A DNA stretch of 45,934 nt from an uncultured Lachnobacterium sp. (GCA_900548765.1 URLU01000001.1:1-45934), one strand, 5' to 3'; positions 1 through 45,934 are shown, numbered from the stretch's first letter. A program made the numbers and translations. The notes: generated from the sequence alone by a model not told the origin.

Positions 1-1683
1 TGCATATTCATAGCCCAAATCCACGCCAATTTCCTGTAAGGTTTTTACAGTGACGATATTGATAGAATTTGTAATAGCTGTACGCAGGTTTGTATATCCA
101 CGGTAAGAATTATCATAATTGTGGAACTGCTTGCTGCCAACTGTAAATGGTGCATCATCCTGAACTGATGCAAGTGTAAGTCCGCCTGCATCTAAGGCAG
201 CAGCGTAGCATCCGATAATCTTAAAGGTAGAACCAGGCTGACGACAGGTGTCGGTTGCACGGTTCCAGGTCCTGTTTCCGGATTTATCACCACGACCACC
301 GACCAGGGCTTTTACCTCGCCAGTGCTCTGATCCATAAGTGTGAGAGCAATCTGTGGCTGTAAGGTTATAGTGACATATTCTGAACCTTCTACAATCTCA
401 TCCCCTGGATTTAAGACATCCTGCTCGTACTGGGCAATAGCCTCATAGCATTCGTCTTCAGTGTCAAAGTTAATAGAATAATCCTCATTGTTTGTAGCCT
501 TCTTATAATAAGAAAGCATAGTCTGATTTGAGTAGCTTGTTAGTGTGCCATCAGACGACTTTACCTGAAAATACAGAGTGAATGAATACTTTGGAGTGGT
601 TGGATAGTTGTCCAGATTGTTAGCTTCTTCATCACAGATTTTTTGCAATTCCAGGTCCTGTGTTGACTGAATCGTAAGACCACCCTGATATATCATCTTG
701 TAGGCTTCTGTTTCTGAATAGCCCTTGTCAATCAGGTCTGAAAATACATCATCAATAAGCGCATCCACAAAGTAGGAGTTGATGCTGGTATCGTCCACTG
801 CATTGTGCTCGGATATACGGTCATACACATCATCATCCATGGCTTCATCATATTCACTCTGGCTGATATAGCCCTGCTCCAACATGTTGTTCAGAACTCG
901 CTCACGTCTCTCGGCATTTTGGTCCGGATGAGTGATTGGGTTGTACTTAGCAGGATTCTGTGTGATTCCGGCGATTACAGCACTCTCTGATAATGTAAGC
1001 TCTGATACGTCCTTGCCGAAGTATTTCTCGGAAGCAGCCTGTACACCAAGTGTGTTGGCTCCCAGATTGATGGAATTCATGTAGTTTTCAAGAATCCACT
1101 TTTTGTCATTTACCTTTTTCTCAAGCTCCACAGCCAGATACTGTTCCTGAATCTTACGCTGTAGACTCTCAATAAAGGATGACTCGCTTGTCCAGGTTGT
1201 GAGCACGTTGTTCTTGATGAGCTGCTGGGTTATGGTACTTCCACCCTGACTGAAATGGAATCCGTGAGCAATACCCGTAGCAGCGGCACGGAGTATACTC
1301 TGCATATCGATTCCGTTGTGCTCGTAAAAACGCTCGTCCTCAATTGCGACAAAGGCATCCTGCAGAGACTGCGGGATTTCATCAATAGTAACATACTTAC
1401 GGTTGGCACCTGATGCAACCAGTGTAGATATCTCTGTACCATCACTTGCCAGGACTGTTGAAGAATATCCTGTTGGAGTGACATCGATTTCTGAGATATC
1501 CGGAGCAGAGTCGATGATACCCTTCATAACACCAACTCCTGAACTAATGCCTACAACACCGACTATAATTACAAGAACCAGAATGCATTTCCAAAAGATA
1601 ACGCCAAACTTATGTCTGACCTTTGTACTCTTTTTGTCAAGCTTCTGAACTCGGCGTTTTGTAGCATTTTTGCCGTAATTCAT
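1..1683 (-). CDS. Class A penicillin-binding protein (PBP1A, transglycosylase-transpeptidase); runs off the window start and is missing from the ORF track
   Basis: Manual translation from ATG 1683 (RBS AAGGAGG): MNYGKNATKRR..., N-terminal TM, GT51 motifs AIEDERFYEHNG and GGSTITQQLIKN, transpeptidase SxxK (QPGSTFK) and SxN (NSIN); open to position 1. Confidence 0.93.
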   Translation of the reverse strand, partial: MNYGKNATKRRVQKLDKKSTKVRHKFGVIFWKCILVLVIIVGVVGISSGVGVMKGIIDSAPDISEIDVTPTGYSSTVLASDGTEISTLVASGANRKYVTIDEIPQSLQDAFVAIEDERFYEHNGIDMQSILRAAATGIAHGFHFSQGGSTITQQLIKNNVLTTWTSESSFIESLQRKIQEQYLAVELEKKVNDKKWILENYMNSINLGANTLGVQAASEKYFGKDVSELTLSESAVIAGITQNPAKYNPITHPDQNAERRERVLNNMLEQGYISQSEYDEAMDDDVYDRISEHNAVDDTSINSYFVDALIDDVFSDLIDKGYSETEAYKMIYQGGLTIQSTQDLELQKICDEEANNLDNYPTTPKYSFTLYFQVKSSDGTLTSYSNQTMLSYYKKATNNEDYSINFDTEDECYEAIAQYEQDVLNPGDEIVEGSEYVTITLQPQIALTLMDQSTGEVKALVGGRGDKSGNRTWNRATDTCRQPGSTFKIIGCYAAALDAGGLTLASVQDDAPFTVGSKQFHNYDNSYRGYTNLRTAITNSINIVTVKTLQEIGVDLGYEYA

Positions 1684-1749
1684 ATATAGGCCTCCTTATA
1701 AAGATATATACCTTATTTGTGCGTGAGTGCAGAAAATGCACTCTAAGCT

Positions 1750-1778
1750 ATTATAACAAAAGATGGAATTAATATCAA
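1750..1778 (-). promoter_or_regulatory. sigma70-type promoter of the PBP1A gene
   Basis: Minus strand TTGATA-N17-TATAAT with extended TGn. Confidence 0.6.
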
Positions 1779-1878
1779 ATCTGTGATAGGATTATGTAGG
1801 ATTGTACAGTATTATGCACAAGCTGTATGAGAGACCACAAATCATATGAAAAAGTACAAGATATAGTAGGAGTAACAA

Positions 1879-2541
1879 GTGTCAGAGACTAATATTAATG
1901 GATATAAGGTAGTATATGAAGGCGGGCAGGATGAAATTGTCGAAAAGAAGTCACGTTTTATCGCCACGGTTCGTCCGGTTGAGAGCGAGGAGGAAGCCGC
2001 AGCCTTTATAAATGAGATGAAAAAGAAATACTGGGATGCCAGACATAACTGCTCGGCTTTTGTAATCGGAGAGCGTCAGGAATTTAACAGGTGCTCAGAT
2101 GACGGAGAGCCGGCTCAGACCGCAGGACGTCCGATGCTGGATGTGCTTTTAAAGGAGGGTATAACAAATGTGGCAGTGGTTGTCACCAGATATTTTGGTG
2201 GTGTGCTGCTGGGAACCGGCGGATTGGTGAGAGCTTATCAGGAGGCGGTCAAGGCAGGACTGGCTGCCAGTAAAATCATTGTGAAGCAAAAAGGAAAACG
2301 GCTGGCAGTGATAACCGACTACACCGGGCTTGGCAGGCTGCAATATCTTTTTGCCAGTGAGAATATTATTATAGAAGAAACAGAGTACACAGAGCTTGTG
2401 ACTATACATGCTGTCATACCGTCAGATAATAAGGAAAGTGTTATCAAAAAAATTACGGAAGCCACCAACGGCTCCGCTGGGACAGAATGGGGAGAGGATA
2501 TCGTGTTTGCAGAATGTGATGGTCAGATTGTCATTTTTTAA
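1879..2541 (+). CDS. yigZ: YigZ/IMPACT family protein
   Basis: KKSRFIA, DARHNCSAF, SDDGEP, VVTRYFGGVLLGTGGLVRAY motifs; GTG start after AGGAG. Confidence 0.9.
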   Translation: MSETNINGYKVVYEGGQDEIVEKKSRFIATVRPVESEEEAAAFINEMKKKYWDARHNCSAFVIGERQEFNRCSDDGEPAQTAGRPMLDVLLKEGITNVAVVVTRYFGGVLLGTGGLVRAYQEAVKAGLAASKIIVKQKGKRLAVITDYTGLGRLQYLFASENIIIEETEYTELVTIHAVIPSDNKESVIKKITEATNGSAGTEWGEDIVFAECDGQIVIF

Positions 2542-2563
2542 AGGAAATTTTTGCAAAAACTTC

Positions 2564-2592
2564 TTGACACTGCTATGCCATAAATGTATAAT
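2564..2592 (+). promoter_or_regulatory. Consensus sigma70 promoter of tRNA-Gln
   Basis: TTGACA(2564-2569)-N17-TATAAT(2587-2592). Confidence 0.85.
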
Positions 2593-2612
2593 GTCATTTG
2601 TTGATACGACAT

Positions 2613-2684
2613 TGGCCCATCGCCAAATGGTAAGGCAACGGACTCTGACTCCGTCATTTCAAGGTTCGAATCCTTGTGGGCCAG
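2613..2684 (+). tRNA. tRNA-Gln, anticodon CTG (CCA not encoded)
   Basis: Acceptor TGGCCCA/TGGGCCA, D-loop TGGTAA, anticodon arm ACGGA-CTCTGAC-TCCGT, T-loop GGTTCGAATCC. Confidence 0.97.
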
Positions 2685-2692
2685 CTTTTGAG

Positions 2693-2719
2693 GGAACTTC
2701 TTTCGAAGTTCCTTTTTTT
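2693..2719 (+). terminator. Intrinsic terminator of tRNA-Gln
   Basis: GGAACTTC-TTTC-GAAGTTCC followed by T7. Confidence 0.85.
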
Positions 2720-3084
2720 ATCGTATAAAAGAAGTACGATGAGGAACACAGACTGCAAGCTGGCTTGCAAGGCTGTGTTCCGAAATCGGACGCCATAACG
2801 AAAAGCGAGAATCATAGTTGCGAAGCAACGGAGAAGCAGCGAAGCTGCGGATTCGAGCTTCTCGTTATGGGCTTTATACGATATAAAAGAAGTACGATGA
2901 ACTATGAGTTCTGCAAGCTCGCTTGCAAGAAATCATGGTGAAATCGGACGACCTAACCATCGAACCTGCCACTGGCAGCTTCTCTGGATGCATGGCAACG
3001 AAAAGCGAGAATCGTAGTTGCGTGGGGCGGGGAAGCAGCGAAGCTGCGGATTCGAGCTTGACGTTAGGGTTATGCGATAAAAAA
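2714..3084. repeat. Two tandem copies (~160 nt core) of a multi-stem structured non-coding element
   Basis: Shared blocks TATAAAAGAAGTACGATGA, CTGCAAGCTnGCTTGCAAG, GAAATCGGACG, AACGAAAAGCGAGAATC, GAAGCAGCGAAGCTGCGGATTCGAGCTT in 2719-2883 and ~2882-3084; stems differ in sequence but keep pairing. Confidence 0.85.
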
Positions 3085-3128
3085 GAAGCAAAAAGAAACA
3101 AGCAAACTAGAACAAAGAAAGGCAAAAA

Positions 3129-3629
3129 ATGCTCACCCTACAAAAATACAACAACGAACAAGACATCCTATGCAGCCTAATTAAACGCTTCTGGATAGCC
3201 CACAACGACTATACCCCTACAGACGAAGAAGCAATGGAAGATCTGCGGGTCTGGACAGGCAAAGACCATGTCGTGTATTATATTATGATAGAAGATAAAC
3301 CAATAGGCTTTGTACATCTGGGAGCCAGAGGCTGCAATATAGACTGGCTGGAAGACCTGTTTATCCTGCCTGAATATCAGGGACATGGCTACGGAACGCA
3401 GGTGCTTAAGCTGACAGAGGATATTGTAAAGGAATACTCAGATTCAATCTATCTTGAGGTGGCAGCAAGAAATATGGAAGCCATGAAGCTTTATTGCAGA
3501 AATGGATATGACTGCCTGAACACTATTACAATAAGGAAAGACTTTAAACCGGATGATTTTGAGGTTATAAGCAGGGAAACTATCTTAGGACATGACCTTG
3601 AGGTGAAAAAATATATAGGTGATGAATAA
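3129..3629 (+). CDS. GNAT family N-acetyltransferase
   Basis: LFILPEYQGHGYGT acetyl-CoA motif A; N..AMKLY.RNGY motif B. Confidence 0.85.
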   Translation: MLTLQKYNNEQDILCSLIKRFWIAHNDYTPTDEEAMEDLRVWTGKDHVVYYIMIEDKPIGFVHLGARGCNIDWLEDLFILPEYQGHGYGTQVLKLTEDIVKEYSDSIYLEVAARNMEAMKLYCRNGYDCLNTITIRKDFKPDDFEVISRETILGHDLEVKKYIGDE

Positions 3630-3647
3630 ATCAAGAACGGAGGCAAT

Positions 3648-4355
3648 ATGTACCAGTTTGACAGCAGAATAAGATACAGTGAAGTTGATAAGGAATGCAA
3701 TCTGACTTTGACAGCCATGATGAATTATTTTCAGGACTGCAGTGTGGCACATTCTGAATCATTAGATAGAGGTGTGAGATACCTGTCTGAGAACCATATG
3801 GCATGGGTTCTGTCATCCTGGCAGATATGCTGTGATAATATGCCGCGGCTCTTTGATGAAGTGACTGTATCGACCTGGGCATATGATATGAAAGCTTTTT
3901 ATGGTTACAGAAACTTTACTATGGACAGGAAAAATGGTGAGAGACTTGCCTATGCCAACTCTGTCTGGGTGCTGGTTGATACATTAACCGGCAGACCCAT
4001 AAAGGTGCCAGAGGATATTATCAATGAATATGGCACATCACCTCAGCTTGAGATGGTGTGCAGCTCAAGGAAAATTAAAGTGCCGGCAGATATGGAAGCA
4101 GGGGCAGAGATGGTAGTGCCTAAGTTTTTTATAGACAGCAACCAGCATATGAACAATGAAAAGTATGTGGCGATTGCACAGGAGCTTTTACCGGCAGAGT
4201 TTAAGATAAAGGAATTAAGGGTAGAGTATAAAAAGGAAGCAAAGCTTGGAGATACAATCAGAAGCTCAGTGAAGAAAACAGATGAGGGCATTGTGGCTGT
4301 GCTGGCAGATACAGAGGACAAGCCCTATGCGGTAGTGCAGTTTATAGGAAACTAA
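3648..4355 (+). CDS. Acyl-ACP thioesterase (double hot-dog)
   Basis: RIRYSEVD, NYFQD, IDSNQHMNNEKY motifs. Confidence 0.85.
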   Translation: MYQFDSRIRYSEVDKECNLTLTAMMNYFQDCSVAHSESLDRGVRYLSENHMAWVLSSWQICCDNMPRLFDEVTVSTWAYDMKAFYGYRNFTMDRKNGERLAYANSVWVLVDTLTGRPIKVPEDIINEYGTSPQLEMVCSSRKIKVPADMEAGAEMVVPKFFIDSNQHMNNEKYVAIAQELLPAEFKIKELRVEYKKEAKLGDTIRSSVKKTDEGIVAVLADTEDKPYAVVQFIGN

Positions 4356-4456
4356 GGCTTATTGACATTGTATTTGGTGCAGTGGATGTTATATAATGAG
4401 CGTAGGCAGTAAGCCGCAGCACGACAAATCAGGACGGAAAGACGAAAGGAAAAATT

Positions 4457-5290
4457 ATGAGATTAGGAGAATATCAGGAACTCGAATATATCAAGAAGGT
4501 AGATTTCGGAATTTATTTGGCAGAGTCGCAGAGAGCAGAGGAGAGAGTGCTTCTTCCGGCTAAGCAGGTTCCGGAAGGAATAAAGCTCGGCGATAAAATA
4601 AGAGTGTTTTTGTATAAGGATTCAAGAGACAGGCTTATAGCAACCACAAACGAGCCAAAACTTTCCATGGGAGAAATAAGACCTCTTGAAGTCAAGGAAT
4701 GTGGAAAGATAGGAGCCTTTCTTGACTGGGGACTGGAAAAAGACCTCTTCCTTCCATATAAAGAGATGACTATGAAGGTTAAAGCGGGGGACGAAGTCCT
4801 TGTTACCTTATATATAGATAAGAGCAGCAGGCTCTGTGCCAGCATGAGAGGACTGTATGACCTGCTGTCCAAGGAATCTCCTTACAAAAAGGATGACATG
4901 GTATCGGGAAGGGTCTATGAGTTTTCGGATAACTTTGGATGTTTTGTGGCAGTGGATGACAAATATTCTGCCAGAATCCCCCGTCATGAGGACACATCAT
5001 TCCTCAGGGTGGGAGATGTAATCGATGCAAAGGTCACAGCAGTCAAAGAGGATGGCAAGCTGGATCTGACTCTGAGGGAAAAGGCTTATATCCAGATGGA
5101 TTCGGATTCTGAAAAAATAATGGAGCTTCTGGATTCGTATGCAGGAGTCCTTCCATTTTCGGAGAAGGCAAGCCCGGAGGTAATAAAGAGAGAGACCGGA
5201 CTTAGCAAGAATGCCTTTAAGAGGGCAGTCGGACATCTGTATAAGGAAAGAAAGATAGATTTGACCGATGGAAAAATTCGCAGAGTATAA
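4457..5290 (+). CDS. CvfB/YitL-like S1 RNA-binding protein
   Basis: GAFLDWGLEKDLFLP and C-terminal SK.AFKRAVGHLYK winged helix. Confidence 0.88.
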   Translation: MRLGEYQELEYIKKVDFGIYLAESQRAEERVLLPAKQVPEGIKLGDKIRVFLYKDSRDRLIATTNEPKLSMGEIRPLEVKECGKIGAFLDWGLEKDLFLPYKEMTMKVKAGDEVLVTLYIDKSSRLCASMRGLYDLLSKESPYKKDDMVSGRVYEFSDNFGCFVAVDDKYSARIPRHEDTSFLRVGDVIDAKVTAVKEDGKLDLTLREKAYIQMDSDSEKIMELLDSYAGVLPFSEKASPEVIKRETGLSKNAFKRAVGHLYKERKIDLTDGKIRRV

Positions 5291-5303
5291 TCTGCGATTT
5301 GAA

Positions 5304-5435
5304 TATCAAAGCATGTAATAAAAGTTGCCCGAGACAGGTCTTATGTATGCCAAAGCATGCAATAAAAGCTGCCGGTGGCAGGTTTTATATATACCAAAGT
5401 ATGCAAGAGAAGCTGCCAGCGGCAGGTTTTCTGTA
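5304..5435 (+). repeat. 3 x 44-bp tandem intergenic repeat containing CTGCC-N3-GGCAG palindrome
   Basis: CAAAG at 5307, 5351, 5395 (44-bp period); palindromes at 5369-5381 and 5413-5425, degenerate at 5325-5337. Confidence 0.85.
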
Positions 5436-5461
5436 TATAGGAAGATATGGAGGAATCAGGA

Positions 5462-5836
5462 ATGAAAAACGTAATCAGTACAGACAAGGCACCAGCAGCA
5501 ATCGGACCATATTCACAGGCAATCGAAGTCAATGGAATGGTTTATACATCAGGAGTAATCCCAGTTGTTCCAGCAACAGGTGAAATCCCGGAAGGCTCAG
5601 TAGAGCAGGCAAAGCAGGCTCTTACAAACCTTTCTAACTTACTTGAAGCAGCAGGAAGCAGCATGGATAAGGTTGTTAAGACAGTAGTGTTTATCAAGGA
5701 AATGAATGATTTTGCAGCGATTAATGAAGTGTATGCCACATTTTTCACAGATGCATTTCCAGCAAGAAGCTGTGTAGAGGTTGCAAGACTTCCAAAGGAT
5801 GTTATGCTTGAGATTGAGGCAATTGCCATTAAATAA
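5462..5836 (+). CDS. ridA: RidA/YjgF family enamine/imine deaminase
   Basis: APAAIGPYSQA, FPARSCVEVARLP, EIEAIA; start set at ATG 5462 downstream of GGAGG. Confidence 0.92.
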   Translation: MKNVISTDKAPAAIGPYSQAIEVNGMVYTSGVIPVVPATGEIPEGSVEQAKQALTNLSNLLEAAGSSMDKVVKTVVFIKEMNDFAAINEVYATFFTDAFPARSCVEVARLPKDVMLEIEAIAIK

Positions 5837-5840
5837 AGTA

Positions 5841-5870
5841 AAAGGCTGACCATAAAAAAGGTCAGCCTTT
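5841..5870. terminator. Hairpin between convergent genes, likely bidirectional terminator
   Basis: AAAGGCTGACC-N8-GGTCAGCCTTT. Confidence 0.7.
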
Positions 5871-5892
5871 GTTAAACATTGTTACAAAAGTA

Positions 5893-6087
5893 TTAAATTG
5901 ACACATCAAAGCTGCCACCAATTCCGGGATTGACGGATAACTCCATCATCTTTATCATGCTCTGTCCCATGACCTCAGACTGGTCTATGGCATTTGACAA
6001 AACTGCAGTTCCTACCTGATTAAGTGTATCAACCTGCTTAATGTTCATCGCTGCTAAAGCAATTCCATCAACGGATCCGAATTCCAT
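5893..6087 (-). CDS. YjfB-like small putative motility protein
   Basis: 64 aa; QVGTAVL...MMELSVNPGIGGSFDVSI C-terminus typical of the family; RBS GAAGGTG before ATG 6087. Confidence 0.7.
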   Translation of the reverse strand: MEFGSVDGIALAAMNIKQVDTLNQVGTAVLSNAIDQSEVMGQSMIKMMELSVNPGIGGSFDVSI

Positions 6088-6211
6088 ATAATCACCTTCG
6101 TTCATAATATTAAATGGTACATTAGTACTCTGCTATAGTTAATGTAACATCAATTTGATGGAAAATCAAGGAAAAAGCCAGAAAAAATTGTTAAGTAATT
6201 AAGTACAGGGG

Positions 6212-6240
6212 TTGACACATATATTTCCCTGTGCTATTAT
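6212..6240 (+). promoter_or_regulatory. sigma70 promoter of the NlpC/P60 gene
   Basis: TTGACA-N17-TATTAT with TGn extension. Confidence 0.7.
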
Positions 6241-6303
6241 GACAAAGTAATATTTGTAACAAATTCGTAATAATTTTTGCAGATATAGTTATTGGAGGTT
6301 AAA

Positions 6304-7485
6304 ATGAAAGTAAGATATGTGAAACTTACAGCGTGTGCGCTCACAGGTGTCATGGCACTTGGTTCTGTTTCTTTTGAAGCATTTGCAGCCACACCTGCAG
6401 CGGGAGTAGCAAGCTATACAGCGAACGTTGTAGCATCATCAACTATTCCAGCAGCTGGAGTTACATCAGCTTTATCTGAGGTTATGCTGAATGGTGATGC
6501 AGTCGTTGCAACATCAGCAGAAGTAGAAGAAAATGATGCAGAGACAGTTACATCAGAATATGCGGATGTAGCCATTGCCCAGGTTGAAGGATATGTAAAT
6601 GTCCGTTCAGTGGCAAGCGAGGATGGTGAAGTCCTCGGAAAGCTTTATGATAATTCAGCAGCAACTGTTCTCGGCGAGGAGAACGGATGGTACAAGATAT
6701 CATCTGGTTCAGTAGAAGGATATGTAAAAAGCGATTATGTGGTAGTAGGAGACGAGGAGCTGGCTAGAAGCGTAAGCCGCCGGGTGGCTACAGTTAATAC
6801 AACCACACTTAATGTAAGAGAGACTGCAAGTGAGGATGCAGGCATTATCGAGCAGGTTCCTATTCAGGATGATTTGACAGTAGTAGATGAATCAACTGAA
6901 GGATGGGTAGCTGTTACATGCGAGGCTGGTACAGGATACGTGTCATCTGATTATGTAGATTTATCTACAGAGTACACATATGCTGAGTCAAAGGCAGAAG
7001 AGGAAGCAAGACTTGCAGCAGAGGAAGCTGAGCGTAAGGCAGCAGCAGAAGCAGCTGCAAAAGCCGCAGCAGCTAAGGCTTCAAGTAAGTCATCAAGCAG
7101 CTCAAGCTCATCAACATCTTCATACAGCGCACCAAGCGGTACAGGAGCATCATCAGTTGTTTCATATGCAGCACAGTTTGTCGGCAATCCATATGTATAT
7201 GGTGGTTCAAGCCTTACAAATGGTACTGACTGTTCAGGATTTGTAATGTCAGTATATGCAGCATTTGGAGTATCACTTCCACACAGCTCATCAGCAATGA
7301 GAAGCGTTGGATATGGTGTAAGCGTAGATCAGATGCAGCCGGGTGATATCGTATGTTACAGTGGACATGTTGCTATCTACTGTGGAAACGATACAATCAT
7401 TCATGCAAGTACTCCTTCAACAGGAATTAAGTACACATCACCTGCAAACTACAAATCAATCATTTGTGTTCGTAGAATTTTCTAA
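6304..7485 (+). CDS. Secreted peptidoglycan endopeptidase: signal peptide, 2 x SH3b, Ala/Ser linker, NlpC/P60 (C40)
   Basis: VNVR...GWYKI..G.VEGYV and LNVR...GWV...GYVSSDYV SH3b repeats; PYVYGG...DCSGFV...HVAIY...IIHAS; ATG 6304 after GGAGG. Confidence 0.92.
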   Translation: MKVRYVKLTACALTGVMALGSVSFEAFAATPAAGVASYTANVVASSTIPAAGVTSALSEVMLNGDAVVATSAEVEENDAETVTSEYADVAIAQVEGYVNVRSVASEDGEVLGKLYDNSAATVLGEENGWYKISSGSVEGYVKSDYVVVGDEELARSVSRRVATVNTTTLNVRETASEDAGIIEQVPIQDDLTVVDESTEGWVAVTCEAGTGYVSSDYVDLSTEYTYAESKAEEEARLAAEEAERKAAAEAAAKAAAAKASSKSSSSSSSSTSSYSAPSGTGASSVVSYAAQFVGNPYVYGGSSLTNGTDCSGFVMSVYAAFGVSLPHSSSAMRSVGYGVSVDQMQPGDIVCYSGHVAIYCGNDTIIHASTPSTGIKYTSPANYKSIICVRRIF

Positions 7486-7509
7486 ACTGAATATAATGTG
7501 AATTTAATG

Positions 7510-7539
7510 GGACTGTCACTTTTGTGGCAGTCCTTTTTT
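7510..7539 (+). terminator. Intrinsic terminator
   Basis: GGACTGTCAC-TTTT-GTGGCAGTCC then T6. Confidence 0.85.
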
Positions 7540-7757
7540 GCACTTGGGATGTGAAGGGGATTATGTCAGAATAGGCAGTTATTTGTGGCATGAAATTTGT
7601 GTGCTCAAGTTATTTTGTGCATATATATTATGAAGAGGTTTGTTTGTTCAAAACACCGCTTTATGCAAAGATTTAGTATAACTATATTATCTGGTTGCGA
7701 GAAAAGGCTATGTTTATATAGCATCCCCCGTATTACCTCATCAAGAACATAAAAGCT

Positions 7758-7978
7758 TTATCCAAATAGAAAATCACAGCCTAATTTCACATAAAATAAA
7801 GTCAAGAACATTTACACATAATTGAACTTTAATGTCTTCTATACAAAATGCACAAAAATTTGGACGAGCAGCATAATGCAAAAATCCACCCTGGGGATAT
7901 ATCCAAAGTTATCCACAAAATATCCAGTGGAAAAGCCTTGATTTTGAGTTATACACTAAGTTATGCACGTTATCCACA
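7758..7978. promoter_or_regulatory. DnaA-box cluster
   Basis: TTATCCACA at 7909-7917 and 7970-7978; one-mismatch boxes at 7758, 7810, 7926 (minus), 7949, 7961. Confidence 0.75.
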
Positions 7979-8178
7979 GTGTAAAACATGATTTAATCGA
8001 ATGTGTGTTTTATTAATTTCTAATAAATTTATTAATTTTGTAACAAAATTGATAAAAAATATTGACTTTTAAGAAGTAAAAAAAAGAATTAAATGAATTG
8101 AAATTGTCAAACAATTACATGTAATTGGCACAATCTTCTTTCTTGCCAAAGTAAAAAAGCTTTGGTATACTCAAGGGT

Positions 8179-8853
8179 ATGATTAAAAAAATAAATGTAG
8201 TAGGAATACAGCTTGATAATTACACTGTCCGCGAAATGATTATGAATGTGGAGAGAATGTTGGGGGACAATATCTTCGAATGCATTCAGGAAGTGGACAT
8301 GGATACTTTATCTCTTGCAGCGGAGGATGAGCAGGTAAAAGAGCTTTTGGATTCGCTGACATACACTATTATATCAGATGTGGGGATTCTGAGAGCCGCT
8401 GGTGTGGAGACCATGCAGCGGAAACATGAGATAGAAGAGCATGTTTTCTTTTATGAGTTGATGAAAAGAATAGAGCGTAATCATAAAACTGTATTTTTAC
8501 TGGCTGATAATGTTCAAAACATAGAATGGTTTAAGGATAAGGTGGCAAATGAATTCCCCAAGATAAAAATTGTGGGGGAGATTGCAGCCGACGAGGCAAT
8601 CGGAGGCGAAGCTGTAGTTAATGAGATTAATGCAGAGACGCCGGATGTTATAATATCCACAATGTCATCTCCTGCCCAGGAGCATTTTTTGTGTGAAAAT
8701 AAGGACAAGCTGAGTGCGAATCTCTGGTATGGCATGGGCAATGCCGAGTTTGGTAAAAAGAATCAGAATCTATGGAGCAGACTGCGCAAGATAATAAAAA
8801 TCAACCGGCTTGCCAAAAATATAAATGAATATAAGGAACAGGAAGAAAAATAG
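8179..8853 (+). CDS. WecB/TagA/CpsF (GT26)-like protein, divergent
   Basis: KINVVGIQLD start, VFLL, FPKIKIVG, VNEINA..PDVII..M.SP.QE, GMG; lacks the usual C-terminal RAP...GLEW segment. Confidence 0.7.
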   Translation: MIKKINVVGIQLDNYTVREMIMNVERMLGDNIFECIQEVDMDTLSLAAEDEQVKELLDSLTYTIISDVGILRAAGVETMQRKHEIEEHVFFYELMKRIERNHKTVFLLADNVQNIEWFKDKVANEFPKIKIVGEIAADEAIGGEAVVNEINAETPDVIISTMSSPAQEHFLCENKDKLSANLWYGMGNAEFGKKNQNLWSRLRKIIKINRLAKNINEYKEQEEK

Positions 8854-8855
8854 TA

Positions 8856-9734
8856 ATGGCTGAGATAACAAAGAAGCATTCAACACTTATTTCGTACATT
8901 ATAATTGTGATTGGAACAGGACTGCTGGGAGTAGGCATCCAGAATTTCTATGACCCAATTGGTCTTGTAACAGGAGGCTTCACGGGTCTGACAATTATAA
9001 TAAAGGCGGTTACAACAGGGATTGTAGAGGGTGGTATACCACTTTGGGTATCCAATCTGGTTCTTAATATTCCGGTATTTATTCTGGCATATATTTTTAA
9101 AGGCAAAAAATTCGTTGGCAGAACAATTTTTGGAACTGTCATGCTGTCAGTATGGTTATATATACTTCCGGCAAATGATTTTTCCCAGGGGGACTACCTT
9201 CTGGCGGCCATATTTGGTGCAGTATTTTCAGGCTGTGGTCTGGGAATTATCCTGAGAGGAAATGCAACAACAGGCGGTACAGAAATGGTTGCAGTGCTGT
9301 TGCAGCTTAAGATTAAGCACTTAAATGCAGCACAGATTATGCAGTTTCTGGATGGAGCCATTGTAGTGGTTGGTATGTTCCAGTTTGGAATACGCCCTAC
9401 AATGTATGCAATTATTGCTGTTTTTGTCACAACAAAGGTAAGTGATGTGATACTGGAAGGCTCAAAGTGGTCTAAGGCGGCATATATAATAAGTGACAGG
9501 TACGAAGAAATCGCAGACAAACTCATGAAGGAGCTGGACAGAGGTGTGACAGCCTTTAATGCCAAGGGAATGTATACACGGGAAGACAAGAGCGTCCTAT
9601 ATTGTGTTGTTTCCAAGAGGGAAATTCCCCACCTTAAAGAGATTGTTGAAGCTGAGGACAGGGATGCTTTCGTAATCGTAGAGGATGTCAGAGAGGTGCT
9701 TGGCGAAGGTTTTCAGGAATATAATAAAGCATAA
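8856..9734 (+). CDS. YitT family membrane protein
   Basis: TGGFTGL, LNIPVF, ATTGGTE, LDRGVT...KGMYT, DAFVIVEDVREVLGEGF. Confidence 0.9.
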   Translation: MAEITKKHSTLISYIIIVIGTGLLGVGIQNFYDPIGLVTGGFTGLTIIIKAVTTGIVEGGIPLWVSNLVLNIPVFILAYIFKGKKFVGRTIFGTVMLSVWLYILPANDFSQGDYLLAAIFGAVFSGCGLGIILRGNATTGGTEMVAVLLQLKIKHLNAAQIMQFLDGAIVVVGMFQFGIRPTMYAIIAVFVTTKVSDVILEGSKWSKAAYIISDRYEEIADKLMKELDRGVTAFNAKGMYTREDKSVLYCVVSKREIPHLKEIVEAEDRDAFVIVEDVREVLGEGFQEYNKA

Positions 9735-9792
9735 TACGCATAATAAACTGTGAGATATAGTTAAAAATAGCTAATTTGTACCAGATATAATT

Positions 9793-9835
9793 AGAGGAAA
9801 TGTGTAAGAAGAAAACATTTCCTCTTTATTTTTTT
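9793..9835 (+). terminator. Intrinsic terminator
   Basis: AGAGGAAATGT-N11-ACATTTCCTCT then T-rich run. Confidence 0.7.
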
Positions 9836-9921
9836 GTGCGAATGTATTAAAATGAATAAAGGTATTTATGCAAAACCAATAGAAACTAACGTAAATATTC
9901 GGGGGATAAGGAGAACATACT

Positions 9922-11007
9922 ATGATTTCCAACCAGATACTTCAAAACACAATTGATGGATTAAAGAATATAACAAGGACAGACCTTTGCGTTTTAGACG
10001 TAGAAGGCAAAATTCTTGCTGCGACATTTCCAGATGCGGACAGCTTCAGTGAGTCTGCCCAGTCCTTTGTGAATTCGCCGGCAGACAGCCAGGTGGTAAA
10101 TGGCTGCCAGTTTTTCAAGGTTTTTGATGAACATCAGTTAGAGTATATCCTGCTTGCCTATGGTGACAGTGAGGATGTATACATGATAGGCAAGATTGCA
10201 AGCTTCCAGATACAAAACCTCCTGGTGGCTTACAAGGAGCGTTTCGACAAGGATAATTTCATCAAGAATCTCCTGTTAGACAACCTCCTGCTGGTAGATA
10301 TCTATAACCGCGCCAAGAAGCTTCATATTGATATTGAGGTCAGACGTGTGGTATTCCTTATTGAGACAAATCGCGATAAGGATGGCAACGAATTGGAGAA
10401 AATCCGCGGATTATTCGGCGGAAAATCCAAGGATTTTGTGACTGCTGTTGATGAAAAAAATATCATTGTTGTCAAGGAACTGGCTGAAAATGAGCAGTAC
10501 GAGGATCTGAGAAAGACAGCAGAGGTTATATTAAATCTTTTCAGAGGTGATGGCAATGGCGTGCACATTTCCTATGGTACAGTGATTAACGAGCTTAAGG
10601 AAGTATCACGTTCATACAAGGAAGCCCGTATGGCTCTTGATGTAGGAAGGATATTCTTTGAAGAGCAGAATATCATTGCATATTCACAGCTTGGAATCGG
10701 ACGTCTGATTTATCAGCTTCCTATTCCGCTTTGTAAGATGTTTATAAAAGAAATATTTGACGGCAAGTCTCCTGATGAATTTGACGAGGAGATACTTACC
10801 ACGATCAATAAGTTTTTCGAGAACAGCCTTAATGTATCTGAGACATCGAGACAGCTATACATACATCGTAATACTCTGGTATATCGTCTGGACAAGCTCC
10901 AGAAGAGTACAGGCCTTGACCTGAGAGTATTTGAAGATGCCATTACCTTCAAGATTGCACTTATGGTAGTAAAATATATGAAGTATATGGAGACGATGGA
11001 CTATTAA
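9922..11007 (+). CDS. PucR-type (sugar diacid regulator-like) transcriptional regulator
   Basis: C-terminal HTH LNVSETSRQLYIHRNTLVYRLDKLQKSTGLDL. Confidence 0.88.
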   Translation: MISNQILQNTIDGLKNITRTDLCVLDVEGKILAATFPDADSFSESAQSFVNSPADSQVVNGCQFFKVFDEHQLEYILLAYGDSEDVYMIGKIASFQIQNLLVAYKERFDKDNFIKNLLLDNLLLVDIYNRAKKLHIDIEVRRVVFLIETNRDKDGNELEKIRGLFGGKSKDFVTAVDEKNIIVVKELAENEQYEDLRKTAEVILNLFRGDGNGVHISYGTVINELKEVSRSYKEARMALDVGRIFFEEQNIIAYSQLGIGRLIYQLPIPLCKMFIKEIFDGKSPDEFDEEILTTINKFFENSLNVSETSRQLYIHRNTLVYRLDKLQKSTGLDLRVFEDAITFKIALMVVKYMKYMETMDY

Positions 11008-11017
11008 GGAGTAAATA

Positions 11018-11701
11018 ATGATAAAACTAGAACATGTCAGCAAGTCTTATTCTGCAGGCATACCAGCGCTGAATGATGTGAACCTGGAGATAGAGGATGG
11101 TGAGTTTGTATTTATTGTTGGAGACAGCGGCTCAGGAAAATCCACACTCATTAAGCTTCTCTTAAAGGAGCTTGAGCCGACAGAAGGTACAATCACTGTC
11201 AATGGGAAAGAATTAAAAAAAATTAAGAAAAAGCAGGTGCCTAGATATCGGCGTAAAGTAGGAGTTGTGTTTCAGGACTTTAGATTATTGAAGGACAGAA
11301 ATGTATATGACAACATTGCATTTGCCCAGAAGGTAATTGGGGAGTCTAACATCCAGATAAAAAAGAAAGTGCCAAAGATGCTGTCCCTGGTGGGGCTTGC
11401 AGCAAAATACAAGTCTTATCCAAAGGAGCTTTCCGGAGGAGAACAGCAGAGAGTGGCTATTGCCAGGGCACTCATAAACGAACCAGCAATATTACTTGCA
11501 GATGAGCCAACCGGTAATCTGGATAACAATAATGCATGGGAAATCATGAAGCTTCTCGAAGAAATCAACGAGAAGGGGACAACAGTTATTGTCGTTACCC
11601 ATAATCTTGAAATCGTAAAGGTTATGAAGAAACGAGTCATCACAGTGAAGAAAGGCGTTATCGTAAGCGACAGCGAAAGAGGTGATGACAATGAGGATTA
11701 G
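11018..11701 (+). CDS. ftsE: Cell division ATP-binding protein FtsE
   Basis: GDSGSGKST, GVVFQDFRLL, LSGGEQQRVAIARA, ADEPTGNLD; upstream of ftsX. Confidence 0.93.
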   Translation: MIKLEHVSKSYSAGIPALNDVNLEIEDGEFVFIVGDSGSGKSTLIKLLLKELEPTEGTITVNGKELKKIKKKQVPRYRRKVGVVFQDFRLLKDRNVYDNIAFAQKVIGESNIQIKKKVPKMLSLVGLAAKYKSYPKELSGGEQQRVAIARALINEPAILLADEPTGNLDNNNAWEIMKLLEEINEKGTTVIVVTHNLEIVKVMKKRVITVKKGVIVSDSERGDDNED

Positions 11702-12599
11702 TTCGATATTTTATTCGATTAAACAGGGCTTTAAAAACATTTTAAGAAACAAGATGTTTTCACTTGCTTCAATAGCAACTATGGCTGCCTGTATATTTAT
11801 GTTTGGACTGTTCTATATACTTTTTACCAACTTTTCAAGCATGGTACACGAAGCAGAGCAGGGCGTGGCAGTGACTGTCTTTTTCAATGATGGCACAACA
11901 GAAGAACAGATTTTAGCAATCAAAGACCAGATTGCCACCAGAGGCGAGGTCAGCAAGATTGATTATATTTCGGCACAGCAGGCATGGGATTCCTACCAGC
12001 AGAAATACTTTGAGGGTTATGAAGGAGCTGCAGAATCCTTTGGAACAGATAATCCGCTGGAAAATTCAGCAAACCTTGAAGTATATCTGAATGATGTGTC
12101 AATGCAGAGCAGTCTTGTAAATTATATAACCGGAATAGACGGTGTGAGAAGAGTAAACCAGTCTCAGGATGTGGCCAATACTCTTTCTGACCTGAATAAG
12201 CTGATTAGCTATATAACAGGAGGAATCATCCTGATACTTCTTGGAGTTGCAATCTTTTTGATAAGCAATACCATTACAGTTGGTATATCTGTCAGAAGAG
12301 AAGAAATTGGTATTATGAAGCTCATAGGCGCGACAGATTATTTCGTCAGGGCACCATTCATTGTAGAGGGTATAGTGATTGGACTTATAGGAGCGGCTAT
12401 TCCGTTAGTTCTTTTGTATTTTCTATATGAAAAGATATGTGTATACATTGCTGATAAATTCAATTTTATCGGTTCTATGCTTACATTTGTGGAAGCAAAG
12501 ACAATGTTCCATACGCTGGTGCCAATAGCTCTTTTGCTGGGAGTTGGAATCGGATTCTTAGGAAGCCGTTTGACAATCAGAAAACATTTGAGAGTATAA
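11691..12599 (+). CDS. ftsX: Cell division permease FtsX
   Basis: 4-TM layout, ISNTI...RREEIGIMKLIGAT..FVRAPFIVEG; start placed at ATG 11691. Confidence 0.93.
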   Translation: MRISSIFYSIKQGFKNILRNKMFSLASIATMAACIFMFGLFYILFTNFSSMVHEAEQGVAVTVFFNDGTTEEQILAIKDQIATRGEVSKIDYISAQQAWDSYQQKYFEGYEGAAESFGTDNPLENSANLEVYLNDVSMQSSLVNYITGIDGVRRVNQSQDVANTLSDLNKLISYITGGIILILLGVAIFLISNTITVGISVRREEIGIMKLIGATDYFVRAPFIVEGIVIGLIGAAIPLVLLYFLYEKICVYIADKFNFIGSMLTFVEAKTMFHTLVPIALLLGVGIGFLGSRLTIRKHLRV

Positions 12600-12634
12600 C
12601 ATATAATTTTCACAAAAGATTAGTATAATAATAG

Positions 12635-12673
12635 AAATTGCCACACTGACATGGTAAGTGTGGCAATTTTTTT
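12635..12673 (+). terminator. Intrinsic terminator of ftsEX
   Basis: AAATTGCCACAC-N11-GTGTGGCAATTT then T run. Confidence 0.85.
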
Positions 12674-12867
12674 ACTGTATAGGAAATTACGATGAAATTG
12701 CCCATACAGCAAAAGCAAGCTGTCTGGAGCATACGTTGTCCTTCTGGCATGGGGAGAAAATGCTGACAGCTGGATTTATCTAAGTGCCAGAACATAATTG
12801 GACAGCTTGAAAACCAGAAGTGAATTGTGTGGGGCAGACTTGAAGCATACAGGAATGGAGTGTTGAT

Positions 12868-14247
12868 ATGGACTATAACGAATTTGATAATGAAAAAATA
12901 AATAAGGATGAGATGATTGTCAATGAACCAATTGAATCAGTTCAGGATAATGTGATGATTGAGGAAAACGGTTCAGGCAAAAAGAGGCGGAAAAAGCCAG
13001 GATTTTTCGGCGGACTTATAATAGGTGCAGTGCTGTCGGTTTCAATACTGGCAGGCTCTGTACTTGCCTACTGTAAGATATCAGGACAGTATATGGTTAT
13101 AGGAATGTCAAATAAGCTAGGCAATTCACAGACCGCATCAGCGGGGGCAGGTGACCAGACTGAGTTTCTTGACACAGATACAGTATCAAAGCTTAACGAA
13201 TTAACAAAGTACATAGATTTGTATTATTATGATGAATATAATGTGTCAGATTTAAAGGATGGCATGTATGCGGGACTGGTAGATGCACTGGGTGACAAGT
13301 ACACAGTCTATTACACAGCAGAAGAGTATCAGGACTTGCAGATAAGCACAACCGGTACATATTACGGGATAGGTGCGGGACTGGCACAGAACAAGGATAC
13401 AATGGTTGTTACCGTATCCAAGGTATATTCAGGAACACCAGCAGAGGAAGCAGGGCTCATGCAGGGTGATGTGATTATGTCCGCAGACGGAAACGATGCG
13501 GCCAGCATGGAGGTGTCTGATCTGGTGCAGATAATAAGAGGCGAGGAAGGCACAACGGTAAGTCTTGAGGTCTATCGAGAGTCAACAGGGGAGACATTTA
13601 CGGTGGATGTGGAACGGAGAAATGTGGAGCTTCCAAGCGTAGAGGGACAGATGCTTGATGGCGGTATAGGCTATATACAAATCGCAGAATTCCAGAGCAA
13701 GACGGCTGACCAGTTTAATGACATACTGACAGACCTTGAAAGTCAGGGCATGAAGGGACTTATAGTAGATGTGAGGTCTAATCCGGGAGGACTGCTCACA
13801 TCAGTAGTTGATATATTAGACAGACTTCTGCCGGAGGGCACAGTTGTATACACAGAGGATAAGTATGGAAACAGGGAGGACTATACCTCAGACGCATCCT
13901 GCGTAGATTATCCGATAGTTGTGCTCTGTGATGAAAATAGTGCAAGTGCAGCAGAAATCTTTTCGGGAGCAATGCAGGACTATAACTATGCAACGCTTGT
14001 TGGAACAACAACATTTGGAAAGGGCATAGTCCAGACAATATTCCCGTTGTCAGATGGGGATGCACTTAAGGTAACAACCGCCAAATACTTTACACCAAAT
14101 GGCAGCTATATCCATGGCGTAGGAATCACCCCGGATATAGAAATAGATTATGAGTATGGAGACCCGGAAGGAACTGTATATGATATGCAGTATGATAACC
14201 AGCTTCAGAAAGCGATTGAGGTAATGAATGAAAAGCTTACTGAATAA
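12868..14247 (+). CDS. S41 family carboxy-terminal processing protease (PDZ)
   Basis: YYGIGA PDZ loop, DVRSNPGG, SASAAEIF, GTTTFGKG, GITPD. Confidence 0.92.
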   Translation: MDYNEFDNEKINKDEMIVNEPIESVQDNVMIEENGSGKKRRKKPGFFGGLIIGAVLSVSILAGSVLAYCKISGQYMVIGMSNKLGNSQTASAGAGDQTEFLDTDTVSKLNELTKYIDLYYYDEYNVSDLKDGMYAGLVDALGDKYTVYYTAEEYQDLQISTTGTYYGIGAGLAQNKDTMVVTVSKVYSGTPAEEAGLMQGDVIMSADGNDAASMEVSDLVQIIRGEEGTTVSLEVYRESTGETFTVDVERRNVELPSVEGQMLDGGIGYIQIAEFQSKTADQFNDILTDLESQGMKGLIVDVRSNPGGLLTSVVDILDRLLPEGTVVYTEDKYGNREDYTSDASCVDYPIVVLCDENSASAAEIFSGAMQDYNYATLVGTTTFGKGIVQTIFPLSDGDALKVTTAKYFTPNGSYIHGVGITPDIEIDYEYGDPEGTVYDMQYDNQLQKAIEVMNEKLTE

Positions 14248-14695
14248 AAGGAAAGAGATATTTTTGAGTCTGGCAATAATCTGGATGCTTGTGATATTTG
14301 TCTTTTCTGCACAAAAAAGTGAGGAATCCACAAAGCTCAGCAACGGAGCCGGACGATATGTCGTAACAACAGTAAACGAGGTGATGGATAAGGGCTGGGA
14401 TGAGGAAACAGTCGAAGAATATGCCCTGGAAATAGACCATCCGGTCAGAAAGCTGGCCCACGCCACAGAATATGCTGTACTGGCGCTCCTGTGGTTTGGG
14501 GCATTGGGGTCCCGGATAAAATCAGTGGAAATTGCATTCCTGTATGCCTGCACAGACGAGTTTCATCAACTGTTTGTGCCCGGCAGGGCGGGCTTATTCA
14601 CGGATGTGCTGATTGACACCGGCGGAGCTGCCGTTGCGATGCTTGTTGTGTGGCTTGTATGTGGTGTAAATAAGGCTTTCAACAAACATAGATGA
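14228..14695 (+). CDS. VanZ family membrane protein
   Basis: IFVFSAQ, RKLAHATEY, YACTDEFHQLFVPGR...DVLIDT. Confidence 0.88.
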   Translation: MKSLLNKRKEIFLSLAIIWMLVIFVFSAQKSEESTKLSNGAGRYVVTTVNEVMDKGWDEETVEEYALEIDHPVRKLAHATEYAVLALLWFGALGSRIKSVEIAFLYACTDEFHQLFVPGRAGLFTDVLIDTGGAAVAMLVVWLVCGVNKAFNKHR

Positions 14696-14828
14696 TTCGC
14701 CACAAAATCCGTAGAGTAAAGCATATATCGCTTTATGTGTAACAAAAAATAATAGGTGCCATTTACACAACTTATGGTACAATAGAAAGGAAAACAAGCG
14801 AAAGCAGAAAAAGGAAAGAGGTGAAACT

Positions 14829-15951
14829 GTGGTAGAATTAGATAATTTTAAGGGCGTACTTGCAGCATACAAGTCCCCACTGCAGGAAGTGAGGGATTCA
14901 CTTTGACCTGGCAGGTAAAGAGAAGAAAATCCAGGAACTAGAGCGTGAAATGGAAGCCCCGGACTTCTGGGATGATCCAGTAGTATCTCAGGAGAAAATG
15001 AAGACCCTAAAGAGCATGAAGGATGATGTGGCAACCTGTGCAGGGCTTGAACAGCAGTATGAAGACATAGCCACAATGATAGAGATGGGCTATGAAGAAA
15101 ATGACCCGGATCTTGTGCCGGAGATACAGGAAATGCTGGACGAGTTTGAGACAACCTTTGAAGCAATCAGGATGAAAACCCTGTTGTCGGGAGAGTATGA
15201 TGGTAATAATGCAATACTCAGACTTAATGCAGGAGCCGGAGGAACAGAGTCCTGTGACTGGGCGTCAATGCTTTTTAGAATGTACTCAAGATGGGCAGAC
15301 AAAAAAGGCTATGCAGTAGAAGTTTTGGACTCATTAGACGGAGATGAGGCGGGAATCAAATCCATCACTTTTCAGGTGAATGGGGACAATGCATACGGAT
15401 ATCTGAAATCAGAGCGCGGCGTGCACAGGCTTGTGAGAATATCTCCGTTCAATGCGGCAGGAAAACGTCAGACATCATTTGTGTCCTGTGACGTAATGCC
15501 GGAGATAAATGATGACATAGATATAGAGATAAAAGATGATGACATAAGAATTGACACCTACCGCTCAAGTGGAGCCGGAGGACAGCATATCAATAAGACA
15601 TCATCTGCAATCAGAATAACACATTTTCCAACAGGAATAGTTGTAACCTGCCAGAATGAGAGGTCGCAGCATATGAATAAGGATAAGGCTATGCAGATGT
15701 TAAAGTCCAAGCTGTATATGTTAGCCGAGGAGGAAAAGGCTGCAAAGGCAGCAGGCATCCGTGGAGAGGTAACAGATAATGGCTGGGGCAGCCAGATCCG
15801 GTCGTATGTTATGCAGCCATACACAATGGTAAAGGATCACAGAACAAATGTCGAAGTTGGCAATGTTGATTCGGTGCTGGATGGAAATATAGATCCGTTT
15901 ATAAATGGGTACCTCAAATGGATATCCCTTAGAGAGAGCGATGCCCGGTAA
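14829..15951 (+). CDS. prfB: Peptide chain release factor 2 with programmed +1 frameshift at CTT TGA C (14901-14907)
   Basis: GTG 14829 opens MVELDNFK...EVRDSL-TGA; +1 frame continues DLAGKEKKIQELEREMEAPDFWDD into the 14950 ORF; SPF and GGQ motifs; internal AGGG upstream of slippery site. Confidence 0.95.
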
Positions 15952-16025
15952 GTAAACTGTGCTTACAAATAAGGTGAATATATCAAAATAAATTTATAAA
16001 CACTAAGAAAATCAGGAGGAGAAAA

Positions 16026-17420
16026 ATGGGAATATTAAGAGCAACAGGAGATGCAATTAAAGGTGGCTTTGGTGATGCCTGGCTTGAAACCATAGAGCCG
16101 GACAATATGGGCGAGCATACAGTATTTACAAAGGGTGCGCTTTACAACAGAGGCCAGAACGTAAATGGTACAAAGGACACCGTATCAAACGGTTCTATTA
16201 TCCACGTGTATGACAACCAGTTTATGATGCTTGTAGATGGTGGAAAAGTGGTAGATTACACTGCAGAGCCGGGTTACTATAAGGTGGATAATTCCTCTAT
16301 GCCATCCATGTTAAACGGAGAGCTGGGAGCTTCAGTTAAGGAGACATTTAACCGTATCAGATTTGGTGGCGGAACACCACAGAAGCAGCAGGTATTTTAT
16401 GTAAACATGCAGGAAATCAAGGGCATAAAATTTGGCACCCGTATGCCAATCAATTATTTTGACGCCTTTTATAATGCAGAGCTTTTCTTAAGAGCCCATG
16501 GAAGCTATTCTGTAAAGATTGTAAATCCATTACAGTTTTATGCAGAGGTAATTCCAAGAAATAAGGATCACGTTGAAATAGATGAGATTAATGACCAGTA
16601 TATCTCAGAGTTTATGCAGGCACTTCAGTCGTCGATTAACCGGATGTCAGCAGAAGGAACCAGAATATCCTTTGTAACCAGCAAGGCTCTTGAGCTTGGA
16701 AAATACATGGCACAGATTCTTGATGAGGACTGGAATAAGATGCGAGGCATGGAGATTCAGGCAGTAGGTATTGCCAGCATCTCTTATGACGAGAAATCAC
16801 AGGAGCTTATAAATACAAGAAACGAAGGTGCAATGCTTTCAGACCCTTCTGTTGCCCAGGGATATATGGTTAAGAACATGTCTGAGGCTGTAAAGAGTGC
16901 AGGTGCTAACGAAGCCGGAGCTATGCAGGGCTTCCTTGGTGTAGGCATGGGTGTAAATGCCATGGGCGGCATGATGAGCGGCCTCAACCAGATGAACCAG
17001 ACTGTGCAGAACCAGCAGGGAATGTACGGACAACAGCAGGGTATGAACCAGCAGGGAATGTACGGACAGCCACAGGGTATGAACCAGCAGGGAATGTACG
17101 GACAGCCACAGGGTATGAACCAGCAGGGAATGTATGGACAGCAGCAGGGCATGAACCAGCAGGGAATGTATGGACAGCAGCAGGGCATGAATCAGCAGGG
17201 GATGTACGGACAGCAGCAGGGTATGAACCAGCAGAATATGAGCCAGCCTGTAAATCCGGCTCCGGCAGAAAGCTCATGGATCTGTGAATGCGGACATGCG
17301 AATACAGGCAAGTTCTGCAGTGAGTGTGGAAAACCAGCACCACAGGCAGAGTGGACCTGCAGCTGTGGAACTGTAAATAAGGGCAAGTTCTGCAGTGAAT
17401 GTGGAAAACCTAGACCATAA
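16026..17420 (+). CDS. SPFH/Band-7-like protein (YdjI-like) with Q/G/M/N/Y repeat tract and C-terminal double zinc ribbon
   Basis: NGSIIHV, EIKGIKFGT, RAHGSYSVKI core; WICECG..NTGKFCSECG and WTCSCG..NKGKFCSECG. Confidence 0.8.
   Translation: MGILRATGDAIKGGFGDAWLETIEPDNMGEHTVFTKGALYNRGQNVNGTKDTVSNGSIIHVYDNQFMMLVDGGKVVDYTAEPGYYKVDNSSMPSMLNGELGASVKETFNRIRFGGGTPQKQQVFYVNMQEIKGIKFGTRMPINYFDAFYNAELFLRAHGSYSVKIVNPLQFYAEVIPRNKDHVEIDEINDQYISEFMQALQSSINRMSAEGTRISFVTSKALELGKYMAQILDEDWNKMRGMEIQAVGIASISYDEKSQELINTRNEGAMLSDPSVAQGYMVKNMSEAVKSAGANEAGAMQGFLGVGMGVNAMGGMMSGLNQMNQTVQNQQGMYGQQQGMNQQGMYGQPQGMNQQGMYGQPQGMNQQGMYGQQQGMNQQGMYGQQQGMNQQGMYGQQQGMNQQNMSQPVNPAPAESSWICECGHANTGKFCSECGKPAPQAEWTCSCGTVNKGKFCSECGKPRP
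17010..17225 (+). repeat. 6 x 36-bp in-frame tandem repeat encoding NQQGMYGQ(Q/P)QGM
   Basis: Seen directly in DNA and translation. Confidence 0.95.
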
Positions 17421-17542
17421 TTTTATAAATTAGTACTTTAGTCGGGGTTGAATTGGGCGTTTTAATATGATAGAATCTTTGCGGTAAAGACAGATGTCGT
17501 TGTGAGACAAACACAAAACAAGAGACATCTTGGAGGTAGTAC

Positions 17543-17986
17543 ATGGCAGAGAGTTCGAATTACTTTGTGCTTAAAAAGAAAGCAGTGCCGGAGGTTTTGC
17601 TTAAGGTAGTTGAAGCCAAGCGTCTGCTGGATTCTGGAAAGGTTGAATCTGTTCAGGAAGCAACTGAGCAGGTTGGCATAAGCAGAAGCTCATTCTATAA
17701 GTACAAGGATGATATTTTCCCATTTCATGAGAATGAAAAAGGAAAAACCGTTACATTGGTAATTCAGGTGGATGACGAGCCGGGACTTCTATCAGTGGTA
17801 TCAAAGTCTATTGCGGATTGTCACGCAAATATTTTGACAATACACCAGTCAATTCCTGTAAACGGAATTGCTACTCTGACTTTGTCAGTAGACGTATTTC
17901 CTGAGACTGGAGATGTGGAAAAGATGGTAAGCACCATAGAGGCAGTACAGGGAATACATTATGTAAAAATTATAGCTAGGGAGTAA
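17543..17986 (+). CDS. HTH-ACT domain protein (UPF0735, PheB/ThrR-like)
   Basis: PEVLLKVVEAK, GISRSSFYKYKD, NILTIHQSIP; directly upstream of hom. Confidence 0.88.
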   Translation: MAESSNYFVLKKKAVPEVLLKVVEAKRLLDSGKVESVQEATEQVGISRSSFYKYKDDIFPFHENEKGKTVTLVIQVDDEPGLLSVVSKSIADCHANILTIHQSIPVNGIATLTLSVDVFPETGDVEKMVSTIEAVQGIHYVKIIARE

Positions 17987-17993
17987 TCGAAGA

Positions 17994-19187
17994 ATGAAAA
18001 TTGCAGTAATGGGCTATGGCACAATTGGATCTGGTGTCGTAGAAGTATTAAGAATCAACAAGGAAAAAATCGCAAAGCGCGCAGGAGAGCCAGTTGAGGT
18101 TAAGTACATATTAGACCTCCGCGAGTTCCCGGGAGATCCTATGGAGGATGCGATTGTACATGATTATCAGACAATTGCAAACGACCCGGAGATAGGCATT
18201 GTAGTTGAAACAATGGGAGGCGTTGAGCCGGCATATACTTTTGTGAAGGCTATGCTTGAAGCAGGAAAGCAGGTTACAACATCAAACAAGAATCTCGTGG
18301 CTGCCAAGGGTGCTGAGCTCATTAGGATTGCAAGAGAGCATGGAGTAAACTTCCAGTTTGAGGCAAGTGTAGGCGGTGGAATCCCGATTATCCGTCCCCT
18401 CAACAAATGCCTCACAGCAGATGAAATAGAAGAGATTACAGGAATTTTAAACGGAACTACAAACTATATGCTTACAAAGATGACTGATGAGGGGGCTGAC
18501 TTTGACGAGGTGCTTAAGGATGCACAGGCAAAGGGCTATGCAGAGAAGGACCCTACAGCAGACATCGAGGGACATGACCCATGCAGAAAGATTGCAATCC
18601 TTACATCCCTCGTAGCAGGAAAGCAGATTGATTTTGAGGATATCCACTGTGAGGGAATCACAAAGATTACAGCTGTAGACATCAAGTATGCTAAGGCAAT
18701 GAACCGCTCAATCAAGCTTCTTGCATCCAGCAAAAAGGTGGGAGACAGCTATTCATGTCTGGTTGCTCCATATATGCTTAAGAGCACACATCCATTGTGT
18801 GGAGTAAACGGAGTATTCAACGGAATCTTTGTACATGGCAATGTACTTGGAGATGCTATGTTCTACGGAAGTGGAGCAGGAAAGCTTCCTACAGCTTCTG
18901 CAGTTGTAGCTGACGTAGTGGATATGGTTAAGCATCAGCATACCAATATCTATATTGACTGGAGTCAGGAAAAGCTTGAAATTGTAGACTACAAGGACAG
19001 TGTAAATGCTTTCTTTGTCAGAACTTCATCAGACAAGGCAGCAGTTGAGGCAGCATTTGGAAATGTAGAGTATGTGGAAAATGTAGAGGCTGGAGAAATT
19101 GGATTTGTAACAGGCGAGATGACAGAGGCTGAATTTGAGGAAAAATCAGCAAAAATCGAGATTCTTAACAGAATCCGTCTGGGATAA
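17994..19187 (+). CDS. hom: Homoserine dehydrogenase
   Basis: GYGTIGSG, FEASVGGGIP, GILNGTTNY, GYAEKDPTADIEG, GAGKLPTASAV. Confidence 0.95.
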   Translation: MKIAVMGYGTIGSGVVEVLRINKEKIAKRAGEPVEVKYILDLREFPGDPMEDAIVHDYQTIANDPEIGIVVETMGGVEPAYTFVKAMLEAGKQVTTSNKNLVAAKGAELIRIAREHGVNFQFEASVGGGIPIIRPLNKCLTADEIEEITGILNGTTNYMLTKMTDEGADFDEVLKDAQAKGYAEKDPTADIEGHDPCRKIAILTSLVAGKQIDFEDIHCEGITKITAVDIKYAKAMNRSIKLLASSKKVGDSYSCLVAPYMLKSTHPLCGVNGVFNGIFVHGNVLGDAMFYGSGAGKLPTASAVVADVVDMVKHQHTNIYIDWSQEKLEIVDYKDSVNAFFVRTSSDKAAVEAAFGNVEYVENVEAGEIGFVTGEMTEAEFEEKSAKIEILNRIRLG

Positions 19188-19213
19188 AAGCTGTTTACAA
19201 AAATATGCACAAG

Positions 19214-19271
19214 ATAGAACCTGTGAATTTGTTTAAAGTGTAGAAAAAATATTCATGGGTTCTATTTTTTT
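19214..19271 (+). terminator. Probable terminator after hom
   Basis: ATAGAACCTGTGAAT...ATTCATGGGTTCTAT with large loop, then T run. Confidence 0.6.
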
Positions 19272-19279
19272 GCTTCATT

Positions 19280-19383
19280 TGTTATAATGAACACATAAAG
19301 AAATAACGTGGAATCGGAGAGTGGAGAGTGATTTTGTGTACTGAGGCCAAGGCTTCAGTATTAGTCGCATCTTCATTTTTTTT
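19280..19383 (+). promoter_or_regulatory. glpK promoter and leader attenuator (GlpP-type)
   Basis: TGTTATAAT at 19280-19288; GGAGA x2 (19316, 19323) overlapping a hairpin TGGAGAGTGATT..TACTGAGGC-CAAG-GCTTCAGTA..AGTCGCATCTTCA followed by T8. Confidence 0.6.
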
Positions 19384-19401
19384 GTTGTCATGCACACATA
19401 G

Positions 19402-19460
19402 AACCTGCCCGGGCGGCGTCAGCTGCATGCTTTGGTATACCGCGAATCTGCCGGCGGCAG
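19402..19460 (-). repeat. Degenerate copies of the 44-bp CTGCC-N3-GGCAG repeat
   Basis: Reverse complement TATACCAAAGCATGCA...GGCAGGTT matches the 5304-5435 units; perfect palindrome at 19448-19460. Confidence 0.65.
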
Positions 19461-19509
19461 GGACGGCTGGTGCGTGCCTGGAAACTAAAATACATTATGT
19501 GGTTTATAG

Positions 19510-21057
<1,548 letters not shown>

Positions 21058-21073
21058 GGACAAGGTATTTATA

Positions 21074-21120
21074 TATAAGCTGCCAGACATCCTGGGAAAA
21101 TGCTGGCGGCAGGCTCGGAT
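21074..21120 (+). repeat. Degenerate copy of the TGCCATGCATCCAGAGAAGCTGCC..GGCAGG repeat variant
   Basis: Aligns with reverse complement of 2958-2999; shares TATAAGCTGCCA with 41338-41349. Confidence 0.6.
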
Positions 21121-21157
21121 AGCATCGGGAAACAGGGGAGAGATTTGGGGAGGATAG

Positions 21158-21919
21158 ATGAACCAAATCAGGTATTTTAAAATATATAAGAGCTTTCTTC
21201 GGATATTGGATTGGATATTTCCACCTAGATGTCCTGTTTGTGATGGACTAATGGATAGTGGTGAGCTTATTCATGAAAATTGCCGCAGGAAGCTCTTTTT
21301 TGTAAAGGAGCCCTGCTGCGCAAGATGTGGCAGACCTTTGCTTTCGGAAAGTCAGGAGTATTGTATGGACTGTGCCAGAAAGCAGAAGGGGCAGCGTAAA
21401 AATAATGAGCCGGGGTTTAAACAGGGAAAAAGCCTTTTTCTCTACAAGGGGATGGTTAAGGAAACCATGTATCGCTTTAAGTATTCCAATAAAAGAGAAT
21501 ACGCAGAGTATTTTGCAAGGGAAGCAGCGGAAAGCTATGGAGACTGGATAAGGCAGAAGGGCATACAGGTGATTGTCCCGGTACCTATGTACAGGCATAA
21601 GCAGAGGGTCAGAGGATATAATCAGGCAGAGGTTTTTGCCCGGGCATTGTCAATGGAACTGGGAATCCCATTGGCTTCAAATATAGTAAAAAGAGTGCGG
21701 GATACAGTGCCTTTAAAGACCCTGAATCCGGAAGAAAGAAAAAATAATCTGAAAAATGCTTTTCAAGGGATAAATAATATAGTAAAATATGACCGTATAC
21801 TATTAATTGATGATATATATACAACTGGCAGTACCGCTGAGGCAGTAAGCCAGGAGTTAATAAATACAGGGATAAAGGAAGTATACCTGCTGTGTGTATG
21901 CATAGGCCAGGGTGCTTAG
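21158..21919 (+). CDS. ComF/ComFC family protein (zinc ribbons + PRT domain)
   Basis: FPPRCPVCD, CARCG, RGYNQAE, LLIDDIYTTGST. Confidence 0.9.
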   Translation: MNQIRYFKIYKSFLRILDWIFPPRCPVCDGLMDSGELIHENCRRKLFFVKEPCCARCGRPLLSESQEYCMDCARKQKGQRKNNEPGFKQGKSLFLYKGMVKETMYRFKYSNKREYAEYFAREAAESYGDWIRQKGIQVIVPVPMYRHKQRVRGYNQAEVFARALSMELGIPLASNIVKRVRDTVPLKTLNPEERKNNLKNAFQGINNIVKYDRILLIDDIYTTGSTAEAVSQELINTGIKEVYLLCVCIGQGA

Positions 21920-21932
21920 GAGGAATAGTGTA

Positions 21933-22343
21933 ATGGAAGTAAGAAACTGTAAAGCTTGTGGACGTCTGTTCAATGTAATGGGCAGAGAGAGGCTGTGTCC
22001 GGCATGCAGGGCAAAGTTAGAAGAAAAATTCCAGGAGGTTAAGAGATATCTGGAAGAAAACCCAAATTCATCTGTAGAGAATGTGTCAAGGGAAAATGAT
22101 GTCAGCACCAAACAGATTAGGCAGTGGGTTAAAGAGGAGAGACTCATACTATCCAGTGGAATAGTAGATGGAATCGTATGCGAGACCTGCGGCAAGCCTA
22201 TTGTTACGGGGCGTTACTGTGATAAGTGTAAGGCTAAATTATCCAGCACGTTTGCCAATGCCCTGGACAAACCAAAGAAGGAAGAAACAAGAAGTCTTGA
22301 ACGCGACAGAGATGGTGACAAGATGAGGTTTCTTAGAAGTTAA
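21933..22343 (+). CDS. YvyF-like flagellar operon protein
   Basis: RNCKACGRLF...CPAC, CETCGKPI..GRYCDKC; follows comF; ATG 21933 after AGGAGG. Confidence 0.8.
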   Translation: MEVRNCKACGRLFNVMGRERLCPACRAKLEEKFQEVKRYLEENPNSSVENVSRENDVSTKQIRQWVKEERLILSSGIVDGIVCETCGKPIVTGRYCDKCKAKLSSTFANALDKPKKEETRSLERDRDGDKMRFLRS

Positions 22344-22373
22344 GAAAAAATTAATAAAATATGCGCCAAAGAT

Positions 22374-22407
22374 AAGCCGTTTCCCAGACTGGGGGAAATG
22401 GCTTTTT
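22374..22407 (+). terminator. Intrinsic terminator
   Basis: AAGCCGTTTCCC-N7-GGGAAATGGCTT then TTT. Confidence 0.75.
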
Positions 22408-22408
22408 A

Positions 22409-22437
22409 TTGTCAAAGAAGGCCCATTATGGTATAAT
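22409..22437 (+). promoter_or_regulatory. sigma70 promoter of the operon leading to cdaA
   Basis: TTGTCA-N17-TATAAT with TGn extension. Confidence 0.7.
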
Positions 22438-22477
22438 TTTCAAGAATGTATAATTGCGTCTAATACAAGGAGAACTT

Positions 22478-22882
22478 ATGATTAATGAGGATAGAGTGAA
22501 GGAGCTGTATCATTTAGCTGCCTATGAATCTACAAATGAGAAGCTTCATAAAGAAGTAAATGAGTATTATTTGTGGGATTATGTCTGGAAAGAAGTTATG
22601 AAAAGCTTTTTCTCAGGAAGCCTTGCCTTTGTGGGTCTGCTTGTTCTGTGGGTGATTCAGGATGTGCAGGGTCTGCTGGACAGCTTAAACAGCATAGACT
22701 TAGTGGGGACAGCAGCAATCATAGCTGCCCTGTACATTGCATTTATGGCGGTGTATATATTTGTCACAGTGCTTGTCTATACTTCCAGATATGGTAAGGG
22801 CAGAAAGAAGCTTCACAGATATGTTGAACACCTAAAAAATACAAACAGGATGTACAACAGGGAAGAGAAACTGAGGCGATAG
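22478..22882 (+). CDS. Hypothetical membrane protein (2 TM)
   Basis: ORF with AAGGAG RBS before ATG 22478; two hydrophobic segments. Confidence 0.75.
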   Translation: MINEDRVKELYHLAAYESTNEKLHKEVNEYYLWDYVWKEVMKSFFSGSLAFVGLLVLWVIQDVQGLLDSLNSIDLVGTAAIIAALYIAFMAVYIFVTVLVYTSRYGKGRKKLHRYVEHLKNTNRMYNREEKLRR

Positions 22883-22890
22883 GAGGGAAT

Positions 22891-23928
22891 ATGACTAAAT
22901 TATTGGAATTAAAGGATAAATATGCAAAATTATTTGCAAATTATGAGACTTATATCACACCAGTTTTAAAATTTATACTGATGCTGGTTACGCTTCTCTT
23001 TATAAGAGCCGACCTTGGCTTTATGAGCGCAATCAGCTCAATACCTGTGACAATCGTGCTTGCACTGGTTGGAGCACTTTTGCCAATCAATGCTATGATA
23101 TGGATTTTTGCAATAATACTGCTGGCAGACCTGTATGCCTTGTCAATGGAGGTTGCAGCTACAGCTTTTGTGCTTTTGGCGGTGATTTACTTTATATATT
23201 TCAGATTTTCACCAAAGGACGGACTGGCAGCAATTTTGACACCGGTATGCTTTAAGCTTGGCATTCCATATGTGATGCCGGTTGGAGCAGGACTTTTAGG
23301 CAGGGCTTTCTCAGCAATCGCAGTAGGCTGTGGTACAGTATTGTACTTCTTTTTGGATGGCATAAGGCAGAATGCAGCAGAGCTTGGCACAACAGTGGAT
23401 TCAGACACAATTTCGTCAAAGTTTAATGTTACAGTTGGTCAGTTGTTGGGAAATAAGGAAATGTATCTGGTTCTGGCCATTATGGCTGTAACAACTGTTG
23501 TGGTATATATAGTCAGACGTTTGAGAACAGATTACGCCTGGTCTCTTGCAATTATATCAGGAATTGTGGTTCAGGTGGTTGGACTTTTAGTTGGATATCT
23601 TGTGCTGGGAGCACCGGGAAAAATCCTTTTTATGATAATTGGAAGCATTGTTTCCCTGCTGATAGGCTTTGTAATCCAGTTTATTTTTATGAATCTTGAC
23701 TATGCCAGAACTGAGAGAGTACAGTTTGAGGATGACGAGTATTACTATTATGTCAAAGCTGTACCAAAGAAAATGGTTACATCAGAGGAAAAAACCGTTA
23801 AGCACTTTGGAAACACGGCGGCTATGGGCAAAAGAATAAACAGGACACCATCAGAAGACAAGGATGATTACATCACTAATAAGGTGATTGCAGAAGAACT
23901 CGATATAGACGAGGATCTTTTGAAATAA
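22891..23928 (+). CDS. Hypothetical polytopic membrane protein
   Basis: Many TM segments; cytoplasmic tail LDY.RTE.VQFEDDEYYYYVKAVPK; AGGAGG RBS. Confidence 0.8.
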   Translation: MTKLLELKDKYAKLFANYETYITPVLKFILMLVTLLFIRADLGFMSAISSIPVTIVLALVGALLPINAMIWIFAIILLADLYALSMEVAATAFVLLAVIYFIYFRFSPKDGLAAILTPVCFKLGIPYVMPVGAGLLGRAFSAIAVGCGTVLYFFLDGIRQNAAELGTTVDSDTISSKFNVTVGQLLGNKEMYLVLAIMAVTTVVVYIVRRLRTDYAWSLAIISGIVVQVVGLLVGYLVLGAPGKILFMIIGSIVSLLIGFVIQFIFMNLDYARTERVQFEDDEYYYYVKAVPKKMVTSEEKTVKHFGNTAAMGKRINRTPSEDKDDYITNKVIAEELDIDEDLLK

Positions 23929-23972
23929 GTTGGACATTATAGACAGCATAAAATGAGTGGAAGGAGAGCAGA

Positions 23973-24878
23973 ATGCAGAGTTTTTTAGGAATGTTGAATG
24001 CCTTTGCAGATAAGGTGGCATCATATGTTAGCATACCAAATATAAGCATATCGACAGTTGATATTATAGAAATCCTTATTATTTCTGTACTCTTCTACCA
24101 TGTACTTGTATGGATAAAAGATACCAGAGCATGGAATCTGTTTAAGGGAATCGTTATAATATTAATATTTGTGCTGATTGCGGCCTTTTTCCAGATGAAT
24201 ACAATACTGTGGCTGGCAAAAAACACCTTCGACATTGGTCTTCTTGCAGTTGTTGTAATCTTTCAGCCAGAGCTTAGGCATGCACTTGAGAATATCGGAG
24301 GCAAAAAAATCTTTGGCAACCTGTTTACAATAGGAAAGACAGAGAATGTGAAGTTTTCCGATAAGACCATCGAGGAAATTATAAAGGCAAGCTATGCTAT
24401 GGGCAAGGTTAAAACCGGAGCACTCATAGTGGTGGAGGACAGCATAAAGCTTGACGAATATGTCAGAACAGGAATAGATGTTGATGGTCTCCTGACCAGT
24501 CAGCTTCTTATAAATATTTTTGAAAAGAATACTCCTCTGCATGATGGAGCTGTAATTGTGAGAGGTGACAGGGTTGTGTCGGCGACCTGCTATCTGCCAT
24601 TATCTGACAGCCTTAACCTGTCAAAGGATCTGGGTACCAGACATCGTGCAGCAGTTGGAATAAGTGAGGTTAGTGACTCTCTTACAATCGTGGTATCAGA
24701 GGAGACCGGTAAGGTATCCATTGCAATGAAGGGCAGGATATATCATGATGTTGACGCTGATTTCCTGAGAAAACAGTTACAGTTTGTACAGAATAAGACA
24801 TACGAAGCAAAAGGAATTGAACTTTTGAGAAGGAGGTTGAAGAATGAAAAGAAATCTTCTAAAATCTCTGACCAATAA
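23973..24878 (+). CDS. cdaA: Diadenylate cyclase CdaA
   Basis: 3 TM, FQPELR, TPLHDGAV, LGTRHRAA, VSEETG. Confidence 0.95.
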   Translation: MQSFLGMLNAFADKVASYVSIPNISISTVDIIEILIISVLFYHVLVWIKDTRAWNLFKGIVIILIFVLIAAFFQMNTILWLAKNTFDIGLLAVVVIFQPELRHALENIGGKKIFGNLFTIGKTENVKFSDKTIEEIIKASYAMGKVKTGALIVVEDSIKLDEYVRTGIDVDGLLTSQLLINIFEKNTPLHDGAVIVRGDRVVSATCYLPLSDSLNLSKDLGTRHRAAVGISEVSDSLTIVVSEETGKVSIAMKGRIYHDVDADFLRKQLQFVQNKTYEAKGIELLRRRLKNEKKSSKISDQ

Positions 24879-26265
24879 TCTCGGATTTAAAATACTGGCA
24901 GTAATTTTCGCTTTTACCCTGTGGCTGGTTGTCTACAATATAGAGGATCCTACAAAGACAAAGACTTTTTCCACCAATGTTACAGTGGAAAATGCTGATG
25001 CAGTGACAGATCTTAATAAGTGTTATGAAGTGGTGGACGGCAGTAACTTTGTGTCATTTTCAGTGACCGCAAAGCGAAGCGTGCTGGATAATATGGAGGA
25101 TAGTGATTTTACAGCAACAGCTGATATGTCAAAGCTGGTAATCGGAGAGGATGGCAAATCGGCCGTTGTGCCAATTGATATATCTACCAGCAATAAGTAC
25201 TCAAATTCAGTTAAGTTTAATGGCAGCACAAAGTTTATGAATGTAAATCTTGAAAATTTACAGAGCAAGCAGTTTGTGGTATCTGCAAGCACAGTTGGAA
25301 CTGTGGCTGAGGGATATGCTCTTGGCAACGTGACAATCAGCAATCCAAATGTCCTTAAGGTATCGGGACCTGAGTCAATAGTCAGCCAGATTGCATCTGT
25401 TATTGCAACTATTGATGTGGATGGCATGAGCATGAATATTACAGATAATGTTGTGCCTGTACTCTACGATTCAGACGGAAATGAGATAGATACGACGAAG
25501 CTTAAGCTCAGCAACACCACAGTGACGATATCAGCAGAGATACTGGGAACCAAGACTGTTGATTTGGTATTTAGTACTTCAGGAACACCTGGAGAAGGTG
25601 CGACAGTTGAGAGCGTAACAAGTGATCCTGACTCTGTCACAATAAAAGGAACAGCATCGGCGCTTAATTCAGTTACAAGCATTGAGGTGCCAGCCAGCGC
25701 AATTGATGTGACAAATGCACTTGAAGATGTGAGCACAACAGTTGACATAACAGAGTATCTGCCGGAAGGAGTAAGTCTTGTGGATTCTAAGCAGGCATCC
25801 GTAAAGGTTACAGTAGCTATAAGTGCAGAGTCAACCAGAAAGCTGGAGATACCTGCGGACAATATATCAATGAGTGGTCTGGGCTCAGATTATACTGCTA
25901 AGCTTGACAGTCAGACTGTGGAAGTCATTGTGACTGGTGAGATGAAGGCGGTGCAGAGCATAGATGCTTCACAGATAACAGGAAAAGCAGACTTATCCGG
26001 ACTTACAGAGGGTACACACACAGTAGCTGTGGACTTGTCTCTGGATAAGGATACATATATGTATGATACAGTAAATGTGTCCGTTACAATCACTAAAAAG
26101 GCTGACAGCAGCGGTACCAATTCAGGAGCAGCAGGGGCGGCTGACAGTGCCATATCATCTGGCACAGCAGGCAGCAGTACAACAGGCAGCAGCGGTACAA
26201 CAGGCAGCTCAGAAGCTGGTGACAACAACAGTAATAACAACTCAGAGACCACAACGGGTCAATAG
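24844..26265 (+). CDS. cdaR: CdaR (YbbR-domain) regulator of CdaA
   Basis: N-terminal TM ([12 protein letters not shown]), beta-rich repeats (V.GPES, LPEGV), located between cdaA and glmM; S/G/T-rich tail. Confidence 0.88.
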
Positions 26266-26303
26266 ATTTGGTTTATAAAAGTAATTCGAAAAGAGGATTT
26301 GAA

Positions 26304-27653
26304 ATGGCAAGAATGTTTGGAACAGACGGTGTAAGAGGCGTTGCAGGAACAGAACTTACAATTGAACTGGCAACACAGCTTGGACAGGCAGGAGCTTATG
26401 TACTCACCAGGGAAAAGTCACATAAGCCAACAATTATGGTAGGCTGCGATACTAGAATTTCAGGAGGCATGCTTGCAAATGCGCTTATGGCCGGTATCTG
26501 TTCTGTAGGCGCAAATGCAATATATGTGGGAGTCGCACCGACACCGGCAATTGCATACCTTACCAGAAAGCACAAGGTGGATGCAGGAGTGGTAATTTCA
26601 GCTTCCCACAATCCTATGGAGTTTAATGGAATTAAGTTCTTTAATGGTGAGGGCTACAAGCTCTCAGATGAGCTGGAGGATGAAATCGAGGCTCTTATCA
26701 GGAATAACATGAAGGATATTGATTTCCCTACAGGTGCAGGAATCGGAAAAATAGATTATAGATTCGATATAGTTGATGAGTATGTGGAATTTGAAAAGGA
26801 GACTGTGCCGGTAGACTTAAGCGGTTTAAAAATTGTGATTGACTGCGCAGAGGGCGCAAGCTCATATACTTCAGTCAAGGCACTGAAGGATTTGGGAGCA
26901 GACCTGGTTGCAATCCACACAGAGCCTGATGGCACAAACATTAATGCAGATTGCGGCTCAACACATATGGATGAGCTTAAGGCAAGAGTTGTATCTGAAA
27001 AGGCAGATGTAGGAATTGCCTTTGATGGTGATGCAGACAGAATGCTTGCCGTTGACGAGAATGGAAAGATGGTCGATGGTGATGAAATCATGGCTATCTG
27101 TGGCAATTATCTCAAATCAAAGGGCAGACTTGCCAAGGATACAATTGTTGTAACAGTTATGACAAACCTTGGTTTTTCAATAATGGGTAAAGAGCAGGAT
27201 ATCAACATTGAGAAGACTAAGGTCGGCGACAGATATGTGCTGGAAAATATGAAGGAAAATGGCTACAATCTGGGCGGAGAGCAGTCTGGTCATGTGATTT
27301 TTCTTGATGATAATACAACAGGTGATGGACTTTTATCAGCACTTCATCTGCTGCAGGTAATGGTTGACACAGGAAAGCCGCTTTCAGAGCTTGCAAAGGT
27401 TATGGAGGTGCTGCCACAGGCACTTGTAAATGCTAAGGTGCCAAATGATAAGAAGGAAAGCTATATGGAGTACAGTGATATTGCGGAAGCAATCGCTGAG
27501 CTTGAAAAGAAATTCGCCGGAGAGGGACGTGTGCTTATCAGACCATCTGGAACAGAGCCGCTTGTAAGAGTCATGATTGAAGGCAAGGATCAGAAGGTAA
27601 TAGATGAGGAAGCCCATAAGCTGGCTGAGCTTATAACAAAAGTAATGCTATAG
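26304..27653 (+). CDS. glmM: Phosphoglucosamine mutase
   Basis: [36 protein letters not shown]; start ATG 26304. Confidence 0.96.
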
Positions 27654-27665
27654 GAGGAAAAGGTA

Positions 27666-27938
27666 TTGGTATCACAGAAATTAACAATTAATAATCCAAC
27701 AGGCTTGCATCTTCGTCCTGCTGGAAATTTATGCAGGGAAGCTATGAAATTCAAGTGCAAGGTTACATTTAATTATGGGGGAGAAATGGAATCAGTTGCA
27801 AATGCAAAATCAGTGCTTTCAGTATTGGGTGCATGTATAAAATCAGGAGATGATATCAAGCTTGTCTGCGATGGGGAGGACGAGGCTGAGGCTCTTGATT
27901 ATTTGTCAAAGTATATAGAGGATGGTCTTGGAGAATAA
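27666..27938 (+). CDS. HPr family phosphocarrier
   Basis: GLHLRPA (His15) and NAKSVLSVL (Ser46 region), GEDE; TTG start after AGGAGG. Confidence 0.9.
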   Translation: MVSQKLTINNPTGLHLRPAGNLCREAMKFKCKVTFNYGGEMESVANAKSVLSVLGACIKSGDDIKLVCDGEDEAEALDYLSKYIEDGLGE

Positions 27939-29623
27939 TGTTAAATTACAAAAGATATAGAAAAAATCCAGTGCTTCATTATCCAGAGAGACAGTGGCCG
28001 AATAAGGAAATTGAGAAAGCACCAATCTGGTGCTCGGTAGATTTGCGTGATGGTAATCAGGCACTTATCGAGCCAATGAATGTAGACGAGAAAATGGAAA
28101 TGTTTGAGCTTCTGCTCAGGCTGGGCTTCAAGGAAATCGAAATCGGATTTCCAGCTGCTTCACAAATAGAATTTGATTTTCTGCGCAAACTTGTAGCAGA
28201 GAATAAAATACCTGATGATGTGAAGGTACAGGTGCTCTGTCAGTGCCGTCAGGAGCTTATCGACAGAACCTTTGAAGCTATACAGGGTATTAAAAATGTA
28301 ATATTCCATATATATAACTCTACATCCACGCTTCAGCGGGAAGTGGTTTTCCACAAGGACAGACCTGAGATTATAGAGATTGCAAAGGCTGGAACAAACA
28401 TGGTCAAGGAAGGCATGAAAAACTTTGACGGAAACATCCAGCTCGAGTATTCACCAGAGAGCTTTACTGGTACAGAGATGGATTTTGCATTGGAGATATG
28501 CACAGCGGTTCAGGAGACATGGAATCATGCCAATGACAATCCTATTATTTTCAATCTTCCTGCAACTGTTGAGATGAATACACCAAATGTGTACGCTGAC
28601 CAGATTGAGTGGATGAGTACACATTTTAAGGAGAGAGAAAACATAATACTTTCTGTTCATCCTCATAACGACAGGGGAACAGGCGTTGCGATTACAGAGC
28701 TTGCGCTTCTTGCGGGAGCTGACAGGGTAGAGGGAACCCTGCTTGGAAATGGTGAGAGAACCGGAAATGTGGACATACTTACAGTAGCCTATAATATGTT
28801 CTCCCAGGGAGTAAACCCAGAGCTTAATCTTGAGGACATAAAAGAAATTGTAGAAATCTATGAGCGTTGCTGCAAGATGAGTGTTGACATGCGCCATCCT
28901 TATGCTGGAAAGCTTGTATTTACTGCATTTTCCGGTTCACATCAGGATGCAATCAACAAGGGTGAGCAGGCACTTAAGGAGAGCAGTTCGCCATACTGGC
29001 AGGTGCCATATCTTCCGATTGACCCTGCGGATATCGGACGTGAGTATGAGCCGGTAGTCAGAATCAACAGCCAGTCCGGTAAAGGTGGTGTTGCATTCGT
29101 GATGAGCACAGTATATGGCTACAAGCTTCCAAAGGCTATGCAGAGAGAATTTGCAGATGTAATCCAGAAGATTTCTGAGACTGAAGGCGGAGAGATAAAG
29201 CCAGCCAGAATCATGGAGACCTTTAGGGAAGAGTATCTGCTCTGCAAGGAGCCATTTGAGCTTATATCATTTAAAGAGGGTGCTGGAAATACAGATGGAA
29301 GTGATGATGAGGAGTCACGCGTAAGCCTTGTATTTAAGTACAGAGGTGAGGAGATTCACTCGGAGGCTTCAGGAAATGGTCCTATTGATGCTGTAAAGCT
29401 TGCAATAAGACAGAGTATTCAGGGCTTTGATTTCAAGATTTTAGACTATGATGAGCATGCGCTGTCACAGGGCTCAGGTGCCAAGGCAGCGGCATATATA
29501 CAGATGCAGGATAACCGCACTGGCAATATAACTTTTGGTGTAGGTGTCAGTGGCAATATCACAAAGGCATCTATCAGAGGTATTTTCTCCGCTATGAACC
29601 GATTGGAGAATATGAGGGATTAG
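27938..29623 (+). CDS. leuA: 2-isopropylmalate synthase
   Basis: WCSVDLRDGNQAL, YSPESF, HPHNDRG, GNGERTGN, SGSHQDAI, regulatory domain GNGPID. Confidence 0.95.
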   Translation: MLNYKRYRKNPVLHYPERQWPNKEIEKAPIWCSVDLRDGNQALIEPMNVDEKMEMFELLLRLGFKEIEIGFPAASQIEFDFLRKLVAENKIPDDVKVQVLCQCRQELIDRTFEAIQGIKNVIFHIYNSTSTLQREVVFHKDRPEIIEIAKAGTNMVKEGMKNFDGNIQLEYSPESFTGTEMDFALEICTAVQETWNHANDNPIIFNLPATVEMNTPNVYADQIEWMSTHFKERENIILSVHPHNDRGTGVAITELALLAGADRVEGTLLGNGERTGNVDILTVAYNMFSQGVNPELNLEDIKEIVEIYERCCKMSVDMRHPYAGKLVFTAFSGSHQDAINKGEQALKESSSPYWQVPYLPIDPADIGREYEPVVRINSQSGKGGVAFVMSTVYGYKLPKAMQREFADVIQKISETEGGEIKPARIMETFREEYLLCKEPFELISFKEGAGNTDGSDDEESRVSLVFKYRGEEIHSEASGNGPIDAVKLAIRQSIQGFDFKILDYDEHALSQGSGAKAAAYIQMQDNRTGNITFGVGVSGNITKASIRGIFSAMNRLENMRD

Positions 29624-29626
29624 GAT

Positions 29627-31066
29627 TTGTATACAAGGACGAACAGAGGGTGGCTTAAACATCTTGATTTTGAGATTATAGACATCCTTGCATTGGAAAT
29701 TGCATATTGGCTTACTTATTTTATCCGTCATAAGGGAATAGTTGAGGATATGTACCTTGAGATGTACATCCGGGTAAGTATCGTCATTGTTGTAATTGAT
29801 ATAGCAACGCTATTCTTTTCAGATAATTACAAGGGAATTATCCAAAGACTGTGGCAGAAAGAATTGATTGCTGTTATACAGCATGTTTCAACAGTAAACG
29901 TTGTAGTTCTTTTTTATCTGTATTTAATGCAGGAATCAGGATTGATGTCCCGTACAGTGTTTATCCTCTTATGGCCGATAGGGATTTTTCTGTCCTTCGG
30001 TGCAAGGCTTGCGTGGAAACGGGTTATCAGAAAGCGTATCAAGAAGGATAAAAATCAGATAAAGCTTTTACTTTTGTCCACAGAGCAGCATGCAGTAAAT
30101 GCAATAAAAGAGATAAACAATAAGGCTTATCGTGAATACAAAATCTGTGGTATTGCTGTACCGGATAATGATTCAGATGATGTAATCGAGGCGAATATAC
30201 CTATCCTATATGGCAAGAAAAATGTCATAGAGTACATCAAGAGGGACGTGGTTGATGCTGTTTATATCGATATCTTTAAGGACAAGGATGATCTGCAGGA
30301 GTGGATTGATATATTCCTTATGATGGGAATTACGGTTCATATCGGAATGGGATTTTTACCGGATAACCTGCCGAATCGGTTTATAGGAACTCTTGGAAGC
30401 GCAAATGTTGTAACTACAACAATTAATTTTACAAGCTCATGGAAGATGAGTGTGAAAAGAGCTGTGGATGTGGTTGGAGCTCTTGTAGGACTTATAATTA
30501 CAGGAATTGCATATATATTTGTAGCGCCTGCTATAAAGCATGCCTCGCCGGGACCGGTATTTTTCGCTCAGGAGCGAGTTGGAAGAAATGGACGTATATT
30601 TAAAATGTACAAGTTCAGATCCATGTATGTGGGGGCGGAAAAGCACCAGAAGGAGCTGCAGGGTGAGAATGAGATGCGGGGACTTATGTTTAAGATGGAG
30701 GATGACCCTAGAATAATCGGTTCAGAAAAGGGACCGGGCAAGGGTCTGGGAAATTTCATCAGAAAGACAAGCATAGACGAGCTGCCACAGTTCTGGAATG
30801 TGTTGAAGGGTGATATGAGCCTTGTAGGTACCAGACCACCGACAAAGGAAGAATTTGAGAACTATGATATAAGCCACAAGGTAAGACTCAGCATGAAGCC
30901 GGGAATTACAGGCTTGTGGCAGGTTAGTGGGCGAAACAAAATCACTGATTTTGAACAGGTTGTAAAATACGACACTGAATATATAGAGAACTGGGGATTT
31001 TATCTGGATTTCTATATCTTATGCAAGACAATAAAGGTTGTATTTACAAAGGATGGCTCAAAATAA
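29627..31066 (+). CDS. Polyprenyl-phosphate glycosylphosphotransferase (CpsE/WchA-like initiating transferase)
   Basis: 4 TM plus C-terminal KFRSM...DPRI...RKTSIDELPQFWNVLKGDMSLVGTRP...KPGITGLWQVSGR. Confidence 0.92.
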   Translation: MYTRTNRGWLKHLDFEIIDILALEIAYWLTYFIRHKGIVEDMYLEMYIRVSIVIVVIDIATLFFSDNYKGIIQRLWQKELIAVIQHVSTVNVVVLFYLYLMQESGLMSRTVFILLWPIGIFLSFGARLAWKRVIRKRIKKDKNQIKLLLLSTEQHAVNAIKEINNKAYREYKICGIAVPDNDSDDVIEANIPILYGKKNVIEYIKRDVVDAVYIDIFKDKDDLQEWIDIFLMMGITVHIGMGFLPDNLPNRFIGTLGSANVVTTTINFTSSWKMSVKRAVDVVGALVGLIITGIAYIFVAPAIKHASPGPVFFAQERVGRNGRIFKMYKFRSMYVGAEKHQKELQGENEMRGLMFKMEDDPRIIGSEKGPGKGLGNFIRKTSIDELPQFWNVLKGDMSLVGTRPPTKEEFENYDISHKVRLSMKPGITGLWQVSGRNKITDFEQVVKYDTEYIENWGFYLDFYILCKTIKVVFTKDGSK

Positions 31067-31088
31067 ATAAGCGCAAAAAGGGAAATAG

Positions 31089-32249
31089 ATGAAGAAAAAT
31101 GTATTTATAATAGGCAGTAAGGGAATACCTGCAAACTACGGAGGCTTTGAAACCTTCGTAGAGCAGCTCACTGCCAGACAAGAGAATAAGGAGATTGCCT
31201 ATCATGTAGCCTGTCTCGACAAGGAGAGAAGCTATGATGATGAGCACAACAAAGCACACTGCTTTCATATCAGAATACCAGCATGGCTCAAATCAGCCAA
31301 GGCTGTAGTATACGACATGAAAGCATTTTCTTATGCAGACAAAATGATAAAAAAGGAAGGCTATGAGCAGCCTATAGTCTATGTTCTGGCATGTCGTATG
31401 GGACCTTTTGTGGGGCATTATGTCAGAAAGCTACATAGGCTGGGCGGAACCTATATGCTGAACCCGGATGGTCATGAGTGGAAACGAGCTAAGTGGAATG
31501 CTGCCATCAAGAAATACTGGAAGATATCAGAACAGGGAATGGTGAAGCACGCAGACCTTGTAATCTGCGATTCTGTGAGCATAGAAAAGTATATAAAGGA
31601 AGATTATAAAAAATACAATCCAAAAACCACATTTATTGCCTATGGGGCAAGCTTTGATGAACCAGGGCTGAAAGCTGAGGAAAAGTACGCAGCCTGGTGT
31701 ACTGCAAATGGAGTGAAGCCGGGAGAGTATTATCTGTCAGTGGGCAGGCTTGTGCCTGAAAACAATTTTTATACCATGATAAGAGAGTTCATGAAATCAG
31801 ATACGGCAAAGGACTTCGTGCTGGTGGCAGATAACGAAGGCAATAAGTTTTATGACAGCCTTAAGGAGACTACCGGTTTTGAAAAGGATTCCCGCATAAA
31901 ATTTGTGGGAACAGTCTATGATACTGACTTAATAGGAATGATTAGGCGAAATGCCTATGGATATTTCCATGGACATTCTGTGGGGGGAACCAATCCATCA
32001 CTTCTGGAGGCTTTGGCAACGACACAGCTTAACCTCCTTTATGATGTGGGCTTTAACCGGGAAGTCGGAGAGGATGGGGCTGTTTACTGGAATCTTGAGG
32101 AGGGGAACCTTAAGAGCCTGATAGAGAGTGCGGATAAGTATGATTCTTCTTATATAGAGGCATTGTCAGAGAAGGCCAAGAACAGGATTAGGACGGCTTA
32201 TGAGTGGTCTTATATCGTTGAGCGGTATGAGGAGACCTTCTTGAAATGA
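31089..32249 (+). CDS. GT4 rhamnosyltransferase, RgpA/WchF (Cps2T)-like
   Basis: VFIIGSKGIPANYGGFETF, NPDGHEWKRAKW, HGHSVGGTNPSLLEA. Confidence 0.88.
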   Translation: MKKNVFIIGSKGIPANYGGFETFVEQLTARQENKEIAYHVACLDKERSYDDEHNKAHCFHIRIPAWLKSAKAVVYDMKAFSYADKMIKKEGYEQPIVYVLACRMGPFVGHYVRKLHRLGGTYMLNPDGHEWKRAKWNAAIKKYWKISEQGMVKHADLVICDSVSIEKYIKEDYKKYNPKTTFIAYGASFDEPGLKAEEKYAAWCTANGVKPGEYYLSVGRLVPENNFYTMIREFMKSDTAKDFVLVADNEGNKFYDSLKETTGFEKDSRIKFVGTVYDTDLIGMIRRNAYGYFHGHSVGGTNPSLLEALATTQLNLLYDVGFNREVGEDGAVYWNLEEGNLKSLIESADKYDSSYIEALSEKAKNRIRTAYEWSYIVERYEETFLK

Positions 32250-32312
32250 TGTGAGTGTCCAAAGTGAATTTTGCTGCTCACACGGAAAATGAATAAAAAT
32301 GGCAGGTAAATA

Positions 32313-33080
32313 ATGATTTCAGTAGCTTTAATATCATATAACGGAGAAAAATATATAAGACACCAGCTTGAGAGCATATTATGTCAGCTGCCACAGGATG
32401 GGGAAGTGGTGGTGTCGGATGACGGCTCTACAGATGCAACCAGACAGATTGTAGATGAGATGGCGCAGACAGACAATCGTCTAAGGCTTGTGGATGGTCC
32501 ATGCAAAGGTGTTATTAAAAATATGGAAAATGCTATAGCCCACACAAAAGTCTATGACATCTGGGGAAAAATATCCGGCGATTATAAAAAGAAAACAAAA
32601 TCTGAGAGGAAGCTATGCAGAGACTATCTATTCATGGCAGATCAGGATGATGAGTGGATGCCGGATAAAATAGAAAAGGTAGTGAAAGCTTTTGAGGACA
32701 AAAATGTAGACCTTGTCATGCATGATGTCAGAGTGATGAATGGCGACCTGACAGAGGAGCTTATGCCAAGCTTTTTTGAATACAGGGGCTCGTGTGTGGG
32801 CTTCTGGAAAAATCTCATAAAAAACAGATATATGGGCTGTGCCATGGCAGTGAGAGCAGACCGATTAGCGGATTCCATACCGATTCCAGACAGCGTGCCA
32901 ATGCATGACCAGTGGATAGGCATGCGGAATGACCTGCATGGGAATGGCGGTTACTGCCTGCCGGAGCAGCTGCTTTTGTATAGGAGACATGGGGGGAATG
33001 TCTCTGATTTTGACAAAAATAGTCTGTGGGTAATGATAAAAAACAGAGTCAATCTGCTGATTAAGCTTTTGACAGAATAA
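32313..33080 (+). CDS. GT2 glycosyltransferase, RgpB-like
   Basis: SYNGEKYI..QLESIL, SDDGSTD, ADQDDEW, MHDQWI, YRRHGGN. Confidence 0.85.
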   Translation: MISVALISYNGEKYIRHQLESILCQLPQDGEVVVSDDGSTDATRQIVDEMAQTDNRLRLVDGPCKGVIKNMENAIAHTKVYDIWGKISGDYKKKTKSERKLCRDYLFMADQDDEWMPDKIEKVVKAFEDKNVDLVMHDVRVMNGDLTEELMPSFFEYRGSCVGFWKNLIKNRYMGCAMAVRADRLADSIPIPDSVPMHDQWIGMRNDLHGNGGYCLPEQLLLYRRHGGNVSDFDKNSLWVMIKNRVNLLIKLLTE

Positions 33081-33182
33081 AAATCTGGTATACAAATGAG
33101 ATACCAGCTTGCATAAAATGTCGAATTGTGATTAAATTGACAGAGGATTATTTTATGAAGAAATGTTTAAATGGAGGAGAAT

Positions 33183-34814
33183 ATGTTTTGTAAGAATTGT
33201 GGCTCAGAGGTTAATCCTGAGCATAGATTTTGCATGAGCTGTGGAGCAAAGCTTGAGCCTGTTATGCAGGTAAATATGGGCTGTCCACAGCAGAATTCAT
33301 CAGCAAATCAGAATACAGCAGTAAATCAGGCTGCATCAGCAAATCAGAATACAGCAGTAAATCAGGCTGCATCAGTGAATCAGAATACAGCAGTAAATCA
33401 GGCTGCACCAGCGAATCAGAATTCATCAGCAAATCAGGCTGCACCAGCGAATCAGAATTCATCAGTAAATCAGGCTGCACCAGCATACCGGAATGCACAG
33501 GAGGCTGAGCCGGTACCGGCAGGCTCAGACAGTACAGGTGTTGAGGCTGGCGAATCAAAAAAGAAATCTCAGAAGAAATCCAAAAAACCAATTATAATTG
33601 CGGGAATAATTGCAATTGTTGCTGTAATTGCTGCAACAGCAGGGGTGCTTATCTGGCACAACATGTCATCCAATGATGAGGAAAATGATGACCCGGTAAT
33701 AGAAGAGGATGAGACAGAAACAGAAGAGCTTGTGTTTGGTACAGAGGACACAGAAAGCGATACAGCTGCTGAGGATGAAATCCACAACCTGCTTGTAGAA
33801 CAGTTAAACAGCCTTATGGACTCAATGGTTTATATTGCAGGCACTACACAGGATATATCGTCAGGAATGGGATATCCTTGGATGTTAAATAACGGATATA
33901 TGGGAGCAATTATAAAGGACATAAGTGGTGATGGAGTTGAGGATCTGATTGTAGTCTATTCAGAAGATTCCGGAATATATGCAGACATTTATACAGTTGA
34001 GGATTCAGATATTGTAACAGAGCAGGAGAAATTACAGCTTCTGTCAATAGATGAATGGGATTATAACAAGGCAGCAGTATACTTAAAGAATACCAAGACG
34101 GGATATAATCTTGTGGCCGAGTCTTACACAGTAGTCAGCCATTATGCAGATGGAGTAGAGGTTAATATTAATGCATACTCATGTGCAAAGCATAAGTACA
34201 TAAGCATAACAGACTACTCCGCAGCAGGAAGCGATATTGAGCAGGACACAATCAATAGTGCTATTGCCAATGCTACAAAGGCAGGACTTGTGAATATCAC
34301 AACAGCATTTGACAATATGTTTCTGGCACAGGATTCGGATGTGGAGCTGATTGCTGGTCTGACAGCCCGGATAGATGGTGACTTTGACTATGATGCTTTC
34401 ATAAATCTGGATAATTATGTTTATGAGCAGGCAGAAATCGCCAATCTTACAGAATCAGGCATTATACAGCCGGATGCACAGTCAGCCTTTCTTGAAAAAA
34501 TATCAGGAAGCAGCGAAGACGCTTTTACAGGAGACTATGTATTTCCTATGAGTGATCAGGTGCTCCTCACAGAGGAAGATGTAGCACCAATCCTTGATGA
34601 CCAGGAAAAGCTTTCAATTGCGCGAAATGAGATTTATGCAAGACACGGAAGAATGTTTGACACAGAGTGGTTACAGGAATACTTTAATTCCAAGCCATGG
34701 TATGAGGGAATATACAATGCAGCTGATTTTGACCAGAATGTAACACTTTCTGACATTGAGACACAGAATGCTGCATATCTGTTAGACCTATATAATGAGA
34801 GATATGGTAACTAA
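33183..34814 (+). CDS. Zinc ribbon / repeat linker / TM / acidic ectodomain protein with C-terminal YARHG domain
   Basis: MFCKNCG...FCMSCG; TM IIIAGIIAIVAVIAATAGVLIW; ARNEIYARHGRMF...YF...WY; start 33183 after GGAGGAG. Confidence 0.85.
   Translation: MFCKNCGSEVNPEHRFCMSCGAKLEPVMQVNMGCPQQNSSANQNTAVNQAASANQNTAVNQAASVNQNTAVNQAAPANQNSSANQAAPANQNSSVNQAAPAYRNAQEAEPVPAGSDSTGVEAGESKKKSQKKSKKPIIIAGIIAIVAVIAATAGVLIWHNMSSNDEENDDPVIEEDETETEELVFGTEDTESDTAAEDEIHNLLVEQLNSLMDSMVYIAGTTQDISSGMGYPWMLNNGYMGAIIKDISGDGVEDLIVVYSEDSGIYADIYTVEDSDIVTEQEKLQLLSIDEWDYNKAAVYLKNTKTGYNLVAESYTVVSHYADGVEVNINAYSCAKHKYISITDYSAAGSDIEQDTINSAIANATKAGLVNITTAFDNMFLAQDSDVELIAGLTARIDGDFDYDAFINLDNYVYEQAEIANLTESGIIQPDAQSAFLEKISGSSEDAFTGDYVFPMSDQVLLTEEDVAPILDDQEKLSIARNEIYARHGRMFDTEWLQEYFNSKPWYEGIYNAADFDQNVTLSDIETQNAAYLLDLYNERYGN
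33306..33485 (+). repeat. 10 x 18-bp (36-bp super-period) in-frame repeat NQNTAV/NQAAPA
   Basis: Seen directly in DNA and translation. Confidence 0.9.
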
Positions 34815-34816
34815 GA

Positions 34817-35485
34817 ATGATAGAGGTCAGTAATATATCTAAAAGTTATGGTAAAAAGCAGGTGCTTAAAAATGTATCGCTTGATGCCAGAGCTGGAGAG
34901 AGAATCGTAATAGTTGGCAGAAACGGATGTGGAAAAACAACACTGCTTAAGATTCTCGCCGGCGCAATGGCTCCGGATGGGGGAAGCCTCAATTATTTTG
35001 GGGAGGAGCCGCTTAAAGACAAGACTGTTTTTAGGAGAAGCTGTGGCTATGTACCGCAGGAGAATCCACTTATGGATGAACTGTCAGTTTTAGACAATAT
35101 GCGGCTATGGGGATATGACAGGAGAAATCCTGACCGGGCACTTTTGGAGCAGTTTGAATTGGAGAAGCTCTTAAAGACTAAGGTGTCCAAACTGTCGGGA
35201 GGAATGAAAAGAAGAGTGAGTCTGGCATGTGGAGTGATTTCGCATCCAGGATTTCTGATAATGGATGAACCGACAGCGGCACTTGACATATGTTATAGAG
35301 ATGAGCTGCTGCAATGGCTGAAAAAGTATCAGGGCAATAGTGGTATAGTACTCATGACCACTCATGAGGAGGCTGAAATCATGGAAGCAGACAAATGCTA
35401 TGTCATGAGGGCTGGCACACTCTTCAAAATAGATGATGGCCAGAGAAATATGAAAACAATATTAGATTACACAAAGGAGAGTTAG
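34817..35485 (+). CDS. ABC transporter ATP-binding protein (ABC-2/export type)
   Basis: GRNGCGKTT, GYVPQE, LSGGMKRR, MDEPT, TTH. Confidence 0.92.
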   Translation: MIEVSNISKSYGKKQVLKNVSLDARAGERIVIVGRNGCGKTTLLKILAGAMAPDGGSLNYFGEEPLKDKTVFRRSCGYVPQENPLMDELSVLDNMRLWGYDRRNPDRALLEQFELEKLLKTKVSKLSGGMKRRVSLACGVISHPGFLIMDEPTAALDICYRDELLQWLKKYQGNSGIVLMTTHEEAEIMEADKCYVMRAGTLFKIDDGQRNMKTILDYTKES

Positions 35486-35487
35486 TT

Positions 35488-37053
35488 ATGGAAATGAGAT
35501 TTGATCCAATGACTGGGGAGCCAATCAACCCACAGCCACAGGAGAATGCAGCACAGGAGACTGGCGCAAATACCCAGGAGCAGACAGCAGATGCGGCACA
35601 GGGTGTAAACACAGGCACACAGGACGTAAGTGCAGGCACACAGGGCGTAAATCCAGATGCACAGCAAATGAACCAGCAGATGGATGGCTCAGGTGCACAG
35701 CAGGGAAATTCACAAGGGGAAACATACAGCGCAGGCAATGGGCAGCCACCATATATGCCTCAGACTCCGGCAGATGCGCCAAAGAACAAAAATTGGATTA
35801 AGGGCATAGCAATCGCAGGCGGAGCAGCAGTTGTAGTCATTGTTGCAGCAGTTGCAGTAAAGAATGCCATGATAGGCAAGGGTGGAAAAGTCCTTCTCGC
35901 AACAGCAAACACATTCAAGGACACACCAACGATTGTTAAAGAGTCAAATCTTGACTCAGCAGCAGAGCTTATCGCAAAAGGAAAATACACCGTGAATGCA
36001 TCCTTTGATGTATCAGGCGATGGCTTTGAGGGTAAATTTGTTTCCACATCAAAGGAAAAGCAGTTATCAGGAAAGCTTGATATCGAAGGCATATCAGCAG
36101 ATGGTGTGGTAGGAATTTCAGATACAGAGCTCAAGGCTTATGTACCGCTTATAAGTGATGATACATTTGTATACAATTTTAAGGATGACAATCAGGAAGG
36201 TTATCTGGTTGATATGATTGAGGATTCAGGCATTGATATCGAGGATGTAAACAATGCACTCCGTCAGGTCACAAGTATTGAGGAAAAGGCAACAGATAAG
36301 TCTGCTAAGCAGCTTGGCAAAGACCTCTTAAAGGAGTTCAATTCCTGGGATTGGAAAAAGGCAGAGAAAAAGAGCTGCAAGGTCGATGGAAAGACCCGTA
36401 AGGTAAAGGGCTACAAGGTAGAGATTACAGGTGATGAAGTAGAGTCTATGGTTGGAATACTTGAGGATTACTACAAGGACCAGCTTGACGATATGGATTA
36501 CCTCAAGGACTTTAATATGGATGTAGATGATATTGATGGTATGTTTGACGATATCTACGATTTATGTGGATATATGGATGATGTGGATGTGGAATTTTAC
36601 ATCTACAAGAACAAGCTTGCAGCAGTATATGTAGATGACGGCAGCAACACAGGAGAAATTCTTTTTGAGGGTGGAGACTACCGCTTACAGAATGTAGAGT
36701 GCAATTTTGAGAATGACTATGATGATATGAGCTTTGAAATTGATGGAAGCTCTAAGGGAAGTGTGGAAAATCTTGAATTTATATTAGACGGATACACAGC
36801 ACTTGAGGTTGAGTATGACTCAAAGAACGGCGATTTTACAGTAGAAAATGATTACTTTGACATGGATGGTACATTAAAGAAAAATGGTAAGGGCTTTGAT
36901 TTCTCAGTAGATTATGACGAGTTAAATCTGGCACTTTCATTGACAGCAGATACTAAGCTTGAAAAATATGAGGGTGACGAGATTGATGTCACAGAGCTTG
37001 ATTATGATGATATAAGCGATTTAGCCATGGATTTCTATAATAATGTATACTAA
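35488..37053 (+). CDS. Single-pass membrane protein with Q-rich N-terminus and acidic ectodomain
   Basis: MRFDPMTGEPI, Q/A/G linker, TM IAIAGGAAVVVIVAAVAV, D/E-rich C-terminal region; AAGGAG RBS. Confidence 0.8.
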   Translation: MEMRFDPMTGEPINPQPQENAAQETGANTQEQTADAAQGVNTGTQDVSAGTQGVNPDAQQMNQQMDGSGAQQGNSQGETYSAGNGQPPYMPQTPADAPKNKNWIKGIAIAGGAAVVVIVAAVAVKNAMIGKGGKVLLATANTFKDTPTIVKESNLDSAAELIAKGKYTVNASFDVSGDGFEGKFVSTSKEKQLSGKLDIEGISADGVVGISDTELKAYVPLISDDTFVYNFKDDNQEGYLVDMIEDSGIDIEDVNNALRQVTSIEEKATDKSAKQLGKDLLKEFNSWDWKKAEKKSCKVDGKTRKVKGYKVEITGDEVESMVGILEDYYKDQLDDMDYLKDFNMDVDDIDGMFDDIYDLCGYMDDVDVEFYIYKNKLAAVYVDDGSNTGEILFEGGDYRLQNVECNFENDYDDMSFEIDGSSKGSVENLEFILDGYTALEVEYDSKNGDFTVENDYFDMDGTLKKNGKGFDFSVDYDELNLALSLTADTKLEKYEGDEIDVTELDYDDISDLAMDFYNNVY

Positions 37054-38197
37054 AACGCCAAATGTTACAGCTTCATTTTTTAGGCTGCAGAATAAAAGAT
37101 GCCTCAAGCTCCTGGGCAAGATAATAGTCATTACATGTCTTGTAATAGCCCTGCTGATTGGAGCAGTTCTGATAGTTGGCAAAATCCTCATGGACAGCTC
37201 GGTTATCGAAAAGGTACAGGTGGCTGTGGTCATACCAGAGGAGGGATCCACCGTCAAGCTTGCAGCAAAGTACGCAGCAACCATTGACAGTGTAGATTCC
37301 ATATGTGATTTCAATTATTACAAAAATGAGGATAAGGCAATGGAAGACCTGAAGGAAGGGAAGATGCAGGTATGCGTCTTCTTTTCCGATGACTTTTATG
37401 ATCAGGTCAACAGCCAGTACGGACTAATCCAGAAGGTATATGTCAGCAGCAAGGACAGTCTGTCCTTTGCCCTGTTTAAAAATGTGCTGGAGGATGGAGT
37501 CGCACTCCTGCAGACCTCTGCGGCAGGCATATATTCAGCCTGTGACACTGCAAAGGAATATGATGCACCAATTTCCACAAAAAAAATAGATTCCCTGCTT
37601 ATGGATATATACATAGATAAGCTTTTTGGCAGGGGTGACATTTTTGACACTGAGATGGTGTCACCAATAGGGGAATTAAGTGTGGAAAGATATATATTTT
37701 TCTGCATATTTGTGATTGCAATGCTGCTGCCGGGAATGTACTTTGGAGGACTATACAAGCCACAGTCCGAGAGCGTAGAGCAAAAGCTTAGAATATATGG
37801 CCTTACATCGCATAGGATGTTTGTAATCAAAACAATAATTTTTGCGGAGCTGATCTGGATTGTCTCAGTATTGACCTATATATTGGGCAGTATCATTACA
37901 GAGGTTTTTTATCTAAATCTAGTCTATTGGGATACAGTTGTACTCTTAAAATTGATTCCGGTAAGCCTGGTGCTTGGACTGATATACAATTTTATTTATT
38001 CCACATGCAAAAATATCCGGATGGCGGTAGTTGTGGTTTTACTGTTTATCATATGGATAGTAATCGGAACCGGTATTGTTGTGCCGATTGATTATCTGCC
38101 GGCAGGCCTGCAGAAAATCCAGGGATTTTTGCACACGACAAATATAAATAGAATGCTATTGGAGATTATATATGGAAATGTTTCTAACCTGGTTTAG
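37043..38197 (+). CDS. ABC-2 type permease
   Basis: TM1, large extracytoplasmic domain, several C-terminal TMs, G..VP.DYLP..LQ.I motif; adjacent to ABC ATPase. Confidence 0.75.
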   Translation: MYTKTPNVTASFFRLQNKRCLKLLGKIIVITCLVIALLIGAVLIVGKILMDSSVIEKVQVAVVIPEEGSTVKLAAKYAATIDSVDSICDFNYYKNEDKAMEDLKEGKMQVCVFFSDDFYDQVNSQYGLIQKVYVSSKDSLSFALFKNVLEDGVALLQTSAAGIYSACDTAKEYDAPISTKKIDSLLMDIYIDKLFGRGDIFDTEMVSPIGELSVERYIFFCIFVIAMLLPGMYFGGLYKPQSESVEQKLRIYGLTSHRMFVIKTIIFAELIWIVSVLTYILGSIITEVFYLNLVYWDTVVLLKLIPVSLVLGLIYNFIYSTCKNIRMAVVVVLLFIIWIVIGTGIVVPIDYLPAGLQKIQGFLHTTNINRMLLEIIYGNVSNLV

Positions 38198-38948
38198 GAT
38201 TTTTCTGGTTAAAGAGCTTAAGCAGCCGATTTTCTATCTGGAGCTTTTGGTTATGCTGATTGCCATAAGTATCGTAAATGGCGTGACGGTACCGTCTGAG
38301 GATGAACTTCAGGTGGGGATTATGTATACAAATGAGCTGGGGGCAGAAATATATGACAGCGTAAGTTCGGATGAAAAATCAGTAGAGCTTGTAAGCTATA
38401 ATGATGAAGATGACATGAAAACCTCAGTTAAAACAGGGAAAATCGACTGTGGATTTGTGATACCGGAAGCTTTTGATGGTGATGAAAAGATAAAATATTA
38501 CTTATCTCCATTTACAAGAGCTGGTGAGATTGAGAAGGAAGCTATATTTGCTGCAGCATATCAGATTATCAGCGAAAACATACTGCTTGAGGCAGACAGA
38601 GAGATTTATGGAGATGACAATAAGGAAAGACAGGAATACCTATTAGATAAAAACTATGAACTGCTGACAGAGCAGGAGGTTTTGACTATCGACTGGGAGA
38701 CAGTAGGGGATAGTACATCTGACAGTCCACAAAGGATAAAATCATATTTTACCCAGATAACTGCAATAGTATTTGCAGCAATGATAATCATTGTGGGTGG
38801 GATATGTTTTAGAGATAAAACATGCACGGGGAGTATATTATACTCGGTTTCAAAAAAACAGAAACTGTTAATGTGCCTTGCAAATGATATCGCGACAGGA
38901 GTTATACCCATTGTGATAGTTGCATTAAGCTTTGTTTTATCGAAATAA
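38172..38948 (+). CDS. ABC-2 type permease, short
   Basis: TM1, ectodomain with V..GKIDCGFVIP..F motif, then only about two TMs. Confidence 0.65.
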   Translation: MEMFLTWFRIFLVKELKQPIFYLELLVMLIAISIVNGVTVPSEDELQVGIMYTNELGAEIYDSVSSDEKSVELVSYNDEDDMKTSVKTGKIDCGFVIPEAFDGDEKIKYYLSPFTRAGEIEKEAIFAAAYQIISENILLEADREIYGDDNKERQEYLLDKNYELLTEQEVLTIDWETVGDSTSDSPQRIKSYFTQITAIVFAAMIIIVGGICFRDKTCTGSILYSVSKKQKLLMCLANDIATGVIPIVIVALSFVLSK

Positions 38949-38976
38949 ATTATAAGGTGAAAGGAAGGAAAAGTTT

Positions 38977-41313
38977 ATGAAATGTAGTAATTGCGGTGCA
39001 GAAATCAGTGATGATTCACGTTTTTGTACATTCTGCGGAGCCAAGACTGTGCCAGTAGAGACCAAAGCAGAGGAAACACCTGTAGAGACACAGTCAGTAC
39101 AGGAAGCAGCGCCAGCTCAGGAGACACAGCCAGTACAGGCAGAGGCACCAGCCCAGGAGACACAGCCAGCTCAGGAGACACAGCCAGTACAGGCAGAGGC
39201 ACCAGCCCAGGAGACACAGCCAGTACGGGCAGAGGCACCAGTACAGGGAACAGCAGCCCAGGAGACACAGCCAGTACAGGCAGAGGCACCGGTACAGGGA
39301 ACAGCACCAGCACAGCAGGCAGCACAGCCACAGCAGACATGGCAGCCTGTACCACAGCCAGCACCAGCAGCCCAGAGCACAGGCACACCAGAGAAGAAGT
39401 CCGTTAAGGCAAAACCAATTATTATTACAGTTGTTGTAGCTGCAATTGCAGTTCTTGTAATTTTTATCATTGTAAAGCTTATCGGTTCTGTATCAGGTGG
39501 GGTAAATGAGAAGAGCATAGTATACCAGAAGGATGACACACTTTATTACATGTCAAACATGGATAAAGAGGACTCGGAAATCGAAATTGCTGACACAAGA
39601 GAGTATTTTTCAGATATCAAATTGCTGGATGATGGCAAGGCATTAGTATATATCGATGAGAGAAAATCAGAGTTATATGTAGTGCAGCTTGACAAGTTAA
39701 AGATGGATTCAAGCAAGAACGATAAGTATATCGAGGAAATTGATTCCAAGGTCAGCCAGGTAAGAGCATACGCATCTGATAATATTTATTATCTGAACAA
39801 CGATGGAGAGCTCTACTACTACAATGGAAAAGAAAGCAAAGAGCTTGATGATGATGTAGACAGCATTGAAGCAAAATGCGGTAATGTGCTGTATTATCAG
39901 TCATATAACAAGGATGGGGACTATGTATTAAACAGCTACAATCTCAAAACAGAAAAAGGTGACAAGATTGCCAAGAATGCATATGTATATGCTAATGATG
40001 ATGGAAAAATCTATATTCTTGCAGATGATGAGTTCCAGTCAGTAGATGGAAATGGCAAGGCAAAGACACTTGCAGAGGATGTTGAGTCTATATTGGATAT
40101 CGACACAGATACAGGTGCAGCATACATAATCAAGCAGGAAACACAGGAAGGCAAAGCCTATGATTATGTGACAGACGACGCAGAGGATTACTCAGATGTG
40201 AAGGAGCCGGTTAAGTCAGACTACTTTACAGAGACAACACCAGAGATTGCACTTGACGAGTACGACTATGAGGAGTATGTTGACGACCCTGATTATTTCT
40301 TTGACTGGCTTTGGACAGATGATGAGACAGGAATGTACTATCTCTACAGCTCAAATTGTGAGTCAGATGTATACACAGACAAGACAAACTGGTATATTTT
40401 CGATTCAGATAAATACTGGGATGATGAGTATGACTATGAAAACATAGCCTACGATAAGTCAAGAATTGAAACTCTGAGAGAAGACTTAAAGTCAGAGGAT
40501 GTAACAATTACAAAGAATAACTTATACTATATCGATGGAGATAAGGAAACTCTTATTCAGGAAAATGTATCAAGCTCATACACATATGCAGACGCTGAGA
40601 AAAAGGTAGTATTCTTTGGCGTGCTTGGAGATGATGAGGATGGCGTATCTATCAACATTAGTGATATTTACAGTGCATCAGATGTACAGTATCAGCTTGA
40701 TGATGCATACAGCTATTCAGAGCCATCAGATTATTACTATGCAGTAGGAACATCAGATAAGCAGAAATTAAAGGATATTCCAACTGGTTTATATTCAGAT
40801 TACAACAGCAGCAAGATTGTTGTAGCATATGTAGATGATGTTTATGATACCACTGGAGCTGAATTAGTTGCCTACACAGTATCTGGCAAGGATTTGAAAG
40901 AGGATGAGACATTATCAAAGGATGCATACTATTATGGCAAATGGTATGATGATGGATTCTATTTCTATGACAAGGCAGATAACGACGAGGGCAACCTGAC
41001 CAAGTACGACGGCGGAAAGCCAGAGGAGATTGCAAAGGATGTAAGCCTTTACTCACTTTCAATAAATGATGATGGAAGCCTTATCGAGATAGACGACTCA
41101 TATGATTTGATTTACTATGATAAGTCTGGAAAAGATAAGAGAATTGACAGAGATGTAGATGAGTATTCATACATCAACAGCAAGAGAATTGTCTACGTGT
41201 CAGATGGAGACCTGTATGTATACACAGGAAAGGATGATTCACAGAGAATTTCAAGAAATGTATACACATACTGGGTACCGGAAGAACAGTCAGGATATTC
41301 TAATAACTACTAA
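38977..41313 (+). CDS. Zinc ribbon / AQETQP repeat / TM / large acidic beta-rich ectodomain protein
   Basis: MKCSNCG...FCTFCG; TM IIITVVVAAIAVLVIFIIV; recurring LYYY.G...I..DV units suggest a beta-propeller (inference). Confidence 0.8.
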   Translation: MKCSNCGAEISDDSRFCTFCGAKTVPVETKAEETPVETQSVQEAAPAQETQPVQAEAPAQETQPAQETQPVQAEAPAQETQPVRAEAPVQGTAAQETQPVQAEAPVQGTAPAQQAAQPQQTWQPVPQPAPAAQSTGTPEKKSVKAKPIIITVVVAAIAVLVIFIIVKLIGSVSGGVNEKSIVYQKDDTLYYMSNMDKEDSEIEIADTREYFSDIKLLDDGKALVYIDERKSELYVVQLDKLKMDSSKNDKYIEEIDSKVSQVRAYASDNIYYLNNDGELYYYNGKESKELDDDVDSIEAKCGNVLYYQSYNKDGDYVLNSYNLKTEKGDKIAKNAYVYANDDGKIYILADDEFQSVDGNGKAKTLAEDVESILDIDTDTGAAYIIKQETQEGKAYDYVTDDAEDYSDVKEPVKSDYFTETTPEIALDEYDYEEYVDDPDYFFDWLWTDDETGMYYLYSSNCESDVYTDKTNWYIFDSDKYWDDEYDYENIAYDKSRIETLREDLKSEDVTITKNNLYYIDGDKETLIQENVSSSYTYADAEKKVVFFGVLGDDEDGVSINISDIYSASDVQYQLDDAYSYSEPSDYYYAVGTSDKQKLKDIPTGLYSDYNSSKIVVAYVDDVYDTTGAELVAYTVSGKDLKEDETLSKDAYYYGKWYDDGFYFYDKADNDEGNLTKYDGGKPEEIAKDVSLYSLSINDDGSLIEIDDSYDLIYYDKSGKDKRIDRDVDEYSYINSKRIVYVSDGDLYVYTGKDDSQRISRNVYTYWVPEEQSGYSNNY
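39112..39315 (+). repeat. In-frame 18-bp-module repeats PAQETQ/PVQAEA/PVQGTA
   Basis: CAGGAGACACAGCCAG recurs five times. Confidence 0.85.
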
Positions 41314-41337
41314 GAGGCAGCAGCAGACAGGCTGAGC

Positions 41338-41366
41338 TATAAGCTGCCATGCATCCAGAGAAGCTG
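41338..41366 (+). repeat. Partial copy of the repeat inserted at 2958-2999
   Basis: 41345-41366 TGCCATGCATCCAGAGAAGCTG is the exact reverse complement of 2976-2997. Confidence 0.8.
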
Positions 41367-41402
41367 ATAGTTATAGTTTCGCCGGGTGAATAACTTGTAA
41401 GA

Positions 41403-41434
41403 AAAAATCCCCATGTGCAGGCATGGGGATTTTT
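41403..41434. terminator. Bidirectional terminator between convergent genes
   Basis: AAAATCCCCATG-N-CATGGGGATTTT flanked by A and T runs. Confidence 0.8.
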
Positions 41435-41436
41435 AA

Positions 41437-41524
41437 TGCCAAAGTATGCCAAAGAAGCTGCCAGCGGCAGGTTCTTAGTATATCAAAGTATGCAATAAAA
41501 GCTGCCGGTGACAGCCTCGGCGGA
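41437..41524 (+). repeat. 2 x 44-bp copies of the CTGCC-N3-GGCAG repeat
   Basis: CAAAG at 41440 and 41484; units closely match those at 5348-5435. Confidence 0.85.
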
Positions 41525-41526
41525 TA

Positions 41527-41937
41527 TTACATATCCTGGCATTTAGGGCAGAGCCCATATATAATAGAGTTTTTACATTGTATGGCAAAACCATGTTCTG
41601 CCAGGATGTGCTCTGCAATCTCACTCATGAAGGAACAGTCAAGATGAAAGATGGCACCACACTTGGTACACTGCAGGTGCAGATGATTTTCACAGTGAAG
41701 CCCCAGATCAATGTACTGGTAGACAGCCTGATTGCCCTTTTCAGAGACATATTTCATGACGGTTCCGTCATTGGAGAGCTTATCCAGATACCTGTAAATA
41801 GTAGTGATGTTGACCTCGTGGCCGGTGTTGATAAGGTATTTTTGGATATCACTGACCTTTACAGTCCTGTCGCAGTTATTTTTTAAAAATTCAAGTATTT
41901 TAGTACGACTGGTAGTCGTATAGCCATTTGTACTCAT
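41527..41937 (-). CDS. Fur-family metalloregulator (Zur-like)
   Basis: TTIYRYLDKL HTH, HCENHLHLQCTKCG and YGLCPKC. Confidence 0.9.
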   Translation of the reverse strand: MSTNGYTTTSRTKILEFLKNNCDRTVKVSDIQKYLINTGHEVNITTIYRYLDKLSNDGTVMKYVSEKGNQAVYQYIDLGLHCENHLHLQCTKCGAIFHLDCSFMSEIAEHILAEHGFAIQCKNSIIYGLCPKCQDM

Positions 41938-41951
41938 TGCAAGTCCTCCAG

Positions 41952-42806
41952 TTAAAACACAATTCCCGTAAATTCAATAATAATTCCCCAGATTAAACCC
42001 AGAGCGTATACAGAACCGATAATAGCTGCATTTTCCTTAACATGGCGGTTGAGCCTGCACAGAATCAGAAGACCCACACCAGAGTTAACCAGAAGACCAG
42101 CCATCATAGGACCGGCACCGATGATTCCGTCCAGATAAAGCTGAGTGATAACCACAGAAGAAGCACAGTTTGGAATAAGACCAATCAGAGCCGCAACAGC
42201 TTCACCAACAACAGGGAGGCTTGAAAATAATGATGCCAGATTGTCCTCGCCTATCATACCGATTACAAGGTTAAGGATAAGAGAGATAATGAAAATATAC
42301 ACAAATATTCTGAGGGTGTGCTTTAAGGCGGCAACAAATAGTCCATCCTTACAACTGCAGTGCTCCTCCTCACAGACCACCTCTATGTCCATATCCTCAT
42401 CCTTCCTGTGAAGGGTGAAATGATAGATGAACTCCACAATAAATCCGGAGATAACCGCAATAACCACCTTGGTGCCAAGGATTTTTACAATAGTAGAAGC
42501 TGGCACAGCTTCTGATAAGAAAATAGGAAGCATCTCATCAGATGTGGACAAAAATATTGCAATCAGGGTTCCTACAGTAATTACGCGGCCGGCATAAAGG
42601 CTGGAAGCGGCAGCAGAAAAGCCGCACTGGGGAATCACACCCAGTAAACCGCCCCAGATAGGACCGGTCTTGCCGGCTGAGCTTATCTTTTTTTGCAGGG
42701 ATTGACCGGTATGGTGCTCCAGAGCCTCCATGGCCAGGTAGGTCAGGAATAAAAATGGTAGTAATTTTACGCTGTCTAATATGGTATCCAATAAAATGTC
42801 GAGCAT
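41952..42806 (-). CDS. Putative divalent-metal permease ('putative manganese transporter'/ArsP-like)
   Basis: LLPFLFLTYL.ME..EH, GVIPQCGFS, STSDE, central H/C/E-rich loop (CEEEHCSC), GLIPNCASS. Confidence 0.8.
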   Translation of the reverse strand: MLDILLDTILDSVKLLPFLFLTYLAMEALEHHTGQSLQKKISSAGKTGPIWGGLLGVIPQCGFSAAASSLYAGRVITVGTLIAIFLSTSDEMLPIFLSEAVPASTIVKILGTKVVIAVISGFIVEFIYHFTLHRKDEDMDIEVVCEEEHCSCKDGLFVAALKHTLRIFVYIFIISLILNLVIGMIGEDNLASLFSSLPVVGEAVAALIGLIPNCASSVVITQLYLDGIIGAGPMMAGLLVNSGVGLLILCRLNRHVKENAAIIGSVYALGLIWGIIIEFTGIVF

Positions 42807-42835
42807 AGGGTCTCCTTATATAATTCATAATTTAT

Positions 42836-42873
42836 AATTGCAATTTGATTGCATTTGCAAATCATTTGCAAAT
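42836..42873. promoter_or_regulatory. Tandem palindromic operator, likely for the cognate Fur-family regulator
   Basis: Perfect 10-1-10 ATTTGCAAAT-C-ATTTGCAAAT (42853-42873) and imperfect AATTGCAATT-T-GATTGCATTT (42836-42856). Confidence 0.7.
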
Positions 42874-42876
42874 TGT

Positions 42877-42904
42877 ATTATACAAGATGAGTGGCGAATG
42901 TCAA
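42877..42904 (-). promoter_or_regulatory. sigma70 promoter of the permease-Fur operon
   Basis: Minus strand TTGACA-N16-TATAAT. Confidence 0.75.
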
Positions 42905-42911
42905 GACTGAA

Positions 42912-43540
42912 TTTTGTAGATACTGGCGGCGTCGGGGATTGGGCATGGGTATGGATTCCCTGCAGAGGTCAGCCTTCAATATTTCTTAACTCCCCAGTAA
43001 TGCTTCTGCGCACAAGAAAAACCTGGTCGTAAACCCTTGTTTTGCCAACACAATTTTTTGCCTTCTTCGATTAAAGCTGTTCTTCAAACGATTTGACAAG
43101 GGGCGCAAAGTGTCCGTCTCAGGTGTACAACAATTCAGGGGGCATTCGTGTTGGACTTAGAGCCTTAGCGAAGGAAGAGCTGGGGCACCGTAGTCACATG
43201 TTTGAAAGCAGTTTCTTCTCTGCGCGGACGCGCATAAAAGAAACTGCTTGAGTTGTGCGCAGGTGCCCCTAATCGGCACTTCTTGAGCAAGGCTCTTAGT
43301 CCAGCTAGAATGGTCAGCTGGTTGTACACCTGAGACGGACACTTTGCGCCCCTTGTCAAATGCGTTGAAGTACACCTTATTGAAGGCAAAAAATTGTGTT
43401 GGCAAAAGCTACGGCTTTACTTTAAGGTTTTTCTTGTGCGCAGAAGCATTACTGGGGAGTCATAAGCTAGCTAAAAAGGCTGACCTCTGCAGGAAATCCA
43501 TACCCATGCCCAATCCCCGACACCACCAGTATCAGCAAAA
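42912..43540. repeat. ~630-nt non-coding fold-back (giant interrupted inverted repeat)
   Basis: Paired blocks 42919-42976/43476-43533 (55 of 58), 42989-43024/43425-43460 (36/36), 43040-43065/43382-43407 (26/26), 43091-43131/43321-43361 (41/41), 43152-43166/43289-43303 (14/15), 43182-43189/43262-43269, 43206-43217/43238-43249; apex TGCGC-GGAC-GCGCA at 43221-43234. Confidence 0.97.
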
Positions 43541-43569
43541 AAAATCCGCGAACCTGACATTCGCGGATT
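43537..43569 (-). terminator. Intrinsic terminator of the 43593-44195 gene
   Basis: AATCCGCGAA-N7-TTCGCGGATT with A8 on + (U-tract on minus). Confidence 0.8.
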
Positions 43570-43592
43570 AGTTATATAACAAAGTATGCAGT

Positions 43593-44195
43593 TTATTCCT
43601 CTGTGCCCTCAGTCCACTTCCGGAACTTCTCGACAACAGCATCATATGTTCTCTGGCTGATATCAGGAAGCTTGTCACCCCAAGCCGCAGTAGCCTGGTC
43701 AAATCCCTTTTTGAAAGCATTCAGGAGCTCCTCAGCCTTAGAAGAATCTCCGCCAGACAGAGCCTTCGCAAAATCCAGGATTCTGTCAGAGGTCTGCTCA
43801 ACACCCCAGTAGCCATCATCAGCGATGTCCTTCTGTGCCTGAAGGATAGTGTCCTGATCAACAGTCATATTCTCAAATACGCTTTTGAGGTTAGTGGCCT
43901 TTGCAAAAGTGAAAGCCTGATCTCCAATAGATTTTCTTACAATCTCTAAAAGCTGATTCTGTCTAGCCTCGGCATCAGCCTTAAGCTGTGCGACAATTGC
44001 TGAATTGCTCTTAGTTTTTGAAGAAGACTTTGTGTCTGTGTCTGATGACTTCTCATATACAGCAGCCTTGTCTGAAAAAGAAGCCTTATCAGATGACTTG
44101 CTCTCTGAAGTCTTGTCAGAAGCCTTTGCAGTTTTAGCAGTGGCTGTTGAAGTTGTGCCGACTGCAGAAGTTACATTGTAAATATCAATACCCAT
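43593..44195 (-). CDS. Hypothetical protein under a sigma28 promoter (S/T/K-rich N-terminus, helical C-terminal domain)
   Basis: AAGGAGG RBS; C-terminal DDGYWGVEQTSDRILDFAKALSGGD...LPDISQRTYD. Confidence 0.8.
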   Translation of the reverse strand: MGIDIYNVTSAVGTTSTATAKTAKASDKTSESKSSDKASFSDKAAVYEKSSDTDTKSSSKTKSNSAIVAQLKADAEARQNQLLEIVRKSIGDQAFTFAKATNLKSVFENMTVDQDTILQAQKDIADDGYWGVEQTSDRILDFAKALSGGDSSKAEELLNAFKKGFDQATAAWGDKLPDISQRTYDAVVEKFRKWTEGTEE

Positions 44196-44244
44196 ATCGT
44201 GCCCTCCTTGGTCAAATGCGGATGTCCGTATCCTTTCAAATTAT

Positions 44245-44271
44245 ATATCGGCAGAATTTGAAATATCTTTA
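44245..44271 (-). promoter_or_regulatory. sigma28 (SigD/FliA) promoter
   Basis: Minus strand TAAA-N15-GCCGATAT, exact consensus, ~50 nt upstream of ATG 44195. Confidence 0.85.
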
Positions 44272-44280
44272 TCGGGAAAT

Positions 44281-44309
44281 TTGCTCTTTGTAAGAATAAA
44301 TGTTATAAT
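44281..44309 (+). promoter_or_regulatory. sigma70 promoter of ispE
   Basis: TTGCTC-N17-TATAAT with TGn extension. Confidence 0.6.
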
Positions 44310-44342
44310 CCCTTTGTATACAAAAAACAGAGGAAGTACAAT

Positions 44343-45218
44343 ATGGATAAGATATCGCTTAAAGCATTAGCAAAGATAAATCTGGGACTTGATGTGGTCA
44401 GAAGAAGAGAAGACGGCTACCATGAAGTCCGCATGATTATGCAGACGATTCATTTATTTGACAGGGTGAATATAGAGAAAACCAGTGAACCGGGGATAAG
44501 AATAAAGACGAACTTGTCATATTTACCGATAAATGAAAATAACCTCATATATAAGGCGGGCAGACTGCTGATGGATGAATTTGATATAACAGAGGGCGTG
44601 TCTGTTGATTTGGACAAGCGGATTCCGGTTGCAGCAGGAATGGCAGGCGGAAGCACCGATGCAGCAGCTATGTTATATGGAATGAATAAAATGTTTGAGC
44701 TGGGATTGTCCATGCAGGAGCTAAAGGATAGAGGTGTCAGAATCGGGGCAGATGTACCTTACTGTCTGATGAGAGGAACAGCACTGGCTGAAGGCATAGG
44801 AGAGGAGCTTAAGTCCCTGCCACCTATGATAAAGTGTCCTGTACTCATTGCCAAACCACAGATATCCGTATCCACTAAGTTTGTATATGAGAACCTCAGG
44901 CTGGATGGAAAGACAGAACATCCGGATATAGACCAGCTTATTAAGGATATAAAGGCAAAGGACTTACAGGGGGTATGCGACCATATGGGAAATATTCTGG
45001 AGACAGTAACTATACCGAATTATCCCATAATAGCTGAGATAAAGAAAAACATGATGGAAAATGGAGCCGCAGGAGCCATGATGAGCGGTAGCGGTCCTAC
45101 AGTTTTCGGTCTGTTTGATGACGCTGAAAAGGCAAAACAGGCATACAAGGCGATGAAAAAATCAGGCTTGTCGAGACAGACCTACCTGACAGATATATAT
45201 AACAACAGAATTAGATGA
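44343..45218 (+). CDS. ispE: 4-diphosphocytidyl-2-C-methyl-D-erythritol kinase
   Basis: AKINLGLDV..RREDGYHE, KRIPVAAGMAGGSTDAA, GADVPYC, MSGSGPTVF. Confidence 0.96.
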   Translation: MDKISLKALAKINLGLDVVRRREDGYHEVRMIMQTIHLFDRVNIEKTSEPGIRIKTNLSYLPINENNLIYKAGRLLMDEFDITEGVSVDLDKRIPVAAGMAGGSTDAAAMLYGMNKMFELGLSMQELKDRGVRIGADVPYCLMRGTALAEGIGEELKSLPPMIKCPVLIAKPQISVSTKFVYENLRLDGKTEHPDIDQLIKDIKAKDLQGVCDHMGNILETVTIPNYPIIAEIKKNMMENGAAGAMMSGSGPTVFGLFDDAEKAKQAYKAMKKSGLSRQTYLTDIYNNRIR

Positions 45219-45246
45219 GAGGAAAATATTTTAAAGGAGAAAGAGA

Positions 45247-45924
45247 ATGACAGATAATCTTACACTTAATATGGATGCATATCTGCCACTTAGAGATGTA
45301 GTATTTAATACATTAAGAGAAGCAATCTTAAAGGGGGAACTGCAGCCGGGAGAGAGACTTATGGAGCTGCAGCTAGCATCAAAGCTTGGGGTCAGCAGGA
45401 CACCAATCAGAGAAGCAATACGAATGTTAGAGCAGGAAGGACTTGCAGTTACAATGCCAAGAAAGGGCGCAGAGGTTGCAAGGATGACCCTGAAGGATAT
45501 GGAGGATGTACTTGAGGTCAGGGAAGCTCTGGATGAACTGGCAGCCCAGATAGCCTGTGAGCGTATAACAGCAGAGCAGATGCAGATGCTAAAGGATACG
45601 AAGAATGAATTTGAAAAGATTCTTGAGACCGGAGAGGTAAAAAAGATTGCAGATGTGGATGTCAGATTCCATGACATTATATATGAAGCAACAGACAACG
45701 CAAGGCTTGTGGCTTTGCTGAGCAATATGAGAGAGCAGCTTTTCAGATACAGAGTAGAATACTTGAAAACCCCTGAAAACTATCCAGCGCTTATAAGCGA
45801 GCACAATGCAATTGTTGAGGCACTTGAGGAGAGAGACAAGGCGAAGGTGACTGAGGCAATGCATGAGCATGTGACTAATCAGGCTGTTGCGGTGAAGGGT
45901 ATTATTCAGGAACAGGATAAATAA
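45247..45924 (+). CDS. GntR family regulator (FCD domain)
   Basis: GELQPGERL.E..LA..LGVSRTPIREA; D..FH and EH..I FCD motifs. Confidence 0.92.
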   Translation: MTDNLTLNMDAYLPLRDVVFNTLREAILKGELQPGERLMELQLASKLGVSRTPIREAIRMLEQEGLAVTMPRKGAEVARMTLKDMEDVLEVREALDELAAQIACERITAEQMQMLKDTKNEFEKILETGEVKKIADVDVRFHDIIYEATDNARLVALLSNMREQLFRYRVEYLKTPENYPALISEHNAIVEALEERDKAKVTEAMHEHVTNQAVAVKGIIQEQDK

Positions 45925-45934
45925 ATAAATATAT

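Follow-up and report, generated by a model that had tools for sequence, protein, structure and literature searches.

A 629-nt fold-back in an uncultured Lachnobacterium sp. belongs to a multi-copy, probably long-lived family of giant hairpins

Long, near-spacerless palindromes are expected to be unstable in bacteria, and REPINs are about 100 nt in size and occur in many near-identical copies. Invertons, the invertible promoters of gut bacteria that Jiang et al. reportedly described in 2019, are said to carry short repeats and to have a dedicated invertase nearby. REP and REPIN sequences (Bertels and Rainey 2011, PMC3116915) are palindromic repeats outside genes that fold into hairpins and are inherited vertically at orthologous positions. 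TwoAYGGAY (RF01731) is multi-copy and has an elongated basal stem in its Bacillota copies, according to a preprint (10.64898/2026.09.22.753630), and it is tabled as a probable RNA that is not cis-regulatory by Weinberg et al. 2010 (PMC2864571). Here we analyzed a stretch of 45,934 nt from an uncultured Lachnobacterium sp. (GCA_900548765.1 URLU01000001.1:1-45934), referred to below as the window. It contains a fold-back that belongs to an undescribed, multi-copy and probably old family of giant hairpins, which we call family A. The portions of the literature that could be consulted on Lachnospiraceae palindromic MITEs, on long palindromes with gene conversion and on Firmicutes REPINs held no description of the element.

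An inverted-repeat search of the window resolved positions 42912-43540 as an imperfect palindrome made of nested helices (Table 1). A preliminary description of the window, made from its sequence alone, had this region folding back around a 4-nt apex at 43226-43229; five nested inverted pairs centered on a GGAC loop bear this out, and the helix lengths given there were approximately right. The element is 78.6% identical to its own reverse complement over 654 columns. Its RNA minimum free energy is -429.2 kcal/mol on the + strand and -432.6 kcal/mol on the - strand, near equal and far below the values of shuffled sequences (-194.7 +/- 5.8 and -188.1 +/- 6.8 kcal/mol; z of -40 and -36; 0 of 20 shuffles as good). 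The window copy thus folds alike on both strands. The consensus fold of family A is a single unbranched rod with 0 branch points, whose apex loop reads GGAC, GGT or AGA depending on the copy. Each end of the conserved unit has a version of its own, left-type or right-type, and local alignments find both versions again in the paralogs. The left outer arm resembles no other locus beyond a short terminal motif that it has in common with the C119/L026 locus, and it is absent from the strain contig L020. The absence of a credible ORF, also stated at the outset, holds: the ORFs inside the element encode 52-82 aa, and a conserved small ORF was ruled out since 1-nt indels between copies break any common frame.

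Table 1. Coordinates of the palindrome, its parts and flanking signals in the window, and of further family A copies on contigs of the same genome (prefix C)
Feature	Position	Strand	Details
Whole quasi-palindrome, locus 1 of family A	42912..43540	.	629 nt; sister-species ortholog (L059) with the same boundaries
Inverted pair 1	42912-42976 / 43476-43540		65 nt, 92%
Inverted pair 2	42989-43036 / 43413-43460		48 nt, 90%
Inverted pair 3	43040-43065 / 43382-43407		26 nt, 100%
Inverted pair 4	43074-43131 / 43321-43378		58 nt, 91%
Inverted pair 5	43206-43226 / 43229-43249		21 nt, 90%
Left outer arm	42912..43007	.	Fast-evolving, locus-specific; partner 43440-43540
Right outer arm	43440..43540	.	Pairs with the left outer arm
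Conserved unit	43008..43439	.	About 430 nt; common to all loci; ends in arm-specific (asymmetric) versions
Central module	43150..43305	.	Most conserved part; models R1 and R2; internal loops AGTCACATGT / GAGTTGTGCGCAG, TAATC bulge, apex hairpin
Apex tetraloop GGAC	43226..43229	.	Closed by GCGC/GCGC; loop differs between loci, stem invariant
Fast-changing compensated helix, left strand	43090..43131	.	Pairs with 43321-43362; longest perfect inverted stretch of the window copy, 41 bp; at C192 its two strands lack complementarity
Sigma-70-like consensus promoter (TTGACA-16-TATAAT) of the ArsP_2/FUR operon	42877..42904	-	Flank, outside the element; 8 nt from the palindrome; kept in L059
Intrinsic terminator of gene 43593-44195(-)	43543..43569	-	Flank, outside the element; 3 nt from the palindrome; kept in L059
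Family A copy	C144:3404-4038		635 nt; itself palindromic
Family A copy	C103:5010-5622		613 nt; itself palindromic
Family A copy	C192:3701-4067		367 nt; itself palindromic
Family A copy, degraded	C119		Outer-arm palindrome of 346 nt left; 365 nt of core gone; core retained in L026 and in sister-species L011
Family A copy, degraded	C88		67-nt remnant where L009 has the full arm

The genes flanking the element encode FUR, an ArsP_2 exporter, a 200-aa protein of unknown kind and a GHMP kinase. As first noted, no transposase lies nearby; no transposase or recombinase gene was found within about 3 kb. Two features of these flanks are recorded here in their own right. A 21-nt palindrome (95%; 42853-42873, within 42838-42873) built of repeated TTGCAAAT-like words separates the consensus promoter from the ArsP_2/FUR operon and is probably the operator of the FUR-family regulator; same-genus relatives have palindromes of 40-64 nt in this position. 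The 200-aa protein (43593-44195, - strand) is rich in Ser, Lys and Asp and has no Pfam match, and its gene is not adjacent to the ArsP_2 operon in any of 12 same-genus relatives examined.

Blastn of the element, combined with palindrome comparisons, recovered four intact and two degraded family A copies, at no fewer than six loci, in the genome of origin (G000), whose assembly is fragmented into 276 contigs (2.26 Mb, 79% complete). The arm copy number search proposed in the preliminary description hence returned a multi-copy sequence, present in this genome, in other strains and in a sister species. Full-length members measure about 600-725 nt, with arms of about 100-190 nt beyond the core. 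Blastn matches between paralogs are limited to query positions 142-483 (79-84% identity), the outer arms being unmatched between loci; the paralogous cores of this genome are 77-88% identical, and no near-identical copies were found among them. A 21-base core pattern retrieved 7 loci in two MAG records and 13 in metagenome contigs. Because the flanks of all 20 match contigs of our genome at 82-99%, they represent the same six loci in other strains and in the sister species. Some of these contigs (L007-L013) come from MAG records titled Senegalimassilia sp. or Bacteroidaceae bacterium and have flanks 82-92% identical to our contigs; either the record titles fit poorly or the contigs are mis-binned.

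The window palindrome was reproduced at 98-99% in two independent metagenome assemblies (L014 and L018) and is therefore not an artefact of one assembly. Short-read assemblers can make fold-back chimeras, and the assembly is fragmented; nevertheless, we regard an assembly artefact or a decaying local inverted duplication as extremely improbable, given that the palindrome sits inside a 45.9-kb contig with unique flanks, that a sister species has an ortholog with identical boundaries and that paralogs have the same asymmetric loops. Within family A, neither the asymmetric internal loops nor a 5-nt bulge varies, and both can be recognized in its more distant relatives (G293 and G144, below). Their recurrence agrees with the original remark that divergence between the arms is clustered, other than in a decaying inverted duplication.

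The wider distribution was followed with two covariance models, R1 for the central 155 positions and R2, a widened version. R1 found the four intact copies in the genome of origin, family copies scoring 170-184 bits, and matched 2 of 100 other genomes of the genus (G308 and G293). G308 carries four full copies (L055, L057-L059), which share flanks with our contigs, and one cut at a contig end. The single copy of G293 scores 105 bits and follows a tRNA gene; the corresponding site is empty in our genome and has diverged flanks. Among other genera of the family, 1 of 150 genomes (G144) matched, with two loci at 51 and 42 bits for R1 and 86 and 84 bits for R2; these are rods of ~270 nt with a common center and locus-specific stems. 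A second genome of that genus gave no family A match, and neither did R1 in any of 150 genomes of the order sample. As these scans used strict filters and scored 20-30 candidates per genome, all genus, family and order counts are lower bounds. Blastn matched the core neither in 36 same-genus and 24 same-order genomes nor in 200 further genera of the family; it was the covariance model that yielded copies, in a larger genus sample. A first, strict apex pattern had no match in the genome-contig collection, and family A had none in the plasmid, phage and viral collections. Against Rfam 15, the region 42700-43700 gave nothing at E <= 1 but a chance match of 17.5 bits to rpsL_pseudo at 42802-42920, almost wholly to the left of the element with a 9-nt overlap, and the paralogs gave no match. 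The Rfam search suggested earlier was thus negative, and the claim of an undescribed fold-back far larger than REP doublets now extends to a repeated family without ORF or Rfam match.

Family A persists at the same chromosomal sites across species. The window ortholog of G308 (L059) begins and ends at exactly the positions of the window copy, between the same promoter and terminator; it is 77-95% identical to the window copy in 40-nt bins over the central ~440 nt and 55-67% over the outermost ~80 nt on each side, with 55-70% for the left outer arm. In comparisons based on one sister species and on contigs from one further record (L007 and L008), the core is 89-92% identical between species and the outer arms 69-83%; seven comparisons across five segments of flanking genes gave 62-79% for third codon positions and 91-99% for first and second ones. 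The core changes much more slowly than third codon positions, which argues for purifying selection, and the core therefore looks selected. In the outer arms, change is as fast as the neutral rate or faster, and yet they are still complementary.

Inside the conserved unit, helices change in a compensated way. In A1, an alignment of this unit (12 sequences with 78% mean column identity, against 91% in A2, which covers the central module), 66 of 147 predicted pairs show a compensatory change, so that the covariation test on homologs called for in the preliminary description finds helices that keep pairing through double changes. When G293 and G144 are included (A4), the paired fraction of cells is 94.2%, versus 84.4% in shuffles. 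Both sides have changed in 25 of 54 pairs of A4; shuffles average 12.0, none of 500 reaching 25, and slid partners give 3-8. With complementary arms and a conserved core across species, the idea of a maintained palindrome stands.

Two loci deserve separate mention. The C192 locus (C192:3701-4067; L013, L021-L023) is a family A copy without outer arms, and both versions of one of its helix segments are about 95% conserved between species, versus 61.5% at nearby third codon positions. Between L011 and L026 (G000:C119:4560-5040), identity reaches 97-99% over the entire element and into the right flank, compared with about 91% for the flanks, which suggests a recent recombination tract across species.

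How the arms stay complementary can be read from the changes themselves. Most changes at paired positions between orthologs are double ones that preserve the pair: from C103 to L012, the outer arms show 24 double changes and 9 single breaks, the core 7 and 3. Between the window copy and L059, the outer arm has indels of 4, 2, 4 and 3 nt, and yet the outer 40 nt of L059 are complementary at 40 of 40 positions, so these indels are mirrored in both arms. Isolated helix mismatches comprise 50 G.T, 31 A.C and 75 others, in copies that are not independent, and the union of pair sets has 59 G-U cells on the + strand versus 41 on the - strand (26 versus 15 columns). The stems of family A have no G-U wobble bias. 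RNAalifold on A1 favors the + strand by 32 kcal/mol; for the G144 copies, + is favored by 9-17 kcal/mol with equal G-U counts.

The near-neutral rate, the mirrored changes and the lack of a wobble preference together suggest arm-to-arm copying at the DNA level; selection on an RNA stem would fit these three facts less well. One arm would be copied from the other, by template switching on the hairpin or by recombination between arms. Besides the mirrored substitutions and multi-base indels, we infer this from frequent deletions, arm conversions and apparent segment flips. With arms that drift and remain complementary, it is apparently as DNA that the palindrome is maintained. Copying of this kind can by itself make the arms of a palindrome covary, with no selection on structure. 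The absence of SbcCD, considered as a reason why the palindrome is tolerated, is neither supported nor contradicted by an SbcD-like frame that scores 58 bits, below the curated cut-off of 77.65.

Deletion, conversion and inversion variants between strains fit such DNA-level copying. The left outer arm missing from L020 and the right one missing from contigs of three RNA-library runs are among them. At C119, the core was lost between 3-nt repeats (CAA at the junction). One helix segment of C192 occurs in three states, non-complementary (X/Y') in our genome, swapped (Y/X') in the contig L013 and, by conversion, Y/Y' in L021. At three loci, the element or part of it stands in opposite orientations relative to its flanks in different short-read assemblies (L024 and L007/L012 versus C103; L016 versus L019 versus C144; L059 versus the window). 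Since perfect inverted stretches in the copies reach 26-58 bp and all the data are short-read assemblies, these flips are uncertain and could be assembly ambiguity.

For the outer arms themselves, we favor common descent. Orthologous outer arms are still alignable (z of about 6.7), C1 and C119 share a terminal motif and total lengths are similar across loci, all of which points to descent from a unit of ~650-700 nt, with arms that have since diverged beyond recognition. At the neutral rate, paralogous outer arms should indeed be saturated, as the relative rate of the core predicts. The arms of C144 and C119 end in mirrored intrinsic terminators that belong to the convergent genes on either side. 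These prompted the alternative that outer arms are captured local flank DNA, which we rate as less likely than common ancestry with fast drift.

The same terminators bear on a possible action in cis on the neighboring genes, as a bidirectional terminator or insulator, as a REP-like stabilizer of mRNA 3' ends or as an invertible switch that flips the asymmetric core and a weak promoter. All loci are intergenic (three convergent, two tandem, one open), the window copy lies exactly between a terminator and a consensus promoter, orientations differ at the three loci above and a -10-like TAGAAT is kept in the right arm. However, a terminator or stabilizer needs no 150-430 nt of conserved sequence with conserved loops, and the genes next to family A loci have nothing in common. 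A switch is countered by the lack of a recombinase gene within about 3 kb and by the ambiguity of the flips. The best internal promoter-like site scores 9 of 12, with a poor -35 in other copies, and no conserved promoter was found across family A copies. A conserved TTGACA was ruled out as a -35, no -10 lying at 16-18 nt in any copy. Taken together, a role in cis appears to us rather improbable.

The preliminary description proposed a non-autonomous mobile fold-back. Family A has dispersed at some time, having reached at least six loci and, in G293, a tRNA site; it is not demonstrably mobile now, as the divergence of the paralogous cores and the lack of near-identical copies indicate. No target-site duplication had been seen, and no direct repeat was found at the ends of the element. 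The proposed search for empty sites returned no clean one. C119 was ruled out as an empty target site, because conserved element sequence remains on both sides and the locus is thus an internal deletion; in the 12 same-genus relatives, no empty site is readable because upstream synteny is not conserved. As for a linked transposase or HUH nuclease, the sole Y1_Tnp gene of the genome (PF01797, C250:8-283; 106.5 / 105.4 bits) adjoins another palindromic family, family C, and not family A; its contig, with one gene flank, has no similarity to family A. An autonomous element with the same ends was not found in this genome, 79% complete, where blastn gives other non-coding copies only.

A selfish non-autonomous fold-back transposon of MITE, REPIN or PATE-like kind would be mobilized in trans on single-stranded DNA, for example by a Y1 (HUH) transposase, would have no host function and would keep its core for recognition by the enzyme. 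A multi-copy, strictly intergenic sequence in varied contexts and with a patchy spread across taxa is what one would expect of it, as are the G293 copy behind a tRNA gene, at a site without a copy in our genome, and the presence of one Y1_Tnp gene in a genome crowded with palindromic families. We nevertheless consider this unlikely. Besides the position of the Y1_Tnp gene, the divergence of the paralogous cores and the want of target duplications and clean empty sites, no related sequence occurs in plasmids, phages or viral contigs. Moreover, orthologs at 4-5 loci keep their core at 89-92% versus 62-79% at synonymous sites, which is unexpected in an element that has stayed in place since the species separated, unless the host selects it.

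Runs containing the stretch are pig-gut and other gut metagenomes, and some are RNA libraries. Contigs of two of these (X15 and X16) cover 43129-43387, one 948-nt contig of X15 joining the core to gene 43593-44195, and contigs of X17 and X18 cover that gene and end at the edge of the element. Positions 42724-43128 are uncovered in 4 of 4 RNA-library runs, a gap that is uninformative because assembly breaks at palindromes, and 43379/43388-43537 is missing from contigs of three runs from three studies (X15, X17 and X18). The contigs over the core hint at transcription, being strandless, without transcript ends and possibly derived from DNA.

The other early proposal, a large rod-shaped noncoding RNA, is no more than possible; the stems lack a wobble signature and the RNA-library contigs are strandless. 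In its strongest form, family A would be a new class of large rod-shaped structured RNA with a core of at least 155 nt and a stem of up to about 350 bp. Its gene would be a self-repairing DNA palindrome in which arm copying keeps the stem perfect despite free sequence drift and arm recombination flips the core, so that transcription from the neighborhood would give the sense or the antisense core, as an on/off switch. We consider this scenario unlikely.

The reading we prefer, with about as much confidence as doubt, is that family A is a long-lived, host-retained hairpin of the TwoAYGGAY type, with a selected structured core, a stem kept by hairpin-templated copying and a core that acts as a folded single strand. 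The selected structured core would cap a basal stem of great length whose sequence is free to change. Against this reading stand the lack of a wobble bias and of a conserved promoter, a patchy distribution like that of mobile DNA, and the possibility that arm copying alone makes the helices covary. Least certain is what the element does: the core may work in folded, single-stranded form, most probably as an RNA that comes from read-through of the neighboring gene or from some promoter; its conserved loops may be recognized by a trans-acting protein; the long stem may give stability or a processing site; and the element may no longer be actively transposing.

From a biological perspective, palindromes of 600-725 nt persist here at the same chromosomal sites across species, despite their expected instability. 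Two forces can be told apart, selection on the central module and DNA-level copying that would keep near-neutral arms complementary, which makes family A a natural system for the study of hairpin-templated repair and cautions against taking covariation in palindromic loci as proof of RNA structure. The R1 and R2 models provide a handle for finding further members. Family A is also a second, larger family beside the unexplained TwoAYGGAY type, and a factor or function that explains one may explain both.

Self-comparison of the genome returned 36 mirror palindromes, and not all belong to family A. TwoAYGGAY (family B) has 30 matches, 25 of them at 114-133 bits. Twelve aligned copies measure 236-326 nt and consist of a conserved core with variable, locus-specific, self-complementary arms. 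Individual copies (for example G000:C68:1663-1829, C161:1609-1774 and C8:25467-25632; L027, L028 and L033) have the core at the tip of the stem, and TwoAYGGAY stems have no G-U bias for the Rfam strand (9 versus 16). The model has 19 matches in G308 and 36 in G293, and none in G204, which is without family A, in G144 or in G447. RF01731 itself matches neither the region 42700-43700 at E <= 1 nor L002-L004 at E <= 0.1 (cut-off 43 bits). Family C, a third palindromic repeat, has at least 25 copies of ~200 nt without Rfam match (C123:30-248, C22:11419-11637, C53:4972-5222 and C250:~490-700, among others); the Y1 gene (G000:C250:2-406, - strand) lies directly beside one of them, a REPIN/RAYT-like arrangement in a Bacillota-type gut genome. 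A fourth, small family has two copies that are 75% identical over 91 nt (G000:C40:6737-6901 and C31:6641-6802).

Compared with described systems, family A falls outside every Rfam family and outside the testable defining features of REPINs, MITEs and invertons. Like REP/REPIN sequences with their RAYT, it consists of extragenic hairpin-forming palindromes kept at orthologous sites, but it differs in size (600-725 nt), in number (four intact copies) and in its cores, which are 12-23% diverged. In the REPIN/RAYT arrangement, the Y1 gene is flanked by the same repeat, whereas here it stands beside family C. With MITEs and fold-back transposons, it shares a non-coding, dispersed body without its own transposase and inverted repeats, which here make up the whole body; however, neither a target-site duplication nor a genomic parent IS with the same ends was found for it, it has no young copies, and its ends are its least conserved part, whereas a MITE keeps its ends. 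Like an inverton, family A is a segment bounded by inverted repeats, and it may occur in both orientations among strains, if the short-read assemblies are right; unlike in an inverton, the repeats are the whole arms and no recombinase is nearby.

TwoAYGGAY comes nearer. It is multi-copy, intergenic and patchy in its taxonomic spread, and it is built alike: an elongated basal stem, locus-specific and self-complementary, ends in a conserved structured core. The two co-occur in all three family A-bearing genomes of the genus, with 30, 19 and 36 TwoAYGGAY matches, whereas G144 has family A-like copies without TwoAYGGAY. Family A forms one long rod with internal loops instead of two AYGGAY-loop hairpins, is 2-3 times longer (613-725 versus 236-326 nt) and has fewer copies (about 6 versus 30). 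With these differences, TwoAYGGAY is the closest known thing to family A.
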